Below, piece after piece: positions 1-64,000 of a stretch of DNA of 64,000 nt (the stretch's first letter is position 1; each line of letters begins with the position of its first letter). Where the stretch lies: assembly GCA_963706915.1 (NCBI GenBank), contig CAVPOH010000009.1, positions 126,765 through 190,764 of the forward strand, given 5' to 3'. The notes beneath the pieces are model-generated. The model had not been told where the DNA came from. It worked only from the letters and a program-made list of their open reading frames with translations, and made no database searches. Position numbers and translations under genes: made by a program. This stretch comes from an uncultured Actinomycetes bacterium (GTDB lineage Bacteria > Actinomycetota > Thermoleophilia > Gaiellales > Gaiellaceae).

Positions 1-345
1 CTCGAACGCCGGTCCTTCGGCGACGGCGATGGCGGTGGCCGGGTTGACGCGATACACGACGCGGTCGCTTCCCAGCCCGTACAGGTCGCCGGTCGCCGGC
101 CGGAAGTCGATGCCCTTGAGGACGACGCCGGCGGGCAGACCGGTGACCCGCGTCGCACGGGCGGCCTCGGGTGCGTTGGCGCGGAAGCGGTGGAGGTTGC
201 CTGCCGCGTCCGTCGCGAAGAGCACGCGATTGGCCGCGTCGCGGAGCGGCGCGCGCTTGCCGTGGCCGCCGGCGCCTGCCGCGATAGGCACGACGAGCGC
301 GAGCACGAGTGCCGCGGCGGCGATGGTGAGGCGCATGTGGCGCAT
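1..345 (-). CDS. Secreted DUF4394-family protein, N-terminal part (runs off the window)
   Basis: My translation of the minus strand (not in the ORF track): MRHMRLTIAAAALVLALVVPIAAGA signal peptide, then LKGIDFRPATGDLYGLGSDRVVYRVNP, typical of DUF4394; GGAG RBS upstream. Confidence 0.75.
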   Translation of the reverse strand, partial: MRHMRLTIAAAALVLALVVPIAAGAGGHGKRAPLRDAANRVLFATDAAGNLHRFRANAPEAARATRVTGLPAGVVLKGIDFRPATGDLYGLGSDRVVYRVNPATAIAVAEGPAFE

Positions 346-453
346 GGGGGTCTCCTTCCCTTCGGGGGTTGAGACCCGCACTTCGCAGCGCAGCAGCGCC
401 GCGGTTCAATCGGTGTGAGGACTTCTACGCGCTCGGCGCCGGCGACGTGCCGG

Positions 454-873
454 TCAGTGCGAGCAGCCGGAGCCGCAGCCGCCCACCTGCGTTCCCTCGG
501 GGAGCTCGTCGCCCTCCTCGACCTGGAACGAGTGGCCGCAGCCGCACGAGGAGACCGCGTTCGGGTTCTCGATCTTGAACCCGGACTCCTGGAGGCCGTT
601 CAGGTAGTCGATCGTCGCGCCCTGCAGGTACGGGGCGCTGAACGGATCGACGACCACGTGTACACCCTCGAGCAGGAGCTCGTGGTCGCCCTCGGCGGCA
701 CCGGAGTCGAAGCCGAGGCCGTACTGGAACCCGGAGCACCCGCCACCCTGGATCGCGACGCGGAGAACGAGCGAGCCGGCGTCCGGCTCCTCTGCCATCA
801 GCTCCTTGACCTTCTCCGCCGCGAGCGGGGTCAGGTCGATCAGGACATCGGTGGGGCGCTCGGCAATCTCCAT
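454..873 (-). CDS. erpA: A-type Fe-S cluster carrier (HesB/IscA/ErpA family)
   Basis: GGGCSGFQY and FKIENPNAVSSCGCGHSF motifs; ATG at 873 with TACCAT 7 nt upstream. Confidence 0.9.
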   Translation of the reverse strand: MEIAERPTDVLIDLTPLAAEKVKELMAEEPDAGSLVLRVAIQGGGCSGFQYGLGFDSGAAEGDHELLLEGVHVVVDPFSAPYLQGATIDYLNGLQESGFKIENPNAVSSCGCGHSFQVEEGDELPEGTQVGGCGSGCSH

Positions 874-1029
874 AGCCCTGATGGTAGCCGACCGACCACA
901 CGGCGCCAGAGGGTCGACTTTGTGACAGCGGAAACGCTCTCTCCGAGCGGGATCGGCTCCGACCTCGTGCCTCGCGACGAGAGTGGTAGGTTTCGCGGCG
1001 ACCGGCCCCCGGCAGCGAACGAGGACAGC

Positions 1030-1395
1030 GTGCTCTCCGACTGGCTCCCGTTTCTCATCTACGCGGTGTTCGCAGCGGCGATCCCGGCGACGATGATCAT
1101 GTTCTCGTTCGTCTTCGCCACCCGACCCCTCTCGCGCACCAAGCAGCGGATGCTGCCCTTCGAGTCCGGCGTCTCCGAGGAGGCGCCGGGACAGCAGCGC
1201 CGGTTCACCGTGAGCTTCTATCTCACGGCGATGCTCTTCATCCTCTTCGACATCGAGATCGTGTTCCTCTACCCGCTCGCGGTGCAGCTCGAGCTGCTCG
1301 GCTGGTTCGGGTTCGTCGAGCTCGCCGTCTTCGTGGCGATCCTCGCCGTCGCGTACGTGTACGTCTGGCGCAAGGGAGCGCTCGAGTGGCACTAG
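1030..1395 (+). CDS. nuoA: NADH-quinone oxidoreductase subunit A
   Basis: [33 protein letters not shown]; GTG after a GAGGA RBS. Confidence 0.95.
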
Positions 1396-1988
1396 CGCGG
1401 AAGCTGCCCCTCGTCTCGGACCGCCCGGCCGCGAAGGCCGGGCTCCGCAGCGAGCGGACGCTCTGGCCCGACAAGGGACCCGGCACGTTCGAGCGGGAGC
1501 TCGACTCGATCGAGGACGCGTTGATGATCACGACCGTCCAGAAGGCGGTCGCGTGGGCGCAGTCGAACTCCGTCTGGCCGGACACCTTCGGGCTCGCCTG
1601 CTGTGCGATCGAGATGATGTCGATCGTCTCGTCGCGCTACGACATCGCCCGCTTCGGGATGGAGCGCTTCAGCTCCTCGCCGCGCCAGGCCGACCTGCTG
1701 ATCGTCTCCGGCCGCGTGACCCACAAGATGGCCGCACCGCTCCGCCAGGTCTACGACCAGATGCTCGAGCCGAAGTGGGTGATCGCGATGGGCGCCTGCG
1801 CGAGCTCGGGTGGGATGTTCAACAACTACACCGTGCTCCAGGGCGTCGACAAGATCGTCCCGGTCGACATCCACGTCCCCGGCTGCCCTCCCCGCCCCGA
1901 GGCGCTGATGGAGGGAATCGTCCGCCTCCACGAGAAGATCCGTGCCGGCGTGCCGCCCGCGTACGAGATCCGTGGGGTCGCGGAATGA
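1386..1988 (+). CDS. nuoB: NADH-quinone oxidoreductase subunit B
   Basis: [34 protein letters not shown]. Confidence 0.97.
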
Positions 1989-2527
1989 CGGTTGCCGTAC
2001 CGGGGCTCGTCGAGACGATCGAGGCGAACGGCGAGACGACCCTCGTCGTCGATCCCGCGCGGATCGTCGAGGCGTGCACGCACCTGCGCGACGCCGAGGG
2101 CTACAACGTGCTCGTCGACCTCTCGGGGGTCGACTACCTGGGCTGGGCGTCGACCGATGTCGCCGGGTACATCGGCACCCACGCGGGCCGCGACCTGAAC
2201 GCGGAGGGCTCGCAGGGAGTCCAGCGGATCCCGAAGCCGAAGGCGAAGCGCTTCACGGTCGTGTACCACCTCCTCCGCCTCGCCGACGAGCCCGCGCGCC
2301 TGCGCGTGGAGGCGTGGCTCGACGAGGGCGAGGAGATCGACTCGGTCGTGGCCGTGTGGCCCGCGGCCGATTGGAACGAGCGCGAGGCGTACGACCTCTT
2401 CGGGATCGTCTTCCGAGGCCACCCGAACCTCGTCCGGATCCTCATGCCGGACGACTGGGAGGGGTTCCCGCTCCGCAAGGACTACCCCCTCGGCGGCGAG
2501 CCGGTCCGCTTCTCGGGGGAGGCGTAG
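1985..2527 (+). CDS. nuoC: NADH-quinone oxidoreductase subunit C
   Basis: [39 protein letters not shown]; ATGA overlap with nuoB. Confidence 0.95.
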
Positions 2528-2530
2528 GCG

Positions 2531-3799
2531 GTGGCCGTCATGCCCGCCACACGAATCTACGAGGGCACGCGAATCCCGTCGCCGTGCCCGACGATCCTCC
2601 GGATCGACACGTCCGCGCACAACCTGGACGACATCCTCCGGATCAACTTCGGGCCGAACCATCCTTCCACGCACGGCGTCCTCCGGCTGATCGTCGACCT
2701 CGACGGAGAGCGCGTCGCCGGGATCGAGGCGGTCATCGGCTACCTGCACACCGGCTTCGAGAAGACCATGGAGCACAAGACGTACTGGAAGGGGATCACG
2801 TATCCCGAGCGCATCGACTACCTCTCCTTCCAGGCGAACGAGCTCGTCTTCGTGCTCGCGATCGAGAAGCTGCTAGGGCTCGAGACGCCGGAGAAGGCGA
2901 CCTGGATGCGGATGTGCCTCGCCGAGCTGAACCGCATCCACTCGCACCTCGTGTGGCTCGGGACGTCCGCGCTCGAGATCGGGGCGATCTCGATGTTCTG
3001 GTACGCGTTCCGCGAGCGCGACATGGTGCTCGACCTCTTCGAGATGGTCACGGGCGTCCGCATGCACACCCGCTACTTCCAGGTCGGCGGGCTCGCCGAG
3101 GACATCCCCGAGGGCTTCTACGCGCAGGCGCGCGCCCTCGCCCGGCACATGCCCCATGCAGTTGACGACTACGAGGGGCTCCTCGACCGCAACAAGATCT
3201 GGCTCGAGCGGACGAAAGGCATCGGGCTGCTCTCCGCTGCGGACGCGCTCGCGCTCGGCCAGTCCGGCCCGATGCTGCGCGCGTCGGGCGTCGACTGGGA
3301 CCTTCGCCGGAACATGCCGTACCTCGCCTACGACGAGGTCGACTTCGACGTCCCGGTCTACGGGAACGGCGACGTCTACGACCGCTACAAGGTCCACATG
3401 GACGAGATGCGCACCTCGGCGCGCATCGTCGCCCAGTGCGTCACGCGCCTCGAGGAGCTGCGTAGCGAGCCGTGGATCGCTGACGACCGCAAGGTCGTCC
3501 TGCCGCCGCGCGAGGAGCTCCACACGTCCATGGAGTCTCTCATCCACCACTTCAAGATCGTCACCGAGGGCTACCGCGTCCCCGAGGGCCAGGTCTACGT
3601 CGCGATCGAGTCCGCGCGCGGGGAATGCGGCTGCTACCTCGTCTCGGACGGCGGCCCCCGGCCCTGGCGGGTCAAGTTCCGCGCGCCGAGCTTTGCGGCC
3701 CTGCAGGCGACGGCGACGTGCGTGCGCGACGCGGCGGTCGCCGACCTCGTCGCGGTTGCGGCCTCTCTCGATCCCGTGATGGGAGACGTCGACCGGTGA
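2531..3799 (+). CDS. nuoD: NADH-quinone oxidoreductase subunit D
   Basis: NFGPNHPSTHGVLRL, GYLHTGFEK, C-terminal DPVMGDVDR. Confidence 0.97.
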   Translation: MAVMPATRIYEGTRIPSPCPTILRIDTSAHNLDDILRINFGPNHPSTHGVLRLIVDLDGERVAGIEAVIGYLHTGFEKTMEHKTYWKGITYPERIDYLSFQANELVFVLAIEKLLGLETPEKATWMRMCLAELNRIHSHLVWLGTSALEIGAISMFWYAFRERDMVLDLFEMVTGVRMHTRYFQVGGLAEDIPEGFYAQARALARHMPHAVDDYEGLLDRNKIWLERTKGIGLLSAADALALGQSGPMLRASGVDWDLRRNMPYLAYDEVDFDVPVYGNGDVYDRYKVHMDEMRTSARIVAQCVTRLEELRSEPWIADDRKVVLPPREELHTSMESLIHHFKIVTEGYRVPEGQVYVAIESARGECGCYLVSDGGPRPWRVKFRAPSFAALQATATCVRDAAVADLVAVAASLDPVMGDVDR

Positions 3800-4259
3800 G
3801 CAGCGCCTTGTACGACGCGATCCAGGAGGTCCGGAAGAACTACCCCGAGAAGCGCTCGGCGATCATCCCGGCGCTCCGGCTCGCGCAGGAGGCGCACGGC
3901 GGCTGGCTTCCAGACGCGGCGTTCCGCGAGGTCGCCGACGCGCTCGATGTCACACCCGCGTACTGCCTCTCGATCGCGTCCTTCTACGACATGTTCCACA
4001 CGGAGCCCGTCGGGAGGCACGTGGTCGAGGTGTGCACCAACGTCTCGTGCGCGCTCTCCGGAGCCCAGGGCGTCGTCGAGGCGTTCGAGCGCGAGCTCGG
4101 CATCCACGTCGGCGAGACCTCGGAGGACGGCGCGTTCACGCTTCGGGCCGTTGAGTGCCTCGGCGGGTGCGGCTGGGCGACCGTCGTCGCCGTCGACAAC
4201 CGGCACCGCCTCCACGTCCGCGCCGGAGACGTCGCGGGCATCGTCAAGGAGGTCGGCGA

Positions 4260-4263
<4 letters not shown>
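3796..4263 (+). CDS. nuoE: NADH-quinone oxidoreductase subunit E
   Basis: VCTNVSC and ECLGGCGWA [2Fe-2S] ligands; GTGA overlap with nuoD. Confidence 0.95.
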
Positions 4264-5606
<1,343 letters not shown>

Positions 5607-5673
5607 TGCGCGCCGGGCCAGGTGCATGGCTCCCGCCGGGCACCGAGAGGCGCGCGACGCGGAGGAATGAGCC

Positions 5674-7908
5674 GTGAGTGAGCTGATCACCGTGACAATC
5701 GACGACCGCGAGGTCGAGGTCGCGAAGGGGACGGGCCTCGTCGAGACCGCTGCCGCCGCCGGGATCGAGATCCCCGTGTTCTGCTACGAGCCGCGCCTCG
5801 GGCCGCCGGTCGGCGCGTGCCGCATGTGCCTCGTCGAGATCGAGGGGCTGCCGAAGCTCCAGGCGGGCTGCACGCTCACCGCGCAGGAGGGGATGGTCGT
5901 GCGCACCGCTGCGACGTCGCAGCGCGCCGCCGACGGCCAGCACGGGACGCTCGAGTTCATCCTCGTCAACCACCCGCTCGACTGCCCGGTCTGCGACAAG
6001 GGCGGCGAGTGCCCGCTCCAGGACCTGACCTTCCGGTACGGGCCCGGCTCGACGCGGATGCGATTCTCGAAGATGACCTTCGACAAGCCGATCCCGGTCT
6101 CGCCGCTGATCGCGCTCGACCGCGAGCGCTGCATCCTCTGTTACCGGTGCACGCGGTTCTCGAGCGACGTCGCCGAGGACGGGCAGCTGATCGCACGGAA
6201 CCGCGGCGCGCACTCCGAGATCGCGACGTTCGGCGAGGACCCCTACCGCGCGCCCTTCTCGGGGAACGTCATCGAGCTCTGCCCGGTCGGCGCGCTCACG
6301 TCGACCCAGTACCGCTTTCAGGCGCGCCCCTGGGAGATCCAGGACGTGCCGACCGTGTGCGGGCTCTGCCCGGCCGGCTGCAACGTCCGCGTGACGACCC
6401 GTGAGGGCGACGTCAAGCGCGTGCTGTCGCGCAACCACCCGGAGATCGACGGCGGCTGGCTCTGCGACAAGGGCCGCTTCAGCTACCCGCACCTCCGCGC
6501 CGACGACCGCATCCTCGAGCCGCTCGCGCGCGGCGAGCACGGTCTGCAGCCCATCGCCTGGAACGAGGCGCTCGACCGCGCGGAGGTGCTGCTCCGCGAG
6601 GCCGGCAGCCGGATCGTCACGGCCCTGTCGGGGTCGGAGACGACCGAGATCGCGTACGGGCTCGGCGTGCTCATGCGCCGCGGGCTCGGGGCGCACTCGG
6701 CCGTGCTCCACGAGTCGACGTCCGCCGCCCTCGACGCGTTCCGGGCGCCGCTCTCGACGATCGGCAACGCCGAGATCGTCGTCGTCGTGGGTGACGACGC
6801 CGTCGTCGACCGCGCACCGGCCGTGGACCTGTGGCTCAAGCAGGCGCGCCGCACCGGCGCGGAGGTCGTGACCATCGGCGCGGAAGGCTCGATCCCGGTC
6901 GCACCGGCAGGTGCGGCGGAGGCGCTCAAGGATCTACTCGCTTCGCGTAGCGCGCTCGGGAAGCGCCTGCGGAACAGCGAGCGCGCCGTCCTCGTCTGGT
7001 CGGGCCCGGGCGGCGGAGGCGGCGCGCGCCTCGCCGAGGCTGCGCACGCGCTCGGCTTCGAGGGGAAGCCCGGCTGCGCCGCATTCCACCTGCCCGCGAC
7101 GCCGAACGCCCGCGGCGTCTGCGAGGCCTGGTCCGCCGCGGCGGACGAGGACGAGGTCGAACGCGAGGGGATCGGCCTCCTCGTCGTCTCCGGCGACGAC
7201 GCCGCGTCCGACCCGGGCGTCCGGGCCCTCGCAGAGAAGGCCGAGCACGTCATCGCGATCACGATGTTCCCGTCGCTCGCGACCGGCTGGGCCGACCTGG
7301 TGCTTCCGGCGACCGCGCCGCTCGAGCGCGAGGGCACGACGATGAACCTCGAGGGACGCGTCCAGCGCGTGCGGCGCGCGGTGACGCCGCCCGTACCCGA
7401 CGAGCTCGCGTGGCTCGCCAAGCTCGCGGGGCGCTTCGACGCCGACCTCTCGCCGTACGCCGCCGTCGTCTTCGAGGAGCTCTCCGGGCAAATCTACGAT
7501 GGTCTCGAGCTGCCCACGCTCGGTGAGCGGGCGCCGCTCCCCGCGCGCGCCCCGTATGTGGCGCCCGAGCCCGCCCGGGAGACCGGCGCACCGCAGGCCG
7601 AGACGGTCTCGAAGGACCATTTCGTCGGCACCCTCCGCCTCATCCGCTACCGGCCGCTGTTCTCGGGGTACCAGATCGAGCGCGTCCCCGAGCTCCAGTT
7701 CCAGCGCCCTGAGCGCGAGGTCGCGCTCTCGGCCGGCGACGCGGACCGTCGTGGGATCGGGGCCGGCGACCTGGTCTCCGTCCGCTCGAACGGCACGTCG
7801 GTCGCGCTGCGGGCGCGCATCGACCGGAAGCTCGTCGAAGGTGTCGCGCGCGTCGCGGAGGAGCACGCGGCGGATCTCCACCTCGACGTCGAGGTGGTCA
7901 AGGCATGA
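5674..7908 (+). CDS. nuoG: NADH-quinone oxidoreductase subunit G
   Basis: GACRMCLVE, HPLDCPVCDKGGECPLQ, CILCYRC, CGLCPAGC. Confidence 0.95.
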   Translation: MSELITVTIDDREVEVAKGTGLVETAAAAGIEIPVFCYEPRLGPPVGACRMCLVEIEGLPKLQAGCTLTAQEGMVVRTAATSQRAADGQHGTLEFILVNHPLDCPVCDKGGECPLQDLTFRYGPGSTRMRFSKMTFDKPIPVSPLIALDRERCILCYRCTRFSSDVAEDGQLIARNRGAHSEIATFGEDPYRAPFSGNVIELCPVGALTSTQYRFQARPWEIQDVPTVCGLCPAGCNVRVTTREGDVKRVLSRNHPEIDGGWLCDKGRFSYPHLRADDRILEPLARGEHGLQPIAWNEALDRAEVLLREAGSRIVTALSGSETTEIAYGLGVLMRRGLGAHSAVLHESTSAALDAFRAPLSTIGNAEIVVVVGDDAVVDRAPAVDLWLKQARRTGAEVVTIGAEGSIPVAPAGAAEALKDLLASRSALGKRLRNSERAVLVWSGPGGGGGARLAEAAHALGFEGKPGCAAFHLPATPNARGVCEAWSAAADEDEVEREGIGLLVVSGDDAASDPGVRALAEKAEHVIAITMFPSLATGWADLVLPATAPLEREGTTMNLEGRVQRVRRAVTPPVPDELAWLAKLAGRFDADLSPYAAVVFEELSGQIYDGLELPTLGERAPLPARAPYVAPEPARETGAPQAETVSKDHFVGTLRLIRYRPLFSGYQIERVPELQFQRPEREVALSAGDADRRGIGAGDLVSVRSNGTSVALRARIDRKLVEGVARVAEEHAADLHLDVEVVKA

Positions 7909-8918
7909 CGTCCTGGACCGCCGCCACCGGCGACGCCGGCGAGCCCTGGTGGATCGCGGTCATCAAGTCGCTGATCGTCATCAACCTCGTCCTCTTCGGC
8001 TTCGCGTACCTGACGCTGATCGAGCGGAAGGTGATGGGGCGCATGCAGCTCCGCTACGGGCCGAACCGCGCCGGCCCGTGGGGCCTCATGCAGCCGATCG
8101 CCGACCTCGTCAAGCTGATCCGCAAGGAGAGCTTCTTCCCAGCGGCCGCGATCGACAGCCTCTACATCGTCGCGCCGTTCCTCGCCGCTTTCACCGCGCT
8201 GACGACCTTCTCGGTCATCCCGTGGGGGCCGGGCTGGGAGATCGCCGGCTACCAGGTGAACGGCTACGTCGCCGACCTGCCGGTCGCCCTCCTCCTGATC
8301 TTCGCCGTCGGCTCGATCGGGATCTACGGCTTCATCATCGGCGGCTGGGCCTCCGACTCGAAGTTCTCGCTCCTAGGGTCGATGCGGACGTGCGCGCAGC
8401 TCGTCTCGTACGAGGTGTCGCTCGCGCTCTCCGTGCTGGGCGTGATCCTGATGGCCGGCTCGCTCTCGCTGGTCGACATCGTCGCCGCCCAGGAGAGCGA
8501 GGTCTGGTACGTGATCCCGCAGCTCGTCGGGTTCGTCGTGTTCATCCTCGCGGGAACCGCAGAGACCTCGCGCGCACCGTTCGACCTGCCGGAGGCGGAG
8601 CAGGAGCTCGTCGCCGGCTACCACACGGAGTACGGCGGGATGCGCTTCGGGCTCTACTCGATGTCCGAGTACATCAACCTCATCACGCTGTCGGCGCTCG
8701 CGGTGACGCTGTTCCTCGGCGGCTGGCACGGGCCGTGGCTCCCGGGCCCGATCTGGTTCCTGCTGAAGCTCGCCGTGCTCCTCTTCTTCTTCATCTGGAT
8801 GCGAACGACGCTACCGCGCCTCCGGTACGACCAGCTGATGCGCTTCGGCTGGAAGGTGCTCCTCCCCGTCGCGACGATCAACGCTGTCGTGACCGCGCTC
8901 CTCGTGGTCTGGATCTAG
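7905..8918 (+). CDS. nuoH: NADH-quinone oxidoreductase subunit H
   Basis: ERKVMGRMQLRYGPNR, RAPFDLPEAEQELVAGYHTEY, PRLRYDQLM. Confidence 0.97.
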   Translation: MTSWTAATGDAGEPWWIAVIKSLIVINLVLFGFAYLTLIERKVMGRMQLRYGPNRAGPWGLMQPIADLVKLIRKESFFPAAAIDSLYIVAPFLAAFTALTTFSVIPWGPGWEIAGYQVNGYVADLPVALLLIFAVGSIGIYGFIIGGWASDSKFSLLGSMRTCAQLVSYEVSLALSVLGVILMAGSLSLVDIVAAQESEVWYVIPQLVGFVVFILAGTAETSRAPFDLPEAEQELVAGYHTEYGGMRFGLYSMSEYINLITLSALAVTLFLGGWHGPWLPGPIWFLLKLAVLLFFFIWMRTTLPRLRYDQLMRFGWKVLLPVATINAVVTALLVVWI

Positions 8919-8959
8919 ATGGTTGATCGCCGATCTCCATCTAGGGTGACGCGCTGACC

Positions 8960-9451
8960 ATGCAGCCGTTCGGGACACTCAAGGGCTTCGGCGTCACCTT
9001 CAAGCACATCTTCAAGAAGCCGATCACGCAGCAGTACCCGGAGTTCAAGCGGCCCGTGTACCCGCGCTTCCGCGGGCGTCACCGGCTCCACCGGCACGAG
9101 AACGGCCTCGAGAAGTGCGTCGGCTGCTCGCTCTGCGCCGCCGCCTGTCCCGCCGACTGCATCCGTGTCGTCGCCGACGAGAACACCGCCGACAACCGTG
9201 TCTCCGCCGGGGAGCGCTACGCGCGCATCTACGAGATCAACCTCTCGCGCTGCATCTTCTGCGGGTACTGCGAGCTCGCGTGCCCGTTCGACGCGATCAC
9301 GCTCGGCAACGAGTTCGAGATCTCCGAGTACTCGCGCGACGACCTGATCTACACGAAGGACATGCTCCTCGCCGAGCCGATCAAGCGGATCCCGGTGCAG
9401 GACCCGGAGCTCTTCGACACGCCGATCCCCGCCTACAAGCGCGAGTCGTAG
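8960..9451 (+). CDS. nuoI: NADH-quinone oxidoreductase subunit I
   Basis: Two CxxCxxCxxxCP [4Fe-4S] motifs. Confidence 0.97.
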
Positions 9452-9453
9452 CC

Positions 9454-10005
9454 GTGGGGAACGTCCTCGTCTGGATCATCTGGCTCCTCGCGGCGGGCGC
9501 GTGCATCGGCACCGGGCTCAAGGTCGTCACTGCCTCGAACCCCTTCTCGTCCGCCCTCGCGCTGATCGGGAACCTCGCGTCGCTCGCGGTGCTGTACCTG
9601 CTCGCCTCGGGCGAGTTCGTCGCGGTCGCGCAGGTGCTCGTCTACGCAGGCGCGGTGATGGTGATGTTCCTCTTCGTCATCGCGTACCTCGGCGGCCGGG
9701 CGGACGCCCCCTGGGCGGGCGGCACGCGGCTGATCCAGGCCGCGTCGGTGATCGCGGCCACGTCGCTCCTCGCCGTGACCCTCGTCGCGATCCTCCTCAA
9801 CGCGGGCGACCGCCTCTCGGACGAGGCGGACATCAGCCGGGCATTCGGCACGCCGACGGAGATCGGACGCCTGTTCCTCACCGACCACCTGCTCGCGTTC
9901 GAGATCACGTCGATCGTGCTGCTCGTCGCGGCCGTCGGCGGCGTGGTGCTCGGGATGCGCTCCGAGGCGGAGGACGAGGCGGACGCGCAGGGGGCCGCCG
10001 GCTGA
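9454..10005 (+). CDS. nuoJ: NADH-quinone oxidoreductase subunit J
   Basis: QVLVYAGAVMVMFLFVI, FEITSIVLLVAAVG; operon position. Confidence 0.95.
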   Translation: MGNVLVWIIWLLAAGACIGTGLKVVTASNPFSSALALIGNLASLAVLYLLASGEFVAVAQVLVYAGAVMVMFLFVIAYLGGRADAPWAGGTRLIQAASVIAATSLLAVTLVAILLNAGDRLSDEADISRAFGTPTEIGRLFLTDHLLAFEITSIVLLVAAVGGVVLGMRSEAEDEADAQGAAG

Positions 10006-10313
10006 TGCTCGGCCCCGACGTCCCCTGGTACCTCGTCGTCTCGGCGATCCTGTTCGCGATCGGGATCGCGGGCGTGCTCCTGCGGCGCAGCCCGCTCATC
10101 GTGCTGCTCTCGCTCGAGATCATGCTCAACGCGTCGAACCTCGCGTTCGTCGGCTTCTCGCGCCTCTTCGGCGAGCTCGACGGCCAGATCTTCGCACTCG
10201 CCGTGATGGCCGTCGCCGCGTCCGAGGTGTGCGTGGGGCTCGGGCTGATCGTCGCGATGGCGCGCCGCAACCTCGCGCTCGACGTCGACAGCTTCACGGA
10301 GCTGAAGGGCTAA
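10005..10313 (+). CDS. nuoK: NADH-quinone oxidoreductase subunit K
   Basis: LSLEIMLNASNL, VAASEVCVGLGL. Confidence 0.95.
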   Translation: MLGPDVPWYLVVSAILFAIGIAGVLLRRSPLIVLLSLEIMLNASNLAFVGFSRLFGELDGQIFALAVMAVAASEVCVGLGLIVAMARRNLALDVDSFTELKG

Positions 10314-10390
10314 CGCGTGGTCTCTCCGGCGATCGTCGCACACCTTCGCGCGGCTGCGAACGCGCACGCCGATCACCGGAGAGACGACTG

Positions 10391-12283
10391 ATGGCCGTCG
10401 GCGGCTGGGTCTGTCTCGTCGCCCCGCTCGTGGGGTTCCTCGCGATCGTGCTCGCCGGCACCCGCATCACCCGGCGGCAGGCGGGGCTCATCTCGACCGC
10501 CTCGGTGTTCGTGGGGTTCGCGGGCGCCGTCTATGCGTTCGTCGACGCCCTCGGGCGGGACCCCGACGACCGGGTCGAGGTGACGACCGCCTGGACGTGG
10601 TTCAAGGCCGGCGACTTCGTCGTAGAGCTCCAGCTCCTCATCGACCCGCTGTCGATCGTGATGATGCTCATCGTCACCGGCATCGGCGGCCTGATCGTCG
10701 CCTACTCGAACGGCTACATGGCCGGAGAGGACGAGGAGCGCCGTTACTTCGCGTACATGGCGTTCTTCGTCTTCGCGATGCTGATGCTCGTCCAGGGCGG
10801 CAACCTGCTGCTGCTGCTCGTCGGCTGGGGCCTGGTCGGCCTCGCGTCGTACCTCCTCATCGGCTTCTACCACGACCGCCGCTCGGCGGTCGAAGCCGCG
10901 AAAAAGGCGTTCGTCGTCAACGCCGTCGGCGACGCGATCATGGCGCTCGGCTTCTTCCTCCTGATCTTCCACGTCGGCAGCCTCGACTACGGAATCGTCT
11001 TCGGCGCCGCGGAGTCCGGGGAGCTCTCCGACACCGTCGTCACGCTCGTCGCGCTCGGGCTCCTCGGCGGCGCCGTCGCGAAGTCGGCCCAGATCCCCTT
11101 CCACACCTGGCTCCCGGACGCGATGGAGGGGCCGACACCGGTCTCGGCCCTCATCCACGCGGCGACCATGGTGACCGCCGGCGTCTACCTGATCTGCCGC
11201 ACGCATCCGGTGTTCGAGGCGGCGCCGGAGGTGCAGCACCTGGCGGCGATCCTCGGCCTCGTGACGCTCCTCTTCGCCGGCGTCGTCGCGCTCGTCCAGT
11301 GGGACATCAAGCGGGTGATCGCGTACTCGACGATGAGCCAGATCGGCTACATGTTCGTCGGCGCGGGCATCGGGGCCTACGGCTTCGCGATGTTCCACCT
11401 CTTCACGCACGCCTTCTTCAAGGCGCTGCTGTTCCTGACCGCCGGCCTCGTCATCCACCACCTCGACGGCGAGCAGGACATCCGGAAGATGGGCGGACTC
11501 CGCGCGAAGATGCCGTACACGCACGCGACGTTCCTGATCGGGACGCTCTCGCTCGTCGGCATCCCGATCTTCGCCGGCTTCTGGTCGAAGGACGCGATCC
11601 TCGCGTCCGCGCTCGCGGACGGCGGCGCGCTCGGGTGGACGCTCTACGTCGGCGGACTCCTCGGCGCACTCTTGACGGCGATGTACTCGTTCCGGCTCTA
11701 CTTCATCGTCTTCCACGGGACGTCGTCTCCGGTTCCGGCGGGGCACGACGAGCACGCTCACCACGGCGAGGGATCCCGCTGGATGACCGTCCCCGTCGGC
11801 GTGCTCGCGCTCGGCGCGACGTTCGCAGGCCTGCTCCAGATCCCCGGCGTCTGGGAGCCGTTCGAGACGTGGCTCGAGCCCGTCCTCGAGCCGCTCGTCG
11901 TCCCCTCGACTGCACAGGAGTGGGGGACGAGCGCGATCGCGGTGACGATCGCCGTCATCGGCATCGCCGTCGCGTCGCGCGCCTACAAGGCGGGCCGCGA
12001 GCTCGTGCCGGACGGCGCCGTGCGAACGACGCTCGAGCACAAGTTCTGGTTCGACGAGCTGTACGACGCGGTCTTCTCCCGCCCCGCGCAGGCCATCGCC
12101 GTCCGCCTCCGCGACAACGTCGAGACGCCGATCGTCCAGGGCGGCCTGGACGAGGTCGCCGAGGGGACGCTCGACGCGGCGTCGCTCACGTCACGGGCGC
12201 AGAGCGGCCTTCTGCGGACGTACGCGCTCGCGATGACCGTCACGGTGTCGATCCTCGCCCTCGTCTTCCTCGTGGTGCGCTAG
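10391..12283 (+). CDS. nuoL: NADH-quinone oxidoreductase subunit L
   Basis: KSAQIPFHTWLPDAMEGPTPVSALIHAATMVTAG, HAFFKALLF. Confidence 0.97.
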   Translation: MAVGGWVCLVAPLVGFLAIVLAGTRITRRQAGLISTASVFVGFAGAVYAFVDALGRDPDDRVEVTTAWTWFKAGDFVVELQLLIDPLSIVMMLIVTGIGGLIVAYSNGYMAGEDEERRYFAYMAFFVFAMLMLVQGGNLLLLLVGWGLVGLASYLLIGFYHDRRSAVEAAKKAFVVNAVGDAIMALGFFLLIFHVGSLDYGIVFGAAESGELSDTVVTLVALGLLGGAVAKSAQIPFHTWLPDAMEGPTPVSALIHAATMVTAGVYLICRTHPVFEAAPEVQHLAAILGLVTLLFAGVVALVQWDIKRVIAYSTMSQIGYMFVGAGIGAYGFAMFHLFTHAFFKALLFLTAGLVIHHLDGEQDIRKMGGLRAKMPYTHATFLIGTLSLVGIPIFAGFWSKDAILASALADGGALGWTLYVGGLLGALLTAMYSFRLYFIVFHGTSSPVPAGHDEHAHHGEGSRWMTVPVGVLALGATFAGLLQIPGVWEPFETWLEPVLEPLVVPSTAQEWGTSAIAVTIAVIGIAVASRAYKAGRELVPDGAVRTTLEHKFWFDELYDAVFSRPAQAIAVRLRDNVETPIVQGGLDEVAEGTLDAASLTSRAQSGLLRTYALAMTVTVSILALVFLVVR

Positions 12284-12285
12284 TC

Positions 12286-13746
12286 GTGCTCACGACGCTG
12301 CTCATCGTCGTCCCGCTGGCCGGTGCGCTGCTCGTCTGGGTGCTGCCGTTCTCGCGCGAGACGACGAGCGGCCTGGCGCTCATGGCGGCGCTCGCCGAGG
12401 TCGGCCTCTGGATCGGCGGCGCGCGCAACTTCGACTTCTCGAGCGACACCCAGCAGTTCTCGACGAGCCGCGAGTGGTTCTCCGAGCTCGGAATCTCCTA
12501 CTCGGTCGGCCTCTACGGCTTCCAGTACTGGCTCGTCGGGCTCGCGGCCGTCGTCGGCGCCGCCGCGATCGGCTACGGCCTGTGGGTCGGGCGCGACCGG
12601 CCGCGGGCGTACTTCGGGCTGATGCTCTTCCTCGTCGGCTCGCTCGTCGGCGTCTTCGCGGCCCAGGACCTGATCGTCTTCTACGTCTTCTTCGAGGCGA
12701 TGTTGATCCCGATCTACGTGCTCGTCGGGGTGTGGGGCGGCCCCGCGCGGATCAAGGCGACGGTGACCTTCGTGCTCTACACGATGGCCGGCTCGCTGCT
12801 CATGCTCGCCTCGATCGTCGCGTTCGGGATCACCCAGGGCACGTTCTCGCTCGCGGAGATCGGTACGAGCTCGAACGACTGGGTGTTCCTCGGCTTCCTC
12901 ATCGCGTTCGCGGTGAAGGCGCCGCTCCTGCCGTTCCACGGCTGGCTGCGCTCCGCATACACCGAGGCCCCTCCGGAGGTCGCGGCGATCCTCTCGGGCG
13001 TCGTCTCGAAGGCGGCCGTGTTCGGGCTCGTCTGGATCGTGCTGCCGCACTTCCCGGAGCCGGTCGACGACTTCCGGGAGGTGGTCCTCGTCCTCGCCGC
13101 GGCGACGCTCGTCTACGGCTCCGTCCTCGCGTTCCGTCAGCCCGACGTCCGCGGCGTCATCGCCTACTCCTCGATGGCCCAGATGGGACTCATCGTGATC
13201 GGGATCTTCGCGGTCACGAACCTCGGGCTCGACGGGGCCGTCCTGCACTCGGTCAGCCACGGCCTGGTCTCGGCCGGGCTGTTCCTCCTCGCCGCGATGA
13301 TCGAGACGCGCACCGGAACAGGGCGGTTCGCCGAGCTCGGCGGCATGGGGAAGGGCCGCCCGATCCTCGCGACGCTCGTGATGACGCTCGGGATGTTCAC
13401 GCTGGCCGTCCCCGGCTCGGCGAACTTCGCGGGCGAGTTCGCGATCCTCGCCGGCGTCTTCGGCCGCGGCTGGGGGTACGCGGCGGTCGGCGCGGCCGCG
13501 ATCGTGCTCGCCGCGCTCTACGCGCTCCGCCTCATCTCCGCGATCCTCCACGAGCGGCGCGGGAGCGCCGTCCGTGAGGACTCCGGCGACCTCGTGAGCG
13601 GCGAGCTCGCGCTCGTCGTCCCGCTCGTCGTCATCCTCGCGTTGCTGTCCGCCTGGCCGGCCGCGATCAGCGAGCGCTCCTTCCCGGCCGACGATCCCGC
13701 CGCCTTCATCTCGAGTCGGGGCGAGGGAGGGTTCGGGGCCGAATGA
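12286..13746 (+). CDS. nuoM: NADH-quinone oxidoreductase subunit M
   Basis: FYVFFEAMLIP, AVKAPLLPFHGWL, PGSANFAGEF. Confidence 0.95.
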   Translation: MLTTLLIVVPLAGALLVWVLPFSRETTSGLALMAALAEVGLWIGGARNFDFSSDTQQFSTSREWFSELGISYSVGLYGFQYWLVGLAAVVGAAAIGYGLWVGRDRPRAYFGLMLFLVGSLVGVFAAQDLIVFYVFFEAMLIPIYVLVGVWGGPARIKATVTFVLYTMAGSLLMLASIVAFGITQGTFSLAEIGTSSNDWVFLGFLIAFAVKAPLLPFHGWLRSAYTEAPPEVAAILSGVVSKAAVFGLVWIVLPHFPEPVDDFREVVLVLAAATLVYGSVLAFRQPDVRGVIAYSSMAQMGLIVIGIFAVTNLGLDGAVLHSVSHGLVSAGLFLLAAMIETRTGTGRFAELGGMGKGRPILATLVMTLGMFTLAVPGSANFAGEFAILAGVFGRGWGYAAVGAAAIVLAALYALRLISAILHERRGSAVREDSGDLVSGELALVVPLVVILALLSAWPAAISERSFPADDPAAFISSRGEGGFGAE

Positions 13747-15212
13747 TCGACACGCCCAACGTCGACTGGTTCGCGCTCTCGCCGACGCTGGCGCTGCTCG
13801 CCGTCGCGGGCCTCACGCTGCTCGGCGGCGTGTTCTACCCACGCCCCGCGGTGCGGGCGTTCTGCGTCCTCGTGTCCGCGGCCGGCTTCGCGACGTCGGC
13901 GTTGCTGTCCGCCTTCCTCTTCGACCGTTCCTCGGAGCCGACGACGCTGATCGCGGAGTCGATGACGCGAGACCGGTTCGGCGCGGCCGCGGCGCTCGTG
14001 ATCGCCGCCGTCGGCATCTGCGTCGTTCTCCTCTCCGCGGGCGACGGCCGCCGCGACCACGTCGGCGAGTACTACGCGCTGCTCGCCGCTTCCGCCGCGG
14101 GGATGGTGTTCTTCGTCTCGGCCGACAGCCTCATGACGATGTTCCTGGCGCTCGAGTGGTTCTCGATCTCGCTGTACGTCCTCTGCGCGCTCGACACTCA
14201 CCGTCGCGAGTCGCTCGAGGCCGGCCTCAAGTACCTGATCGTCGGCAGCTTCGGCTCCGGGATCCTCCTCTTCGGCTGCGCGCTCGTCTACGGCGCGACC
14301 GGTGAGCTCGGCTTCACTGCGATCCAGCAGGCGACCGGCGCCGACGACCCGCTCTTCGTCACGGGCATGGCGATGATCATCGCGGGCCTCGGCTTCAAGG
14401 TCTCCGCTGCGCCGTTCCACATGTGGACGCCGGACGTGTACCAGGGGGCGCCGACCACCGTGACCTCGTTCATGGCGGCCGCGACGAAGGTCGCGGGGCT
14501 GGCGCTCACCTACCGCATCCTCGTCACCGCGTTCCCCGAGCAGTCCGAGATCTGGACGATCGCCGTCGCGGTGCTCGCGATCGCCTCGCTCGCGATCGGC
14601 AACCTCGCGGCGATTGCGCAGAGCGACGTGAAGCGCATGCTCGCGTACTCCTCCGTCTCGCACGCCGGGTTCCTGCTGATCGCCGTCGCCGCGAACAGCG
14701 AGGAGGGGGCGACCGCGCTCCTCTACTACTTCGTGCCGTACACCGCGGCAACGGTCGGGGCGTTCGCGGTCGTCGCGGCCCGCGAGCGGGAGCAGCGTCG
14801 CCCGGTGACGCTCGGCTCACTCGAGGGTCTCGGCTGGGAGCGGCCGTTCCTCGGCGTCGGGATGTGGGTGTTCGTGCTGAGCATGGCGGGGTTCCCGCTG
14901 ACCGGGGGCTTCCTCGGCAAGCTGTTCGTCTTCTCCGCGATCTACGAGGCGGGCTGGTGGTGGCTCGTCGTCATCGGCGTCCTCGCCACCGCCCTGAGCC
15001 TCGCGTACTACCTGTCGATCGTCCGCGCGCTCTTCATGCGCCAGGGCGAGCCGCTGCCGACCGGGGTCGTCGCCGCCGGTGGCTCGCCGCCGCGCGACCT
15101 CCTGCTCGACACGACGGTCGCCGCCGCGATCGTCGTCACGATCGGCTCGTTCTTCTTCGTGCAGCCGCTCGTGGACGTGGCGCGCGACGCTGCGGCCTCG
15201 CTGCCGTTCTAG
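13743..15212 (+). CDS. nuoN: NADH-quinone oxidoreductase subunit N
   Basis: EAGLKYL, FKVSAAPFHMWTPDVYQGAP, KRMLAYSSVSHAG. Confidence 0.97.
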   Translation: MIDTPNVDWFALSPTLALLAVAGLTLLGGVFYPRPAVRAFCVLVSAAGFATSALLSAFLFDRSSEPTTLIAESMTRDRFGAAAALVIAAVGICVVLLSAGDGRRDHVGEYYALLAASAAGMVFFVSADSLMTMFLALEWFSISLYVLCALDTHRRESLEAGLKYLIVGSFGSGILLFGCALVYGATGELGFTAIQQATGADDPLFVTGMAMIIAGLGFKVSAAPFHMWTPDVYQGAPTTVTSFMAAATKVAGLALTYRILVTAFPEQSEIWTIAVAVLAIASLAIGNLAAIAQSDVKRMLAYSSVSHAGFLLIAVAANSEEGATALLYYFVPYTAATVGAFAVVAAREREQRRPVTLGSLEGLGWERPFLGVGMWVFVLSMAGFPLTGGFLGKLFVFSAIYEAGWWWLVVIGVLATALSLAYYLSIVRALFMRQGEPLPTGVVAAGGSPPRDLLLDTTVAAAIVVTIGSFFFVQPLVDVARDAAASLPF

Positions 15213-15224
15213 CCCGGGAACGAC

Positions 15225-15251
15225 ACGGGGCGGGATTTGCTCCCGCCCCGT
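15225..15251. terminator. Hairpin between convergent nuoN and the lectin-like gene; probable terminator, possibly bidirectional
   Basis: ACGGGGCGGGA-TTTGC-TCCCGCCCCGT, an 11-bp perfect inverted repeat 12 nt after the nuoN stop. Confidence 0.7.
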
Positions 15252-15277
15252 TTCCCGCCGTCGACGGCCGCGATGCC

Positions 15278-15985
15278 TCAGTGCTTCGCCTGCCCCTTTG
15301 CCTTGCCGTTCCCGTTCCCGTTGCCGTCGCCGTTGCCCGACCCGGCGTCCGTGCTCGACGTCGCCGTCGTGCCGGCATTGGTCTGGCCGGGAGGGCCGCC
15401 GTGGTCGTGGTTCACGTCGCCGTTCCCCCAGCCCGGCCGGCACGCATCGTCGGTCTGACCCGGAGCCCCGGCGTGGATGTGGTTCTTGTCGCCGTTGCCC
15501 CATCCCGGCGTGCAGCCCGAGCCGGTGCTCGAGCTCGAGCCGGAGGTCACGGTCACCGTGAAGCTCCCCGAGTTGTCCCCGAGGTAGTCGTCGTTCACGG
15601 CGAACTCCAGCTCGCCGGTACCGGAGACGGTGGTCGGACCGCTCCCGACGTGCGTCCACGGGCCACCGCCGACGCGGGCGACGAGCCCCCACGCGGGCGC
15701 ACCCGGTGCCGGGAAGCCGCCGTACAGGTTCGAGGTCGTGTCGTAGCCGGGATCCCCATTCGGGCCCGGGCACACGACAGCGCCCTTCGGGCAGATGGCG
15801 CCGGTGGCCGTGACGGTCACCGGATGCCCGTCGAGCACGAGCCCGGTGCTGACGCCGGGAACCGTTGTGCCGACGACCACGTACGTCGTGGTCGTGATCG
15901 TCACCGGCCCGACCGCCGTCGCCGACGCCGCAAGCGCGAGGGCCAGGGCGATCACGCCCAGGGTCCAGCCCTGCAAGGTCCTCAT
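15278..15985 (-). CDS. Secreted protein with a LecA/PA-IL-like domain and a His/Gly-rich repeat tail
   Basis: Signal peptide; GELEFAVNDDYLGDNSGSFTVTV resembles the PA-IL C-terminal Ca/sugar-binding segment; two CxPGWGNGDxNHxHxGxPGQ repeats. Confidence 0.6.
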   Translation of the reverse strand: MRTLQGWTLGVIALALALAASATAVGPVTITTTTYVVVGTTVPGVSTGLVLDGHPVTVTATGAICPKGAVVCPGPNGDPGYDTTSNLYGGFPAPGAPAWGLVARVGGGPWTHVGSGPTTVSGTGELEFAVNDDYLGDNSGSFTVTVTSGSSSSTGSGCTPGWGNGDKNHIHAGAPGQTDDACRPGWGNGDVNHDHGGPPGQTNAGTTATSSTDAGSGNGDGNGNGNGKAKGQAKH

Positions 15986-16094
15986 GACATTCCCCCTCTC
16001 AATGCGCCGCCGAGCCCTTTCGGCGACGTCCGCACTCTCGATATCGGGAACGGGACGACGCCGCGCTATCCCTCGATCGTGCAGGGAATGGGCT

Positions 16095-17016
16095 CTATGC
16101 GGCGTCCTCCGAGACCCAGCGCATCGGGTCGCCGGGGCCGAGGTCGGTGATCCCGGCCGAGTGGAGGGCGCCGATCGCGAGCGTTCGCCGGTGCGCCGCG
16201 AACGTCAGAACGTGGCCGAGCATGCCGCCGTAGGTGAATACCTGGGCCGGCTCGCAGATCGCATCCACGAACGTCTCGTCGAGCCGGTTGCCGTCGATGA
16301 CCGCGCGCGCATGGTCGAGGAACGCAGGCCCCGCGGTGTCGAGCCGTGCGCGGATCGAGCGCAGCGACTCGTCGCGCTCGACCGCGAAGTCGTAGGCGCG
16401 GCTCTCCATCGCCGCGTTCCACATGTCCATCTGGCCCACGAGCCGGGAGAGGAGCGACCGCAGGGTCGGGTCGTCGTCGAGGCCCTCGACCGAGACCTCG
16501 ATCGGCGCGTCGAGCCGCTCCGCCGAGAGCCGCTCCGCACGGTCGACGATCTCGCCGACGAGCCAGATGTGGTGCTCGAGCAGCCTCGTGAGCAGGTCCA
16601 TGGGGGTCACCTCGTCTCGTGCGGGCAGCCGGAGGCCGCCTGGTGGATGGAAGTGGACGCCGTTCGGCGCGTCGAGCTGGATGCGACCGGGCCGCGAACG
16701 CCATGCGACGGGGGGCGACGCCGTACGCGCGGCGGAACGCTCGCGTGAACGCCTCGTCGACGAGTACCCGGCCTCGTGCGCGATCTCGAGCACGCCGTCG
16801 CCGCTCGAGGAGCCGGAACGCGGCACGCTCGAGCAGGACCCGCCTGCGCATGCGCGCCGGGGTCTCGCCGGCGGCCGCGCTGACGACGCGGTCGAAATGG
16901 AACCGTGAGAGGAAGGCGCCGGCGGCGAGGTCGTCCGTCGTCGCGTCGTGGTCGTCGAGCCGGTCGGCGAGGTCCTCGACGAAGAGCGCGAAAGTGTCGA
17001 TCACCGGAATCGCCAT
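16095..17016 (-). CDS. AraC-family regulator fused to a DinB-like domain (frameshifted near 16.71-16.81 kb, probably sequencing errors)
   Basis: LSRFHFDRVV..RRRVLLERAA, VLEIAHEAGYSS, EAFTRAFRRAYG and APNGVHFHPPGGL..HVLTFAAHRR alternate between two frames. Confidence 0.8.
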
Positions 17017-17097
17017 GCTCGCAGCCTGCACGCCGCGGCGGGCGTGCGCTTGATCGTTCTTGCGTCCTCGCCGACGCCCCGGCAGCAGGCGGTCGCG

Positions 17098-17553
17098 CTA
17101 CGACTGCGGCGTCGCGTACGCCGACCGCGTGGCGCTTTGCGGCCGGAAGTCCTCGCCCGCCGAGCGCTGTCCGATCGGCAGCCGCGGTGGCGGTGCCGCG
17201 AGCCGGTGCTCCTCGCTCCGTGCCCCTGACCGCTCGGGGCGGTGGGGGAGCGTCAACGTGCCCACGGCAAGGGTGAGCATGGCCACGGCGATGTTCGCCC
17301 ACGGGAGACGCCGGGTCTCACGGCGCGGCGCACGCACGTCGCAGCGGTACGGCTCGCCCGGCTCGCGGCGCAGCAGCCACGCGGCGGCCTCGAGGCGGGC
17401 GACGGCGTCGACGCACTCGGGGCAGCGGTCGAGGTGGCGCTTGAGGAGGAGCTGATCGAGATCGTCGTCGAGCTCGCCGTCGATCGCGAGGGACGCACGG
17501 AGACGGGCCGCCTCGCACGCGCCGCCGACCTCGGGTCCGGGCGCGTACCTCAC
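17098..17553 (-). CDS. zf-HC2 (ZAS) anti-sigma-like membrane protein
   Basis: CEAAR..SLAIDGEL..HLDRCPEC (HxxxCxxC) followed by one TM helix; GTG overlaps the upstream stop. Confidence 0.75.
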   Translation of the reverse strand: MRYAPGPEVGGACEAARLRASLAIDGELDDDLDQLLLKRHLDRCPECVDAVARLEAAAWLLRREPGEPYRCDVRAPRRETRRLPWANIAVAMLTLAVGTLTLPHRPERSGARSEEHRLAAPPPRLPIGQRSAGEDFRPQSATRSAYATPQS

Positions 17554-17894
17554 GAGAACGAGGCGTTGGGGTTGAGGGCGATGCCGACCAGGACGAGGCT
17601 GATCCCGAGCCCGACCAGGAGCGCCGACAGGTGGAACGCCTCGGACCACGTGGCGAGCCCACCCGTCGAGATCCGGCGGGCACGGCGCTCGCGCTCTCGC
17701 GCGCGCGCCGGGTCCCGCAGGCCGATGAGCGCGCCGGCGACGAAGAGCAGCGAGCCCATGAGCAGGTAGCCGCCCGAGACGGCGCGCTGCACGGAGACGT
17801 CCGCGGCCCAGCCGATCAGGAGCGAGGCGACCGCCGTGAAGCCGAAGACGCAGGCGAGCGCTATCGCGAGCGAGCGGAGGCCACGGCGGATCAC
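17550..17894 (-). CDS. Small hypothetical membrane protein (about 3 TM)
   Basis: Hydrophobic segments; GTGA coupling with both neighbours. Confidence 0.7.
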   Translation of the reverse strand: MIRRGLRSLAIALACVFGFTAVASLLIGWAADVSVQRAVSGGYLLMGSLLFVAGALIGLRDPARARERERRARRISTGGLATWSEAFHLSALLVGLGISLVLVGIALNPNASFS

Positions 17895-18964
17895 GAGGTC
17901 CGGACCTCCGCGGCGACGGGGTCGAGCGCGACGGGCGCGACCTCCGGCTGCGCGTTGCGCATCTCGTCGGCGGTCATCGGCCACTTCTCGAGCGGGAAGA
18001 AGCACGCCGCCTGGTGGCCGTCCACGCGCGCCTCGAGCTCCGGGTCCTGGATCGCGCAGACGTCCGCCGCCCGCGGGCACCGCGGGTGGAACCGGCAGCC
18101 GCTCGGAGGGTTGATCGGATTCGGCACGTCGCCCTTCAGGACGAACGCGCTCCGGCCCCGTCCACGGCGCGGGTTCGCGATCGGCACCGCTGAGAGCAGC
18201 GCGCCGGTGTACGGATGCCGCGGCCCCACGTAGAGATCGCGTGACCGTGCCAGCTCGGCGACCTTCCCGAGGTACATCACTGCGACTCTGTCGGAGATGT
18301 GGCGCACGACGCTCAGGTCGTGCGCGATGAAGATGTACGTCAGCCCGAACTCGGCCTGGAGATCCTTGAGCAGGTTGAGGATCTGCGCCTGGACCGAGAC
18401 GTCGAGCGCCGAGACGGGCTCGTCGGCGACGATCAGCTTCGGGTTGACGGCGAGCGCGCGGGCCACGCCGATCCGCTGACGCTGGCCGCCCGAGAACTCA
18501 TGCGGGAACCGGTTGTAGTGCTCGGGGTTGAGCCCGACCACCTCGAGCAGGTCCTGGACGCGGCGCTTTCGCTCGGCCTCGGTGCCGAGGCCGTGGATCA
18601 CGAGCGGCTCGCCGACGATGAACCCGACCCGCTTGCGTGGATTGAGGGACGCGTACGGGTCCTGGAAGATCATCATCAGCTCGCGCCGGAAGCGCCGCAT
18701 GTCCTGCTGCGAGAGCCGCGTGATGTCTGTCCCGTCGAAGCGGACGCTCCCGCTCGTCGGCTCGAGCAGGCGCATGATCACGCGGGCGAGCGTCGACTTC
18801 CCGCACCCGGATTCGCCGACGATCCCGAGCGTCTCGCCGCGCTGCACGCTCAGCGAGACGCCGTCCAGCGCCTTGACCGACGCCACCTCATGCTTGAAGA
18901 GGATCCCCTGCGTGATGGGGAAATGCTTCGTGACGTCCTCGACCTCGAGCAGGACGTCGCTCAT
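17891..18964 (-). CDS. oppF: Oligopeptide/dipeptide ABC transporter ATPase
   Basis: [37 protein letters not shown]. Confidence 0.93.
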
Positions 18965-20112
18965 GCTGCCTCTGCCTCGAGCCCGAGCTCGGCGACGACG
19001 CGCGCCGACTCCTGCTGTTTCCGCTCCTCGGAGAGGAAGCAGGCGTCGAGGTGCTCCGGGTCGAACGTCGCCGGCGTCGCGTCGGGCAGCTCGCCGCGGC
19101 AGCGGTCGAACGCGAACGCGCAGCGGGGCCGGAAGCGGCAGCCGGCCGGCGGCCGGAGAAGCGACGGCGGCTGGCCGCGGATCTGCGTGAGCCGCTCGAG
19201 CTGGACGTCGAGCCGCGGGAGCGAGCCCAGCAGCCCCCACGTGTATGGGTGGAGCGGCTGCTCGAAGAGCGAGAAGACCGGCGCTTGCTCGGCGACGCGC
19301 GCCGCGTACATCACGACGATGTCGTCAGCGGTCTCGGCGACGACGCCGAGATCGTGCGTGATGAGCACGACCGCCGTCCCGTGCTCGGCCTGCAGGTCCC
19401 GGATCAGGTCGAGGATCTGCGCCTGCGTCGTCACGTCGAGCGCCGTCGTCGGCTCGTCGGCGATGAGGAGCGCCGGGTCGTTGATGAGCGCCATCGCGAT
19501 CATCACGCGCTGGCGCATCCCACCGGAGAACTGGTGCGGGTAGTCGTCGATCCGCCGCTCGGCGCGCGGGATGCCGACCTCCTCGAGCCCCGCGATCGCG
19601 AGCTTGCGCGCCTCGCGCGAGGTGACGTCGCGGTGCAGCAGGATCGCCTCGATGAGCTGGTTCCCGATCGACAGCACCGGGTTCAGCGACGTCATCGGGT
19701 CCTGGAAGATCATCGAGATCTCGCTGCCGCGGAGCGCCCGAAGCCGGCGCTTCGAGGCCTGGAGGAGGTTCTCCCCGCGGAACAGCGCCTGACCCGTCGA
19801 GATCGAGGTGTACTTCTTCGTCCCGTGGAGGAACGCCTCCATCTGCGCCCCGGGCCGCTCCGGCCCGGCGAGCGTGAGCCGCCCTGGCTTCGGGTTCAGG
19901 TTGAGGATCGACATCATCGTCACGCTCTTCCCCGAGCCCGACTCGCCGACCACGCCCAGTGTCTGCCCCGCCTTGACGGAGAACGAGATGCCGTCGACCG
20001 CGCGGACGATGCCGTCGTCGGTCTTGAAGTACGTGCGCAGATCGCGTACGTCGAGCAGCGGCGCGTCGTCGCCCTCCGTGCGCTCGACCGGCTCCACGGC
20101 GGCGGACGTCAT
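18961..20112 (-). CDS. oppD: Oligopeptide/dipeptide ABC transporter ATPase
   Basis: [32 protein letters not shown]. Confidence 0.93.
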
Positions 20113-21080
20113 GCGAGCCGAATCCGCGGGTCGATGTACGCGTAGACGATGTCGACGATGAGGTTCAGCAGGATGATCGCGAGCGTCGCGAACACGATCA
20201 CGCCCTGCATCGTCGGCAGGTCGAGGTTGAGGACGCTGTTGAGCGCGAGTCGGCCGAGCCCCGGCAGGTTGAAGATCGCCTCCGTGAAGATCGCGCCGCC
20301 GAGCGCGATGCCGATGTCGAGCCCGAGCATCGTCACGATCGGCAACAGCGCATTGCGAAGCACGTGGCGCCGGATGACCACGTTCTCGGGCGCGCCCTTC
20401 GCCCGCGCCGTACGGACATAGTCCTCCCCGAGCGTGTCCATCACGTTCGACCGGATCATCCGCGCGTAGCTCGCCGCGAAGAGGATCGCGAACGTGAGCC
20501 AGGGCAGGATCATGTGGTAGGCCCAGTCGGCGGGCCCACCGCACGACGCGCCCTCCGGCGGGTTGATCACGTCGCAGTAGCCCGCGTTCGGCGTGAGGCC
20601 CCACTTGAAGCCGACGAAGTACTGCAGCAGCAGGCCGATCCAGACGACCGGGGCCGAGATCCCGATCAGGATGAAGATCATCGCCCCCCTGTCGATCAGG
20701 GATCTCGGCCGGAGCGCCGACAGGATCCCGACGGGGAGCGCGATCAGCATCCAGAGCACGGCTCCGCCGAGGACGAGGGCGGCGGTGACGGGCACCGCCT
20801 CACCGACCATCTCGTTCACTTCGCGTCGGTTCGCGTAGGAGCGGCCGAGCGAGTGGTCGACGACGAGCCGCTTGAGGAACAGCGCGTACTGCTCGTGGAC
20901 GGGGCGATCGAGCCCCAGTTGGTGGGCGACGCGGTCGACGTCCTCCGCCGTCGCTGACTTGCCGGCCGCGAGCCGCGCCGGATCGGCCGGCAGGAGGAAG
21001 AAGAGGACGTACGTGATGAGCGTCACGCCGAGGAACAGCACGGCCGCCCAGAGAAGTCGTCGTGTGAGGTACTGGAGCAT
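20109..21080 (-). CDS. oppB: Peptide ABC transporter permease
   Basis: EDYVRTARAKG EAA loop, LRNALLP, DPRIR. Confidence 0.93.
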   Translation of the reverse strand: MLQYLTRRLLWAAVLFLGVTLITYVLFFLLPADPARLAAGKSATAEDVDRVAHQLGLDRPVHEQYALFLKRLVVDHSLGRSYANRREVNEMVGEAVPVTAALVLGGAVLWMLIALPVGILSALRPRSLIDRGAMIFILIGISAPVVWIGLLLQYFVGFKWGLTPNAGYCDVINPPEGASCGGPADWAYHMILPWLTFAILFAASYARMIRSNVMDTLGEDYVRTARAKGAPENVVIRRHVLRNALLPIVTMLGLDIGIALGGAIFTEAIFNLPGLGRLALNSVLNLDLPTMQGVIVFATLAIILLNLIVDIVYAYIDPRIRLA

Positions 21081-21138
21081 CGATCTCGCCTCGCGGAGCG
21101 GGAGGGGCGCATCGGCGCCCCTCCCGTCTCGGTTCGCG

Positions 21139-22782
21139 TTACTTCATGCAGACCACGTTCAGGAGCGGGCCGCTCCCGTGGGCCTCGTTGATGGTGATGC
21201 AGCCGACCCGGGACGACAGGAAGCTCCGGTCGTTCGAGTTGACCAGCGGCGCCCACGGCGGGTTCTCGCGCATGAGCGCCCCGTCGAGGGCCGCGTACGC
21301 CGTGCCGCGCTTCGTCCCCGTGAGCAGGGACGCCGCCAGCATCTGGCGGTTGTACTTCGCGACGTTGAAGTACGCGTAGTTGTTGTGCTGCGACTGGGTC
21401 ACCTGACCCCCGTCGAGCAGGATGTTCACGAAGTCGTACGGGTCGGCGTAGTCCGAGCCCCAGCGCTCGACCGTCAGGTCATAGGTCGCGGTCTGGGGGT
21501 TGCCGGCGTTCGTGAACTGCTGCGCCCGCGGGAGCAGGCGGATCTCGGCGTCGAGCCCGATCTGCTTCAGGTTGTACTGGATCAGCTGTGCCTGGAGCGG
21601 AGCGATGCCCGAGTTCGACGACCAGAGCACGGCCTTGCCGCCGCGGAGGTTGCCCTCGGCGAGCTTGCGGGCCTGCTTGTTCGAGTTCGCCGTGATCTTG
21701 AGCGGGTAGATGCCCTGCGGCTTGTAGCCGAGCATCCCGGGCGGAAGGATCTGCCCGGTCCGCTTGCCGTAGAGGTAGCCGCCCTGCGCCGAGAAGGCCT
21801 GGCGGTCGACCGCCCAGTTGACGGCCTTCGCGAGGCCCGGGTTGTCCCTGAAGAGCGGCCGCGCGTGGTTCATTGCCACGTACCTGATGTCGAGGAGCGA
21901 GCGCACCTGCACGCGGCCGTCCTTCTTGTTCAGGCCGTACTTCTGGACGACGTTCTTCCACTCGGTCGGCGGGATGCCCGTCGACGCGTAGTCCGACGTG
22001 CCCTTCTCGACGTTCTGGAACTGGACGGCGATGTCGTTGCCGACGTTCACCTGGATCGTGTCGACGTTCGCCGCACGGCTGCCCTTGTAGTACGGGTTCC
22101 GCTTGAGGGTGATCGAGCGACCGGGCGTGCGGCTCGAGAAGTAGTACGGGCCGCACGACGCGTACTGGTTGATCCCGTTCGCGTCGATCTGCCGTGCGAG
22201 GTTCGTGTCGATCGCCTGCATGAACGGCATCGTCAGGCGTGCCAGGAAGTCCGGCGACGCCTTCGTGAGCCGCACCGTGAACTTGTTCCCCTGCGCCCGG
22301 ACGCCCGAGATCGTGCGCGCCTCGCCGGCGATCACTGCCTGCGCGCCCTGGACGATGTCGAGGAACGCTACGCCGGTCGACTGCATCCGCGGGTTCGCGA
22401 AGCGGTTGAACGCGTCGACGAAGCTCCGCGCCGTCACGTTCTGGCCGTTCGAGAACCGGAACCCGGGCTTGATCGTGAACGTGTACGTCTTGCCGTCACG
22501 CGACACCACCGGCAGGCCTGCGGCCACCTCGGGCGTCGCCACGGAACCGGCCGCGCCCTCCTTGTCCTGCCAGTTCATGAGCTTGCACGCGGTCGCGGCT
22601 TCCATCTTCCACGTCTCGCCGTAGTACGAGAGCTGTGGGTCGATGTAGTCGACGTCCGTCGAGATCTCGAACACGAACGTGCCGCCGCGCTTCGCGGTCG
22701 GTGCGGCCGTCGCGGCCGCGACGACCAGCAGGGCGATGCTCGAGATCGCGAAAGCGATCCCGAGCAGTCGTTTGCCGTTCAT
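21139..22782 (-). CDS. oppA: Family 5 solute-binding protein
   Basis: Signal peptide; DYIDP, SRDGKTYTFTIKPGFRFSNG, GPY, LKRNPYY. Confidence 0.9.
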   Translation of the reverse strand: MNGKRLLGIAFAISSIALLVVAAATAAPTAKRGGTFVFEISTDVDYIDPQLSYYGETWKMEAATACKLMNWQDKEGAAGSVATPEVAAGLPVVSRDGKTYTFTIKPGFRFSNGQNVTARSFVDAFNRFANPRMQSTGVAFLDIVQGAQAVIAGEARTISGVRAQGNKFTVRLTKASPDFLARLTMPFMQAIDTNLARQIDANGINQYASCGPYYFSSRTPGRSITLKRNPYYKGSRAANVDTIQVNVGNDIAVQFQNVEKGTSDYASTGIPPTEWKNVVQKYGLNKKDGRVQVRSLLDIRYVAMNHARPLFRDNPGLAKAVNWAVDRQAFSAQGGYLYGKRTGQILPPGMLGYKPQGIYPLKITANSNKQARKLAEGNLRGGKAVLWSSNSGIAPLQAQLIQYNLKQIGLDAEIRLLPRAQQFTNAGNPQTATYDLTVERWGSDYADPYDFVNILLDGGQVTQSQHNNYAYFNVAKYNRQMLAASLLTGTKRGTAYAALDGALMRENPPWAPLVNSNDRSFLSSRVGCITINEAHGSGPLLNVVCMK

Positions 22783-22829
22783 TGCGCTCCTTTCCAGGGG
22801 TGACGGTCCGAACACGGGTCTGCGGGACA

Positions 22830-23915
22830 TCAGCGGGATCCCCGGGGGTCGAAGGCATCACGCAGGCCGTCGCCGAGCAGATTGAAGGCCAGCGTGGTGA
22901 AGAGCAGCGCGATGCCCGGCCAGACCATGAGCAGGGGCCGGGAGGTGTAGTACTGCGGCGCGTCCGCGAGGAGGCTCCCCCAGCTCGCCGTCGGCAGCTG
23001 GATCCCGAGCCCGAGGAACGAGAGCCCGGCCTCCGCGAGGATGAACGCCGCGACGTTGAGCGTCGCCAGGACGATGAGCGGCCCGAGGAGGTGCGGGAAG
23101 ACGTGCGAGCGGACGATCCGCCAGTTGCTCGCCCCGACCATCCGCGCGGCCTCGACGAACTCCTTCTCGCGGATCGACAGCGCAACGCTCCGCATCACGC
23201 GCGCCGAGTAGAACCAGCCGAGCAGGCCGAAGACGAGGACGAGCGTGACGACCCCCTCGCCGAGGAAGCCGAACGTCACCTGGTTCAGACGCGTCCCGAG
23301 CGTCGCCGCCAGGGTGATCACGAAGAGCAGATACGGGAACGCCATCGTCAGGTCGACCATTCGCGAGACCGTCGTGTCGACCCAGCCGCGGAAGAAGCCG
23401 GCGATCGCGCCGAGCAGCGTCCCCAGGAAGAGTGAGAGCAGGGTCGCGCCGACGCCCACCTCGAGGGAGACCTGCGCGCCGTAGAGCAGCCGCAGGAACT
23501 CGTCGCGCGCGAGCGTCGAGTCGGAGCCGAGGACGAAGAGCTGCTCCTCGATCTCGCCGTCCTCCGTCAGCTTCCCGACGTGCGTCCACGGGCCGGCGGG
23601 GAGCTGGTCGGCGTCGAGGCCGCCCGAGACGAGGAACGGCTCGTTCGGCCCGTGACCGAGCATCCGCTCCGCGAGCGGTGCCCCCGCGAAGGCGACGAAG
23701 AAGAGGAGGATGATGAAGGCGCCGCCCGCCAGTGCGAGACGGTCGCGCTTCAGCCGCAGCCAGACGCCCTGCCAGTAATCTCGCGCCTCGACTTCGGGCT
23801 CGTCGAACACATCGTCGAGCACCATGTCTTCGGCGGAACCCGGGACGATGCCCGGGAGGAAGGGCGTCGCGCGCCCGTTGGCTGCGGCTTCAGCGCTGTC
23901 GGCGAGGTTGCTCAT
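22830..23915 (-). CDS. oppC: Peptide ABC transporter permease
   Basis: REKEFVEAARMVGA, EAGLSFLGLG, FNLLGDGLRDAFDP. Confidence 0.93.
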   Translation of the reverse strand: MSNLADSAEAAANGRATPFLPGIVPGSAEDMVLDDVFDEPEVEARDYWQGVWLRLKRDRLALAGGAFIILLFFVAFAGAPLAERMLGHGPNEPFLVSGGLDADQLPAGPWTHVGKLTEDGEIEEQLFVLGSDSTLARDEFLRLLYGAQVSLEVGVGATLLSLFLGTLLGAIAGFFRGWVDTTVSRMVDLTMAFPYLLFVITLAATLGTRLNQVTFGFLGEGVVTLVLVFGLLGWFYSARVMRSVALSIREKEFVEAARMVGASNWRIVRSHVFPHLLGPLIVLATLNVAAFILAEAGLSFLGLGIQLPTASWGSLLADAPQYYTSRPLLMVWPGIALLFTTLAFNLLGDGLRDAFDPRGSR

Positions 23916-24442
23916 CGCGGCACCACCGCCGACGCCCTCGGCACCCAGTTGTCGACTACCCAGCGGGCCCGGTGACCCGAGCCGACCTTCTTGAGGCCGA
24001 GGAAGAACACCTGGGCCCGGACTCCGGACCCCTTCTTCGGGAGGAGCGCGACCTCGATCAGCGCGCTCTCCTCGAAGGACTCGTCGATCTTGTACGGCGC
24101 GACTTCGAGGTGCTCGATCGGGAACGGCACGACCGGGTTGTCGCCGGTGAGCCACTCTTCCCTGCTGAGACCGCCGCGGAGGTTCGGGCCGACGAGGTGC
24201 CACGCCTCGTCGAGGTTCTTGCGCGCCACGGCGGTCTGGATGAAGCGCATCGCCACCTTCCGCGCCTCCTGCGGGAGCGGGGCCTTGACCTGCCGCTCGG
24301 GCTGCTGCGCCGGCACGTTGCTGATCCGCTCCTCCGGCGCGTTCTTGTTCGGCCCGAGCACGAGCAGGAGGGCGACGGCCGCACAGACGGCGCCACCGGC
24401 GAGCACCCAGGCGACGCGCCGCCGTGTCCGCGGCGCGGCCAT
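23912..24442 (-). CDS. Hypothetical membrane-anchored protein, first gene of the opp operon
   Basis: Basic N-terminus and TM helix; GGAG RBS; ATGA overlap with oppC. Confidence 0.75.
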   Translation of the reverse strand: MAAPRTRRRVAWVLAGGAVCAAVALLLVLGPNKNAPEERISNVPAQQPERQVKAPLPQEARKVAMRFIQTAVARKNLDEAWHLVGPNLRGGLSREEWLTGDNPVVPFPIEHLEVAPYKIDESFEESALIEVALLPKKGSGVRAQVFFLGLKKVGSGHRARWVVDNWVPRASAVVPR

Positions 24443-24652
24443 GTCAGACGAGCTCCTCCGCAGCCACGACAGCCTCCAGGGGAGGGACGGTCACGGCCGG
24501 GATCTCGTCTCGTCGTCTCGGGTTGGGCATGTTGCCTCGGTGTCGCGTCGATCGGGAGGAATCCGGCCCGGGGGCAGTCCGCGGGCCGGATCGACCCGAT
24601 GTCTGTGCGGCGAACACGTCCTACCTCAGCCGATCCCGGGTGCATAGGAAAC

Positions 24653-24667
24653 GTCGAAAAGTTCGAC
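24653..24667. promoter_or_regulatory. Palindromic operator candidate (LysR-type T-N11-A)
   Basis: GTCGAA-AAG-TTCGAC upstream of the opp operon, next to a LysR-HTH gene. Confidence 0.45.
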
Positions 24668-24733
24668 CGGTCGCAGGAGTGCGACCGCAGGCGTCAGCCG
24701 CCGTCGGCACGCCGCGCTAGCGCGGAAAGCGGC

Positions 24734-25204
24734 TCAGCTGCTGGCCGGAGCGCTGCCGGTGTCCCACCGGACGAGGCCCGGGACGAGCGCGCGGCGCCGG
24801 GGACGTTCGAGGCCCGCGACCTGCGTTTCGGCGTTCTCGAGCAGCCGCAGGACCGCGCGTCCGTGCGCCACGACGATGCCTCCGGCGGGCGTCACGGTGA
24901 CGGAGCGAGAGCCGCCCCCCCGGACGAGGAGCGAGACGCCGACGGCTGCCTCGAGCTGCGCAATCTGGTGGCTGATGGTCGAGCGGGAGTAGCCGAGGCG
25001 CCGCGCGGCGTTGACGAAGCTTCCTTCCTCGGCCACGGCGACGAGCGCGAGAAGGGCGCGCACCTGCAGCCCGAGCCAGCGCGAGTGCTCGAGCGGACGC
25101 CGCTCGACCTCGTCCTCGATCGAGCGCCGGTGGAGCTCGCGCGCCTCGTCGGCGCGCTCGCGCGCGACCTGGATCGCCCATTCGCGGCGGAAGGTGTCAT
25201 CCAC
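24734..25204 (-). CDS. LysR-type HTH protein lacking the effector-binding domain
   Basis: LLALVAVAEEGSFVNAARRLGYSRSTISHQIAQLEAAVGVSLLVR..TPAG; GGAGGT RBS. Confidence 0.8.
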   Translation of the reverse strand: MDDTFRREWAIQVARERADEARELHRRSIEDEVERRPLEHSRWLGLQVRALLALVAVAEEGSFVNAARRLGYSRSTISHQIAQLEAAVGVSLLVRGGGSRSVTVTPAGGIVVAHGRAVLRLLENAETQVAGLERPRRRALVPGLVRWDTGSAPASS

Positions 25205-25400
25205 CTGCGATCACCTCCCCGCGCGGTCGCGCGCAGGCGTCGCAGGAGCCGCTTCGCGGCGGAGCCCCTGGGTCTGACCGAGGAGTAGCCCGAGGGTTCT
25301 GATGCCCCATGAGACGACGGCGAGGCACGAAGGTTTGAGCATTCTGTTCAGATTGGATGAAGAAGCCGTAAGCTCCTGCCCGGGTGTAGGCTCGCGGACG

Positions 25401-26105
25401 ATGGCGACGGCGCTCACGTGGCTGGGGCACGCGGCGTTCCGCATCGACACCCCCGCCGGGACGCGGATCTACGTCGATCCGTTCCTCGAGGGCAACCCGA
25501 CGTGCCCGGACCGCGAGCGCGAGCCCGAGCGCTGCGACCTCGTCGTGGTCACCCACGGGCACGACGACCACGTCGGCGACGCCCTCGCGATCGCCGAGCG
25601 GTTCTCGTGTCCCGTGATCGCGCAGGTCGAGGTCCGGGGCTGGCTCTCTACCCAGGGCCTCTCCGCCGACATGAGCCAGTCGCCGAACAAAGGAGGCACG
25701 GTGCGCGTCGGCGATGTGCGGGTCACGCTGACGGACGCGAACCACTCCTCGAGCACCTTCGCCGACGGGACGTTCGTCTACCTCGGCGAGCCGTGCGGCG
25801 TCGTGCTGCGGCCGGACGACGGGCCGACGATCTACGTCGCGGGGGACACGAACGTCTTCGGCGACATGGCGCTGATCCGGCGGATCTACGCCCCCGACAT
25901 CGCGGTCCTCCCGATCGGCGACCACTTCACGATGGGGCCCGAGGAGGCCGCGGTCGCGTCCGAGCTCGTCGGCGCACCGCGCGTCATCCCCTCGCACTAC
26001 GGCACGTTCCCGATCCTCAGCGGGACGCCGGACGCTCTGCGCGCGCTCCTTCCCGACGGGGTGGAGCTCATCGCACCCGAGCCCGGCGAGCCCGTCGAGC
26101 TGTGA
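25401..26105 (+). CDS. Metallo-beta-lactamase-fold hydrolase (UPF0173)
   Basis: LTWLGHA, THGHDDHVGD, YVAGDT, PIGDHFTMGP, IPSHYGTF. Confidence 0.9.
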   Translation: MATALTWLGHAAFRIDTPAGTRIYVDPFLEGNPTCPDREREPERCDLVVVTHGHDDHVGDALAIAERFSCPVIAQVEVRGWLSTQGLSADMSQSPNKGGTVRVGDVRVTLTDANHSSSTFADGTFVYLGEPCGVVLRPDDGPTIYVAGDTNVFGDMALIRRIYAPDIAVLPIGDHFTMGPEEAAVASELVGAPRVIPSHYGTFPILSGTPDALRALLPDGVELIAPEPGEPVEL

Positions 26106-26371
26106 GATCGCGATGGTTCGGCGCGACCGGGCGACGCGTGCCCGCGATCGCGCTGGACGGGTCGATCGACGTCGAAGGGGCGCTTGTCCTGGAGTCCGTC
26201 GCGGATGTCGCCGCGCTCGAGTCCGCACACGCGGACGGAACGCCGGTCGTCGTGCGCGCGAGCGACGCCGCAGGCGTCAAGGCGGCGCTCGCGCGACCCG
26301 AGGTGTCGTGCGTCCTCGTCGAGGACGCAGGCCTGCTCGAGCTCGACCTTCCGGAGCTGACATATGGCTGA
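26102..26371 (+). CDS. Small hypothetical protein with an aldo-keto-reductase-like N-terminus
   Basis: VRSRWFGATGRRVPAI; overlaps both neighbours. Confidence 0.6.
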   Translation: MRSRWFGATGRRVPAIALDGSIDVEGALVLESVADVAALESAHADGTPVVVRASDAAGVKAALARPEVSCVLVEDAGLLELDLPELTYG

Positions 26372-27194
26372 GCCGCTCGTCGCGACGTACTCGATCTGCG
26401 CGTGCGATCTCGCCGCCGGGCAGTGGGGAGTTGCGACGCAGTCGAGGTTCCTCGCCGTCGGCTCCGTCGTCCCGTGGGCCGAGCCCCACGTGGGCGCTAT
26501 CGCAACCCAGTCGTACGCGAATCCGCGGTACGGGCCGGACGGGCTCGCGCTGCTGCGCGACGGGCTCTCCGCGGAGGAGGTCGTGCAGCGGCTCACCGCG
26601 GCGGACGAGGACCGCGACGTCCGGCAGCTCGGCGTCGTCGACGGCGAGGGGCGCGCGGCGACGTTCACGGGCTCGGGGTGCCACGCCTGGGCGGGTGGCC
26701 GGACGGGCAACGGGTACGCGGTCCAGGGGAACATCCTTGTCTCGGGCGCGACGGTCGACGCCCTCGCCGAGACGTTCGAGAAGACCGCTGGAAGCCCCCT
26801 CGTCGAGCGCCTCCTCGACTGCCTCGATGCGGGGGAGGCCGCGGGCGGGGACAGCCGCGGCCGGCAGTCGGCGGCGCTCCTCGTGGTCGAGCGCGACGGG
26901 GGCTACGCGGGGCTCTCCGACTCGCTCGTCGACCTGCGCGTCGACGACCACGAGGATCCGCTCGGGGAGCTGCGACGGATCTACGGGATCCACGACATGC
27001 TGTTCGGCAAGACGCCGCGCGAGGAGTGGATCGCGGTGGACGACGCCCTGCGCGCGGAGCTCGACGAGCGTCTCGGCCGCGTCGGCCACGAGACGCTCGC
27101 CGACTGGGCCGGCGTCGAGAACCTCGAGGAACGCGTCGACGGCGAGGACGAGATCGACCCCGTCGTCCTCGCCCGACTACGGGAGTCCACATGA
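26364..27194 (+). CDS. DUF1028 (Ntn-hydrolase-like) protein
   Basis: TYSICACD, VGAIATQS, GGDSRGRQSAAL, DLRVDDHEDP. Confidence 0.9.
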   Translation: MAEPLVATYSICACDLAAGQWGVATQSRFLAVGSVVPWAEPHVGAIATQSYANPRYGPDGLALLRDGLSAEEVVQRLTAADEDRDVRQLGVVDGEGRAATFTGSGCHAWAGGRTGNGYAVQGNILVSGATVDALAETFEKTAGSPLVERLLDCLDAGEAAGGDSRGRQSAALLVVERDGGYAGLSDSLVDLRVDDHEDPLGELRRIYGIHDMLFGKTPREEWIAVDDALRAELDERLGRVGHETLADWAGVENLEERVDGEDEIDPVVLARLREST

Positions 27195-27850
27195 CCGATC
27201 GCTACGCAGTCGTTCCCCTCGACGACCTCGTCGGCTACGAGATCCCCGGCCAGGCGCGCTGGCACATGATCCGCTCGACGCTCGGCGTTCAGGCCTTCGG
27301 GATCAACGCCTGGACCGCGACAGAGGACGGTCAGCAGCTGATCGGCGAGCACGACGAGGCGTCGGGCGAGGCCCACGAGGAGCTGTACGTGGTCCTCGCC
27401 GGCACCGCGACGTTCACGGTCGACGGCGAGGAGGTCGAAGCGCCGCAGGGCACCGTCGTCCACGTCTCCGATGCCGCCGTCAAGCGCGGCGCGGTCGGTG
27501 CCGAGGGAACGACCGTCCTCGTCGTCGGCGCGAAGCGCGGCGAGGCGTTCACGCCGTCGCAGTGGGAGCGCTCGTCACAGGCGCTCCGCTACTGGTCGAC
27601 GGAGGAGTGGGACAAGGCGATCGAGGTGCTAGAAGGCCACCTCGCGGAGACGCCCGACAACGCCGGGGTGTACTACAACCTCGCCTGCGCGAACGCCCGC
27701 GCCGGTCGCACGATCGAGGCGCTCGACCGCCTGGCGCGCGCGGTCGAGCTCCAGCCGACCTTCGCGGAGTACGCGCAGACGGATGACGACCTCGCGTCGA
27801 TCCGCGACGACAAGCGGTTCCCGACCGCGAGCACGGAGGAGGGATCCTGA
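27191..27850 (+). CDS. Cupin + TPR domain protein
   Basis: [15 protein letters not shown] cupin motif; [20 protein letters not shown]-end motif. Confidence 0.8.
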
Positions 27851-29214
27851 TGGGCGAGACGGTCAAGTACACGCTGGACGAGAGCCGGCTGCCGGAGGCC
27901 TGGTACAACATCGCGGCCGACCTCCCGGAGCCGCCCGCTCCCGTGCTCCATCCCGGGACCGGCCAGCCGGTCGGCCCCGACGACCTCGCGCCGCTGTTCC
28001 CGATGGAGGTCATCCTCCAGGAGGTCTCGACCGACGAGCGGATCGCGATCCCGGAGGAGGTTCGCGAGGTCTACCGCCAATGGCGGCCGACACCGCTCTA
28101 TCGCGCCCGTCGGCTCGAGCGGGACCTCGAGACGCCGGCCCGCATCTTCTACAAGTACGAAGGTGTCTCCCCGACCGGCAGTCACAAGCCGAACACGGCG
28201 GTGGCGCAGGCGTTCTACAACGCCCGCGAGGGCGTCCGGCGGATCGCGACGGAGACCGGAGCCGGCCAGTGGGGGTCGTCGCTCGCGTTCGCCGGTGCGC
28301 TGTTCGGCATCGAGATCGACGTGTACATGGTCCGAGTCTCCTACGACCAGAAGCCGTACCGGCGTGCCCTGATGGAGGCGTTCGGCGCCCGGTGCGTCCC
28401 CAGCCCGTCCGAGGAGACCGCATCCGGGAGGGCGATCCTCGAGGAGCATCCCGACTCGACCGGCAGCCTCGGGATCGCGATCTCCGAAGCCGTCGAGCAG
28501 GCGGCCCAGCGCGACGACACGAAGTACGCGCTCGGCTCGGTGCTCAACCACGTCCTCCTCCACCAGACGGTGATCGGCGAGGAGGCGATCGCGCAGATGG
28601 ACATGGCCGACGCCTATCCGGACGTGCTGATCGGGTGCACGGGAGGCGGCTCGAACTTCTCCGGGCTCGTGTTCCCGTTCGTCGGGCAGAAGCTCCGCGG
28701 CGGGCGCGACGTCCGGGTGATCGCGGTCGAGCCGGCCGCCTGCCCGAGTCTCACGCGCGGCGAGTTCGCCTACGACTTCGGCGACACGGGTCACCTGACG
28801 CCGCTCGTGAAGATGCACACGCTCGGTTCGGCTTTCGTGCCGCCCGGGTTCCACGCCGGCGGGCTCCGCTATCACGGCATGGCGCCGCTCGTCAGCCACC
28901 TCCACGACCTCGGGCTGATCGAGGCGCGGGCGTACCACCAGACCGCCGTCTTCGAGGCGGGCGTCCGCTTCGCGCGCGCGGAGGGGATCCTTCCCGCGCC
29001 GGAGGCGAACCACGCCGTCAAGGCGGTGCTCGACGAGGCGCTCCGGTGCAAGGAGGAGGACCGCGCCGACACGATCCTCTTCAACCTCTGCGGCCACGGA
29101 CACTTCGACATGCAGGCGTACATCGACCACTTCGCGGGCAAGCTCGAAGACCGTGAGTACGACGAGGGCGAGCTGGCGATGGCGCTCGCCGGGCTTCCCG
29201 CGGTCACCGTCTGA
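27850..29214 (+). CDS. trpB2: TrpB-like PLP enzyme (tryptophan synthase beta type 2)
   Basis: [38 protein letters not shown]. Confidence 0.93.
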
Positions 29215-29229
29215 GGGACGCCCGGCCGC

Positions 29230-29973
29230 TCACGCGTCACCAGGGAGCCGGAGGCCGGCCGCGAGCCCGCGGAACGCGGGCACCGGGTCGTGCTCGGGTC
29301 GCGCCGCGAGGACGACGGCGCCGTGCTCGGGCCCGGCGAGCGCGCCGACCAGGAGCTCGACGCCCGCCGCGAGCGCGAACGCCTTGTGCGCCTGCGCGCC
29401 GCCGAACGGGACGAGGTCCGCCGGCTTGGCCGCGCCGGACAGGACGTCGCCATGCGTTACGGCGCCCATCGACACGTCGGCGACGAAGGGCCGTCCCTCG
29501 GACGAGGGGACGGCGATCGCGATCGGGTTCGTCCCCGTCAGCGGCGCGCCGCCCGAGGGGTGAGGGAGGCGCCGCGGCGACGTGGCCGTGACCACCGCCA
29601 CCAGGCAGCCCTCTGCGAGCCGGCGCGCCCACGCGCCGAGGACGCCCGTCGGGAAGCACGCCTCGCAGACCACCAGCCGCGCGCGCTGCGGAGGATCCGC
29701 GAGCAGGGACTCGCAGACCGCGTCGAGGGTGAGGTAGCCGAGCGCGCCGCGGCCGTGCCAGCGCTCGAAGCCCTCGCTCCGTTCCAGCCGCTCGGGCTGC
29801 GCGGCGGGGTCCACCTCCGTGCCGAGCAATCCCTCGAGCCAGGGAATACGCCCGAGCCCGTGGCCATGCTTCCCCGCCGCCTCCGCCGCGGCGAGGTGGT
29901 CGACCACGATCTCGGCGTCCCGCGGCGCGAGCCCACCGGCCTCGAGTCGACCCAAAGCGTCCGCTCGGAGCAT
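29230..29973 (-). CDS. Ldh_2 family (ComC/AllD-like) oxidoreductase, short form
   Basis: AEAAGKHGHGLGRI, GTNPIAIAVP, PFGGAQAHKAFAL, RLPGD. Confidence 0.8.
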   Translation of the reverse strand: MLRADALGRLEAGGLAPRDAEIVVDHLAAAEAAGKHGHGLGRIPWLEGLLGTEVDPAAQPERLERSEGFERWHGRGALGYLTLDAVCESLLADPPQRARLVVCEACFPTGVLGAWARRLAEGCLVAVVTATSPRRLPHPSGGAPLTGTNPIAIAVPSSEGRPFVADVSMGAVTHGDVLSGAAKPADLVPFGGAQAHKAFALAAGVELLVGALAGPEHGAVVLAARPEHDPVPAFRGLAAGLRLPGDA

Positions 29974-30009
29974 GGTTTCGACCCTATCGGCGGTGGGTAC
30001 TTAACACAG

Positions 30010-30140
30010 TCCTCACAGGAATCCTGCGAGGATGTAGCTGGATGGCCGCGCCTCCCCCCGGCGCGGACGTGCAGCGACGGCACCGGCCCACCGCCGCAGG
30101 GCTCGCCGTCGACGGAAGGGAGCCTCCGGGCTCCCTTTCC
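30010..30140 (+). ncRNA. Candidate 6C-like small RNA
   Basis: CCGCGCC-TCCCCCC-GGCGCGG stem with a six-C loop, a second stem with a C-rich loop, and a terminal hairpin GGAAGGGAGCC-TCCG-GGCTCCCTTTCC. Confidence 0.4.
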
Positions 30141-30151
30141 GTGAGGAAGGC

Positions 30152-30172
30152 GGGGGAACCCATGGTTCCCCC
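30152..30172. repeat. REP-like palindrome
   Basis: GGGGGAACC-CAT-GGTTCCCCC, flanked by a further GAAGG/CCTTC inverted repeat; only one copy seen in this window. Confidence 0.4.
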
Positions 30173-30282
30173 ACCGGCCCCCTCCTTCGCCGCTGCGCAC
30201 TGATCACCCGTGGCTGGCCTCTCGGCCGGCAAAGCCGGCCTTCGGCGGCGACGCGCTGTGCACTGGTCAGGGTCTGACAGCT

Positions 30283-31365
30283 CTACAGAACCGTCAGGGC
30301 CTTGCGGATCTGGCCCTGGCGGCGCGACTGGACCGCTTCGGCGAGGGCGCGGATCGCCTCACTCGCCTCGGCCGTGGGCGCGGCCTCGAGAACCGGCCGG
30401 CCCGCGTCTGCGGCTTCGCGGAGGGCGGGGTCGAACGGGATCCGCGCCAGGACCGGCGCGTCGATCTCCGTTGCGAGCGCCTCGCCGCCGCCCGCACCGA
30501 ACAGCTCCTGACCCGAGCCGACGAGCCACGACATGTTCTCGACGACCCCGACGACGCGCATCCCGAGCTTCTGCGCCATCACCGCGGCGCGGACGGCGAC
30601 CTGCTGCGCAGCCGGCTGCGGGGTCGTGACGATCAGCGCCTCGGCGCGCGGCAGGAGCTGCCCGATCGAGATCGCGACGTCACCCGTGCCGGGCGGCATG
30701 TCGACGACGAGGGTGTCGAGCTCGCCCCAGTGGACGTCCGAGAGGAACTGCTCGAGCGCCTTGTGAAGCATGGGGCCGCGCCACATGATCGGCCCGTTGT
30801 CCTCGGCGAACAGCCCGATGGACATGACCTTCAGCTCGCCGCGCACGGGCGGGACGATCATCGAGTCGACGACGATCGGTCGCTGGGAAATCCCGAGCAC
30901 GTGGGGGATCGAGTAGCCGTAGACGTCGGCGTCGAGCACGCCGACCCGCTCCCCGCGCTCGACGAGGGCGGCCGCGAGGTTCGCGGTCAGCGTCGACTTG
31001 CCGACGCCGCCCTTGCCAGAGGCGACCGCGACCACGCGGGTTCCCGGGTCGAGCTGGATCTCGCGCTCGGGTCGCCCGCCGCGGAGTCTGGTCGCGAGCG
31101 CAGCCTTCTCCTCGGGGCTCATCACGTCGAAGTGGAGGGCGACGCGCGTCACGCCCGCGACGCTGCCGACGTGCGTCGCGACCTGATCCTGGAAGCTCGA
31201 GCGGAGCGGACAGCCGGCGACCGTGAGCGCGATCGTCACGTCGACGGCGCCGTCCTCGGCTACCACGACGTCTCGCACCATCTCGAGCTCCGTCACGGGG
31301 CGCTTGAGCTCGGGGTCGATGACGAGCTCGAGGACCTTCAGGATCGCGTCGCGCTCCGGCGCCAT
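30283..31365 (-). CDS. mrp: Mrp/NBP35 (ApbC) Fe-S cluster carrier ATPase
   Basis: N-terminal DPEL..LTVAGCP domain; SGKGGVGKST, DADVYG, WRGPM, DMPPGTGD, VENMS. Confidence 0.93.
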   Translation of the reverse strand: MAPERDAILKVLELVIDPELKRPVTELEMVRDVVVAEDGAVDVTIALTVAGCPLRSSFQDQVATHVGSVAGVTRVALHFDVMSPEEKAALATRLRGGRPEREIQLDPGTRVVAVASGKGGVGKSTLTANLAAALVERGERVGVLDADVYGYSIPHVLGISQRPIVVDSMIVPPVRGELKVMSIGLFAEDNGPIMWRGPMLHKALEQFLSDVHWGELDTLVVDMPPGTGDVAISIGQLLPRAEALIVTTPQPAAQQVAVRAAVMAQKLGMRVVGVVENMSWLVGSGQELFGAGGGEALATEIDAPVLARIPFDPALREAADAGRPVLEAAPTAEASEAIRALAEAVQSRRQGQIRKALTVL

Positions 31366-31387
31366 GCACCCAGCGTAGCCTCTCGGC

Positions 31388-31726
31388 GTGGCCGATCCGC
31401 GTACCAGGCTCGCCTCCTTCGCCCTCGGGCTCCCGGGCGCGACCGAGGACTTCCCCTGGGGCGAGAGGGTCGTCAAGGTGCGCGGCAAGATCTTCGTGTT
31501 CCTCGGCGGAACGGCGCCGTCGATAACCGTGAAGCTCGTCGAGTCCCACCCGCACGCGCTCTCGGTCGACGGCGCCGCGCCGACCGGCTATGGGCTCGGC
31601 AAGGCCGGCTGGGTGACCGTTCCGGTGTCCGATCTCCCGATTGCGACGCTCCGCGACTGGGTCGAGGAGAGCTATCGCCTTGTCGCCCCGAAGCGCCTCG
31701 TGGCCGAGCTGGACGCGCGCGGCTGA
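31388..31726 (+). CDS. MmcQ/YjbR family protein
   Basis: DFPWGERVVKVRGKIF, GYGLGKAGWV, ESYRLVAPKRL. Confidence 0.88.
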   Translation: MADPRTRLASFALGLPGATEDFPWGERVVKVRGKIFVFLGGTAPSITVKLVESHPHALSVDGAAPTGYGLGKAGWVTVPVSDLPIATLRDWVEESYRLVAPKRLVAELDARG

Positions 31727-31747
31727 CAACCGCGAGACGCCCGCCGG

Positions 31748-32668
31748 CTATGCGTCCGCGAAGACGGTCGCCCAGTCGTCCTTCACGCTGACAACCGTCC
31801 AGGCCTCGGCGCGGGCGCGCTCGAGCGCCCGCTCGGCGCCCTTCACGTAGGCGAACTCCCGCTCGGGGTCGTCGTGGAGGACGAGCAGGCGGAGCGCCGG
31901 CCTGTCCCTCCCGCCCGCGAAGCGGAGCATCGGCACGTCCCCGTTCGAGTTGCCCGCCGCGACGACCGGCCGCCGCCCGATCCTGCTCCAGATCCGGACG
32001 GGCTTCACCGGGCCGTCGTCGAACACGTCGGGCTGCGCGAGGTAGGCGAGCGAGCCGCCGTGGTCGTCGTCGGTGTACGCGAGACCGTTCGAGCTCCCGA
32101 CGACGCGCTCGGGCGGGATCCCGTAGAGCTCCCCGGTGACGGCACGCATGAAGTCGCGGCTTCCGCCGGAGGCGATGAAACACGTGAACCCGTTCGCCTC
32201 GAGGTGGCGCAGAAGCTCGACCATGGGCACGTACCAGCAGTCCCGGAGCCGCCGTCCGAGCGTCGGGTGTGAGGCCCCGTCGAGGAAGCCCGCGGCGGCC
32301 GCGAGGTAGTCCTCCACCGTCTGGCCTGCGAAGGCCGCCAGCATCCCCCCGAGCAGCACCTTGACGTCACTGTCGTCCCCCGCGTAGTGCTTGTCGATGA
32401 CGGCGCCGAGCCACGCGTAGTCCTTCTCGTAGGCCGCCTTCCACGGCTGCCGGTCACGCAGCGTCGCCTCCGCCTCGGCGGATGCGGCGAGCCGCTCGAG
32501 GATGAACCCGAGCTCGACCGGCATCGGCTTCTCGCACCAGAGCGTGCCGTCGTTGTCGAAGACGGCGACCCGATCCTCCGGCGGGATGATCTGCGCCGCG
32601 TTCTCTGTGAATGCGACGATCGACCGCGTCGTCGGCGTGTCGTTCCAGGAGGCGAGGCTCGGCGTCAA
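31748..32668 (-). CDS. HAD-family hydrolase (non-specific acid phosphatase type)
   Basis: FDNDGTLWCEKP, SGG, GNSNGD, HDDPEREFAY; TTG overlaps the sulfatase stop. Confidence 0.88.
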   Translation of the reverse strand: MTPSLASWNDTPTTRSIVAFTENAAQIIPPEDRVAVFDNDGTLWCEKPMPVELGFILERLAASAEAEATLRDRQPWKAAYEKDYAWLGAVIDKHYAGDDSDVKVLLGGMLAAFAGQTVEDYLAAAAGFLDGASHPTLGRRLRDCWYVPMVELLRHLEANGFTCFIASGGSRDFMRAVTGELYGIPPERVVGSSNGLAYTDDDHGGSLAYLAQPDVFDDGPVKPVRIWSRIGRRPVVAAGNSNGDVPMLRFAGGRDRPALRLLVLHDDPEREFAYVKGAERALERARAEAWTVVSVKDDWATVFADA

Positions 32669-34206
32669 TCGTGCGCGCCGCCCGCGGCGGCCTCCATCCG
32701 CTCGAGCGCCTGGTCGATCGTGAAGCTCGCGGCCTTCTGGCGCGGCGGGAAGGCCCGGAACGTCCCGAGGAAGTCCACCACGATTGCCTGCGCGGCGAGG
32801 ATCAGGTACGCCTTCGAGAGGTACCAGTCCCAGTACGTGTTCGAGGTCGTGTCCGCCCGCTCGAACGGGTCGGTGCGGAGGTTGAAGAGCTTCGGCACCC
32901 GCAGCGGCACGAACGGCTCCGCCCACAGCTCGAGGGTTCCGCGCGCCCGTTGCTCCATGAAGACGAGCTTCCAGTTGTCGAACCGCAATGCGACGAGATC
33001 GCCATCGTCCGAGAAGTAGATGAAGCCCTTGCGCGGGCTGTTGTCCTCCTCCCCGGTCAGGTACGGGAGCAGGTTGAAGCCGTCGATGTGCACCTTGAAG
33101 GTCTTGCCGGCGGCCTCGTGGCCGACCTTCAGCTTCTCGACGACGTCCGGCTCGCCGGCCGCCGCGAGGAAGGTTGGCAGCCAGTCGTGGTGCTGGACGA
33201 TCTCGTTGGAGACGACGTCGGCCGGGATCTTCCCGGGCCAGCGCAGGAGCAACGGCACGCGGAACGCGCCCTCCCAGTTCGTGTTCTTCTCGCTCCGGAA
33301 CGGCGTCATCGCCCCGTCTGGCCACGTGTTCATGTGCGGCCCGTTGTCGGTCGCGTACATCACGATCGTGTCGTCGGCGATCCCGAGCCGGTCGAGCAGG
33401 TCGAGGAGCTGGCCGACGTGGCGGTCGTGGTCGAGCATCGTGTCGTGGTAGGGCGACTGCCAGCGGCCGGCCTTGCCGAGGCTTCGGCGCTTGGTGTGCG
33501 TGCGGAAGTGCATGTGCGTCGTGTTCACCCAGCAGAAGAACGGCTTGCGCCGGTTGTGCTGGCGCTGGATGAAGTCGCAGGCCGCGTCGACGAACTCGTC
33601 GTCGCAGGTCTCCATCCGCTTCCGGGTCAGCGGCCCCGTGTCCTGGATCCGCTGCCTGCCGACGTGGCCCCAGCGCGGGTGCTCCTTCGGATCGTCCTTC
33701 GTCGTCGCCCTGCACCGCAGCACGCCGCGCGGGCCGAACCGCTCCCGGAACTCCGGGAAGCCGTGCTTATCCGGGTAGTCGGGATCCTCGGGATCCTCCT
33801 CGGCGTTCAGGTGGTAGAGGTTCCCGAAGAACTCATCGAAGCCGTGCACCGTCGGCAGGAACTCGTTCCTGTCCCCGAGGTGGTTCTTGCCGAACTGCCC
33901 CGTGCTGTAGCCCTGGTTCTTCAGGAGCTCGGCGATCGTCGGGTCCTCCGCCTGCAGCCCGACCGGCGCGCTCGGCAGGCCTACCTTGCTGAGCCCCGTG
34001 CGGAAGACGCTCTGCCCCGTGATGAACGACGACCGGCCGGCCGTGCAGCTCTGTTCGCCGTAGGCGTCGGTGAAGCGCATCCCCTCGTCCGCGATCCGGT
34101 CGATGTTCGGGGTCCGGTAGCCCATCAGCCCGTCGCTGTAGCAGCTGAGGTTCGTGATCCCGATGTCGTCCCCCCAGATCACGAGGATGTTCGGCTTGTC
34201 GGGCAT
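32665..34206 (-). CDS. Arylsulfatase (Cys-type, CTAGR motif)
   Basis: PNILVIWGDDIG, QSCTAGRSSFITG, GKNHLG, TDNG. Confidence 0.93.
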   Translation of the reverse strand: MPDKPNILVIWGDDIGITNLSCYSDGLMGYRTPNIDRIADEGMRFTDAYGEQSCTAGRSSFITGQSVFRTGLSKVGLPSAPVGLQAEDPTIAELLKNQGYSTGQFGKNHLGDRNEFLPTVHGFDEFFGNLYHLNAEEDPEDPDYPDKHGFPEFRERFGPRGVLRCRATTKDDPKEHPRWGHVGRQRIQDTGPLTRKRMETCDDEFVDAACDFIQRQHNRRKPFFCWVNTTHMHFRTHTKRRSLGKAGRWQSPYHDTMLDHDRHVGQLLDLLDRLGIADDTIVMYATDNGPHMNTWPDGAMTPFRSEKNTNWEGAFRVPLLLRWPGKIPADVVSNEIVQHHDWLPTFLAAAGEPDVVEKLKVGHEAAGKTFKVHIDGFNLLPYLTGEEDNSPRKGFIYFSDDGDLVALRFDNWKLVFMEQRARGTLELWAEPFVPLRVPKLFNLRTDPFERADTTSNTYWDWYLSKAYLILAAQAIVVDFLGTFRAFPPRQKAASFTIDQALERMEAAAGGAHD

Positions 34207-35216
34207 CAGACGGTTGCTCCTTCTCCCCTCGAGGGTGGGTGGCGGACGATGCAGCGGAAGCCGAGGTGCGACATCGACGTGTCGATCATCTGCGGCTGGC
34301 GGGCGGCCGGGCGGTAGCGCAGGCAGTAGTTCGGCGCGCAGAGGTGCGAGCCGCCCTTGATCACCCGGCGCGGGATGTGCTCACCGGGCTGGCCGGGGTT
34401 GTAGCTCTCGTCAGGTGAGGTCACGCGCAGGTTGGCCGGGACGCAGCACGGGCTCGCGACCTCGTCCGGATGGCGCGGCACGTACCAGTCCGACGTCCAC
34501 TCCCAGACGTTCCCCGTGATGTCGTAGAGGCCGTAGCCGTTGGGCGGGAAGCTCCCGACGGGCGACGTCCCGCGAAACCCGTCCAGCTCGAGGTTCTGCC
34601 ATGGGAACTCGCCCTGCCAGGTGTTCGCCATCGCCTTGCCGTCCGGGAAGTGGTCGTCGCCCCAGGCGAAGGCCGCTCCTTCGAGCCCACCGCGCGCGGC
34701 GAACTCCCACTCCGACTCCGTCGGCAGCTCCTTCCCGGCCCACGCCGCGTACGCCTCGGCGTCCTCGCAGGCCACGTGAACGACCGGGTGACGGTCACGA
34801 CCGTTGACCGTCGTCCCCTTCCCTCCCGGGCGCTTCCAGAAGGCGCCGGGAAGGTACGCCCACCAGTTCCGGTAGTCGTCGAGGTCGACCGGTCCCGTCG
34901 TGCCGTGGAAGACGAGCGAGCCGGGGACGAGGAGGTCGCGGTCGGCGTCCGGATACTGCTCGGGGTCGAGTGGGCGCTCGGCGACGGTGACGTACTTCGT
35001 CTCGCGGACGAAGCGCCGGAAGTCGGCCGCCGTGACGGGTGTCTCGTCCATCCAGAAGCCGTCGACCCTGACGCGGTGGACGGGCCGCTCCTCGGGATAG
35101 AAGGCGTCGGAGCCCATGGCGAACATCCCGCCCGGGATCCAGCGCATGCCCGGCGCCGGCGGTGGGCCGGGCAACGCGATCCGATCCGTAGGCGCCTCGG
35201 TCGAGCGCTGCCCCAT
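34206..35216 (-). CDS. Formylglycine-generating enzyme (SUMF1/FGE)
   Basis: LPTESEWEFAARGG, GNVWEW, KGGSHLCAPNYCLRYRPAAR, HLGFRC. Confidence 0.92.
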   Translation of the reverse strand: MGQRSTEAPTDRIALPGPPPAPGMRWIPGGMFAMGSDAFYPEERPVHRVRVDGFWMDETPVTAADFRRFVRETKYVTVAERPLDPEQYPDADRDLLVPGSLVFHGTTGPVDLDDYRNWWAYLPGAFWKRPGGKGTTVNGRDRHPVVHVACEDAEAYAAWAGKELPTESEWEFAARGGLEGAAFAWGDDHFPDGKAMANTWQGEFPWQNLELDGFRGTSPVGSFPPNGYGLYDITGNVWEWTSDWYVPRHPDEVASPCCVPANLRVTSPDESYNPGQPGEHIPRRVIKGGSHLCAPNYCLRYRPAARQPQMIDTSMSHLGFRCIVRHPPSRGEGATV

Positions 35217-35224
35217 GCGGCTGC

Positions 35225-37583
35225 CTACTGCCTCGCCATCGCGATCCGGAAGCGTTCCTCCGGCGAGATCAGGTGGTCCGCGTCCTCTGCCGACTCGTCG
35301 ATGTCGAGCTGCACCCAGCGCACGGTGCCGGTGAACGCGCTGTCCGTCGGCCCGTAGTCGTCGCTGACCGGGGTCGCGGTGTCGCTCCCCACATCGGTCG
35401 TCTCGTCGGCCGAGAAGAGCATCGGGACTGTCCCGTCGACACGACCCTGGCCGACCTCCTCGCCGTCGACGTAGAGCAGGACGGTTCCTCCCTTGCCGAG
35501 ACCGCCGCCGTCGTAGGCGAACTCCATCCGGACCTGGCGCTCGCCCGCATGGAGCGGCTCGTCGCCATAGACCTTGAACTGCTGCAGCCCGAAGAGGTTG
35601 TAACAGTAGGCCGGCCTCCCGTCCTTGGCGTAGAGCACGAAGCCGCCGAAAGCGCCGCCCTGGCTGATGATCACGCCGTTCGCGCCTCCCTGCGGAACCG
35701 AGACCTCGGCCGTGATCGAGTGCGAGCGATTCTTGAGCGCGACGATCGAGTTCTCGGTCAAGCGTCCCATGCTGCCGTAGAGGAGCTGCGAGGTGCCGCG
35801 GACGAGCTGCGGCCGGCCCGCGAGGTCGGGGTTGAAACGCTCGAAGCGGCGGTCGTCGAGCGGCAGCACGTTGTACTTCCGTGCCTCGCTCAGGAACAGC
35901 GCCTGGAGCTCGGCGAGCTTCTCGGGCTGCTCTGCCGCGCGGTCGTGTGCCTGCGTCCAGTCGTCCGGCCCGTAGAGCTCCCAGACGTCGTCGTCGAACG
36001 CGGGCATCTCGGTCGCCATCCACGGGATGCTGTGGCGCGTCACGGCCGTCCAACCATCGTGGTAGATGCCGCGGTTGCAGAACATCTCGAAGTACTGGGT
36101 CGTGTGCCGGTCAGCGGCGCTCGCGTCGTCGAACGAGTAGGCCATCGAGACGCCCTCGAGCGGCTGCTGTTCGACGCCGTTCACGCTCAGCGGCGCGCGG
36201 CAGCCCGGCCGCTTCGAGAACGGTCGGGGCGACGTCGATCACGTGGTGGAACTGCGCGCGGATCTCGCCGCGGGCCCGGATGCCGTTCGGCCACTGCACG
36301 ATCGTGCCGTTCCGGGTCCCGCCCCAGTGCGAGGCGATCTGCTTCGTCCACTGGTACGGCGTGTCCATTGCGTGCGCCCAGCCGACGGCGTAGTGGTTGT
36401 ACGCCGCCGGCGTGCCGAGGTCGTCGATCCTCGAGACCATGAACTCCGTCGTCTCGATGCCGAACGCGCCGTTCAGGACGACGAGCTCGTTGAAGCACCC
36501 GTTGGGCGTTCCCTCGGCCGAGGCGCCGTTGTCGCCGATGACGTAGTAGACGAGCGTGTCGTCGAGGATCTCGAGCTCCGACAGTGAGTCGACCAGCCGT
36601 CCCACGTGGTGGTCGGTGTGCTCGAGGAACCCCGCGTAGACCTCCATCTGGCGCGCGAGCACCGGCTTCAGGTCGTCGGGCATGTCGTCCCAGGCCGGGA
36701 TCTCCGCCGGCCGCTCGGTGAGCTCCGCGTCGGGGGGGATCACGCCGAGCTCCTTCTGCCGGGCGAATGTCCGCTCGCGGAGCGCATCCCATCCGTCGTC
36801 GAAGACGCCCTTGTACTTGTCCGACCACTCGGTCGGCACGTGGTGCGGCGCGTGGGTGGCGCCCGGCGCGAAGTAGACGAAGAACGGCTTGTCCGGCATC
36901 AGCGCCTTCTGCTGCTTGATCCAGTCGATCGCCTGGTCGGTCATGTCCTCGGTGAAGTGGTAGCCCTCCTCCACTGTCTTCGGCTGCTCGATCGGAACCG
37001 TGTCGCGATAGATCGCGGGCGCGTACTGATTCGTCTCGCCGCCGATGAAGCCGTAGAAGTGCTCGAAGCCGGAGCCGGTCGGCCAGGCGTTGAACGGGCC
37101 CATCGGGCTCGTCTCCCAGACCGGTACCTCGTGGCACTTGCCGAACTGCGCCGTCGCGTAGCCGTTGAGCTTGAGCGTCTCCGCGAGCGGCGCCGTCGTG
37201 TTCGGGCGGATCGAGTTGTAGCCCGGGGCCGAGGTCGCGATCTCCGTGATCCCGCCCATGCCGACCGAGTGGTGGTTGCGGCCCGTGAGGAGCGCCTGCC
37301 GGGTCGGCGAGCAGAGCGCGGTGGTGTGGAAGCGGTTGTACTTGAGCCCCTCGCTCGCGAGACGCTCGGCAGTCGGCGTCGAGCACGGGCCGCCGAAGGC
37401 GCTGGAGGCGCCGAACCCGGCGTCGTCGAGCAGGACGATGAGGACGTTCGGCGCGCCGGCCGGGGGGCGCAACGGCTCGATCGGCGGGAAGGTCGCGTCC
37501 GGGTCCTTCGCGTCCTCGTACACGGGGCCGTCGTACGGCGCGTCCGGGATCGGGAGGACGTCACGTTGAGGCTCGCGAGCCAT
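35225..37583 (-). CDS. Large arylsulfatase (AtsA-like) with a C-terminal LamG-like domain; one frameshift near 36190
   Basis: ALCSPTRQALLTGRNHH, GDNGASAEG, HVIDVAPT in one frame; VNGVEQQPLEG..QYFEMFCNR continues in another. Confidence 0.9.
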
Positions 37584-37597
37584 CGACTCTCCTCTGT

Positions 37598-37786
37598 TCA
37601 GCGGCGCGCGAGCGCCGCGATGAAGCCCATCAGGATGAACCCGGCCCCAATCCCGATCAGGAGCCAGGCGAAGAAGTCGCCGAGTAGGATGCCGAGGCCG
37701 ATGCCGACGAGGATGCCGCCGGGGAACGCCGGACCGCCGTACTCGTAACCGCGTCCCGAGGCGGAGCGAGTGGTCGCGTCGTTCAC
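37598..37786 (-). CDS. Small two-TM membrane protein
   Basis: Strong GGAGGAGG RBS; Gly-rich hydrophobic helices. Confidence 0.65.
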   Translation of the reverse strand: MNDATTRSASGRGYEYGGPAFPGGILVGIGLGILLGDFFAWLLIGIGAGFILMGFIAALARR

Positions 37787-38103
37787 GAGCCTCCTCCTTC
37801 TCCTCGCGCAGCGCGCAGTCTCGCGTGATCGCGACGAGCGCGCGGTCGAGATCGCGAGCGGCTAGCCCGATCCTGCCCGGTGAACTGCGTGATCATGTCG
37901 ACCTCCGAGGTCGTCGACGACGGCGGCGTCGGGCTCGACTCTATGCGTCCAGTCGCCCCCCGGGTCGCAGACGCGTTGCCCGGCCGTTGCCGCGCTCGAG
38001 CACCCATCACACTGACGACGGGCCGCAGCCGTACTAGGATGTCGCGGCCTGGCTCGTCGCGCCGTCGCTGGGGCAGGCTGTCAACACACCCTCGGAGAGG
38101 TAG

Positions 38104-38508
38104 GTGGCAGTGCCCGTAGCAGCGGACTATCCGTTCCTCGACGTCCTCTGGACGATGCTCGTCTTCTTCATCTGGATCGCCTGGTTCATCATCCTGTTCA
38201 GGGTCCTGATCGACATCTTCCGCCGGCACGATCTCGGCGGCGGGATGAAGGTGGTCTGGATCCTCTTCGTCATCCTGTTGCCGTTCCTCGGCGTGTTCGT
38301 CTACATCATCTCGCAGGGCCACCACATGGCCGAGCGCGACATGAAGCAGGCGCAGGCCTCCCAGGCGCAGTTCGACGATTACGTCAAGTCCGTCGCCGGT
38401 GGCGGGGCCGCATCGGAGATCGAGAAGGCGAACGCCCTTCTCAGCTCCGGCGCGATCACGCAGGCCGAGTTCGACGAGCTCAAGCGCAAGGCGCTGGCGG
38501 CCTCGTAA
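38104..38508 (+). CDS. PLDc_N + SHOCT domain membrane protein
   Basis: DIFRRHDLGG..KVVWILFVILLPFLG and LLSSGAITQAEFDELKRKAL. Confidence 0.88.
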   Translation: MAVPVAADYPFLDVLWTMLVFFIWIAWFIILFRVLIDIFRRHDLGGGMKVVWILFVILLPFLGVFVYIISQGHHMAERDMKQAQASQAQFDDYVKSVAGGGAASEIEKANALLSSGAITQAEFDELKRKALAAS

Positions 38509-38547
38509 GCACGGCTCCGACGGCGGGCCGGCGACGGCCCGCCGTCC

Positions 38548-39279
38548 TCACTCGAAGGCGCTGATCGCGAACGCGGTGGCGAAGCCGAGCGTGGTCACCA
38601 CGCCGACCCACCTGCCGCCGTTTGCGAACGCCTCGGGCATCATCGTGTCGGCGAGCATCGTCAGGATCGCCCCGCCGGCGAACGCGAGGACGAACGCCAC
38701 GACCGAGGGGGACGCCGAGTCGAAGAGACCGAACCCCGCGAGGGCCGCGAGCCCGGAGACGGCCACGATCCCCACCCACAGCAGCAGCACCCGCGAGCTC
38801 CGCCAGCCGGATGCCCGGAGGCCCGCCGTTGCTGCAACCGCCTCTGGCAGGTTCGAGAGGAAGACCGCCGCGAGCATCGCCACGCTCACCGTGCCTCCCT
38901 GCAGCAGGGTGAGACCGAGGACGGCGGACTCCGGGATCCCGTCGAGCACGGTGCCGAGGACGATCGCGAGCGGCGACCCGCCGGCGCCGGCGCCTTGCAT
39001 GTTCTTACGCTCGGCGCCGCCGAGGCGGTCGATGACGGCGTCGCCGAGCGTGTAGACCGCGCAGCCCGCGAACAGCCCCGACGCGACGTCGCTGAGCACG
39101 CCGGAGGTATCGAACGCCTCCTCGACGAGCTCGAACGCCACCGCACTGAGAAGGACGCCCGCGCCGAAGCCCATCACGAGCCCGAGGACGAGCCGGTTCA
39201 CCGTGACGCGGAGCGCGAACGCCGCGCCGATGAGGAGCGAGGAGCTTGCGAAGGCCCCCCACCAGAGCGCCTCGAGCAC
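38548..39279 (-). CDS. ZIP-family (GufA-like) metal transporter
   Basis: GFGAGVLLSA, LDGIPES, SNLPEA, DTMMPEAF. Confidence 0.85.
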   Translation of the reverse strand: MLEALWWGAFASSSLLIGAAFALRVTVNRLVLGLVMGFGAGVLLSAVAFELVEEAFDTSGVLSDVASGLFAGCAVYTLGDAVIDRLGGAERKNMQGAGAGGSPLAIVLGTVLDGIPESAVLGLTLLQGGTVSVAMLAAVFLSNLPEAVAATAGLRASGWRSSRVLLLWVGIVAVSGLAALAGFGLFDSASPSVVAFVLAFAGGAILTMLADTMMPEAFANGGRWVGVVTTLGFATAFAISAFE

Positions 39280-39282
39280 CGG

Positions 39283-40386
39283 CTAGGCGGCGGTCTCCGG
39301 TGCCACGGCTTCCGACGGCGCCGCTTCGGCCGCGGCGCGAATCTGGGCGATCCGTGCTCGGTGCGCCTTGGTCACCTCGAGGACGACGATCTGGAGCGAC
39401 GCGGTGACCGGGACGGCGACGAGCGCGCCGAGCACGCCCAGGAGCGCGCCGAACAGCGTGACGCCGAGGATGACGAAGAACGGGGAGATGTTGACGGCCT
39501 TGCCGTAGATGGTCGGCCCGAGCAGGTTGTTCTCGACCTGCTGGTAGACGAGGATCACGACGAGCATGATCACGGCGGCCGTGATGCCCTCCTCCGCCCA
39601 GAGGGTCGGGACGAGGATGAAGCCCGCGATCGTCGCCCCGATATTGGGGATCAGATCGAGGAAGCCCGCGATCAGGCCGAGCGCGAGCGCGTAGCTGGAG
39701 CCGAGGAGGAACGCGGCGAGGCCCTGCGTCGTGCCGGCGATCAGGGCGATCGTGATCGCGCCGATCGCCCAGCGAGAGATGGTCTCCGTGACGTTCTCCC
39801 AGACCTCGAGCCAACGCTCGGACTCGGTCGGCACGAGCATCGAGCGCAGCGCTCCCTTGAGGCGCGGCATGTCCACGAGGAGGAAGAGCGCGAGGAAGAT
39901 CAGCGTGAAGGCAGTCAGCCCGGCCGAGAACGCGTTGCCCGCGACGCCAAGGATCGCGCTGATCGCGTCTGGGATCGTCGACGAGAGGTCGTTCGCGCCC
40001 TGCTGGACGTTCTCGGCGGCACCCGAGTCGCCGAGCCACGACAGCTCGTCCGAGTCGCGGAGCTCGTCGACGAGGTCCGGCAGCTGGTGGAGGAAGTCCC
40101 GTAGGGAGCCGACGAGCGGGACGAGCAGGATCAGCGCGAGCACCACGACGGCGACCGTCGTGCCGAGGACGACGATCGTCGCGGAGAGCCCGCGCCCGAG
40201 GCCGGTGCAGCGCATGAACCACCGCACGGGGATCTCGAACACGAGCGCGAGGAAGATGCCGATGAAGACGATGACGAGCGCGTCGATGATCGAGACGACC
40301 GCGGCCGCGAGCCCGACGATGAGCGCCGCGATCAGGAGCGTCCGGACGGTGATCGCCGTCTCGAAGAGTCTGCGCTTCACCGGCAC
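39283..40386 (-). CDS. AI-2E family transporter
   Basis: LIPNIG, YQQVENNLLGP, GVLGALVAVP. Confidence 0.9.
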   Translation of the reverse strand: MPVKRRLFETAITVRTLLIAALIVGLAAAVVSIIDALVIVFIGIFLALVFEIPVRWFMRCTGLGRGLSATIVVLGTTVAVVVLALILLVPLVGSLRDFLHQLPDLVDELRDSDELSWLGDSGAAENVQQGANDLSSTIPDAISAILGVAGNAFSAGLTAFTLIFLALFLLVDMPRLKGALRSMLVPTESERWLEVWENVTETISRWAIGAITIALIAGTTQGLAAFLLGSSYALALGLIAGFLDLIPNIGATIAGFILVPTLWAEEGITAAVIMLVVILVYQQVENNLLGPTIYGKAVNISPFFVILGVTLFGALLGVLGALVAVPVTASLQIVVLEVTKAHRARIAQIRAAAEAAPSEAVAPETAA

Positions 40387-40500
40387 CGCGCGAGCATAGA
40401 ACGTCGATCAGCCGGACACGTCGCGGACAGGGGTTGCGCCGGTTCAGCGTCGGCGTGGCGGCCGCGTTCGCGCTGGTCGCCGGGTCCGCCCCGTTTGCAG

Positions 40501-40600
40501 CCCCAACCTCCCCCAGGGGCACCCCCGGTGCCCTGATGTCACGTTATCGCGAGTTCTCCGACGGCTCCGTGCCGACTTCGTATCGAGACACGCGCAGACG
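40501..40600 (-). repeat. Dispersed promoter/sRNA-like element, copy A
   Basis: 40501-40550 matches 45849-45898 at 44 of 50 nt; 11-bp-phased repeats, TAACGT and a hairpin. Confidence 0.8.
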
Positions 40601-40611
40601 CGAGGGCGGCG

Positions 40612-41428
40612 CTAGGTCTGCGAGAGGGCGGCGGCGAGGGCCTCGCACTGCTCGCGGCCGTGCGCCGCGACGATGCGCGAGCGCTGCCCGAGGTCGAGCG
40701 GGGCACTGCCGAAGGGCGGCTCCTCGAACAGCTCGATCGCGAGGCCACGCTCCCGGACGAGGAGCTGCGCCGCGGCGATGTCGATCGACCGCGCCGGCTT
40801 GAGGCAGCAGACCGCATCCACGCGCCCCGCTGCGAGATGGCAGAGCGACAGCGCGAGCGAGCCCATGACCCGCACGCGGTGCGCGACACCGTCGAGCCCG
40901 GGAACGGCGCGGGCGATGGCCTCGGTCGTCGTGCCCTCGAGGGAGAGGATCTCGATCGTCTCCTTCGGCCCCGGCCCGTCGATCGGTACACCGTCGAGGA
41001 ACGCGCCCCGACCATGCTCGGCGACCCATTCCTCGCCTGCGCCGAAGTCGTGGACGAAGCCGAAGAAGACGTCGTCCATCGTCTCGCCCTCCGCAACCGC
41101 GAGCGAGAGGGAGAAGAACGGGATGCCGCGCTTGGCGTTCACGGAGCCGTCGATCGGGTCGACCACCACACGCAGCCCGCCGCCCGCGCCGAACGCACGG
41201 ATGCCGAGCTCCTCCGAGACGAGCGTCAGGTCAAGGCCGAGCCCTTCGAGCCGCTCGACGACGGCGAGCTCGGCCGCCGCGTCGATGGCGGTCGTGTCGT
41301 CGCCGCCTTCGCCGGCCCGGAGGACAGGCTCGCGCTCCGCACGCGTCGGCAGGTCCTGGAGGACGCCCTCGAGGTCGCGCGACGCAGGCGCGGGAGAACT
41401 CGAGCCAGTCATGGTCGCGCGCGCTCAT
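40612..41428 (-). CDS. Inositol monophosphatase family protein (frameshift near 41380)
   Basis: SEE, VDPIDGSVN, RVMGS, DIAAA; the N-terminus MSARDHDWLEF lies in a different frame. Confidence 0.85.
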
Positions 41429-42493
41429 GGGTCGACCGGATGCACGAGGAGCCCCGAGAGCAGCTTCGGATAGAAGTACGTCGCCTTCGGCGGCATCGTC
41501 AGCCCGCGACGTGCCCGGTCGAACACGTCCGCGACGACCGGAGGCCGAAGGAGGAAGGCGCAATCCGCGCTCGCCGCTCTCCACGAGTCGGACGGCCACG
41601 TCGCGGTCCGGGGTGTACGAGATCCCGTCGTGGCCGAATCGATCGACGAGCTCGACGTCGAGCTCGCCCGACCCACCGCGCACGAGCCTCGTCTCGCCGA
41701 TGCGCACGAAGACTGCGGCGGGCGCTCCGGCGGGCTCCCGGCCGAGTGCCTCGAGCGCGTCCTGGAGCGAGCCGACCGGCTCGCCGGCCGGGTCGATGTC
41801 GGGCCTCCCCGTGAAGACGCGGTGGGTCGGAAAGACCTCCAGCCCGGGGTCGGCGGTCGAGACGAGGACGACGAGCATCCGATCGGCGCCGTCCTCGGCC
41901 GCGAACGCGAGCGCGGCCTCGTACCGATGGTGTCCGTCCGCAATGAGCAGCTGCCGGTCCCGAAAGAACTCGAGGACGCCGCGATCGCCCTCGAGTCGCC
42001 AGAGCCGCGTTCCCTCGACATCGATGTCGGGCTCCTCGTCCGGCCGCGAAACCGGTGCTTGCCCGTCGTAGAGCAGGAAGATCGGCTCGAGCTGGGTGCG
42101 CGTGGCGCGGAGCAGGCGAAGCCGCCCCTCGAGCGCCGCCGCGTGGGTGCGCTCGTGCGGCAGGACGACATGGTTCGTGTACGGCTCGACCCGGAGGGAC
42201 GCGACGATCCCGTCTCGTCGCCGCGCGACGCCGTCCGGGCCGACGGAGTCCTGTTCCAGGAACCAGACCGCCGGCGTCTCGTCGCGGACGAGCACGCCGT
42301 CCTCGAGCCAGCGCCGCAGTCGTTCGGCCGCGGCCTGCGCGTCCGGCTCGGAGGTGAGATGCACGACGTTGTGGGGGTCGCGAGCGCGGAGCCGCGCGCA
42401 GTCGTCCGCGTCGATCACGTCGTACGGTGGCGCCGTCACCTCCGCGCTCGGCCGGGCGTAGCGGACGGCGCGGAACGGACGGACGTCGGCCAC
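41425..42493 (-). CDS. DUF1015 family protein (frameshift near 41570)
   Basis: VRPFRAVRY, APPYDVI, PHERT, IADGHHRYE; C-terminal MPPKATYFYPKLLSGL lies in another frame. Confidence 0.88.
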
Positions 42494-42525
42494 CGATCGA
42501 GCCTACAGCGACCTAGACTCACCCC

Positions 42526-43359
42526 GTGGGGACGATCGCCGACCTGGTGGAGGATCGCACGGTCGACGGCGTCTTCGCGGTCGCGCGCAAACGGCGACTG
42601 GCGACGCGGAGCGGGAAGCCGTACATCGCGCTCGAGCTCGTCGATGCGAGCGGACGGATCGAGGGCCGCATCTGGGACGACGTCGAGCTGCTCGATCGCC
42701 GGTTCGAGGAGGGCGACGCCGTCCGCGTGCTCGGCCGCGTCGAGCGGTTCGACGGCCGGCTCCAGCTCCAGGTTCGGGCCGTCGAGCCCTCGGAGGCTGA
42801 TCCTGCCGGGCTCGCGCCCGCGATGCGCCGTGACGCCGACGAGCTCCAGGGCTTCCTCGAGTTCCTCGCCGCGGAGCTGACGCATCCGGCTCTCGCCTCG
42901 CTCGTCACCGGCCTCCTCTCCGAGCCCGAGGTCCGCGACGGCATGCGGCTCCTGCCGGCTGCCGGTGCCGATGGCCACCACGGCTACGCGGGAGGGCTGC
43001 TCGAGCACACCGTCGGCGTCGCGACGCTCTGCCGAGAGACGGCACAGCTCCATCCCCGTCTACGCGGCGACCTGCTCCTTGCCGCCGCCCTGCTACACGA
43101 CGTCGGCCGGGTGCGCGAGCTCGGCCGCGGTCCAGCCTTCCGGCCGACGCCGGAAGGCGCGCTGCTCGGCCACGTTCAGCTCGGCGTGCGTCTCGTCGAC
43201 GAGCGGGCGAGCGGTCTCGAGCCGACGCTCCGTGCCGAGCTCCTGCACGCGATCGCCGCGCACCACGACCGGCCGGCCGCGCGCATCGCCGAGGCGATCG
43301 TCCTGTACCACGCGAACCAGCTCGACGCCACCGCCGCGACGCGGCCGGTCGGCGACTGA
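42526..43359 (+). CDS. YhaM/Cbf-like OB-fold + HD 3'-5' exonuclease
   Basis: GKPYIALELVDASG OB fold; HHGYAGGLLEHT, LLHDVG, GH, HH. Confidence 0.85.
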   Translation: MGTIADLVEDRTVDGVFAVARKRRLATRSGKPYIALELVDASGRIEGRIWDDVELLDRRFEEGDAVRVLGRVERFDGRLQLQVRAVEPSEADPAGLAPAMRRDADELQGFLEFLAAELTHPALASLVTGLLSEPEVRDGMRLLPAAGADGHHGYAGGLLEHTVGVATLCRETAQLHPRLRGDLLLAAALLHDVGRVRELGRGPAFRPTPEGALLGHVQLGVRLVDERASGLEPTLRAELLHAIAAHHDRPAARIAEAIVLYHANQLDATAATRPVGD

Positions 43360-43363
43360 CGCA

Positions 43364-44206
43364 TTGGGCTTCGTCGCACTCGCGCTGCTGGGCGCGGCGT
43401 CGTGGGGCATCGGCGACTTCCTCGGCGGACTCGCCTCACGAAGGGCGCACGTCCTCACCGTGCTCGTGATCTCGCAGGCCGCCGGGCTCATCGGTGCCGC
43501 GACGTGGGCGCTGACGAGCGGCGACGCCCGGCCGGGGCTTGCAGACCTCTGGCCGGCCGCCGGCGCCGGTGCAGCCGCCGCGCTCGGGCTTGCGGCGCTC
43601 TACCGCGGGATGGCGATCGGCGCGATGGGCATCGTCGCCCCGATCTCGGCGACGAGCCCGATCGTCCCGCTCGCGGTCGACGTGGCCCGCGGGCAGACGC
43701 CGAGCGCCGTGCAATGGATCGGCATCGTCGTCGTGCTCGGCGGCGTCGTCCTCCTGGCACGGGAGCCGGGGGGCGGCGGCGGGACGGGACCGGGCCTCGC
43801 GACCGGCGTCGTCCTCGCGCTCGCCGCTGCGCTCGGCTTCGGCCTCTTCATCGTCGGGCTCGACGCCTCGTCGGACGACAGCGTCGCCTGGACGATCCTC
43901 GTCGCGCGCGGCGCGGGATCGACCGTCGCCCTCGTCGCGGCGCTCGTCGCCTCCGCACCGCTCCGCCCGCCCGCACGGCTGCTCCCCATGATCCTCGCGG
44001 TCGGCGCGTTCGACACCGTCGCAAACGTCCTCGTAGCCTTCGCGACCACGAAGGGACCCGCCGGGATCGTCGCCGTCCTGAGCGCCCTCTATCCCGTGAC
44101 GACGATCGTCCTCGCCCGCGTCCTCCTCGCCGAGCGCCTCGATCGCAGCCGACGGATCGGCGGCGCGCTCGCGCTCGGGGGCGTGGCCGCCGTCGCGGTC
44201 GGCTGA
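43364..44206 (+). CDS. EamA/DMT transporter
   Basis: WGIGDFLGGLASR, LYPVTTIVLARVLLAERL; about 10 TM. Confidence 0.88.
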   Translation: MGFVALALLGAASWGIGDFLGGLASRRAHVLTVLVISQAAGLIGAATWALTSGDARPGLADLWPAAGAGAAAALGLAALYRGMAIGAMGIVAPISATSPIVPLAVDVARGQTPSAVQWIGIVVVLGGVVLLAREPGGGGGTGPGLATGVVLALAAALGFGLFIVGLDASSDDSVAWTILVARGAGSTVALVAALVASAPLRPPARLLPMILAVGAFDTVANVLVAFATTKGPAGIVAVLSALYPVTTIVLARVLLAERLDRSRRIGGALALGGVAAVAVG

Positions 44207-44234
44207 GCCACAGAAACGAGGGCCGGTTGTCCGC

Positions 44235-44720
44235 TCAGACTGCGGCGCCCTCGGCTGCCCGCTCGAGCTCGGCGAGGTCGAGCTTCCGCATCTGGAGAAG
44301 GGCTTTCATGACGCGATCGACCTTCTCCTGGTCGGGGTCGAGAATCATCTCCTCGAGCTGGATGGGCGTCACCTGCCAGCTGAAGCCGTACCGGTCCTTG
44401 AGCCAGCCGCAGACGCTCTCCTCGCCGCCGTCGGCGGTGAGTGCGCTCCAGTAGTGGTCGATCTCGTCCTGCGTCTCGCAGCGGATCTCGAGCGACAGCG
44501 CCTCCGTCGGAGTGAACTCCGGGCCGCCGTTGATGGCGACGTACCGCTGCCCGTCGAGCTCGAACTCCACGGTCATGACGAGACCGGCCTCGCGCGGCCC
44601 CGCCTCGCCGTACCGGGTCACCGCGACGACGCGCGAGTTCGGGAACGTGGAGGTGTAGAAGGCTGCGGCCTCCTCGGCCTCCGTGTCGAACCAGAGATTC
44701 GGGGCGATCCTGGGCATCAC
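44235..44720 (-). CDS. VOC family protein (PhnB / 3-demethylubiquinone-9 methyltransferase-like)
   Basis: PNLWFDTEAEEAA, NGGP, CGWLKDRYGFSWQV. Confidence 0.9.
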   Translation of the reverse strand: MMPRIAPNLWFDTEAEEAAAFYTSTFPNSRVVAVTRYGEAGPREAGLVMTVEFELDGQRYVAINGGPEFTPTEALSLEIRCETQDEIDHYWSALTADGGEESVCGWLKDRYGFSWQVTPIQLEEMILDPDQEKVDRVMKALLQMRKLDLAELERAAEGAAV

Positions 44721-44811
44721 TGCTCCTTCCGCGTCGGACGTCGTGACGTCACTCCGTGATCTGCCTACCCGCGGATAGGACGGCCTACGCGGCCGCCATT
44801 CATCGCGCGGC

Positions 44812-45750
44812 TCAGACGTTGAAGCGGACGTTCAGGACGTCGCCGTCCTGGACGACGTACGTCTTGCCCTCGAGCCGCTGGGTGCCGCGCCGGGCCGCCT
44901 CGGCGTGGGATCCGGCAGCGACGAGGTCGTCGGCGGCGATCACCTCGCACCGGATGAACCCGCGCGCGATGTCCGTGTGGATCGTTCCCGCCGCGTCGAG
45001 CGCCGTCTGGCCGGCGCGAAGGGTCCAGGCACGGGTCTCCTTCTCTCCCGCCGTGAAGAACGTGATCAGGCCGAGGGACTCCGAGAGCCGCCGCACGACC
45101 TCGTCGAGTGCGGACGGCCCGTCGCGGAACTCGGCCGCCTCGTCCTCGGGGAGCTCCGCGAGCTCCGCCTCCAGCCTGCCGTCGATGCCTTTCGGGCCGT
45201 TCTCCACCGCGAGGAGCGGCTTGGAGGTCAGCGGCTCGAGCACGGGCGGCAGCTCGCCGCTCCAGTCCGCCAGCGTGAGCCCTTGATCGAGGTGGTCAAG
45301 GAGGGAGGCGAGCACCTCGAGCTCCGCGCGCTTGGTCGGATCGCCGGACTTCGCCTCCTTCGCGACGCGCTCGTGGCGGCGCTCGACGTGGTCGCGGTCG
45401 GCGACGAGCAACTCGAGCTTCAGCGTCTCGAGATCGTCTGCCGGCGTCGCGTCGGGCGAGAAGCCGTCCAGCACCGCGAGGATGGCGTCGACCTGGCGGA
45501 GGTTGCCGAGGAGCTGCGGGCCTGTACCCGGCACGTCGACGACGCGGACCGCGGCCGGCGTGACCTTCTTCGCGCCGACAACTGCGGCGAGTCGGTCGAG
45601 CCGGTCGTCGGCGATCGTGGCCATCCCGACGTTCGGCTTGTCGGTCACGGAGGCGTACGCGGTGATCTCGGCGCCGGCGCGCGTGAGGGCGTTGAACAGG
45701 GTGGTCTTGCCGCTGTTCGGCAGGCCAACGATCCCGACCTCGAGCGCCAT
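44812..45750 (-). CDS. ychF: Obg-family ATPase YchF, shortened form
   Basis: GIVGLPNSGKTTLFNALT, TFFTAG, AGTIHTDIARGFIRCE, RLEGKTYVVQDGD. Confidence 0.9.
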   Translation of the reverse strand: MALEVGIVGLPNSGKTTLFNALTRAGAEITAYASVTDKPNVGMATIADDRLDRLAAVVGAKKVTPAAVRVVDVPGTGPQLLGNLRQVDAILAVLDGFSPDATPADDLETLKLELLVADRDHVERRHERVAKEAKSGDPTKRAELEVLASLLDHLDQGLTLADWSGELPPVLEPLTSKPLLAVENGPKGIDGRLEAELAELPEDEAAEFRDGPSALDEVVRRLSESLGLITFFTAGEKETRAWTLRAGQTALDAAGTIHTDIARGFIRCEVIAADDLVAAGSHAEAARRGTQRLEGKTYVVQDGDVLNVRFNV

Positions 45751-45848
45751 CGCGTCAGGGTAGTGCAGGGCGCCCGACGGCTGGTCGGGGTGCGCGTGCT
45801 CCGGGTGACGGCGGGTTCGCGCGGTCGGCGAGGCGGTTGCGCGCACCA

Positions 45849-45932
45849 CCCCAACCTCCCCCAGGGGCACTCCCGTGTCCCTGAAGTCACGGTATCGCTC
45901 ATCTCGTGACGTCGGGGTGCCGGCTTCGTGCC
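45849..45932 (-). repeat. Dispersed promoter/sRNA-like element, copy B
   Basis: Near-identical to copy A; GGCACGAAGCC-GGCACCCCGAC-GTCACGAGATG, then 5 nt, then TACCGT. Confidence 0.8.
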
Positions 45933-46759
45933 TGTTCAGCGCGGTCGGTGCGGTTCGCCGGACGCGACGCCTCGTCCTGGCTCCGGACCTCCGTCACGAC
46001 ATATGCGGCATGTTTCCGCACCTGCCGCGTCAGGTCGTCCCAGCGCTCCTCCGTCTCGCCGAGGTAGATCGACCGCGCGCGCTCGAGCACAGGCCGATGC
46101 TCGACGGGGACTCGCGCAAGTGCCCACGTCGCGGCCTCGTCCTTCGAGCGAATCTCCCCGGTCGTGACGGTGCACCAGATCCGTGCCAGGGTCAGCAGGA
46201 CGTTACGCGTATCGCCCTCGATGTCCCTCACGAGCTCGTCGATGCCGCCGACCATTGCGGCGGCGAGGTCGTCGTGCGGGACAGGGTCGAGCAGCTCGGC
46301 CGGGGCCGGACCGACGAGTGGGCTGTCCCCGAACAGCACCATCGCAAGCAGAACGGCCACGTCAGCGTGCGCATTCTCCGACCAGGGCTCGAGGTTCCCG
46401 CGCTCGAAGTCGTCGCGGAGCCACTCGCCGTACTGGAAGTCGAGCCTCGTCGGGGTGCGCCAGGGCCGTACCTCGGACGCGACCACGATCGTCAGCTCGA
46501 CCGGTCGCGCGGGGAGGGGCGCCCTGCGTCCCGAGACGGCGCGCAGCCGGTCGACCAGGCGACGCCTCTCGTCGGGCGTCGTCCGCCTGGCGGACACAGC
46601 GAGGACATCGAGGTCGCTGTACGGGCGGAGGCCGCCGAGCACCGCGGAGCCGTGCAGGTACACGCCGAGCAGGTCGTCTCCGAGGATCTCCGCGACCGCG
46701 GCGGCGACGCGTGCCGCCTGCTCCTGCTCGGCCGCGGGAAGCCCGCCCGCCACCCCCAC
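45899..46759 (-). CDS. Aminoglycoside adenylyltransferase-like protein (AadA/ANT(9) family, DUF4111 C-domain)
   Basis: VYLHGSAVLGGLRPYSDLDVL, PVELTIV, DFQYGEWLR, GDTRNVLLTLARIW, SKDEAA. Confidence 0.88.
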   Translation of the reverse strand: MGVAGGLPAAEQEQAARVAAAVAEILGDDLLGVYLHGSAVLGGLRPYSDLDVLAVSARRTTPDERRRLVDRLRAVSGRRAPLPARPVELTIVVASEVRPWRTPTRLDFQYGEWLRDDFERGNLEPWSENAHADVAVLLAMVLFGDSPLVGPAPAELLDPVPHDDLAAAMVGGIDELVRDIEGDTRNVLLTLARIWCTVTTGEIRSKDEAATWALARVPVEHRPVLERARSIYLGETEERWDDLTRQVRKHAAYVVTEVRSQDEASRPANRTDRAEQARSRHPDVTR

Positions 46760-46768
46760 GCCGGTGGC

Positions 46769-46996
46769 CTAGTAGGCGGCGAACCCGGGCTGGGAGCCCT
46801 TCGTGAACCGCTTGAGGTAGACCACGCGCGACACGACGATCGTGATCCGGCCGTCGTCGGTCTCGATCTCGACCGTGCCGCCGGCGCCGGAGTTGACCGC
46901 CCGCTCGACCGCGTCCGCGGTCTGGGGTGTCACCATCGCGGCGATGGTCTGCCCGCCCTTGAAAGCGAGCTCGATGCGAACCGAATCGTCAGGCAG
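46769..46996 (-). CDS. Small DUF3107-like protein (CTG start, not in the ORF track)
   Basis: My translation: (M)[74 protein letters not shown]; GAGGTG RBS 7 nt upstream; GC3-rich codons. Confidence 0.7.
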   Translation of the reverse strand: MPDDSVRIELAFKGGQTIAAMVTPQTADAVERAVNSGAGGTVEIETDDGRITIVVSRVVYLKRFTKGSQPGFAAY

Positions 46997-47393
46997 GGGA
47001 CACCACCTCGGTCAGGACGCCGTGGACGGCGTCGGGATGGACAAAAGCGACCTCGAGCCCGAAGAGCCCGCGGCGGGGAGTCTCGTCGATCAGCTCCGCG
47101 CCTGCGGCAGCGAGATCGGCGAGCGCACCAGCGACGTCGTCGACCGCGTAGGCGATGTGGTGCATGCCGGGGCCGCGCTTCGCGAGGAACCGCCCGACAG
47201 GTGTGTCGTCGCCCGTGGGCGCGAGCAGCTCCACCCGATCGGAGCCGACCATGACGGCGGCCGCGACGACGCCCTGGGCGGCGAGCTCCTCGCGATGCTC
47301 GAGCGCCCCGCCGAAGAAGTCGAGGTACGTCGTGAGCGCGCGGTCGAGATCGTCGACCGCGACGCCCACGTGATGGATGGCGAGCGCCTTCAC
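46989..47393 (-). CDS. mce: Methylmalonyl-CoA epimerase
   Basis: [39 protein letters not shown]. Confidence 0.9.
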
Positions 47394-48004
47394 GCCGCCG
47401 ATGCTACTTCCCCGCCGACACCGGGCCGCGGCTCGAGCACCTCGTCGATCAGCCCGTACTCCACCGCTTCCTCCGGTGTCATGAACCGGTCGCGGTCGAT
47501 GTCCTCCATCACCTGGTCGACGGGTCGTCCCGAGTGGTGAGAGAGGATCTCCGCCATCTGGCGGGTCGTCGACTCGATCTCGCGCGCGGCGATCGCGACG
47601 TCGGACGGCGCCCCGCGGAAGCCCGCGGAGCCCTGGTGGATCATGAGCTTCGCGTGCGGCAGCGCGAGCCGCTTCCCGGGCGCTCCGCCCGCGACGATCA
47701 TCGCCGCCGCCGACATGCCGATCCCGTAGCAGATCGTCTTCACGGCGGGCCGGATGTGTTGCATCGCGTCGTAGATCGCCATGCCCGCGTACGCGTCGCC
47801 TCCGGGCGAGTTGACGTACAGGTTGACGTCTGCGTCCGGATCCTCCGCCGCCAGGAACAGGAGCTGCGCGACGATGAGGTTCGCGATCTCCTCGTCGACC
47901 GGCCGCCCGAGGAACACGATCCTGTCGCGCAGCAGCCGTGAGTAGATGTCGAACGCTCGCTCGGCGCGACCGTCTGCCTCGACGACGGTGGGGATCAGCG
48001 GCAC
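47390..48004 (-). CDS. clpP: ATP-dependent Clp protease proteolytic subunit
   Basis: [26 protein letters not shown] (Ser), MIHQ (His), DRDRFM (Asp). Confidence 0.93.
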
Positions 48005-48028
48005 GGCGGCCTCCCTTCGGGGTATCGT

Positions 48029-48070
48029 GCAACCATCTGGTTGCCCTACTATACGCAACTTGGAGGTTGC
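48029..48070. promoter_or_regulatory. Tandem palindromic operators around a -10 element
   Basis: GCAAC-CATCTG-GTTGC (48029-48044) and GCAAC-TTGGAG-GTTGC (48055-48070) flank TACTAT; the second box covers the RBS. Confidence 0.75.
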
Positions 48071-48072
48071 GC

Positions 48073-48417
48073 ATGGAGATCACCCGGGACATCCTGCTTC
48101 CGACCACCCGCGAGGACGTGTGGGCTGCGCTGACCGACCCGGACAGGCTCGAGGAGTGGTTCGCCAACGAGGTCTCGCTCGACCTCCGCGAGGGCGGGGC
48201 CGCCGAGTTCCGCTGGGGTGACGGCGACGTGCGCCGGGCGGCGGTCGAGACCGTACGCGAGGAGGAGCTGCTCGTCCTGCGGTGGGAGGACGACGGTGTC
48301 GTCGAGCTGTCGCTCACGGACGCGGTGGGCGGGACGGCGGTGCACGTCCGCGAGACCTCGCCGGAGTGGAGCACCGCGCTGGAGTTCACGGCGCTCGCGT
48401 CGTGGACGCGCGCGTAG
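48073..48417 (+). CDS. SRPBCC/AHSA1 domain protein
   Basis: [21 protein letters not shown]. Confidence 0.85.
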
Positions 48418-48734
48418 ACCGCGTCTTCGCCGCGCTGGCCGATCCGAGCCGGCGCTCGATGCTGGAGCGCCTCGCCGAGCGGGGGAGCGCCAGCCAGTCC
48501 GAGCTCGCCGGGGAGCTCCCCGTGACGCGTCAGGCCGTCGCGAAGCACCTGACGACGCTCAGGGACGCCGGTCTCGTGCGCGCCGAGCGGCGCGGCCGCG
48601 AGATGCGCTACGAGCTCGACGCCGCTCCGCTCGACGCGGCAGCGGAGTGGCTCGAGCGGGTCGGCGCCGAGTGGGACGAGAGGCTCGCGGCACTCGCTCG
48701 ACACGTCGCGCCGCGGAATTCGACGGGAGTCTGA
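48402..48734 (+). CDS. ArsR/SmtB family regulator
   Basis: VFAALADPSRR, VTRQAVAKHL..L..AGLV..GRE. Confidence 0.9.
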   Translation: MDARVDRVFAALADPSRRSMLERLAERGSASQSELAGELPVTRQAVAKHLTTLRDAGLVRAERRGREMRYELDAAPLDAAAEWLERVGAEWDERLAALARHVAPRNSTGV

Positions 48735-48780
48735 GCTGTTCGAGGCACCGCCACCGCCGACGGGGTCAGCGCCACGGAGC

Positions 48781-49158
48781 GTGCGTCTCGTCTCCGTCCT
48801 GCTCGTGGTCATCGGACTGGGCGCCGCGCTCGTCGGGCTGGCGGGCACCGCAGTCAGCGGGTGCTGTGGCGCCAGTGAACCAGGCGACTCGACGCCTGCC
48901 CTCGTCGGGATCGGGGTGGCGGCAGCCATGATCCTCTCGGGCGTGCTGCTGTGGAACGGAGGAATGTCGCGCTGGCTCGTGCTGGCGCCGGCTGCTGCCG
49001 TGCCCGTTGCATGCCTCGCCGCAGCGCCGGGGTCGTCCGATCTCGCGGGGCTGGCGCCGTTCGCGGTCGTCGGATGGGCGGCTCTGGCGATCTTCGTGAG
49101 CCGTGGACGCGCCGCACGCTGGCTCACCGCCGATCGACGCCTCGGGGACCGAGCCTAG
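48781..49158 (+). CDS. Hypothetical membrane protein
   Basis: About four hydrophobic segments; fills the gap between known genes. Confidence 0.55.
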   Translation: MRLVSVLLVVIGLGAALVGLAGTAVSGCCGASEPGDSTPALVGIGVAAAMILSGVLLWNGGMSRWLVLAPAAAVPVACLAAAPGSSDLAGLAPFAVVGWAALAIFVSRGRAARWLTADRRLGDRA

Positions 49159-49694
49159 CGTCGCACGACGGCGACGAGAACGCGTGCGTCGCCGCCCGTA
49201 CCGAGCTCGACGGACACGACGCGTGGATGCGCGAACCACCGCTCGCGCCGCGGGTCGGGGCCTTGCCACGTCGCGGAGAAGTCGTCCATGGCAATGGTCG
49301 CGCCCGGCGCCGCCAGGCCGAGCACGGCGTCGGGGTCGTCCTTCGCTCCGCCGCCGTCGACGAACAGGAGGTCGAACGGAGCGTGCGGCGGCAGCGCCGC
49401 ACGCCAGTCGCCCGCGAGCACGTGGACGTCAGGGTCGTCCGCGAAGAACTCGGCCGCCGCCCGCGCAAGGCGGGGGTCGACCTCGGCGCTGAAGAGCGGC
49501 ACTCCCGGCGGCAGCGCGCTCGCGAGCCACGCCGTTCCGACGCCGGCTCCCGTCCCGATCTCGGCGACCCGGTCGATGCCTCGTCGGCCGGCGAGCACGT
49601 GGAGCAGGCGGCCGTCGTCGTCGCGGCAGCTCCGCTCGAAGCCCAGTTCTGCGGCGGCCGCCCGCGCGCGGGCGACGAGCGCCGGAACGGTCAT
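49155..49694 (-). CDS. SAM-dependent O-methyltransferase-like protein
   Basis: VAEIGTGAGVG, PFDLLFVDG. Confidence 0.85.
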   Translation of the reverse strand: MTVPALVARARAAAAELGFERSCRDDDGRLLHVLAGRRGIDRVAEIGTGAGVGTAWLASALPPGVPLFSAEVDPRLARAAAEFFADDPDVHVLAGDWRAALPPHAPFDLLFVDGGGAKDDPDAVLGLAAPGATIAMDDFSATWQGPDPRRERWFAHPRVVSVELGTGGDARVLVAVVRR

Positions 49695-49696
49695 GG

Positions 49697-50320
49697 CTAC
49701 GAGCCGACGACCTCGTCCGTCGTCGTGAAGCGGACGCCGCCGGCCCGCCACAGCTCGAACGAGTGCGCGACGAAGTCGGGCTCGAGACCGCGGGACGCGT
49801 CCTCCACGAACGCGACCGAGTACTGCCGCGCGAGGAGTCCCATGATCGCCGCGTGGTCGCAGACGTCGGTCGCGACCCCGAACAGGATCACCTCGTCCGG
49901 CTTCAGCACCTCGAGCAGCGGCTCCAGGTTCGGGTTCGAGAAGGCGCTGAACGACTTCTTCAGGAGGAGCAGCTCACGCCGGTCGCGCACGAGGTCGGGA
50001 AGCTGACCCGGCGGGTACGGCGTGAGCGAGAGCGGGAGCGGGTCGCGCTGCGCGGTCTCGGGGATCTTCGCCGCGCCGGGCGTGCCGCGCAGGCAGTGCG
50101 GCGGGAACGTCGTCGCGAAGTCAGCGTCGTCGGCGATCTCGGGGTCGGTCAGCTCGTGGTCGTCCGCGGTCGCGAGGTGGGTCACGCCCTCCGCCTCGGC
50201 CCAACGGACGAGCCGAGCCATCCCGGGGATCGCGTCTTCGGCCTCGGGCACGGGAAGCTTGCCGTTCGCGCGGATGAAGTCGACCTGCGTGTCGACGTCC
50301 CAGAGAAGCCGGCCGCTCAT
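49697..50320 (-). CDS. pncA: Nicotinamidase (isochorismatase-family cysteine hydrolase)
   Basis: DVDTQVDF, DDH, FPPHC, K, GVATDVC; adjacent to pncB. Confidence 0.85.
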   Translation of the reverse strand: MSGRLLWDVDTQVDFIRANGKLPVPEAEDAIPGMARLVRWAEAEGVTHLATADDHELTDPEIADDADFATTFPPHCLRGTPGAAKIPETAQRDPLPLSLTPYPPGQLPDLVRDRRELLLLKKSFSAFSNPNLEPLLEVLKPDEVILFGVATDVCDHAAIMGLLARQYSVAFVEDASRGLEPDFVAHSFELWRAGGVRFTTTDEVVGS

Positions 50321-50324
50321 GTCG

Positions 50325-51416
50325 TCATCGTACGAGCCCGAGGCGCTCGCTCGGGCGGAAACGGCGCCCGACCTTTCCGGCCGGCCGGCCGTCGGTGAGG
50401 ACGATGTCCGCGGTGAAGTCGTTCTCTCCGCGGATAAGCGAGGAGCCGACACCGTAGGCGTCGATCGGGACGCCGATCCGCTCGAATCGCTCGATCTTCT
50501 CGACGGTGAAGCCGCCGGAGGCGACGATCCGGACACGCTCGAAGCCGTCCTCGTCGAGCGCGCCGCGGACCTTCCACACGAGGCGCTCGTTGACGCCGCG
50601 GGGGTCGAAGTCGCCGAGCTCGTCCCAGAGCGACCGGTCGACGAGCTGGCTCGACGTGTCCAGCCGCACGCCCCAGAGCCGCGGCCCGAGCGCGCGGGCG
50701 ACGTCGAGCGCCGTCCGCACGGAGTCGTTCTCGAAGTCGACCAGGACGGTGATGCGGAGGTCCTCCGGCGCCCACTCGGCGAACTTCATCGCCGCGAGCA
50801 CCGTATTGCCGCCGTATGCGGCGATGAGCGAGTGCGGGACGGTCCCCAGCCCGCGGCCTCCCCACCACGACGCCTGCGCGTCCGAGGTCACGCCGATCTC
50901 GGTGCCGAGCACGGCGCCTGCCACGTACGCCGCGTAGCCGTCGCCCGTCTGCACGCGGTGGTGATCGTGTCGAGCCGGCATGAAGATGATCGGCTTGCCG
51001 TTCGCCGCCTCGAGTACCCGGGCGGTGTTCGTCGCGATCAGGGTGCGCCGCGCGAGCGTGCCGAGGACGACGGTCTCGAGATGGGCGAAGGCCGTGTAGT
51101 CACCCTCGATCGTCATCACCGTCTCCCACGGCTCGATCCGTTCGCCGTCGTGGAGCGCGTGCACCACGAGCCCGTCCCAGTCGTGAGAGCAAAGCCGGAG
51201 GATCGCGATGGACTCGTCCATCCCGCCGACCATCGCGTGCTTGCGCTGGAAGAGCTGCATCACGACCCGGGGATGCCGGTCGTCGTGGAGGAGCGCGGCG
51301 CGCGTGTGGTTGAAGTACGCGTCGGTGTAGTAGCCATCGCGCATCTTCTCGACCGGCAGATCGAAGATCGCCGGGTCGAGGCGCTCGCGCCCGACACGCG
51401 GCGTCACGGCGGTCAT
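50325..51416 (-). CDS. pncB: Nicotinate phosphoribosyltransferase (short, QPRTase-like type)
   Basis: YYTDAYF, GTVPHSLI, VLVDFEND, GVRLDTS, IVASGG, YGVGS. Confidence 0.85.
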   Translation of the reverse strand: MTAVTPRVGRERLDPAIFDLPVEKMRDGYYTDAYFNHTRAALLHDDRHPRVVMQLFQRKHAMVGGMDESIAILRLCSHDWDGLVVHALHDGERIEPWETVMTIEGDYTAFAHLETVVLGTLARRTLIATNTARVLEAANGKPIIFMPARHDHHRVQTGDGYAAYVAGAVLGTEIGVTSDAQASWWGGRGLGTVPHSLIAAYGGNTVLAAMKFAEWAPEDLRITVLVDFENDSVRTALDVARALGPRLWGVRLDTSSQLVDRSLWDELGDFDPRGVNERLVWKVRGALDEDGFERVRIVASGGFTVEKIERFERIGVPIDAYGVGSSLIRGENDFTADIVLTDGRPAGKVGRRFRPSERLGLVR

Positions 51417-52183
51417 CGCGCGCCCTCGGCCTCCAGGCAGGCGCGAAGCGCTGCCTCGGCAACCTCGAGCTGCTCGTCGGACGGCTCGCTCGTCGACAGG
51501 TGGCGTTGGAGCTCGGTACCCGGGCGTGCGAGCGCACGTGCCAGCCTCCGATCCGGGTTCCGGCTCATCCAGCCGAAGATCTCCACGGCAGCGCCGAGGG
51601 CGCCGACGGTGCCGACGAGGCGGGCCGCCGGGCGGTGGCGCTCGGGCGCGCGCTCGACGGCGGCGGCGACGAGTGCCGTCGTCAGCGTCAGAGGGCCGAC
51701 GAGGTGCGAGCCGCAGCGATCGTGCTCCTTCGCGGCGCGTTCGCCGGTCTCGTACGTCCCGATCGAGACGTGCTCCGCACCGTGGTACGAGGTGAGCTCC
51801 TGGCCCCGCAGCGCGACGATGGCGGGCGCGATGGAGGCGAGGAGCACGGTCGCCTCGCGTGTCAGCGTCGGAAGTGACGAGCGCCGCGCCAGGCTCGCGC
51901 CGGCGCTTCCCGCGACGAGGGCGACGGCGACGGACGGCCGCTCGAAGGGCATCCGCGCCTCGGGTAGGGCTCGCTTGACGAGCGGCAGGACCGCGACCGC
52001 CTCGGCAAGCCGGAGGGGCCCGCGGAGAAACGGCGTCGTGACCCGGGCGCCGATCCGCGGCTTCGGCCCGGACGCCGACTTGACCGTCCCGTCAGGCAGC
52101 CGAACGGCGGCGCCCCACGACGTCGGCCCATGCACGAGCACGCCGTTCTGGAGGGCCATGCCGCCGAGGCGAAGCTTCCCCAT
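51413..52183 (-). CDS. DUF1385 family protein
   Basis: LGGMALQNGV, PFLRG, YHGAEH, HDRCGS, LQRHLSTSEP. Confidence 0.88.
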   Translation of the reverse strand: MGKLRLGGMALQNGVLVHGPTSWGAAVRLPDGTVKSASGPKPRIGARVTTPFLRGPLRLAEAVAVLPLVKRALPEARMPFERPSVAVALVAGSAGASLARRSSLPTLTREATVLLASIAPAIVALRGQELTSYHGAEHVSIGTYETGERAAKEHDRCGSHLVGPLTLTTALVAAAVERAPERHRPAARLVGTVGALGAAVEIFGWMSRNPDRRLARALARPGTELQRHLSTSEPSDEQLEVAEAALRACLEAEGAR

Positions 52184-52261
52184 GACGCCAGGGTAGCGCC
52201 AGCCACCTGGGTCTTGGTCGCGTCGTGTGGCGCCGCTCGCCGGTCTCCCGACGCCGCACCG

Positions 52262-53101
52262 TCAGGCCCGCGCGACCCGCCGCAGCGCCTCCTGGAGGCG
52301 GTCCGCAGCGTCGCGCTCGTCGTACTCACGGTCGTCGACCGCGGCGACCGGCATGACCTCGCGGACCGAGGACGAGGTGAAGGCCTCGTCCGCCTCCCAG
52401 AGGCGACCGACCGGGTACTCGCCCTCCTCGACGCGGTAGCCGAGCTCGGTCGCGAGGTCCAGGAGCGCAGCGCGCGTCTCGCCTGCGAGGATCCCGAGCC
52501 CGAGGGCCGGTGTCAGAAGGACGGCGCGTTCACGCCACCACACGTTCGTGACGGGGCCCTCGAGGACCGTCCCGTCGAGGTCGACGAGCACGGCGTCGTC
52601 CGCTCCGCGCCGCTTCGCTTCCGCCTCAGCCGCGACGTTCGTCGCGTAGCTCACGGACTTCGTGCCCGGCAGGAGCCAGGGCACCGAGCGCCGCGGGAAC
52701 GGGAGCGAGACCAGCCGCTGGCCGCGCGCCCGCGTCGCCTCGATCCACTCCGGGATCTCCGAGACGAGGGCGATCGCGGTGGGACCTGCCGACCCGACGC
52801 CCGGCGTCCAGTAGAGGCGAAGAACCGCGTCCTCTCCGTCCCGGTGGCCGGCGGCCTCGAGCGCGAGCTCCGCGAGCTCCGCGAGCGCGGCGGGCTCGGG
52901 AACGGGGAGCTCGAGCCGCTCCGCGGAGCCGCACAGCCGGTCGAGGTGGGCTGCGAGCCGAAAGGGCCTCCCGCCGTAGACGCGAAGCGTCTCGAAGGCG
53001 GCGCGGCCACGCGCGAACCCCTCGTCGTCGCAGGCGACGACCGCCTCTTGCGGATCGACCACCCCGCGACCCGAGATCGCCGCCCCGAGCATCGTGCTCA
53101 C
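52262..53101 (-). CDS. pabC: Class IV aminotransferase / aminodeoxychorismate lyase
   Basis: FETLR, HLDRL, KSVSYA, EGPVTN, ILAGETR, TSSVRE; coupled to the pabB-like gene. Confidence 0.8.
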   Translation of the reverse strand: MSTMLGAAISGRGVVDPQEAVVACDDEGFARGRAAFETLRVYGGRPFRLAAHLDRLCGSAERLELPVPEPAALAELAELALEAAGHRDGEDAVLRLYWTPGVGSAGPTAIALVSEIPEWIEATRARGQRLVSLPFPRRSVPWLLPGTKSVSYATNVAAEAEAKRRGADDAVLVDLDGTVLEGPVTNVWWRERAVLLTPALGLGILAGETRAALLDLATELGYRVEEGEYPVGRLWEADEAFTSSSVREVMPVAAVDDREYDERDAADRLQEALRRVARA

Positions 53102-54250
53102 CGCAGACGCCCTCCGGCCGCATCGTGCGCGTACCGACTCGCGTCGAGCGGGGCACCGATGGCGTCCAGGAGCGGGGCCGCCTTCGTCAACGACTCCTCG
53201 ACCTCCGCGTCGGGGTCGGAGTCCCAGACGACGCCGCCGCCGACCCAGAGGTGGATGCGCCCCTCCGCGATCGCGAACGTCCGGATCGTGAGGGCGAGCT
53301 CGAGGTCGCCGTTGCCGTGGACGCGGCCTATCGCCCCCATCGAGGCCCCGCGTCCCACCGGCTCCAGCGCGGCGATGAGGTCGACCGCGGCGATCTTCGG
53401 CGCACCGGTGATCGACCCGCCCGGAAACGTCGCCCCGAGCGTCTCGGCGAGCCCGACACCCGGCCGGATCCGGCCCTCGACCGTCGAGACGAGGTGCTCG
53501 ACGCCGGCGAGCGGCTCGGGCGCCATCAACTGTGGCCAGCGCACGCTTCCCGGCCGGCAGATCCGGGACAGGTCGTTCCGCTCGAGGTCGACGATCATCA
53601 CGTGCTCGGCGGCGTCCTTGGCCGAGGCAAGGAGCTCCTCGCGCTGCCCCTCCGGCCGAGTGCCCTTTATCGGCCGCGTCCAGATGCGCTCACCTCGACG
53701 CGCGAGGAACAGCTCGGGCGTGACGCTCACGATCGCCCAGTCGTGGCCCTCGAACACCCGCCAGGCGGCATCGGCGAACGGCAGCTCGTTCGGTTGTGTC
53801 AAAGGAGCGAGCCGGGCGGCGAGCGCGCGCGGCGATCCCGAGAACGGCGCCGAGAGGTGCTGGACGAGGTTGACCTGGTAGACGTCGCCGCACCCGATCG
53901 CGGCACGGACCGCGTCGACCGCGCCGGCGTGGGCGGCCGGACCCCAGGTTCGCCGCCAGCTGCCGATCTCGACCTCGTCGCGCGGGTCGACATCGTCCTC
54001 TTCACTGTCCGCGCTGTTGCCATGATTGACACCAGCATGACTCTTGGGTCGGACGACACAGGCGGCGAGCGGCACGGGGCACGGCTCGGGGCGGCGCGGG
54101 CGTCGCGGTCCGGCGGATCGTCGAGGAGAGGCCGTACCCGAGGTATAGATCGGCGACGAGACGCTCGCCGCCGGGTCGGAAGAAGCCCTGCCGGCCTAGC
54201 CACGCCTCGATCCGCTCGAACGCGCCCTCGGCCTCGTGGAGCAGGAGCAC
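53098..54250 (-). CDS. pabB: Aminodeoxychorismate synthase / anthranilate synthase component I-like protein (frameshift near 54080)
   Basis: GDVYQVNL, TPELF, PIKGT, EHVMIVDLERNDL, FPGGSITGAPK, IRT; LYLGYGLS N-terminal part lies in another frame. Confidence 0.8.
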
Positions 54251-54251
54251 G

Positions 54252-55885
54252 TCAGCCCTCGGTGCGGAGGCGCCGGATGCGCTCGACGAGCGCTGCGGTC
54301 GAGCCGTCGAGCGGCTCGGACGGCTCGTCACCCGCGACCACGGGCGCGAGCTTCACGGCAAGTTCCTTGCCGAGCTCGACGCCCCACTGGTCGAACGAGT
54401 CGATGCCCCAGACCGCGCCCTCGGTGAAGACGACGTGCTCGTAGAGCGCGACGAGCGACCCGAGCGCGAACGGCGACAGGCGGTCGAGGAGGAGGAACGT
54501 CGTCGGGCGGTTCCCGGGCATCTCCTTGTGCGGGACGAGCCGCTCGGGGATACCAGCCTGCCGGAGGTCGTCCGCGGTTCGGCCGAATGCGAGCGCCTGC
54601 GCCTGAGCGAGGGCGTTCGCGAGCAGCAGGTCGTGGTGGTTCCCGAGCGGCTCGAGGGGAGAGGCGAACGCGACGATGTCGCACGGCACGAGGACGGTCC
54701 CCTGGTGGAGCAGCTGGTGAAAGCTGTGCTGCCCGTTCGTGCCCGGCTCGCCCCAGACGACGGGCGCCGTGTCGGCCTCGACCGGGCCGCCGTCGAGCGT
54801 GACGCGTTTTCCGTTCGACTCCATCACGAGCTGCTGGAGGTAGGCGGGGAAGCGCGCGAGGTACTGGTCGTAGGGGAGCACCGCGTGCGTCTGGGCGCCG
54901 AAGAGGTCGCGGTACCAGATGCCGAGGAGCCCCAGCAGCAGCGGCAGGTTCTGGTCGGCCGGTGCCTCCGCGAAGTGAGTGTCGACCGCGTGGAACCCGG
55001 CGAGCAGCTCCTCGAAGCGCTCGGGGCCGATGGCAATCATCGTCGAAAGGCCGATGGCAGAGTCCATCGAGTAGCGCCCGCCGACCCAGTCCCAGAACCC
55101 GAACGCGTTCGCGGGATCGATCCCGAACTCCGAGACCGCACTCGAGGTTCGTCGAGACCGCCACCACGTGCTTGGCGATCGCGGCCTCGTCGCCGCCGAG
55201 CCCGTCGAGGAGCCAAGCGCGGATGCTCGGCGGCGTTCGTCATCGTCTCGAGGGTCGTGAAGGTCTTCGACGAGACGATCATCAGCGTCTCCTCGGGGTC
55301 GAGGTCGCGGAGAGCCTCGAGGAGATCCGACCCGTCGACGTTCGACACGAAGCGGAAGGCGAGACCGCGGTCGCTGAACGCGCGCAGCGCCTCGTAGGCC
55401 ATCGCCGGGCCGAGGTCGGAGCCGCCGATCCCGACGTTGACGACGGCACGGACGGGGCGCCCCGTGTGGCCGCGCCACTCACCCGAGCGCACACCGGCTG
55501 CGAACGCCGCCATCCGGTCGAGCACCTCGTGCACCTCGCGGACGACGTCGCGGCCGTCGACCACGAGCGACCGTTCCTTTGGCATGCGAAGCGCGACGTG
55601 GAGGGCGGGCCTGTCCTCGGTCGTGTTGACGTGCTCCCCTCGGAACATCGCGTCACGGCGCTCGGTCACGCGCCGCTCGGCGGCGAGCGCGAGAAGGAGG
55701 GCGACGCTCTCGGCCGTGACCCGATGCTTCGAGAGGTCGGCGTTGATCCCGGCCGCCTCGAACGTCAGCCGCTCGACGCGGGCGCCGTCGGTCGCGAACA
55801 GGTCGCGCAGGTGCAGATCGGCGACTGTCGGGTGATGACGGGCGAGGGCCTGCCAGGCTGGGGTGCCGGTGAGCGTGTCGGTCAT
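54252..55885 (-). CDS. pgi: Glucose-6-phosphate isomerase (frameshifts near 55140 and 55215)
   Basis: [50 protein letters not shown] split over three frames. Confidence 0.93.
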
Positions 55886-55928
55886 GTCGTCCGTCGATCG
55901 CGCGGGGCGCGCTTCGCCACGATTGACT

Positions 55929-57115
55929 CTAGAGCGTCGGCCAGAGTCTCAGTCGCGTGCAAGCAGCCTCGGGGCCGAGCTCGCCGGGTCGAGTCACGCC
56001 GGCGAGCGCCATCGTCAGCTCGAGCTCCGCCAGCACGCAGCGGAGGACGTGCCGGACACCCGCCTCTCCGGCCAGGCCAAGGCCGTAGACGTACGGCCGT
56101 CCGAGGAGCACGGCGCGCGCTCCGAGCGCGAGAGGCTTGACGACGTCCGCGCCGGTCCGAACACCGCTGTCGAACAGGACGTCGACCCGATCGCCGACCG
56201 CTGCTGCGATCGCCGGGAGCGCGTCGAGCGACGCGATCGCGCCGTCGACCTGCCGGCCGCCGTGGTTCGAGACGACGACGCCGTCCATCCCTGCGTCGAC
56301 TGCCCGCCGCGCATCGTCGGCATGCTGGATCCCCTTCAGCGCGATCGGTCCGTCCCAGTGCTCGCGCAGGAACGTGAGGTCGTCCCAGGTGAGCGTCGGG
56401 TCGGCGAAGATCGACGCCCACTGGAGCACCGCCGGACCGAGGCTCTCGTCGTCAACCGGGCCGCCGAGCGTCCGCAGGAAGACCGGGTCGGCGAAGTAGT
56501 TCTGGTTGCCGACGCCCTTGAGGAACGGGAGGAACGCCTCCGTCGAGGTCACGCGGGCGCCAGCCGAGCACGTGGGTGTCGAGGGTGACGACGAGCGCCC
56601 GATACCCGGCCGCCGCCGCGCGCTCGAGGAGGCTCGCGGCGAGCTCGCGGTCCTTCGGCCAGTACAGCTGGTACCAGCGCGGCCCATCGCCGGACGCCTC
56701 GGCGACGTCCTCGAGCGTGGTCGTGGCCGCCGTGCTGACGACCATCGGCACACCGACGCTCGCTGCGGCACGCGCCGCGGCCGATTCGCCGTCCGGGTGG
56801 ACGATCGCCAGGACGCCGACCGGCGCGAGCGCGAGCGGCGCCGGCATCGCGGTGCCGAGCACGGTGACCGACATGTCGCTCGCCGTGACGTCCCGGAGCA
56901 TGCGCGGAACGAGGCGCCACGCCTCGAAGGCGGCGCGGTTCGCGCGCGCCGTCGACTCCGACCCGGCCGAGCCCGCCACGTACGCGAACGACGTCGGGGG
57001 GAGCCGCTCCGCAGCGAGCGCCTCGAGCCGCGTGAGGTCGGTCGGCAAGCTCGGGCAGGACACCCTGAAGGCCCGCCATGTAGATCTCGTTCTGATAGCC
57101 GGCGAACGCGCCCAA
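55929..57115 (-). CDS. FMN-dependent alpha-hydroxy-acid oxidase / lactate 2-monooxygenase-like protein (frameshifts near 56550 and 57050; 3' end uncertain)
   Basis: YQNEIY, APVGV, WYQLYWP, VTLDT..GWRPRDL, SNHGGRQ, DSGVR, LGRP. Confidence 0.88.
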
Positions 57116-57217
57116 ACCCGTCTCCTTTCCTCGGTCAGTCGGGTGCCGGGGGACTGCCAGAGTTGGTGCGCGGACGACACGGTGGGCCGCGGCCGAGTGA
57201 GCGATGCGACGCCGGAG

Positions 57218-58515
57218 CTACGCATCGTCGTGGAGCGTCGTCGCGACGTGGCGGAACAGGTCGACGCCCGCCTCGAGATCGTCGACCGAGATCCGCTCGT
57301 CGGCCGAGTGGACGAGCCGGGCCGCGTCCTGCGGCTCCATCGCCCGTAGCGGGAAGAACCCGTACGCGGTCGTCCCGAACGCGCTGCGGACGTAGTGGCT
57401 GTCCGTGAACCCGGCGAGCACGATCGGCGCGAGGCGCGCGCCCGGCTCGACCCGGTCGACCCACGTCTGCAGCGTGCGCCAGAGCGGCGTGTCGAGCGGC
57501 GACCGCGTCCCGCCGACGTGCTCGTCCACGATCCACTCGATCTCCCAGTCGCCCGGGCACGCCCGCGCGTAGCAAGGCCTCGATCTCGGCCGGCTCCTGG
57601 CCCGGGAGCAGGCGGCAGTCGACCTCGATCACGCACGAGCCCGGGACGACGTTGCGCTTGCGCGACGCCTCGATCATCGTCGGCGAGAGCGTCGCGGACA
57701 GCAGCGGCGCGACGAGCTCGCCCGCGAGGGGGTGCAGCGCCTGCGCGCGCTCGAGGGCGACCTCGACCGGCGGCGCCTCGCCGAGCACCGTCTCGAGGAA
57801 CGCGCTCACCTCCGGAACGAGCGTCACGAGGTGGCTCGAGGCGCGCGAGCGCCTCCAGCACGGGGCCCGCCTTGAGCAGCGCGTTGTCGGCGGTGTGCGG
57901 GTCCGACGCGTGACCGCTCCGGCCACGGAGGCGGAGCTTGAACGGCGCCGTCGCCTTCTCTCCGACGCAGCAGAGGTAGTAGACCCGGCCGCCGAGGACG
58001 CAGCGCTCGCCGCCGCCCTCGTTCAGCGCGAAGTCCGCGCGAACCGCGTCCGGATGGACGGTCGCGAGCCAGGACATGCCGTAGTCGATGCCGACCTCCT
58101 CATCGGCCGTCAGCGCAAGGAGCACGTCGCCGGGCGGGCGGACGCCCTCCCGTGCGAGCGAGGCGAATGCCACGGCCGCGGCCGCGACGTTTCCCTTCAT
58201 GTCGAGCGCGCCGCGACCCCAGACCTCGCCGTCGACGAGGTCGCCCGACCACGGATCGCGCGCCCACTCGGCCGGGTCCGCGAGAACGGTGTCCGTGTGG
58301 GCCATGAGGAGCAGCGTCGGCCCGTCGCCCCCGGGGAGCCGGGCGACGAGGTTCGCGCGCTCGGGCGTCTTCGCGAGGAGCTCGCTCGCGACGCCGTTTC
58401 GGGCGAGGTAGTCCTGCAGCGCGGTCGCCGCGCGCGTCTCGTTCCCGGGGGGATTGACCGTGTCGAGACGGATGAGGTCCCGGAGCAGCTCCGTGACCTC
58501 CTCCCGGAGCGTCAA
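57218..58515 (-). CDS. M20/M25/M40 metallo-hydrolase (frameshifts near 57550 and 57840)
   Basis: DTVNPPGNE, HTDTV, GRGALDMK, DEE, NEGG, GFTDS, HSADERI. Confidence 0.88.
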
Positions 58516-59228
58516 GCGGATTCGGCCTTCGACCGGGCCGTGAGCTCGTTCCGGACGTCCCAGAGCTCCGGGAAGAGGACCGTCTGGACGAGCCGTCCGA
58601 GCACCTCGACCGGGGTGCCCTGCGTGCCGACGACCGAGTCGCCGATCACCCGTGCGACGACGCGGTAGTGGCGCACGCGCCACTGCTGGCACCACTCGTC
58701 GAGCTCCGTCAGCGACTCCGCGAGCCGATAGAGCGCCTCGTGGTCGCGGCGCTCGACGTAGACGTCGACGAGCGAGAGCCCTGCCGCTCGGCGACGTGCG
58801 TGGAACGCCTGCCCGAGCCGCGGGAGCGCGGTGCGGAGCCCTCTCCAGCCGGGCGAGTCGAAGCCGCTGCCGTGGCCGAGAACCTTGCGGATCTCCTGGT
58901 ACTCCCAGGGCGAGAGCTCCTCGAGCATGTCGAGCTGGTCGGTCGCGTAGCGCAGGCAGCGGAGCGGCCGGCGCAGGAGCCGCGCCGCCTCCGCCTCGTC
59001 GCCGGCTTCGACGAGCCTCGTCGCCTCCTCGACGTCGCTCGTCGCGAGCTTCAGCCAGAGCTCCGACGACTGGTGGACGACCTGGAACAGGAGCTCGTCG
59101 CGGTGGACCCATTCGTCCGGGCCCTTCTGGAGGGCGAGCAGCTCCTCGGTGTTCAGGTACCGCTCGTAGTCGCTCGGCGCAGCGCCGGCGAGGATCGGCG
59201 TGTCGAAGTCCTCGTCCGCCCCGGACAT
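58512..59228 (-). CDS. kynA: Tryptophan 2,3-dioxygenase family protein
   Basis: YERYL..LLALQ, DELLFQVVHQSSELWLK, SGFDS, WRVRH, LFPELWDVR. Confidence 0.85.
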   Translation of the reverse strand: MSGADEDFDTPILAGAAPSDYERYLNTEELLALQKGPDEWVHRDELLFQVVHQSSELWLKLATSDVEEATRLVEAGDEAEAARLLRRPLRCLRYATDQLDMLEELSPWEYQEIRKVLGHGSGFDSPGWRGLRTALPRLGQAFHARRRAAGLSLVDVYVERRDHEALYRLAESLTELDEWCQQWRVRHYRVVARVIGDSVVGTQGTPVEVLGRLVQTVLFPELWDVRNELTARSKAESA

Positions 59229-59250
59229 CGCGCTGAGCATACTGGCGCGC

Positions 59251-60540
59251 ATGGGCGACCTCTTCAGCGACGCGGCCGCCGAGCGGTCGGCGGCGATCGC
59301 GCCGCTTCCGCAGCGCGTCCGGCCGCGAACGCTCGACGAGCTCGTCGGCCAGCAGCACGTCCTCGGGCCGGGCACGGCGCTCCGTCGCGCCATCGAGGAG
59401 GGTCGCGCGCCGTCGATGATCCTCCACGGCCCTCCGGGCGTCGGGAAGACGACGATCGCGCGGATCGTGGCGGAGGCGTCCGACTCCGCGTTCGACGAGC
59501 TCTCCGCCGTGTCCGCCCGCGTCGACGACGTCCGCGGCGTGATCGCCCGCGCGCGGGACCGACTCGGCGGCAACGGCGTCCGGACGCTGCTCTTCATCGA
59601 CGAGATCCACCGCTTCGACAAGCGGCAGCAGGACTCCGTCCTGCATGCGGTCGAGGACGGGCTCGTGACGCTGATCGGCGCGACGACCGAGAACCCGTAC
59701 TTCGAGGTCAACCAGGCGCTGCTCTCGCGCTGCACCGTGATCGAGCTCGAGCCGTTGACGCTCGACGAGCTCCGCCGGGTGATCGAGCGCGGCGCGAGCG
59801 AGCTCGGAGCGACGACCTCCGACGAGGTGGTCGCGCGAGATCGCCGCCGACGGCGGGCGGTGACGCACGAACCGCGCTGCAGACGCTCGAGCTCGCATGG
59901 GAGACCGCCGGCGCCGCGGACGAGCCGCTCGACGCTCGAGCACGTGCGCGACGCCGCGCGCAAGCGGCCGCTGCGGTACGACCGCGCCGGCGACCGGCAC
60001 TACGACCTCGCCTCCGCGTTCATCAAGTCGATGCGCGGCAGCGACCCCGACGCCGCCGTGTACTACCTCGCCGCGATGCTCGAGGGCGGCGAGGATCCGC
60101 GCTTCCTCGCTCGGCGGATCGTCATCGCGGCGAGCGAGGACGTGGGCAACGCCGACCCGCGGGCGCTGCTCGTCGCGGTCGCGGCCGCCCAGGCGGTCGA
60201 GCACGTCGGCCTCCCCGAGGCGCAGCTCAACCTCGCGCAGGCCGCGATCTACGTTGCGCGCGCGCCGAAGTCGAACGCATCGGCCCGTGCCATCTGGGAC
60301 GCACGGGCCGACGTCCGCCGGGACGGGATCGCCGAGCCGCCCGCGGTGCTTCGCGGCTCGGGCTACCGCGGAGCCGAGGCGCGGGGTCACGGGCAGGGGT
60401 ACGTCTCACCCCACGACGACCCGGACGCAGCCCTCGTCGACCACCTTCCCGAGGGCCTGCAGGGACGGACGTACTATGTTCCGTCCGGGCACGGCGAGGA
60501 GTCGGAGGAGGACGCGACGAGTGGCGATCGGGACGGGTGA
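59251..60540 (+). CDS. rarA: Replication-associated recombination protein A (compensating frameshifts about 59835-59935)
   Basis: RPRTLDELVGQ, GPPGVGKTT, DEIHRF, ATTENP, SAFIKSMRGSDPDAA, SEDVGNADP; GGDARTALQTLE lies in an alternate frame. Confidence 0.93.
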   Translation: MGDLFSDAAAERSAAIAPLPQRVRPRTLDELVGQQHVLGPGTALRRAIEEGRAPSMILHGPPGVGKTTIARIVAEASDSAFDELSAVSARVDDVRGVIARARDRLGGNGVRTLLFIDEIHRFDKRQQDSVLHAVEDGLVTLIGATTENPYFEVNQALLSRCTVIELEPLTLDELRRVIERGASELGATTSDEVVARDRRRRRAVTHEPRCRRSSSHGRPPAPRTSRSTLEHVRDAARKRPLRYDRAGDRHYDLASAFIKSMRGSDPDAAVYYLAAMLEGGEDPRFLARRIVIAASEDVGNADPRALLVAVAAAQAVEHVGLPEAQLNLAQAAIYVARAPKSNASARAIWDARADVRRDGIAEPPAVLRGSGYRGAEARGHGQGYVSPHDDPDAALVDHLPEGLQGRTYYVPSGHGEESEEDATSGDRDG

Positions 60541-60990
60541 CAGGGCCCCCGAGTTCGACCTCGAGGAGGCCGCGGGCAAGCCGCGGGTGAGGCTCTCGGA
60601 CTACATCGGGCGCTCGAACGTGCTGCTCGTCTTCCATCCGTTCGCGTTCACCGCGATCTGCGCCGAGGAGGCGATGGACCTCCAGGAGAACCTCGAGTCG
60701 TTCCGCAACGCGAACACCGAGATCGTCTTCGTCTCATGCGACGCCTCCGCGGCGCGCCAGGCATGGAAGAAGGAGCTCGGGGCCGAGTACACGTTCGCCT
60801 CCGACTTCTGGACGCACGGCGAGCCGCGAAGCGCTACGGCGTGTTCAACGAGGAGACCGGGGCCCCGATCCGCGGGACATTCCTGATCGACCGCGACGGG
60901 ACCGTGATCTGGTCGCTCGTCAAGGACGACGGGACGCGCCGGACCGAGATGGTGCCGGACTCGCTCGAGACGCTGCACGAGGAGACGTGA
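60521..60990 (+). CDS. ahpE: AhpE/BCP-like 1-Cys peroxiredoxin (frameshift near 60825)
   Basis: APEFDL, FHPFAFTAIC, SDFWTHG, then YGVFNE..RGTFLIDRDG in a shifted frame. Confidence 0.8.
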
Positions 60991-61035
60991 GCTCGAGCCG
61001 GCGCGCGGGCGGCAGTGACACCCGGCGGTCGCGAC

Positions 61036-61136
61036 GTATGCGCGCCGGACACGGAGTCGGCACGAAGCCGGCACCCTCCCGTCCGTGGTCGGCGGGTACG
61101 GTGACTCCAGGGGGCCTCGCACCCCCCTTGGGGGGC
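61036..61136 (+). repeat. Dispersed promoter/sRNA-like element, copy C (more diverged)
   Basis: GACACGGAGTC-GGCACGAAGCC-GGCACCCTCCC-GTCCGTGGTCG, 5 nt, then TACGGT-GACTCCAGGG..CCCCTTGGGGGG. Confidence 0.65.
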
Positions 61137-61236
61137 GCGGACCGGGATCGCGCGAGCGGGGATCGTCCACCTGATTGGGGTCCACGGCGAGCGACCCGTC
61201 GGCCGACCCGACCGATCCGCCCAATGCCTCCGCCTG

Positions 61237-62035
61237 GTGACCGACGGCCACCACCGCGCGCCAGCGGCGCGCGCTCCATGTCCGCACCTGGGGCGACGAC
61301 GGCGCGCCAGAGGTCGTCTGCCTGCACGGCGTCACGGCGTGGGGCGGGCACTTCGCCGGGCTCGCCGAGCGGCTCGCCGGGACGCACCGGGTCCTCGCGC
61401 CCGACCTGCTCGGCCACGGGGACTCGCCGCGCGAGCCGCCGTGGCGCATCGACGACCACCTCGCGAGCCTCGGCGCCTCGGTCGGCGACGGGCGGCGCGC
61501 CTGGCTGGGCCACTCGTTCGGCGCGCGACTCGCCTTCGAGCACGCCGCGGCGCGTCCCGGACGAGGTCGACCGCCTCGTGCTCCTCGACCCCGCGATCCT
61601 GCTCCCCGGCCACGTCGCCCTCTGGGCGGCCGAGAACGGCCGGGCGGAGCGGCGCTACGCCACCTTCGAGGAGGCGATCGAGCGCCGCTACGAGGAGAGC
61701 CAGCTCCATCGGGCGCCGCGCGCGCTGGTCGAGGATGAGCTTCGCGGCCATCTCGAGGAGGACACCGACGGGTGGCGATACCGCTACACGCAGGCCGCGG
61801 TCGTCACGGCGTACTCGGAGATGGCGACTGAGCCGGCGCCATTCGCCTCGGTGCGGATCCCGACGCTCCTCGTCCTCGGCCAGGACTCGTACCTGCCGTA
61901 CGACCACCTCCTCGACGCGGCACCGCGACGCCGCTCGGCGACCTGCTCGAGATCGTCACCGTGCCGGGCGGGCACACGGTGCTCTGGGACGCGCTCGACG
62001 AGACGGCGAGCGCGATCGCCACGTTCCTCGCCTGA
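61237..62035 (+). CDS. Alpha/beta hydrolase (LipV-like; several frameshifts)
   Basis: CLHGVT, PDLLGHG, GHSFG nucleophile elbow, LVLLDPA, GHTVLWD spread over three frames. Confidence 0.82.
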
Positions 62036-62069
62036 CGTCGCGCGCCGGGCACCCGGATCGCTCGGCGGC

Positions 62070-63426
62070 TCAGCCCTCGTAGTGCTCGTCCGTGAGCGCG
62101 AGGACGTCGTCGAGGATCGCGACGCCCTCCTCGGCCTCCTCGCGCGTGATCGTCAGCGGCGGCACGATCATGATCACGTTCCAGTGCGTCATCAGGTAGA
62201 GGCCGCGCTCGAGCGCCGCCTTGACGAGACGCGTGACCGGCGCCGCCGCCTCGCCCGACGCGTTGAACGGGACGAGCATCTCCTTCGTCTCGCGGTTCTT
62301 CACGAGCTCGAGGCCGAAGAAGCAGCCCAGCCCGCGCACGTCGCCGATCGACGGGTGGCGCTCTGCCAGCCCGCCGAGCGCCTCGGCGAACCAGTCGCCC
62401 ATCGCCGCGGCGTTCTCGACGACGCCCTCCTCCCTGAAGGCCTCGATCGAGGCGACGGCGGACGCGCACGCGAGCGGATGCCCTGCGTAGGTCAGGCCGC
62501 CCGGGAAGAACCGGTCGCTGATCGCCTCGACGATCTCGCCGCGCGCGATCATCGCGCCGAGCGGGACATAGCCCGGAGTTGATGCCCTTCGCCACGGTGA
62601 TGATGTCCGGGACGACGTCCCAGTGGTCGCACGCGAACCACCGGCCGGTGCGCCCGAACCCGGCCATCACCTCGTCGAGGATCAGCAGGATCCCGTGCCG
62701 GTCGCAGACCTCGCGGACCGCCTGCAGGTACCCGTCGGGCGGCGGGATGATCCCGTTCGTCCCGACGACCGTCTCGAGGATGACCGCGGCGACCGTCTGC
62801 GGCCCCTCGTACTGGAGGATCTCCTCGAGGTGCGGCGCGCCCGTGCAGACCGGGCATGGGTCCGGATGGCCGGCCGGGCACCGGTAGGTGTACGGGTCGA
62901 GCATCCGGACGACGCCGGGCATGCCCGGCTCGACGGCCCAGCGGCGGGGATCGCCGGTCAGCGTCACGGCGCCGTTCGTCGCTCCGTGGTAGGAGCGGTA
63001 CCGGGCGACGATCTTGTTCCGGCCGGTGTAGAGGCGGGCGAGCTTGACGGCGTTCTCGTTCGCCTCCGCGCCGCCGTTCGTGAAGAACGAGACGGAGAGG
63101 TCGCCGGGCGTGACCTCCGCGAGCATGCGGCCGAGGCGCGAGCGCGACTCGTTCGCCATCGGCGGGCCGATCGTGCAGAGCTGGTCGGCCTGGTCCTTGA
63201 TCGCCTGGATGATCTTCGGGTGCTGGTGGCCGATGTTGACGTTGACGAGCTGCGAGGCGAAGTCCAGGTAGCGCTTCCCGTCGTAATCCCAGAAATGACG
63301 GCCCTCGGCACCGGCGACCGGGATCGGGTTGATCTGGCTCTGCACCGACCACGAGTAGAGGACGTGCTCCTTCGCGTCCGCGACGATCTGGGCACCGAGG
63401 TTCGGGTTCGCCTCGACGATGGCCAT
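62070..63426 (-). CDS. Class III PLP aminotransferase (omega-amine/taurine:pyruvate type; frameshift near 62570)
   Basis: YLDFASQL, TNGGAEANE, SYHGAT, DEVMAGFGRTG, AKGINSG, GLTYAGHP. Confidence 0.9.
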
Positions 63427-63525
63427 CTCCACGCTCCTTCGCTTCGCTCCGCGCCGATGGTATCGCCGTTCGCAGCGGGCTCGATCCCGTGGCTTGTCGG
63501 CGTCGGCGAATCCCGTCAGGATCCG

Positions 63526-64000
63526 ATGATGGCGATCATCGAGTCCTCCTCGACCGACGTCCTCCTCGAGCGCGAGGAGCCGCTCGCGACGCTCCACGCG
63601 GCGTTCGCCGGCGCCGCCGCCGGACAGGGGCGGCTCGTCTTCGTCGGCGGGGAGGCGGGCGTCGGGAAGACGTCCCTCGTCCGGCCGCTTCTGCGCCGAG
63701 CTCCCGGCGGGAACGAGCGCTCTTCTGGGGAGGGTGCGACCCGCTCGCGACGCCGCGACCGCTCGGGCCGTTCCTCGAGATCGCCGAGAGCGCGGGCCGG
63801 GATCGACGGCAGTCCTCGATCCGTGGAGCGCGCCCCACAACGTCGCCGCCGCGGTCCTCGAGCTCGTCCAGCGCGCGCGACGCCGTCGTCGTGATCGAGG
63901 ACGCGCACTGGGCGGACGAGGGCACGCTGGACGTGCTGCGGATCTTCGCCCGGAGGCTCCCGACGACGTCGTGCCTCGTCGCTCGTCACGTACCGCGACG
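63526..64000 (+). CDS. AAA+ ATPase of a LuxR/MalT-like regulator, N-terminal part (frameshifted, runs off the window)
   Basis: LLEREEPL, GEAGVGKTSLV, and VIEDAHWADEGTLD in a later frame. Confidence 0.8.

What the first reader, a model, noticed from the sequence alone, without database searches (positions are those of the whole stretch)
40501..40600. Three-copy non-coding module: 11-bp-phased repeats, -10 hexamer and hairpin (candidate winged-helix regulon or sRNA family), copy A
Seen: the same architecture occurs at 40.5 kb (-), 45.9 kb (-) and 61.1 kb (+). A: GATACGAAGTC-GGCACGGAGCC-GTCGGAGAACT-N5-TAACGT-GACATCAGGG. B: GGCACGAAGCC-GGCACCCCGAC-GTCACGAGATG-N5-TACCGT-GACTTCAGGG. C: GACACGGAGTC-GGCACGAAGCC-GGCACCCTCCC-GTCCGTGGTCG-N5-TACGGT-GACTCCAGGG. 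Each continues into a GC hairpin and CCC(C)T(T)GGGGG. The core box lies 15 nt (A) or 26 nt (B, C) from the hexamer, a difference of one helical turn. Established: 11-bp-periodic direct repeats just upstream of a -10 are typical of OmpR/PhoB- and SARP/BTAD-type activator sites. Inference: this is a shared activated promoter. The downstream AI-2E and ychF genes have their own leaderless-type -10 (TATGCT and TACCCT, 6 nt before the start), so the module may drive a separate short RNA rather than those genes.
Basis: partly seen in the sequence, partly recalled or inferred. Interest (0 to 1): 0.8.

Follow-up and report, generated by a model that had tools for sequence, protein, structure and literature searches.

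The report
Multicopy promoter plus hairpin RNA cassette
The three repeats belong to a roughly 100-bp cassette found 5-39 times per genome in Gaiella-type soil actinobacteria, which joins the activator-type promoter also used by recA and the DNA-uptake genes to a conserved hairpin-capped, G-rich RNA start and places a co-regulated non-coding transcript in front of many unrelated genes.

Summary
The module has 24 copies (21 unique loci) in this genome. It has 5-39 copies in each of 18 congeneric genomes and also occurs in two sister genera. The taxon is Gaiella/Gaiellaceae.

The conserved core runs from -63 to +35. It has four CG(G/T)CAC boxes exactly 11 bp apart, an invariant G-14, a TAnnnT -10 and no -35. 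The predicted RNA starts with a 5'-terminal hairpin followed by CUGGGGGNNGUUGG.

The same box promoter, without the RNA part, drives leaderless comEA-comEC, comM-dprA, comFC, rnhB and a ligT-like-recA operon. Their start codons fall at the module's predicted +1. The promoter therefore belongs to a DNA-uptake/recombination/repair regulon of about 45 promoters.

The hairpin keeps its pairing through at least 9 different stem sequences. No Rfam family matches.

Ten of 21 downstream genes keep their own leaderless promoter, and two copies end in a terminator. The transcript is therefore more likely a separate short RNA or an alternative 5' extension than the genes' normal leader.

Copies A, B and C are lineage-specific gains without inverted ends or target duplications.

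The activator and the RNA's function remain inferred.

The parts
40558..40585 (-). Copy A, phased activator boxes: CGATAC 40580-40585, CGGCAC 40569-40574, CGTCGG 40558-40563. The first box position, 40591-40596, is degenerate.
   Evidence: Sequence. Register fixed from the 21-copy profile.
40541..40548 (-). Copy A, G-14 (40548) and -10 hexamer TAACGT (40541-40546).
40534..40534 (-). Copy A, predicted transcription start (the A of CAGGG).
   Evidence: Inferred. It lies 7 nt after the -10, and leaderless genes with the same promoter start at this position.
40517..40533 (-). Copy A, 5'-terminal hairpin GGGCACC-GGG-GGUGCCC.
40501..40516 (-). Copy A, conserved G-rich tail CUGGGGGAGGUUGGGG.
40384..40398 (-). 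The AI-2E transporter gene's own leaderless promoter (TATGCT 40393-40398) and GTG start (40384-40386), at +137 from the module start.
   Evidence: Conserved in relatives that lack the module.
45906..45933 (-). Copy B, boxes AGGCAC 45928-45933, CGGCAC 45917-45922 and CGTCAC 45906-45911.
45889..45896 (-). Copy B, G-14 and -10 hexamer TACCGT (45889-45894). Predicted start at 45882.
45865..45881 (-). Copy B, hairpin GGG(A)CAC-GGGA-GUGCCC.
45849..45864 (-). Copy B, G-rich tail CUGGGGGAGGUUGGGG.
45748..45762 (-). The ychF gene's own leaderless promoter (TACCCT 45757-45762) and ATG start (45748-45750).
   Evidence: Conserved in 8 aligned genus genomes, with or without the module.
61047..61085 (+). 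Copy C, four boxes: GGACAC 61047-61052, CGGCAC 61058-61063, CGGCAC 61069-61074 and CGTCCG 61080-61085.
61095..61102 (+). Copy C, G-14 and -10 hexamer TACGGT (61097-61102). Predicted start at 61109.
61110..61126 (+). Copy C, variant hairpin GGGGG-CCUCGCA-CCCCC.
61127..61141 (+). Copy C, variant G-rich tail CUUGGGGGGCGCGG.

Best explanation
The module is a cassette of about 98 bp with two functional halves.

(1) DNA half (-63 to -7). This is an activator-dependent promoter. It has four direct CG(G/T)CAC repeats on one face of the helix, centred at about -59, -48, -37 and -26. It also has G-14 and a TAnnnT -10, with no -35. In Gaiellaceae the same array drives the leaderless operons comEA-comEC, comM-dprA, comFC, rnhB and ligT-like-recA. 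The module is therefore switched on together with a DNA-uptake/recombination/repair regulon, by a protein that binds head-to-tail repeats. That protein would be a winged-helix activator of the OmpR/PhoB, SARP or PafBC kind.

(2) RNA half (+1 to about +35). Transcription starts at the A of CAGGG. The RNA immediately folds into a 5'-terminal hairpin, followed by the single-stranded CUGGGGGNNGUUGG.

What is shown: the anatomy, the conservation, the compensatory stem changes and the shared promoter. What is inferred: the hairpin protects the 5' end, the G-tract is a binding site for a protein or a C-rich RNA, and the product is a family of co-regulated 'sibling' non-coding RNAs. Some copies end at a terminator. 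Others run towards a gene that keeps its own leaderless promoter, giving an alternative 5'-extended transcript.

New copies arise occasionally by an unknown copying process and are then kept by selection.
For: **Promoter.**
- T-12, A-11, T-7 and G-14 are invariant, and the box G lies at -61/-50/-39/-28.
- Eight protein genes carry the same array. In six the start codon is at offset 61, which is the module's predicted +1, and in the other two at 62-63.
- Three of these genes are ComEA, ComM and ComFC-like. A fourth is RNase HII.
- dprA, comEC and recA lie directly downstream in the same operons.
- The box promoter at comM is seen in most of 22 genera of the family, and at the recA operon in 3 genera.
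- 153 generic leaderless promoters show neither the boxes nor G-14.
- GGCAC pairs spaced 11 bp occur 47 times, against about 15 at neighbouring spacings that are not multiples of three.

**RNA.**
- Among 64 aligned matches there are 29 distinct 5' segments. At least 9 different stems are seen (CAC/GUG, AUC/GAU, AAC/GUU, GAC/GUC, GCG/CGC, AGC/GCU and others), and nearly all fold as a hairpin from +1/+2.
- The core is conserved at orthologous loci while the spacer to the gene is not.

**Separate transcript.**
- Ten of 21 downstream genes have their own TAnnnT-N6/7-start at +67 to +183.
- Two copies end in a terminator near +57 and are followed by a SAM riboswitch that appears to have its own -10-like element.
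- Four copies face convergent genes.

**Distribution.** 18 of 18 genus genomes carry it, with 5-39 matches each, as do two other genera.
Against: - The start site, the length and the inducibility are all unproven.
- Only 2 of 21 copies have a recognisable intrinsic terminator, and none is found at copies A and B.
- 17 of 21 copies point at the next gene, which would also fit a leader function.
- The downstream genes are functionally mixed (ychF, alaS, psuG, hutH, an aldehyde dehydrogenase and transporters), so a repair or competence logic is not obvious for them.
- The GTC of box 4 lies one base further from the -10 than in the published PafBC motif.
- No partner for the G-tract was found. Pairing with a nearby sRNA candidate with C-rich loops is no better than in shuffles.
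Confidence: 0.6

Rival explanations
1. It is a selfish or neutral mobile repeat of the MITE, REP or IS200-derived kind. It spreads through intergenic DNA, and its promoter-like features are incidental.
For: Copy number varies from 5 to 39 between congeneric genomes. Copies A, B and C are lineage-specific. B is in 3 of 30 ychF loci and A is in 2 of 24 AI-2E loci. Relatives with the same gene order lack about 200-215 bp. The unit contains a hairpin, as REPs do.
Against: There are no terminal inverted repeats. Conservation starts sharply at -63 and ends near +35, and the two ends are unrelated. No target duplication is visible at the A and B junctions. No donor or shared flanks were found. Many copies sit at orthologous loci and stay conserved while their flanks decay. 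The box array is shared with single-copy com and recA promoters that are conserved across the family. The copies are single rather than in inverted pairs.
Confidence: 0.12
2. It is the regular 5' leader of the downstream genes. The cassette would be a damage- or competence-inducible second promoter whose hairpin stabilises the mRNA, and the G-rich, Shine-Dalgarno-like tract would load ribosomes to raise expression of the gene behind it.
For: 17 of 21 copies are co-oriented with the next gene, 70-260 nt upstream. mfd and fpg, which are plausible damage-inducible genes, are among them. GGGGGAGG resembles the AGGAGG used before lexA in this genome.
Against: The two bases that would complete the Shine-Dalgarno sequence vary freely (AG, UG, UC, CA, CG, CC), even between orthologs. 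The tract lies 50-160 nt from the start codons. Those start codons lack their own Shine-Dalgarno sequence and sit 6-7 nt after a -10, which is the leaderless design. Two copies terminate before the gene. Four copies have no co-oriented gene.
Confidence: 0.18
3. The palindrome at +2 to +18 is a DNA operator for a dimeric repressor, and the phased boxes are unrelated upstream elements.
For: GGGCACC-N3-GGTGCCC is a perfect inverted repeat that overlaps the start site, which is a classic operator position.
Against: The half-site sequence is not kept, whereas the pairing is. There are at least 9 different stems, with bulges and loops of 3-9 nt. The genome's LexA box is a different, classical CGAAC-N4-GTTCG.
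Confidence: 0.04
4. It is a small ligand-sensing or attenuating cis-regulatory RNA, such as a riboswitch or a leader-peptide attenuator.
For: It is a conserved structured RNA start upstream of genes. In two copies the G-tract forms the 5' arm of a terminator hairpin.
Against: Only about 33 nt are conserved. There is no conserved expression platform or open reading frame in the spacer. The genes are unrelated in function and have their own promoters. No Rfam family matches even at a loose threshold.
Confidence: 0.05

Closest known systems
csRNA genes of the CiaRH regulon in streptococci (PMC3091779)
   Same: A response regulator site made of direct repeats 11 bp apart (TTTAAG-N5-TTTAAG) lies about 10 bp upstream of a -10 and replaces the -35. 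It drives several homologous small non-coding RNAs in one genome. That regulon is linked to competence.
   Different: Streptococci have 2-6 csRNA genes per genome, and each is followed by a terminator. Here there are 21-39 copies and mostly no terminator. Here there are four repeats rather than two. The RNAs are G-rich and resemble a Shine-Dalgarno sequence rather than its complement. There is no sequence similarity, and expression has not been shown.
PafBC-dependent (RecA-NDp) promoters of mycobacteria: tGTCgg(N10)tA(N3)T, the -26 element and 'sigma adaptation' (PMC8635444, PMC6789036)
   Same: It is a hybrid promoter with a canonical -10, no -35, and a GTC-containing element at about -26. 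It controls recA and repair genes alongside a separate LexA system. The genome encodes an adjacent WYL pair and a third WYL protein, as well as LexA.
   Different: The GTC lies one base further from the -10 (13 nt rather than 12 between GTC and TA). Three more repeats sit upstream at 11-bp phase, which is not described for PafBC. The recA promoter itself has a weak fourth box without GTC. The regulon here is dominated by DNA-uptake genes and non-coding RNAs. Binding was not tested.
OmpR/PhoB pho boxes and SARP heptamer repeats (PMC10936776 for SARP/AfsR)
   Same: Head-to-tail repeats one helical turn apart overlap or replace the -35, and the proximal repeat lies about 10 bp from the -10.
   Different: The box sequence is unlike any that I know of (from memory, not tested). 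No cognate regulator has been identified. There are four repeats extending to -62.
Putative mobile promoters / promoter reuse (PMC3575422)
   Same: Highly similar promoter regions lie upstream of non-homologous genes within a genome, with lineage-specific gains.
   Different: The reused unit here includes a conserved structured RNA start. It sits upstream of genes that keep their own promoter, so it adds a transcript rather than replacing the gene's regulation.

Membership tests
Activator site of OmpR/PhoB or SARP type | Two or more direct repeats with a period of about 11 bp. | tested here: met
   The box G lies at -61, -50, -39 and -28 in 19-21 of 21 copies. GGCAC pairs at 11-bp spacing number 47, against about 15 at neighbouring spacings.
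Activator site of OmpR/PhoB or SARP type | The proximal repeat lies about 8-12 bp upstream of the -10 and takes the place of a -35. | tested here: met
   Box 4 spans -29 to -24 and the -10 spans -12 to -7. No TTGACA-like hexamer is present.
Activator site of OmpR/PhoB or SARP type | A cognate winged-helix regulator binds the repeats. | not testable with these tools
   No binding data are available and no candidate gene was singled out.
PafBC / RecA-NDp promoter | The motif tGTCgg(N10)tA(N3)T, with the GTC 12 nt before the TA. | tested here: not met
   Box 4 reads C-G-T-C-A at -29 to -25. T at -27 is found in 16 of 21 copies. There are 13 nt between the GTC and the TA. The recA operon promoter has no GTC at that place.
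PafBC / RecA-NDp promoter | It controls recA and DNA-repair genes in a genome that encodes PafBC. | tested here: met
   The box promoter stands before the ligT-like-recA operon and rnhB. It also stands, as the module, upstream of mfd and fpg. WYL proteins lie at C5:270542 and 271593 and at C8:47109.
Regulator-dependent sibling sRNAs (csRNA-like) | A regulated promoter in an intergenic region followed by a terminator within about 250 nt. | tested here: inconclusive
   A terminator is present in 2 copies, L009 and L015. None is found at copies A and B. Terminators without a U-tail cannot be excluded.
Regulator-dependent sibling sRNAs (csRNA-like) | A short transcript is detected. | not testable with these tools
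MITE / REP element | Terminal inverted repeats (MITE), or a GTAG-flanked palindrome in inverted pairs (REP). | tested here: not met
   Conservation runs from -63 to +35 with unrelated ends. The copies are single, and no shared flanks are seen.
MITE / REP element | Target-site duplication at insertion junctions. | tested here: not met
   Filled and empty sites were compared at ychF and at the AI-2E gene. No duplication is recognisable, but the junctions are blurred by divergence.
Any Rfam family | A match to a curated covariance model. | tested here: not met
   There were 0 matches in the window at gathering score. Over five module loci at E<=1 the only match was the SAM riboswitch next to L009. 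6C (RF01066) was not found in the genome above its cut-off.

The most novel reading that the evidence does not exclude
The cassette is a propagating 'regulon-recruiting' unit. When the DNA-uptake/recombination regulon fires, up to about 20-40 hairpin-capped, G-rich non-coding transcripts are made. They could act as an unusually large family of sibling sRNAs or decoys. Alternatively, where they run into a leaderless gene, they could override its promoter and produce 5'-extended mRNAs that cannot be translated in the leaderless mode. That would be promoter-switch repression, a bacterial counterpart of long undecoded transcript isoforms, and it would tie housekeeping genes to competence or DNA damage.
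Probability: 0.2. Interest if true: 0.85.

Novelty: new variant of a known kind. Interest (0 to 1): 0.62.

Why it matters
Gaiellaceae are abundant soil actinobacteria that are almost uncultured and have no described regulons or small RNAs. This finding gives them a concrete, testable regulon. It has a defined promoter code, recA and the full DNA-uptake gene set as core members, and non-coding RNAs as its largest class. It also shows a promoter-plus-RNA unit being copied to new genes in recent lineages. That is a natural case of regulon growth by reuse of a cassette rather than by point mutation. Finally, it raises the question of what an upstream inducible promoter does to a gene built for leaderless translation.

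Tried and rejected
- **Rfam.** The window at gathering score, five module loci and nine loci of the sister RNA families at a loose E-value gave nothing except a neighbouring SAM riboswitch. The 6C model was not found in the genome above its cut-off.
- **tRNA or tmRNA origin.** None found.
- **Pairing of the G-tract with the C-rich-loop sRNA candidate at window 30005-30145.** Duplex energies are no better than with shuffled sequence. This was rejected as evidence, but the idea is not excluded.
- **Search for a donor of the copy B insert.** A BLAST of its 84-nt 3' part against 41 genus genomes gave only short, chance-level matches. All-against-all comparison of flanks found only three near-duplicate locus pairs.
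- **Small ORF after the G-tract.** No frame or sequence is conserved in the spacer.
- **Reading the boxes as a general promoter feature of the genome.** Rejected, because 153 generic leaderless promoters lack them.
- **Canonical sigma-70 promoter and U-tailed terminator scans at copies A and B.** None found.
- **MAFFT-based pair counting on the hairpin.** It understates pairing because bulged variants are misaligned. It was replaced by folding each variant on its own.

Full report
**Observation.** The pattern TANNGTGACNNCAGGG occurs three times in the window and never in 100 shuffles. Rfam and tRNA scans of the window are empty.

The window is contig C9:126765-190764 of a 4.30-Mb, 70.9% G+C, 21-contig assembly. 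In that genome a regex and then nhmmer find 24 full copies, plus about 20 places that match only the upstream half. Three pairs of copies (L005/L016, L009/L015, L022/L024) also share 90-96% identical flanks. They are segmental duplicates or strain variants in the assembly, so I count 21 unique loci.

**Anatomy.** I anchored the 21 unique copies on the A of CAGGG and read them without gaps. Conservation starts abruptly at -63 and ends near +35.
- Four boxes of consensus C-G-(G/T)-C-A-C lie at -62/-57, -51/-46, -40/-35 and -29/-24. Their second-position G sits at -61, -50, -39 and -28 in 19-21 of 21 copies, an exact 11-bp period.
- G-14, T-12, A-11 and T-7 are invariant. This is an extended -10 without a -35, and the sigma-70 consensus scans of copies A and B find no -35/-10 promoter match.
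- From +2 the sequence folds into a hairpin, followed by CUGGGGG-NN-GUUGG.
- All three window copies share this register.

**Is it a promoter, and of what?** The upstream-only matches answer this.
- Eight protein-coding genes carry the same box array and -10. In six of them the start codon begins at offset 61 of the promoter model, which is exactly where the module has its A. In the other two it begins at 62-63. These are leaderless genes, so their start codon marks the transcription start. This supports the predicted +1 for the module, but it is an inference and not a measurement.
- Pfam identifies three of the genes as ComEA, ComM and a ComFC-like protein. It identifies a fourth as RNase HII.
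- Searches of the genome place comEC directly after comEA, dprA directly after comM, and recA directly after a frameshifted ORF. I read that ORF by eye as LigT/ThpR-like, and it is the gene that carries the box promoter.
- With the module in front of them, mfd and fpg join the set.
- The box promoter before comM is visible in most of 22 genera of the family. The box promoter before the recA operon is seen in three genera.
- It is not a general promoter feature. 153 generic leaderless promoters of this genome show no boxes and no G-14. GGCAC pairs spaced 11 bp occur 47 times, against about 15 at neighbouring spacings that are not multiples of three.

The array therefore defines a discrete regulon of roughly 45 promoters centred on DNA uptake, recombination and repair. 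The genome also has LexA, with a classical CGAAC-N4-GTTCG box before lexA. That makes this a second system, as PafBC is in mycobacteria.

**The RNA half.** A covariance model of the whole module finds it in 18 of 18 genomes of the same genus, with 5-39 matches each. In four other families of the order it finds essentially nothing. It also finds the module in two further genera of the same family. A pattern scan of 185,579 species genomes returns almost only Gaiella, Gaiellaceae and Thermoleophilia MAGs.

Among 64 aligned matches there are 29 different 5' segments. Nearly all fold into a hairpin starting at +1/+2, although the stems differ: GGGCACC/GGUGCCC, GGG(A)CAC/GUGCCC, GGGAUC/GAUCCC, GGGAAC/GUUCCC, GGGGGAC/GUCCCCC, GGGGCG/CGCCCC, GGGGGC/GCCCCC, GGGAGC/GCUCCC and GGGGC/GCCCC. 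Pairing is kept while the sequence changes. That argues for a structure in RNA, or in single-stranded DNA, and against a protein operator.

The tail CUGGGGG-NN-GUUGG is kept in sequence. Its two middle bases vary freely even between orthologs, so a Shine-Dalgarno function is unlikely.

**Relation to the genes behind it.** 17 of 21 unique copies point at the next gene. Those genes are functionally mixed:
- ychF, an AI-2E transporter and a hydrolase (the three in the window);
- mfd, fpg, alaS, psuG and hutH;
- an aldehyde dehydrogenase, a class-V aminotransferase and a radical-SAM protein;
- an ABC ATPase, a DUF4015 protein, and a sulfite reductase behind a SAM riboswitch.

Ten of these genes keep their own TAnnnT-N6/7-ATG/GTG leaderless promoter, 67-183 nt after the module's start. 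Between orthologous loci the core is conserved, but the spacer to the gene changes freely in sequence and length.

In two copies the RNA ends about 57 nt after the start in a GC hairpin with a U run, in which the G-tract forms the 5' arm. The SAM riboswitch that follows appears to have its own -10-like element. Four copies face convergent genes.

Together this favours a transcript that is separate from, or alternative to, the gene's normal mRNA.

**Evolution.** Most high-scoring copies in other species lie at loci orthologous to a copy in this genome. Examples are mfd, alaS, psuG, an ABC gene and an aldehyde dehydrogenase, with flanking proteins 60-90% identical.

The three window copies are young.
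- Copy B is found at 3 of 30 ychF loci, namely the three closest relatives. A genome with the same gene order has the upstream stop codon about 30 nt from the ychF -10, where this genome has about 215 nt more.
- Copy A is found at 2 of 24 AI-2E loci, with the same kind of junction.
- Copy C precedes an accessory gene seen only here and in one relative.

I found no inverted ends, no target duplication, no shared flanks and no donor. The unit is therefore copied now and then by an unknown route and then maintained.

**Mechanism, and how sure each part is.**
- Shown: a conserved two-part cassette; a promoter code shared with recA and com genes; compensatory stem changes; lineage-specific gains.
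- Inferred with fair confidence: transcription from the A of CAGGG under an activator that binds head-to-tail repeats.
- Inferred weakly: the identity of that activator. The nearest described system is the PafBC '-26 element' promoter, tGTCgg(N10)tA(N3)T, with no -35 and controlling recA (PMC8635444). A WYL pair is encoded here. However, the GTC is one base out of register, three further phased repeats are not part of that model, and the recA promoter's own fourth box lacks GTC. I therefore do not file the module as a PafBC promoter.
- Inferred weakly: what the RNA does. A hairpin at the very 5' end is a known way to stabilise bacterial RNAs (from my own knowledge). The invariant G-tract looks like a binding site.
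- Closest functional analogue: the csRNA genes of streptococci. There a regulator's 11-bp direct repeats drive several sibling sRNAs in a competence-linked regulon (PMC3091779).

**What could not be done.** The one decisive test, finding 5' ends at the predicted start, remains open.

Noticed in passing
G000 C10:8683(-), C7:273755(-), C10:17187(-); loci L181-L183: A second RNA-like family lies behind the same box promoter. It starts CCCCGCGGGUGGGUGGGGGUUnGGGAyGGGACCA, which is very G-rich and resembles a G-quadruplex motif. It has no Rfam match.
   Followed up: partly
G000 C1:36922(-), C5:621001(+), C1:411857(+); loci L184-L186; also L253 in another genus: A third family reads GUGGGUGGUGGGAUGGGGUGCCCC... 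and sits behind TTGTCAGTC-N7-TAGAAT. That looks like a canonical RecA-NDp/PafBC motif, with phased boxes further upstream. It has no Rfam match.
   Followed up: partly
G000 C5:63355(-), C5:625831(-), C4:216955(+); loci L187-L189: A fourth family lies behind the box promoter. It has a TAGGCT -10 followed by GGGGAGGAGGUCGGUGGCCCGG. It has no Rfam match.
   Followed up: partly
L009:2493-2614(-) (G000 C16), and its near-duplicate L015: A SAM riboswitch (RF00162, 59.7 bits) precedes a sulfite/nitrite reductase gene, directly after a module copy that ends in an intrinsic terminator.
   Followed up: yes
window 30005-30145 (+): This is another first-reader note: an sRNA candidate with a UCCCCCC loop and a terminator. 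It has no Rfam match above threshold, and 6C was not found in the genome. Its predicted pairing with the module's G-tract is no better than chance.
   Followed up: partly
L300:1440-1500 (G000 C2): lexA carries a classical CGAAC-N4-GTTCG SOS box and an AGGAGG Shine-Dalgarno sequence. The genome therefore has LexA control and SD-led translation alongside many leaderless genes.
   Followed up: no
window 45895-45990 (-): The upstream nucleotidyltransferase-like ORF runs into the inserted copy B. In a relative without the module the ORF stops about 60 nt earlier, at TAG. The insertion therefore gave the protein a new C-terminal tail.
   Followed up: partly
L175:1727-1933(-) (G000 C6:62643) and L254 (another genus): A 68-aa all-helical protein with no Pfam match is leaderless behind the box promoter in two genera. 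It is an uncharacterised member of the regulon.
   Followed up: no
L176 (ORF upstream of recA that I read by eye as LigT/ThpR-like), L019 (hutH), L014 (alaS), L020: Several genes look frameshifted or begin mid-domain. This suggests indel errors in the assembly, which limits start-codon calls.
   Followed up: no
L004/L025/L036, about 20-60 nt upstream of mfd: A palindromic stretch, ACGATGAyCCCGCGGGGCGyGATCCCCGCCGAA, is conserved across three species just before mfd, downstream of the module and separate from it.
   Followed up: no
whole genome G000: GTC(A/G)(G/C)(G/T)-N9-TAnnnT occurs 27 times, against about 15 at other spacings. Several instances lie before leaderless starts. This may be a separate set of promoters with the canonical PafBC spacing.
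   Followed up: partly
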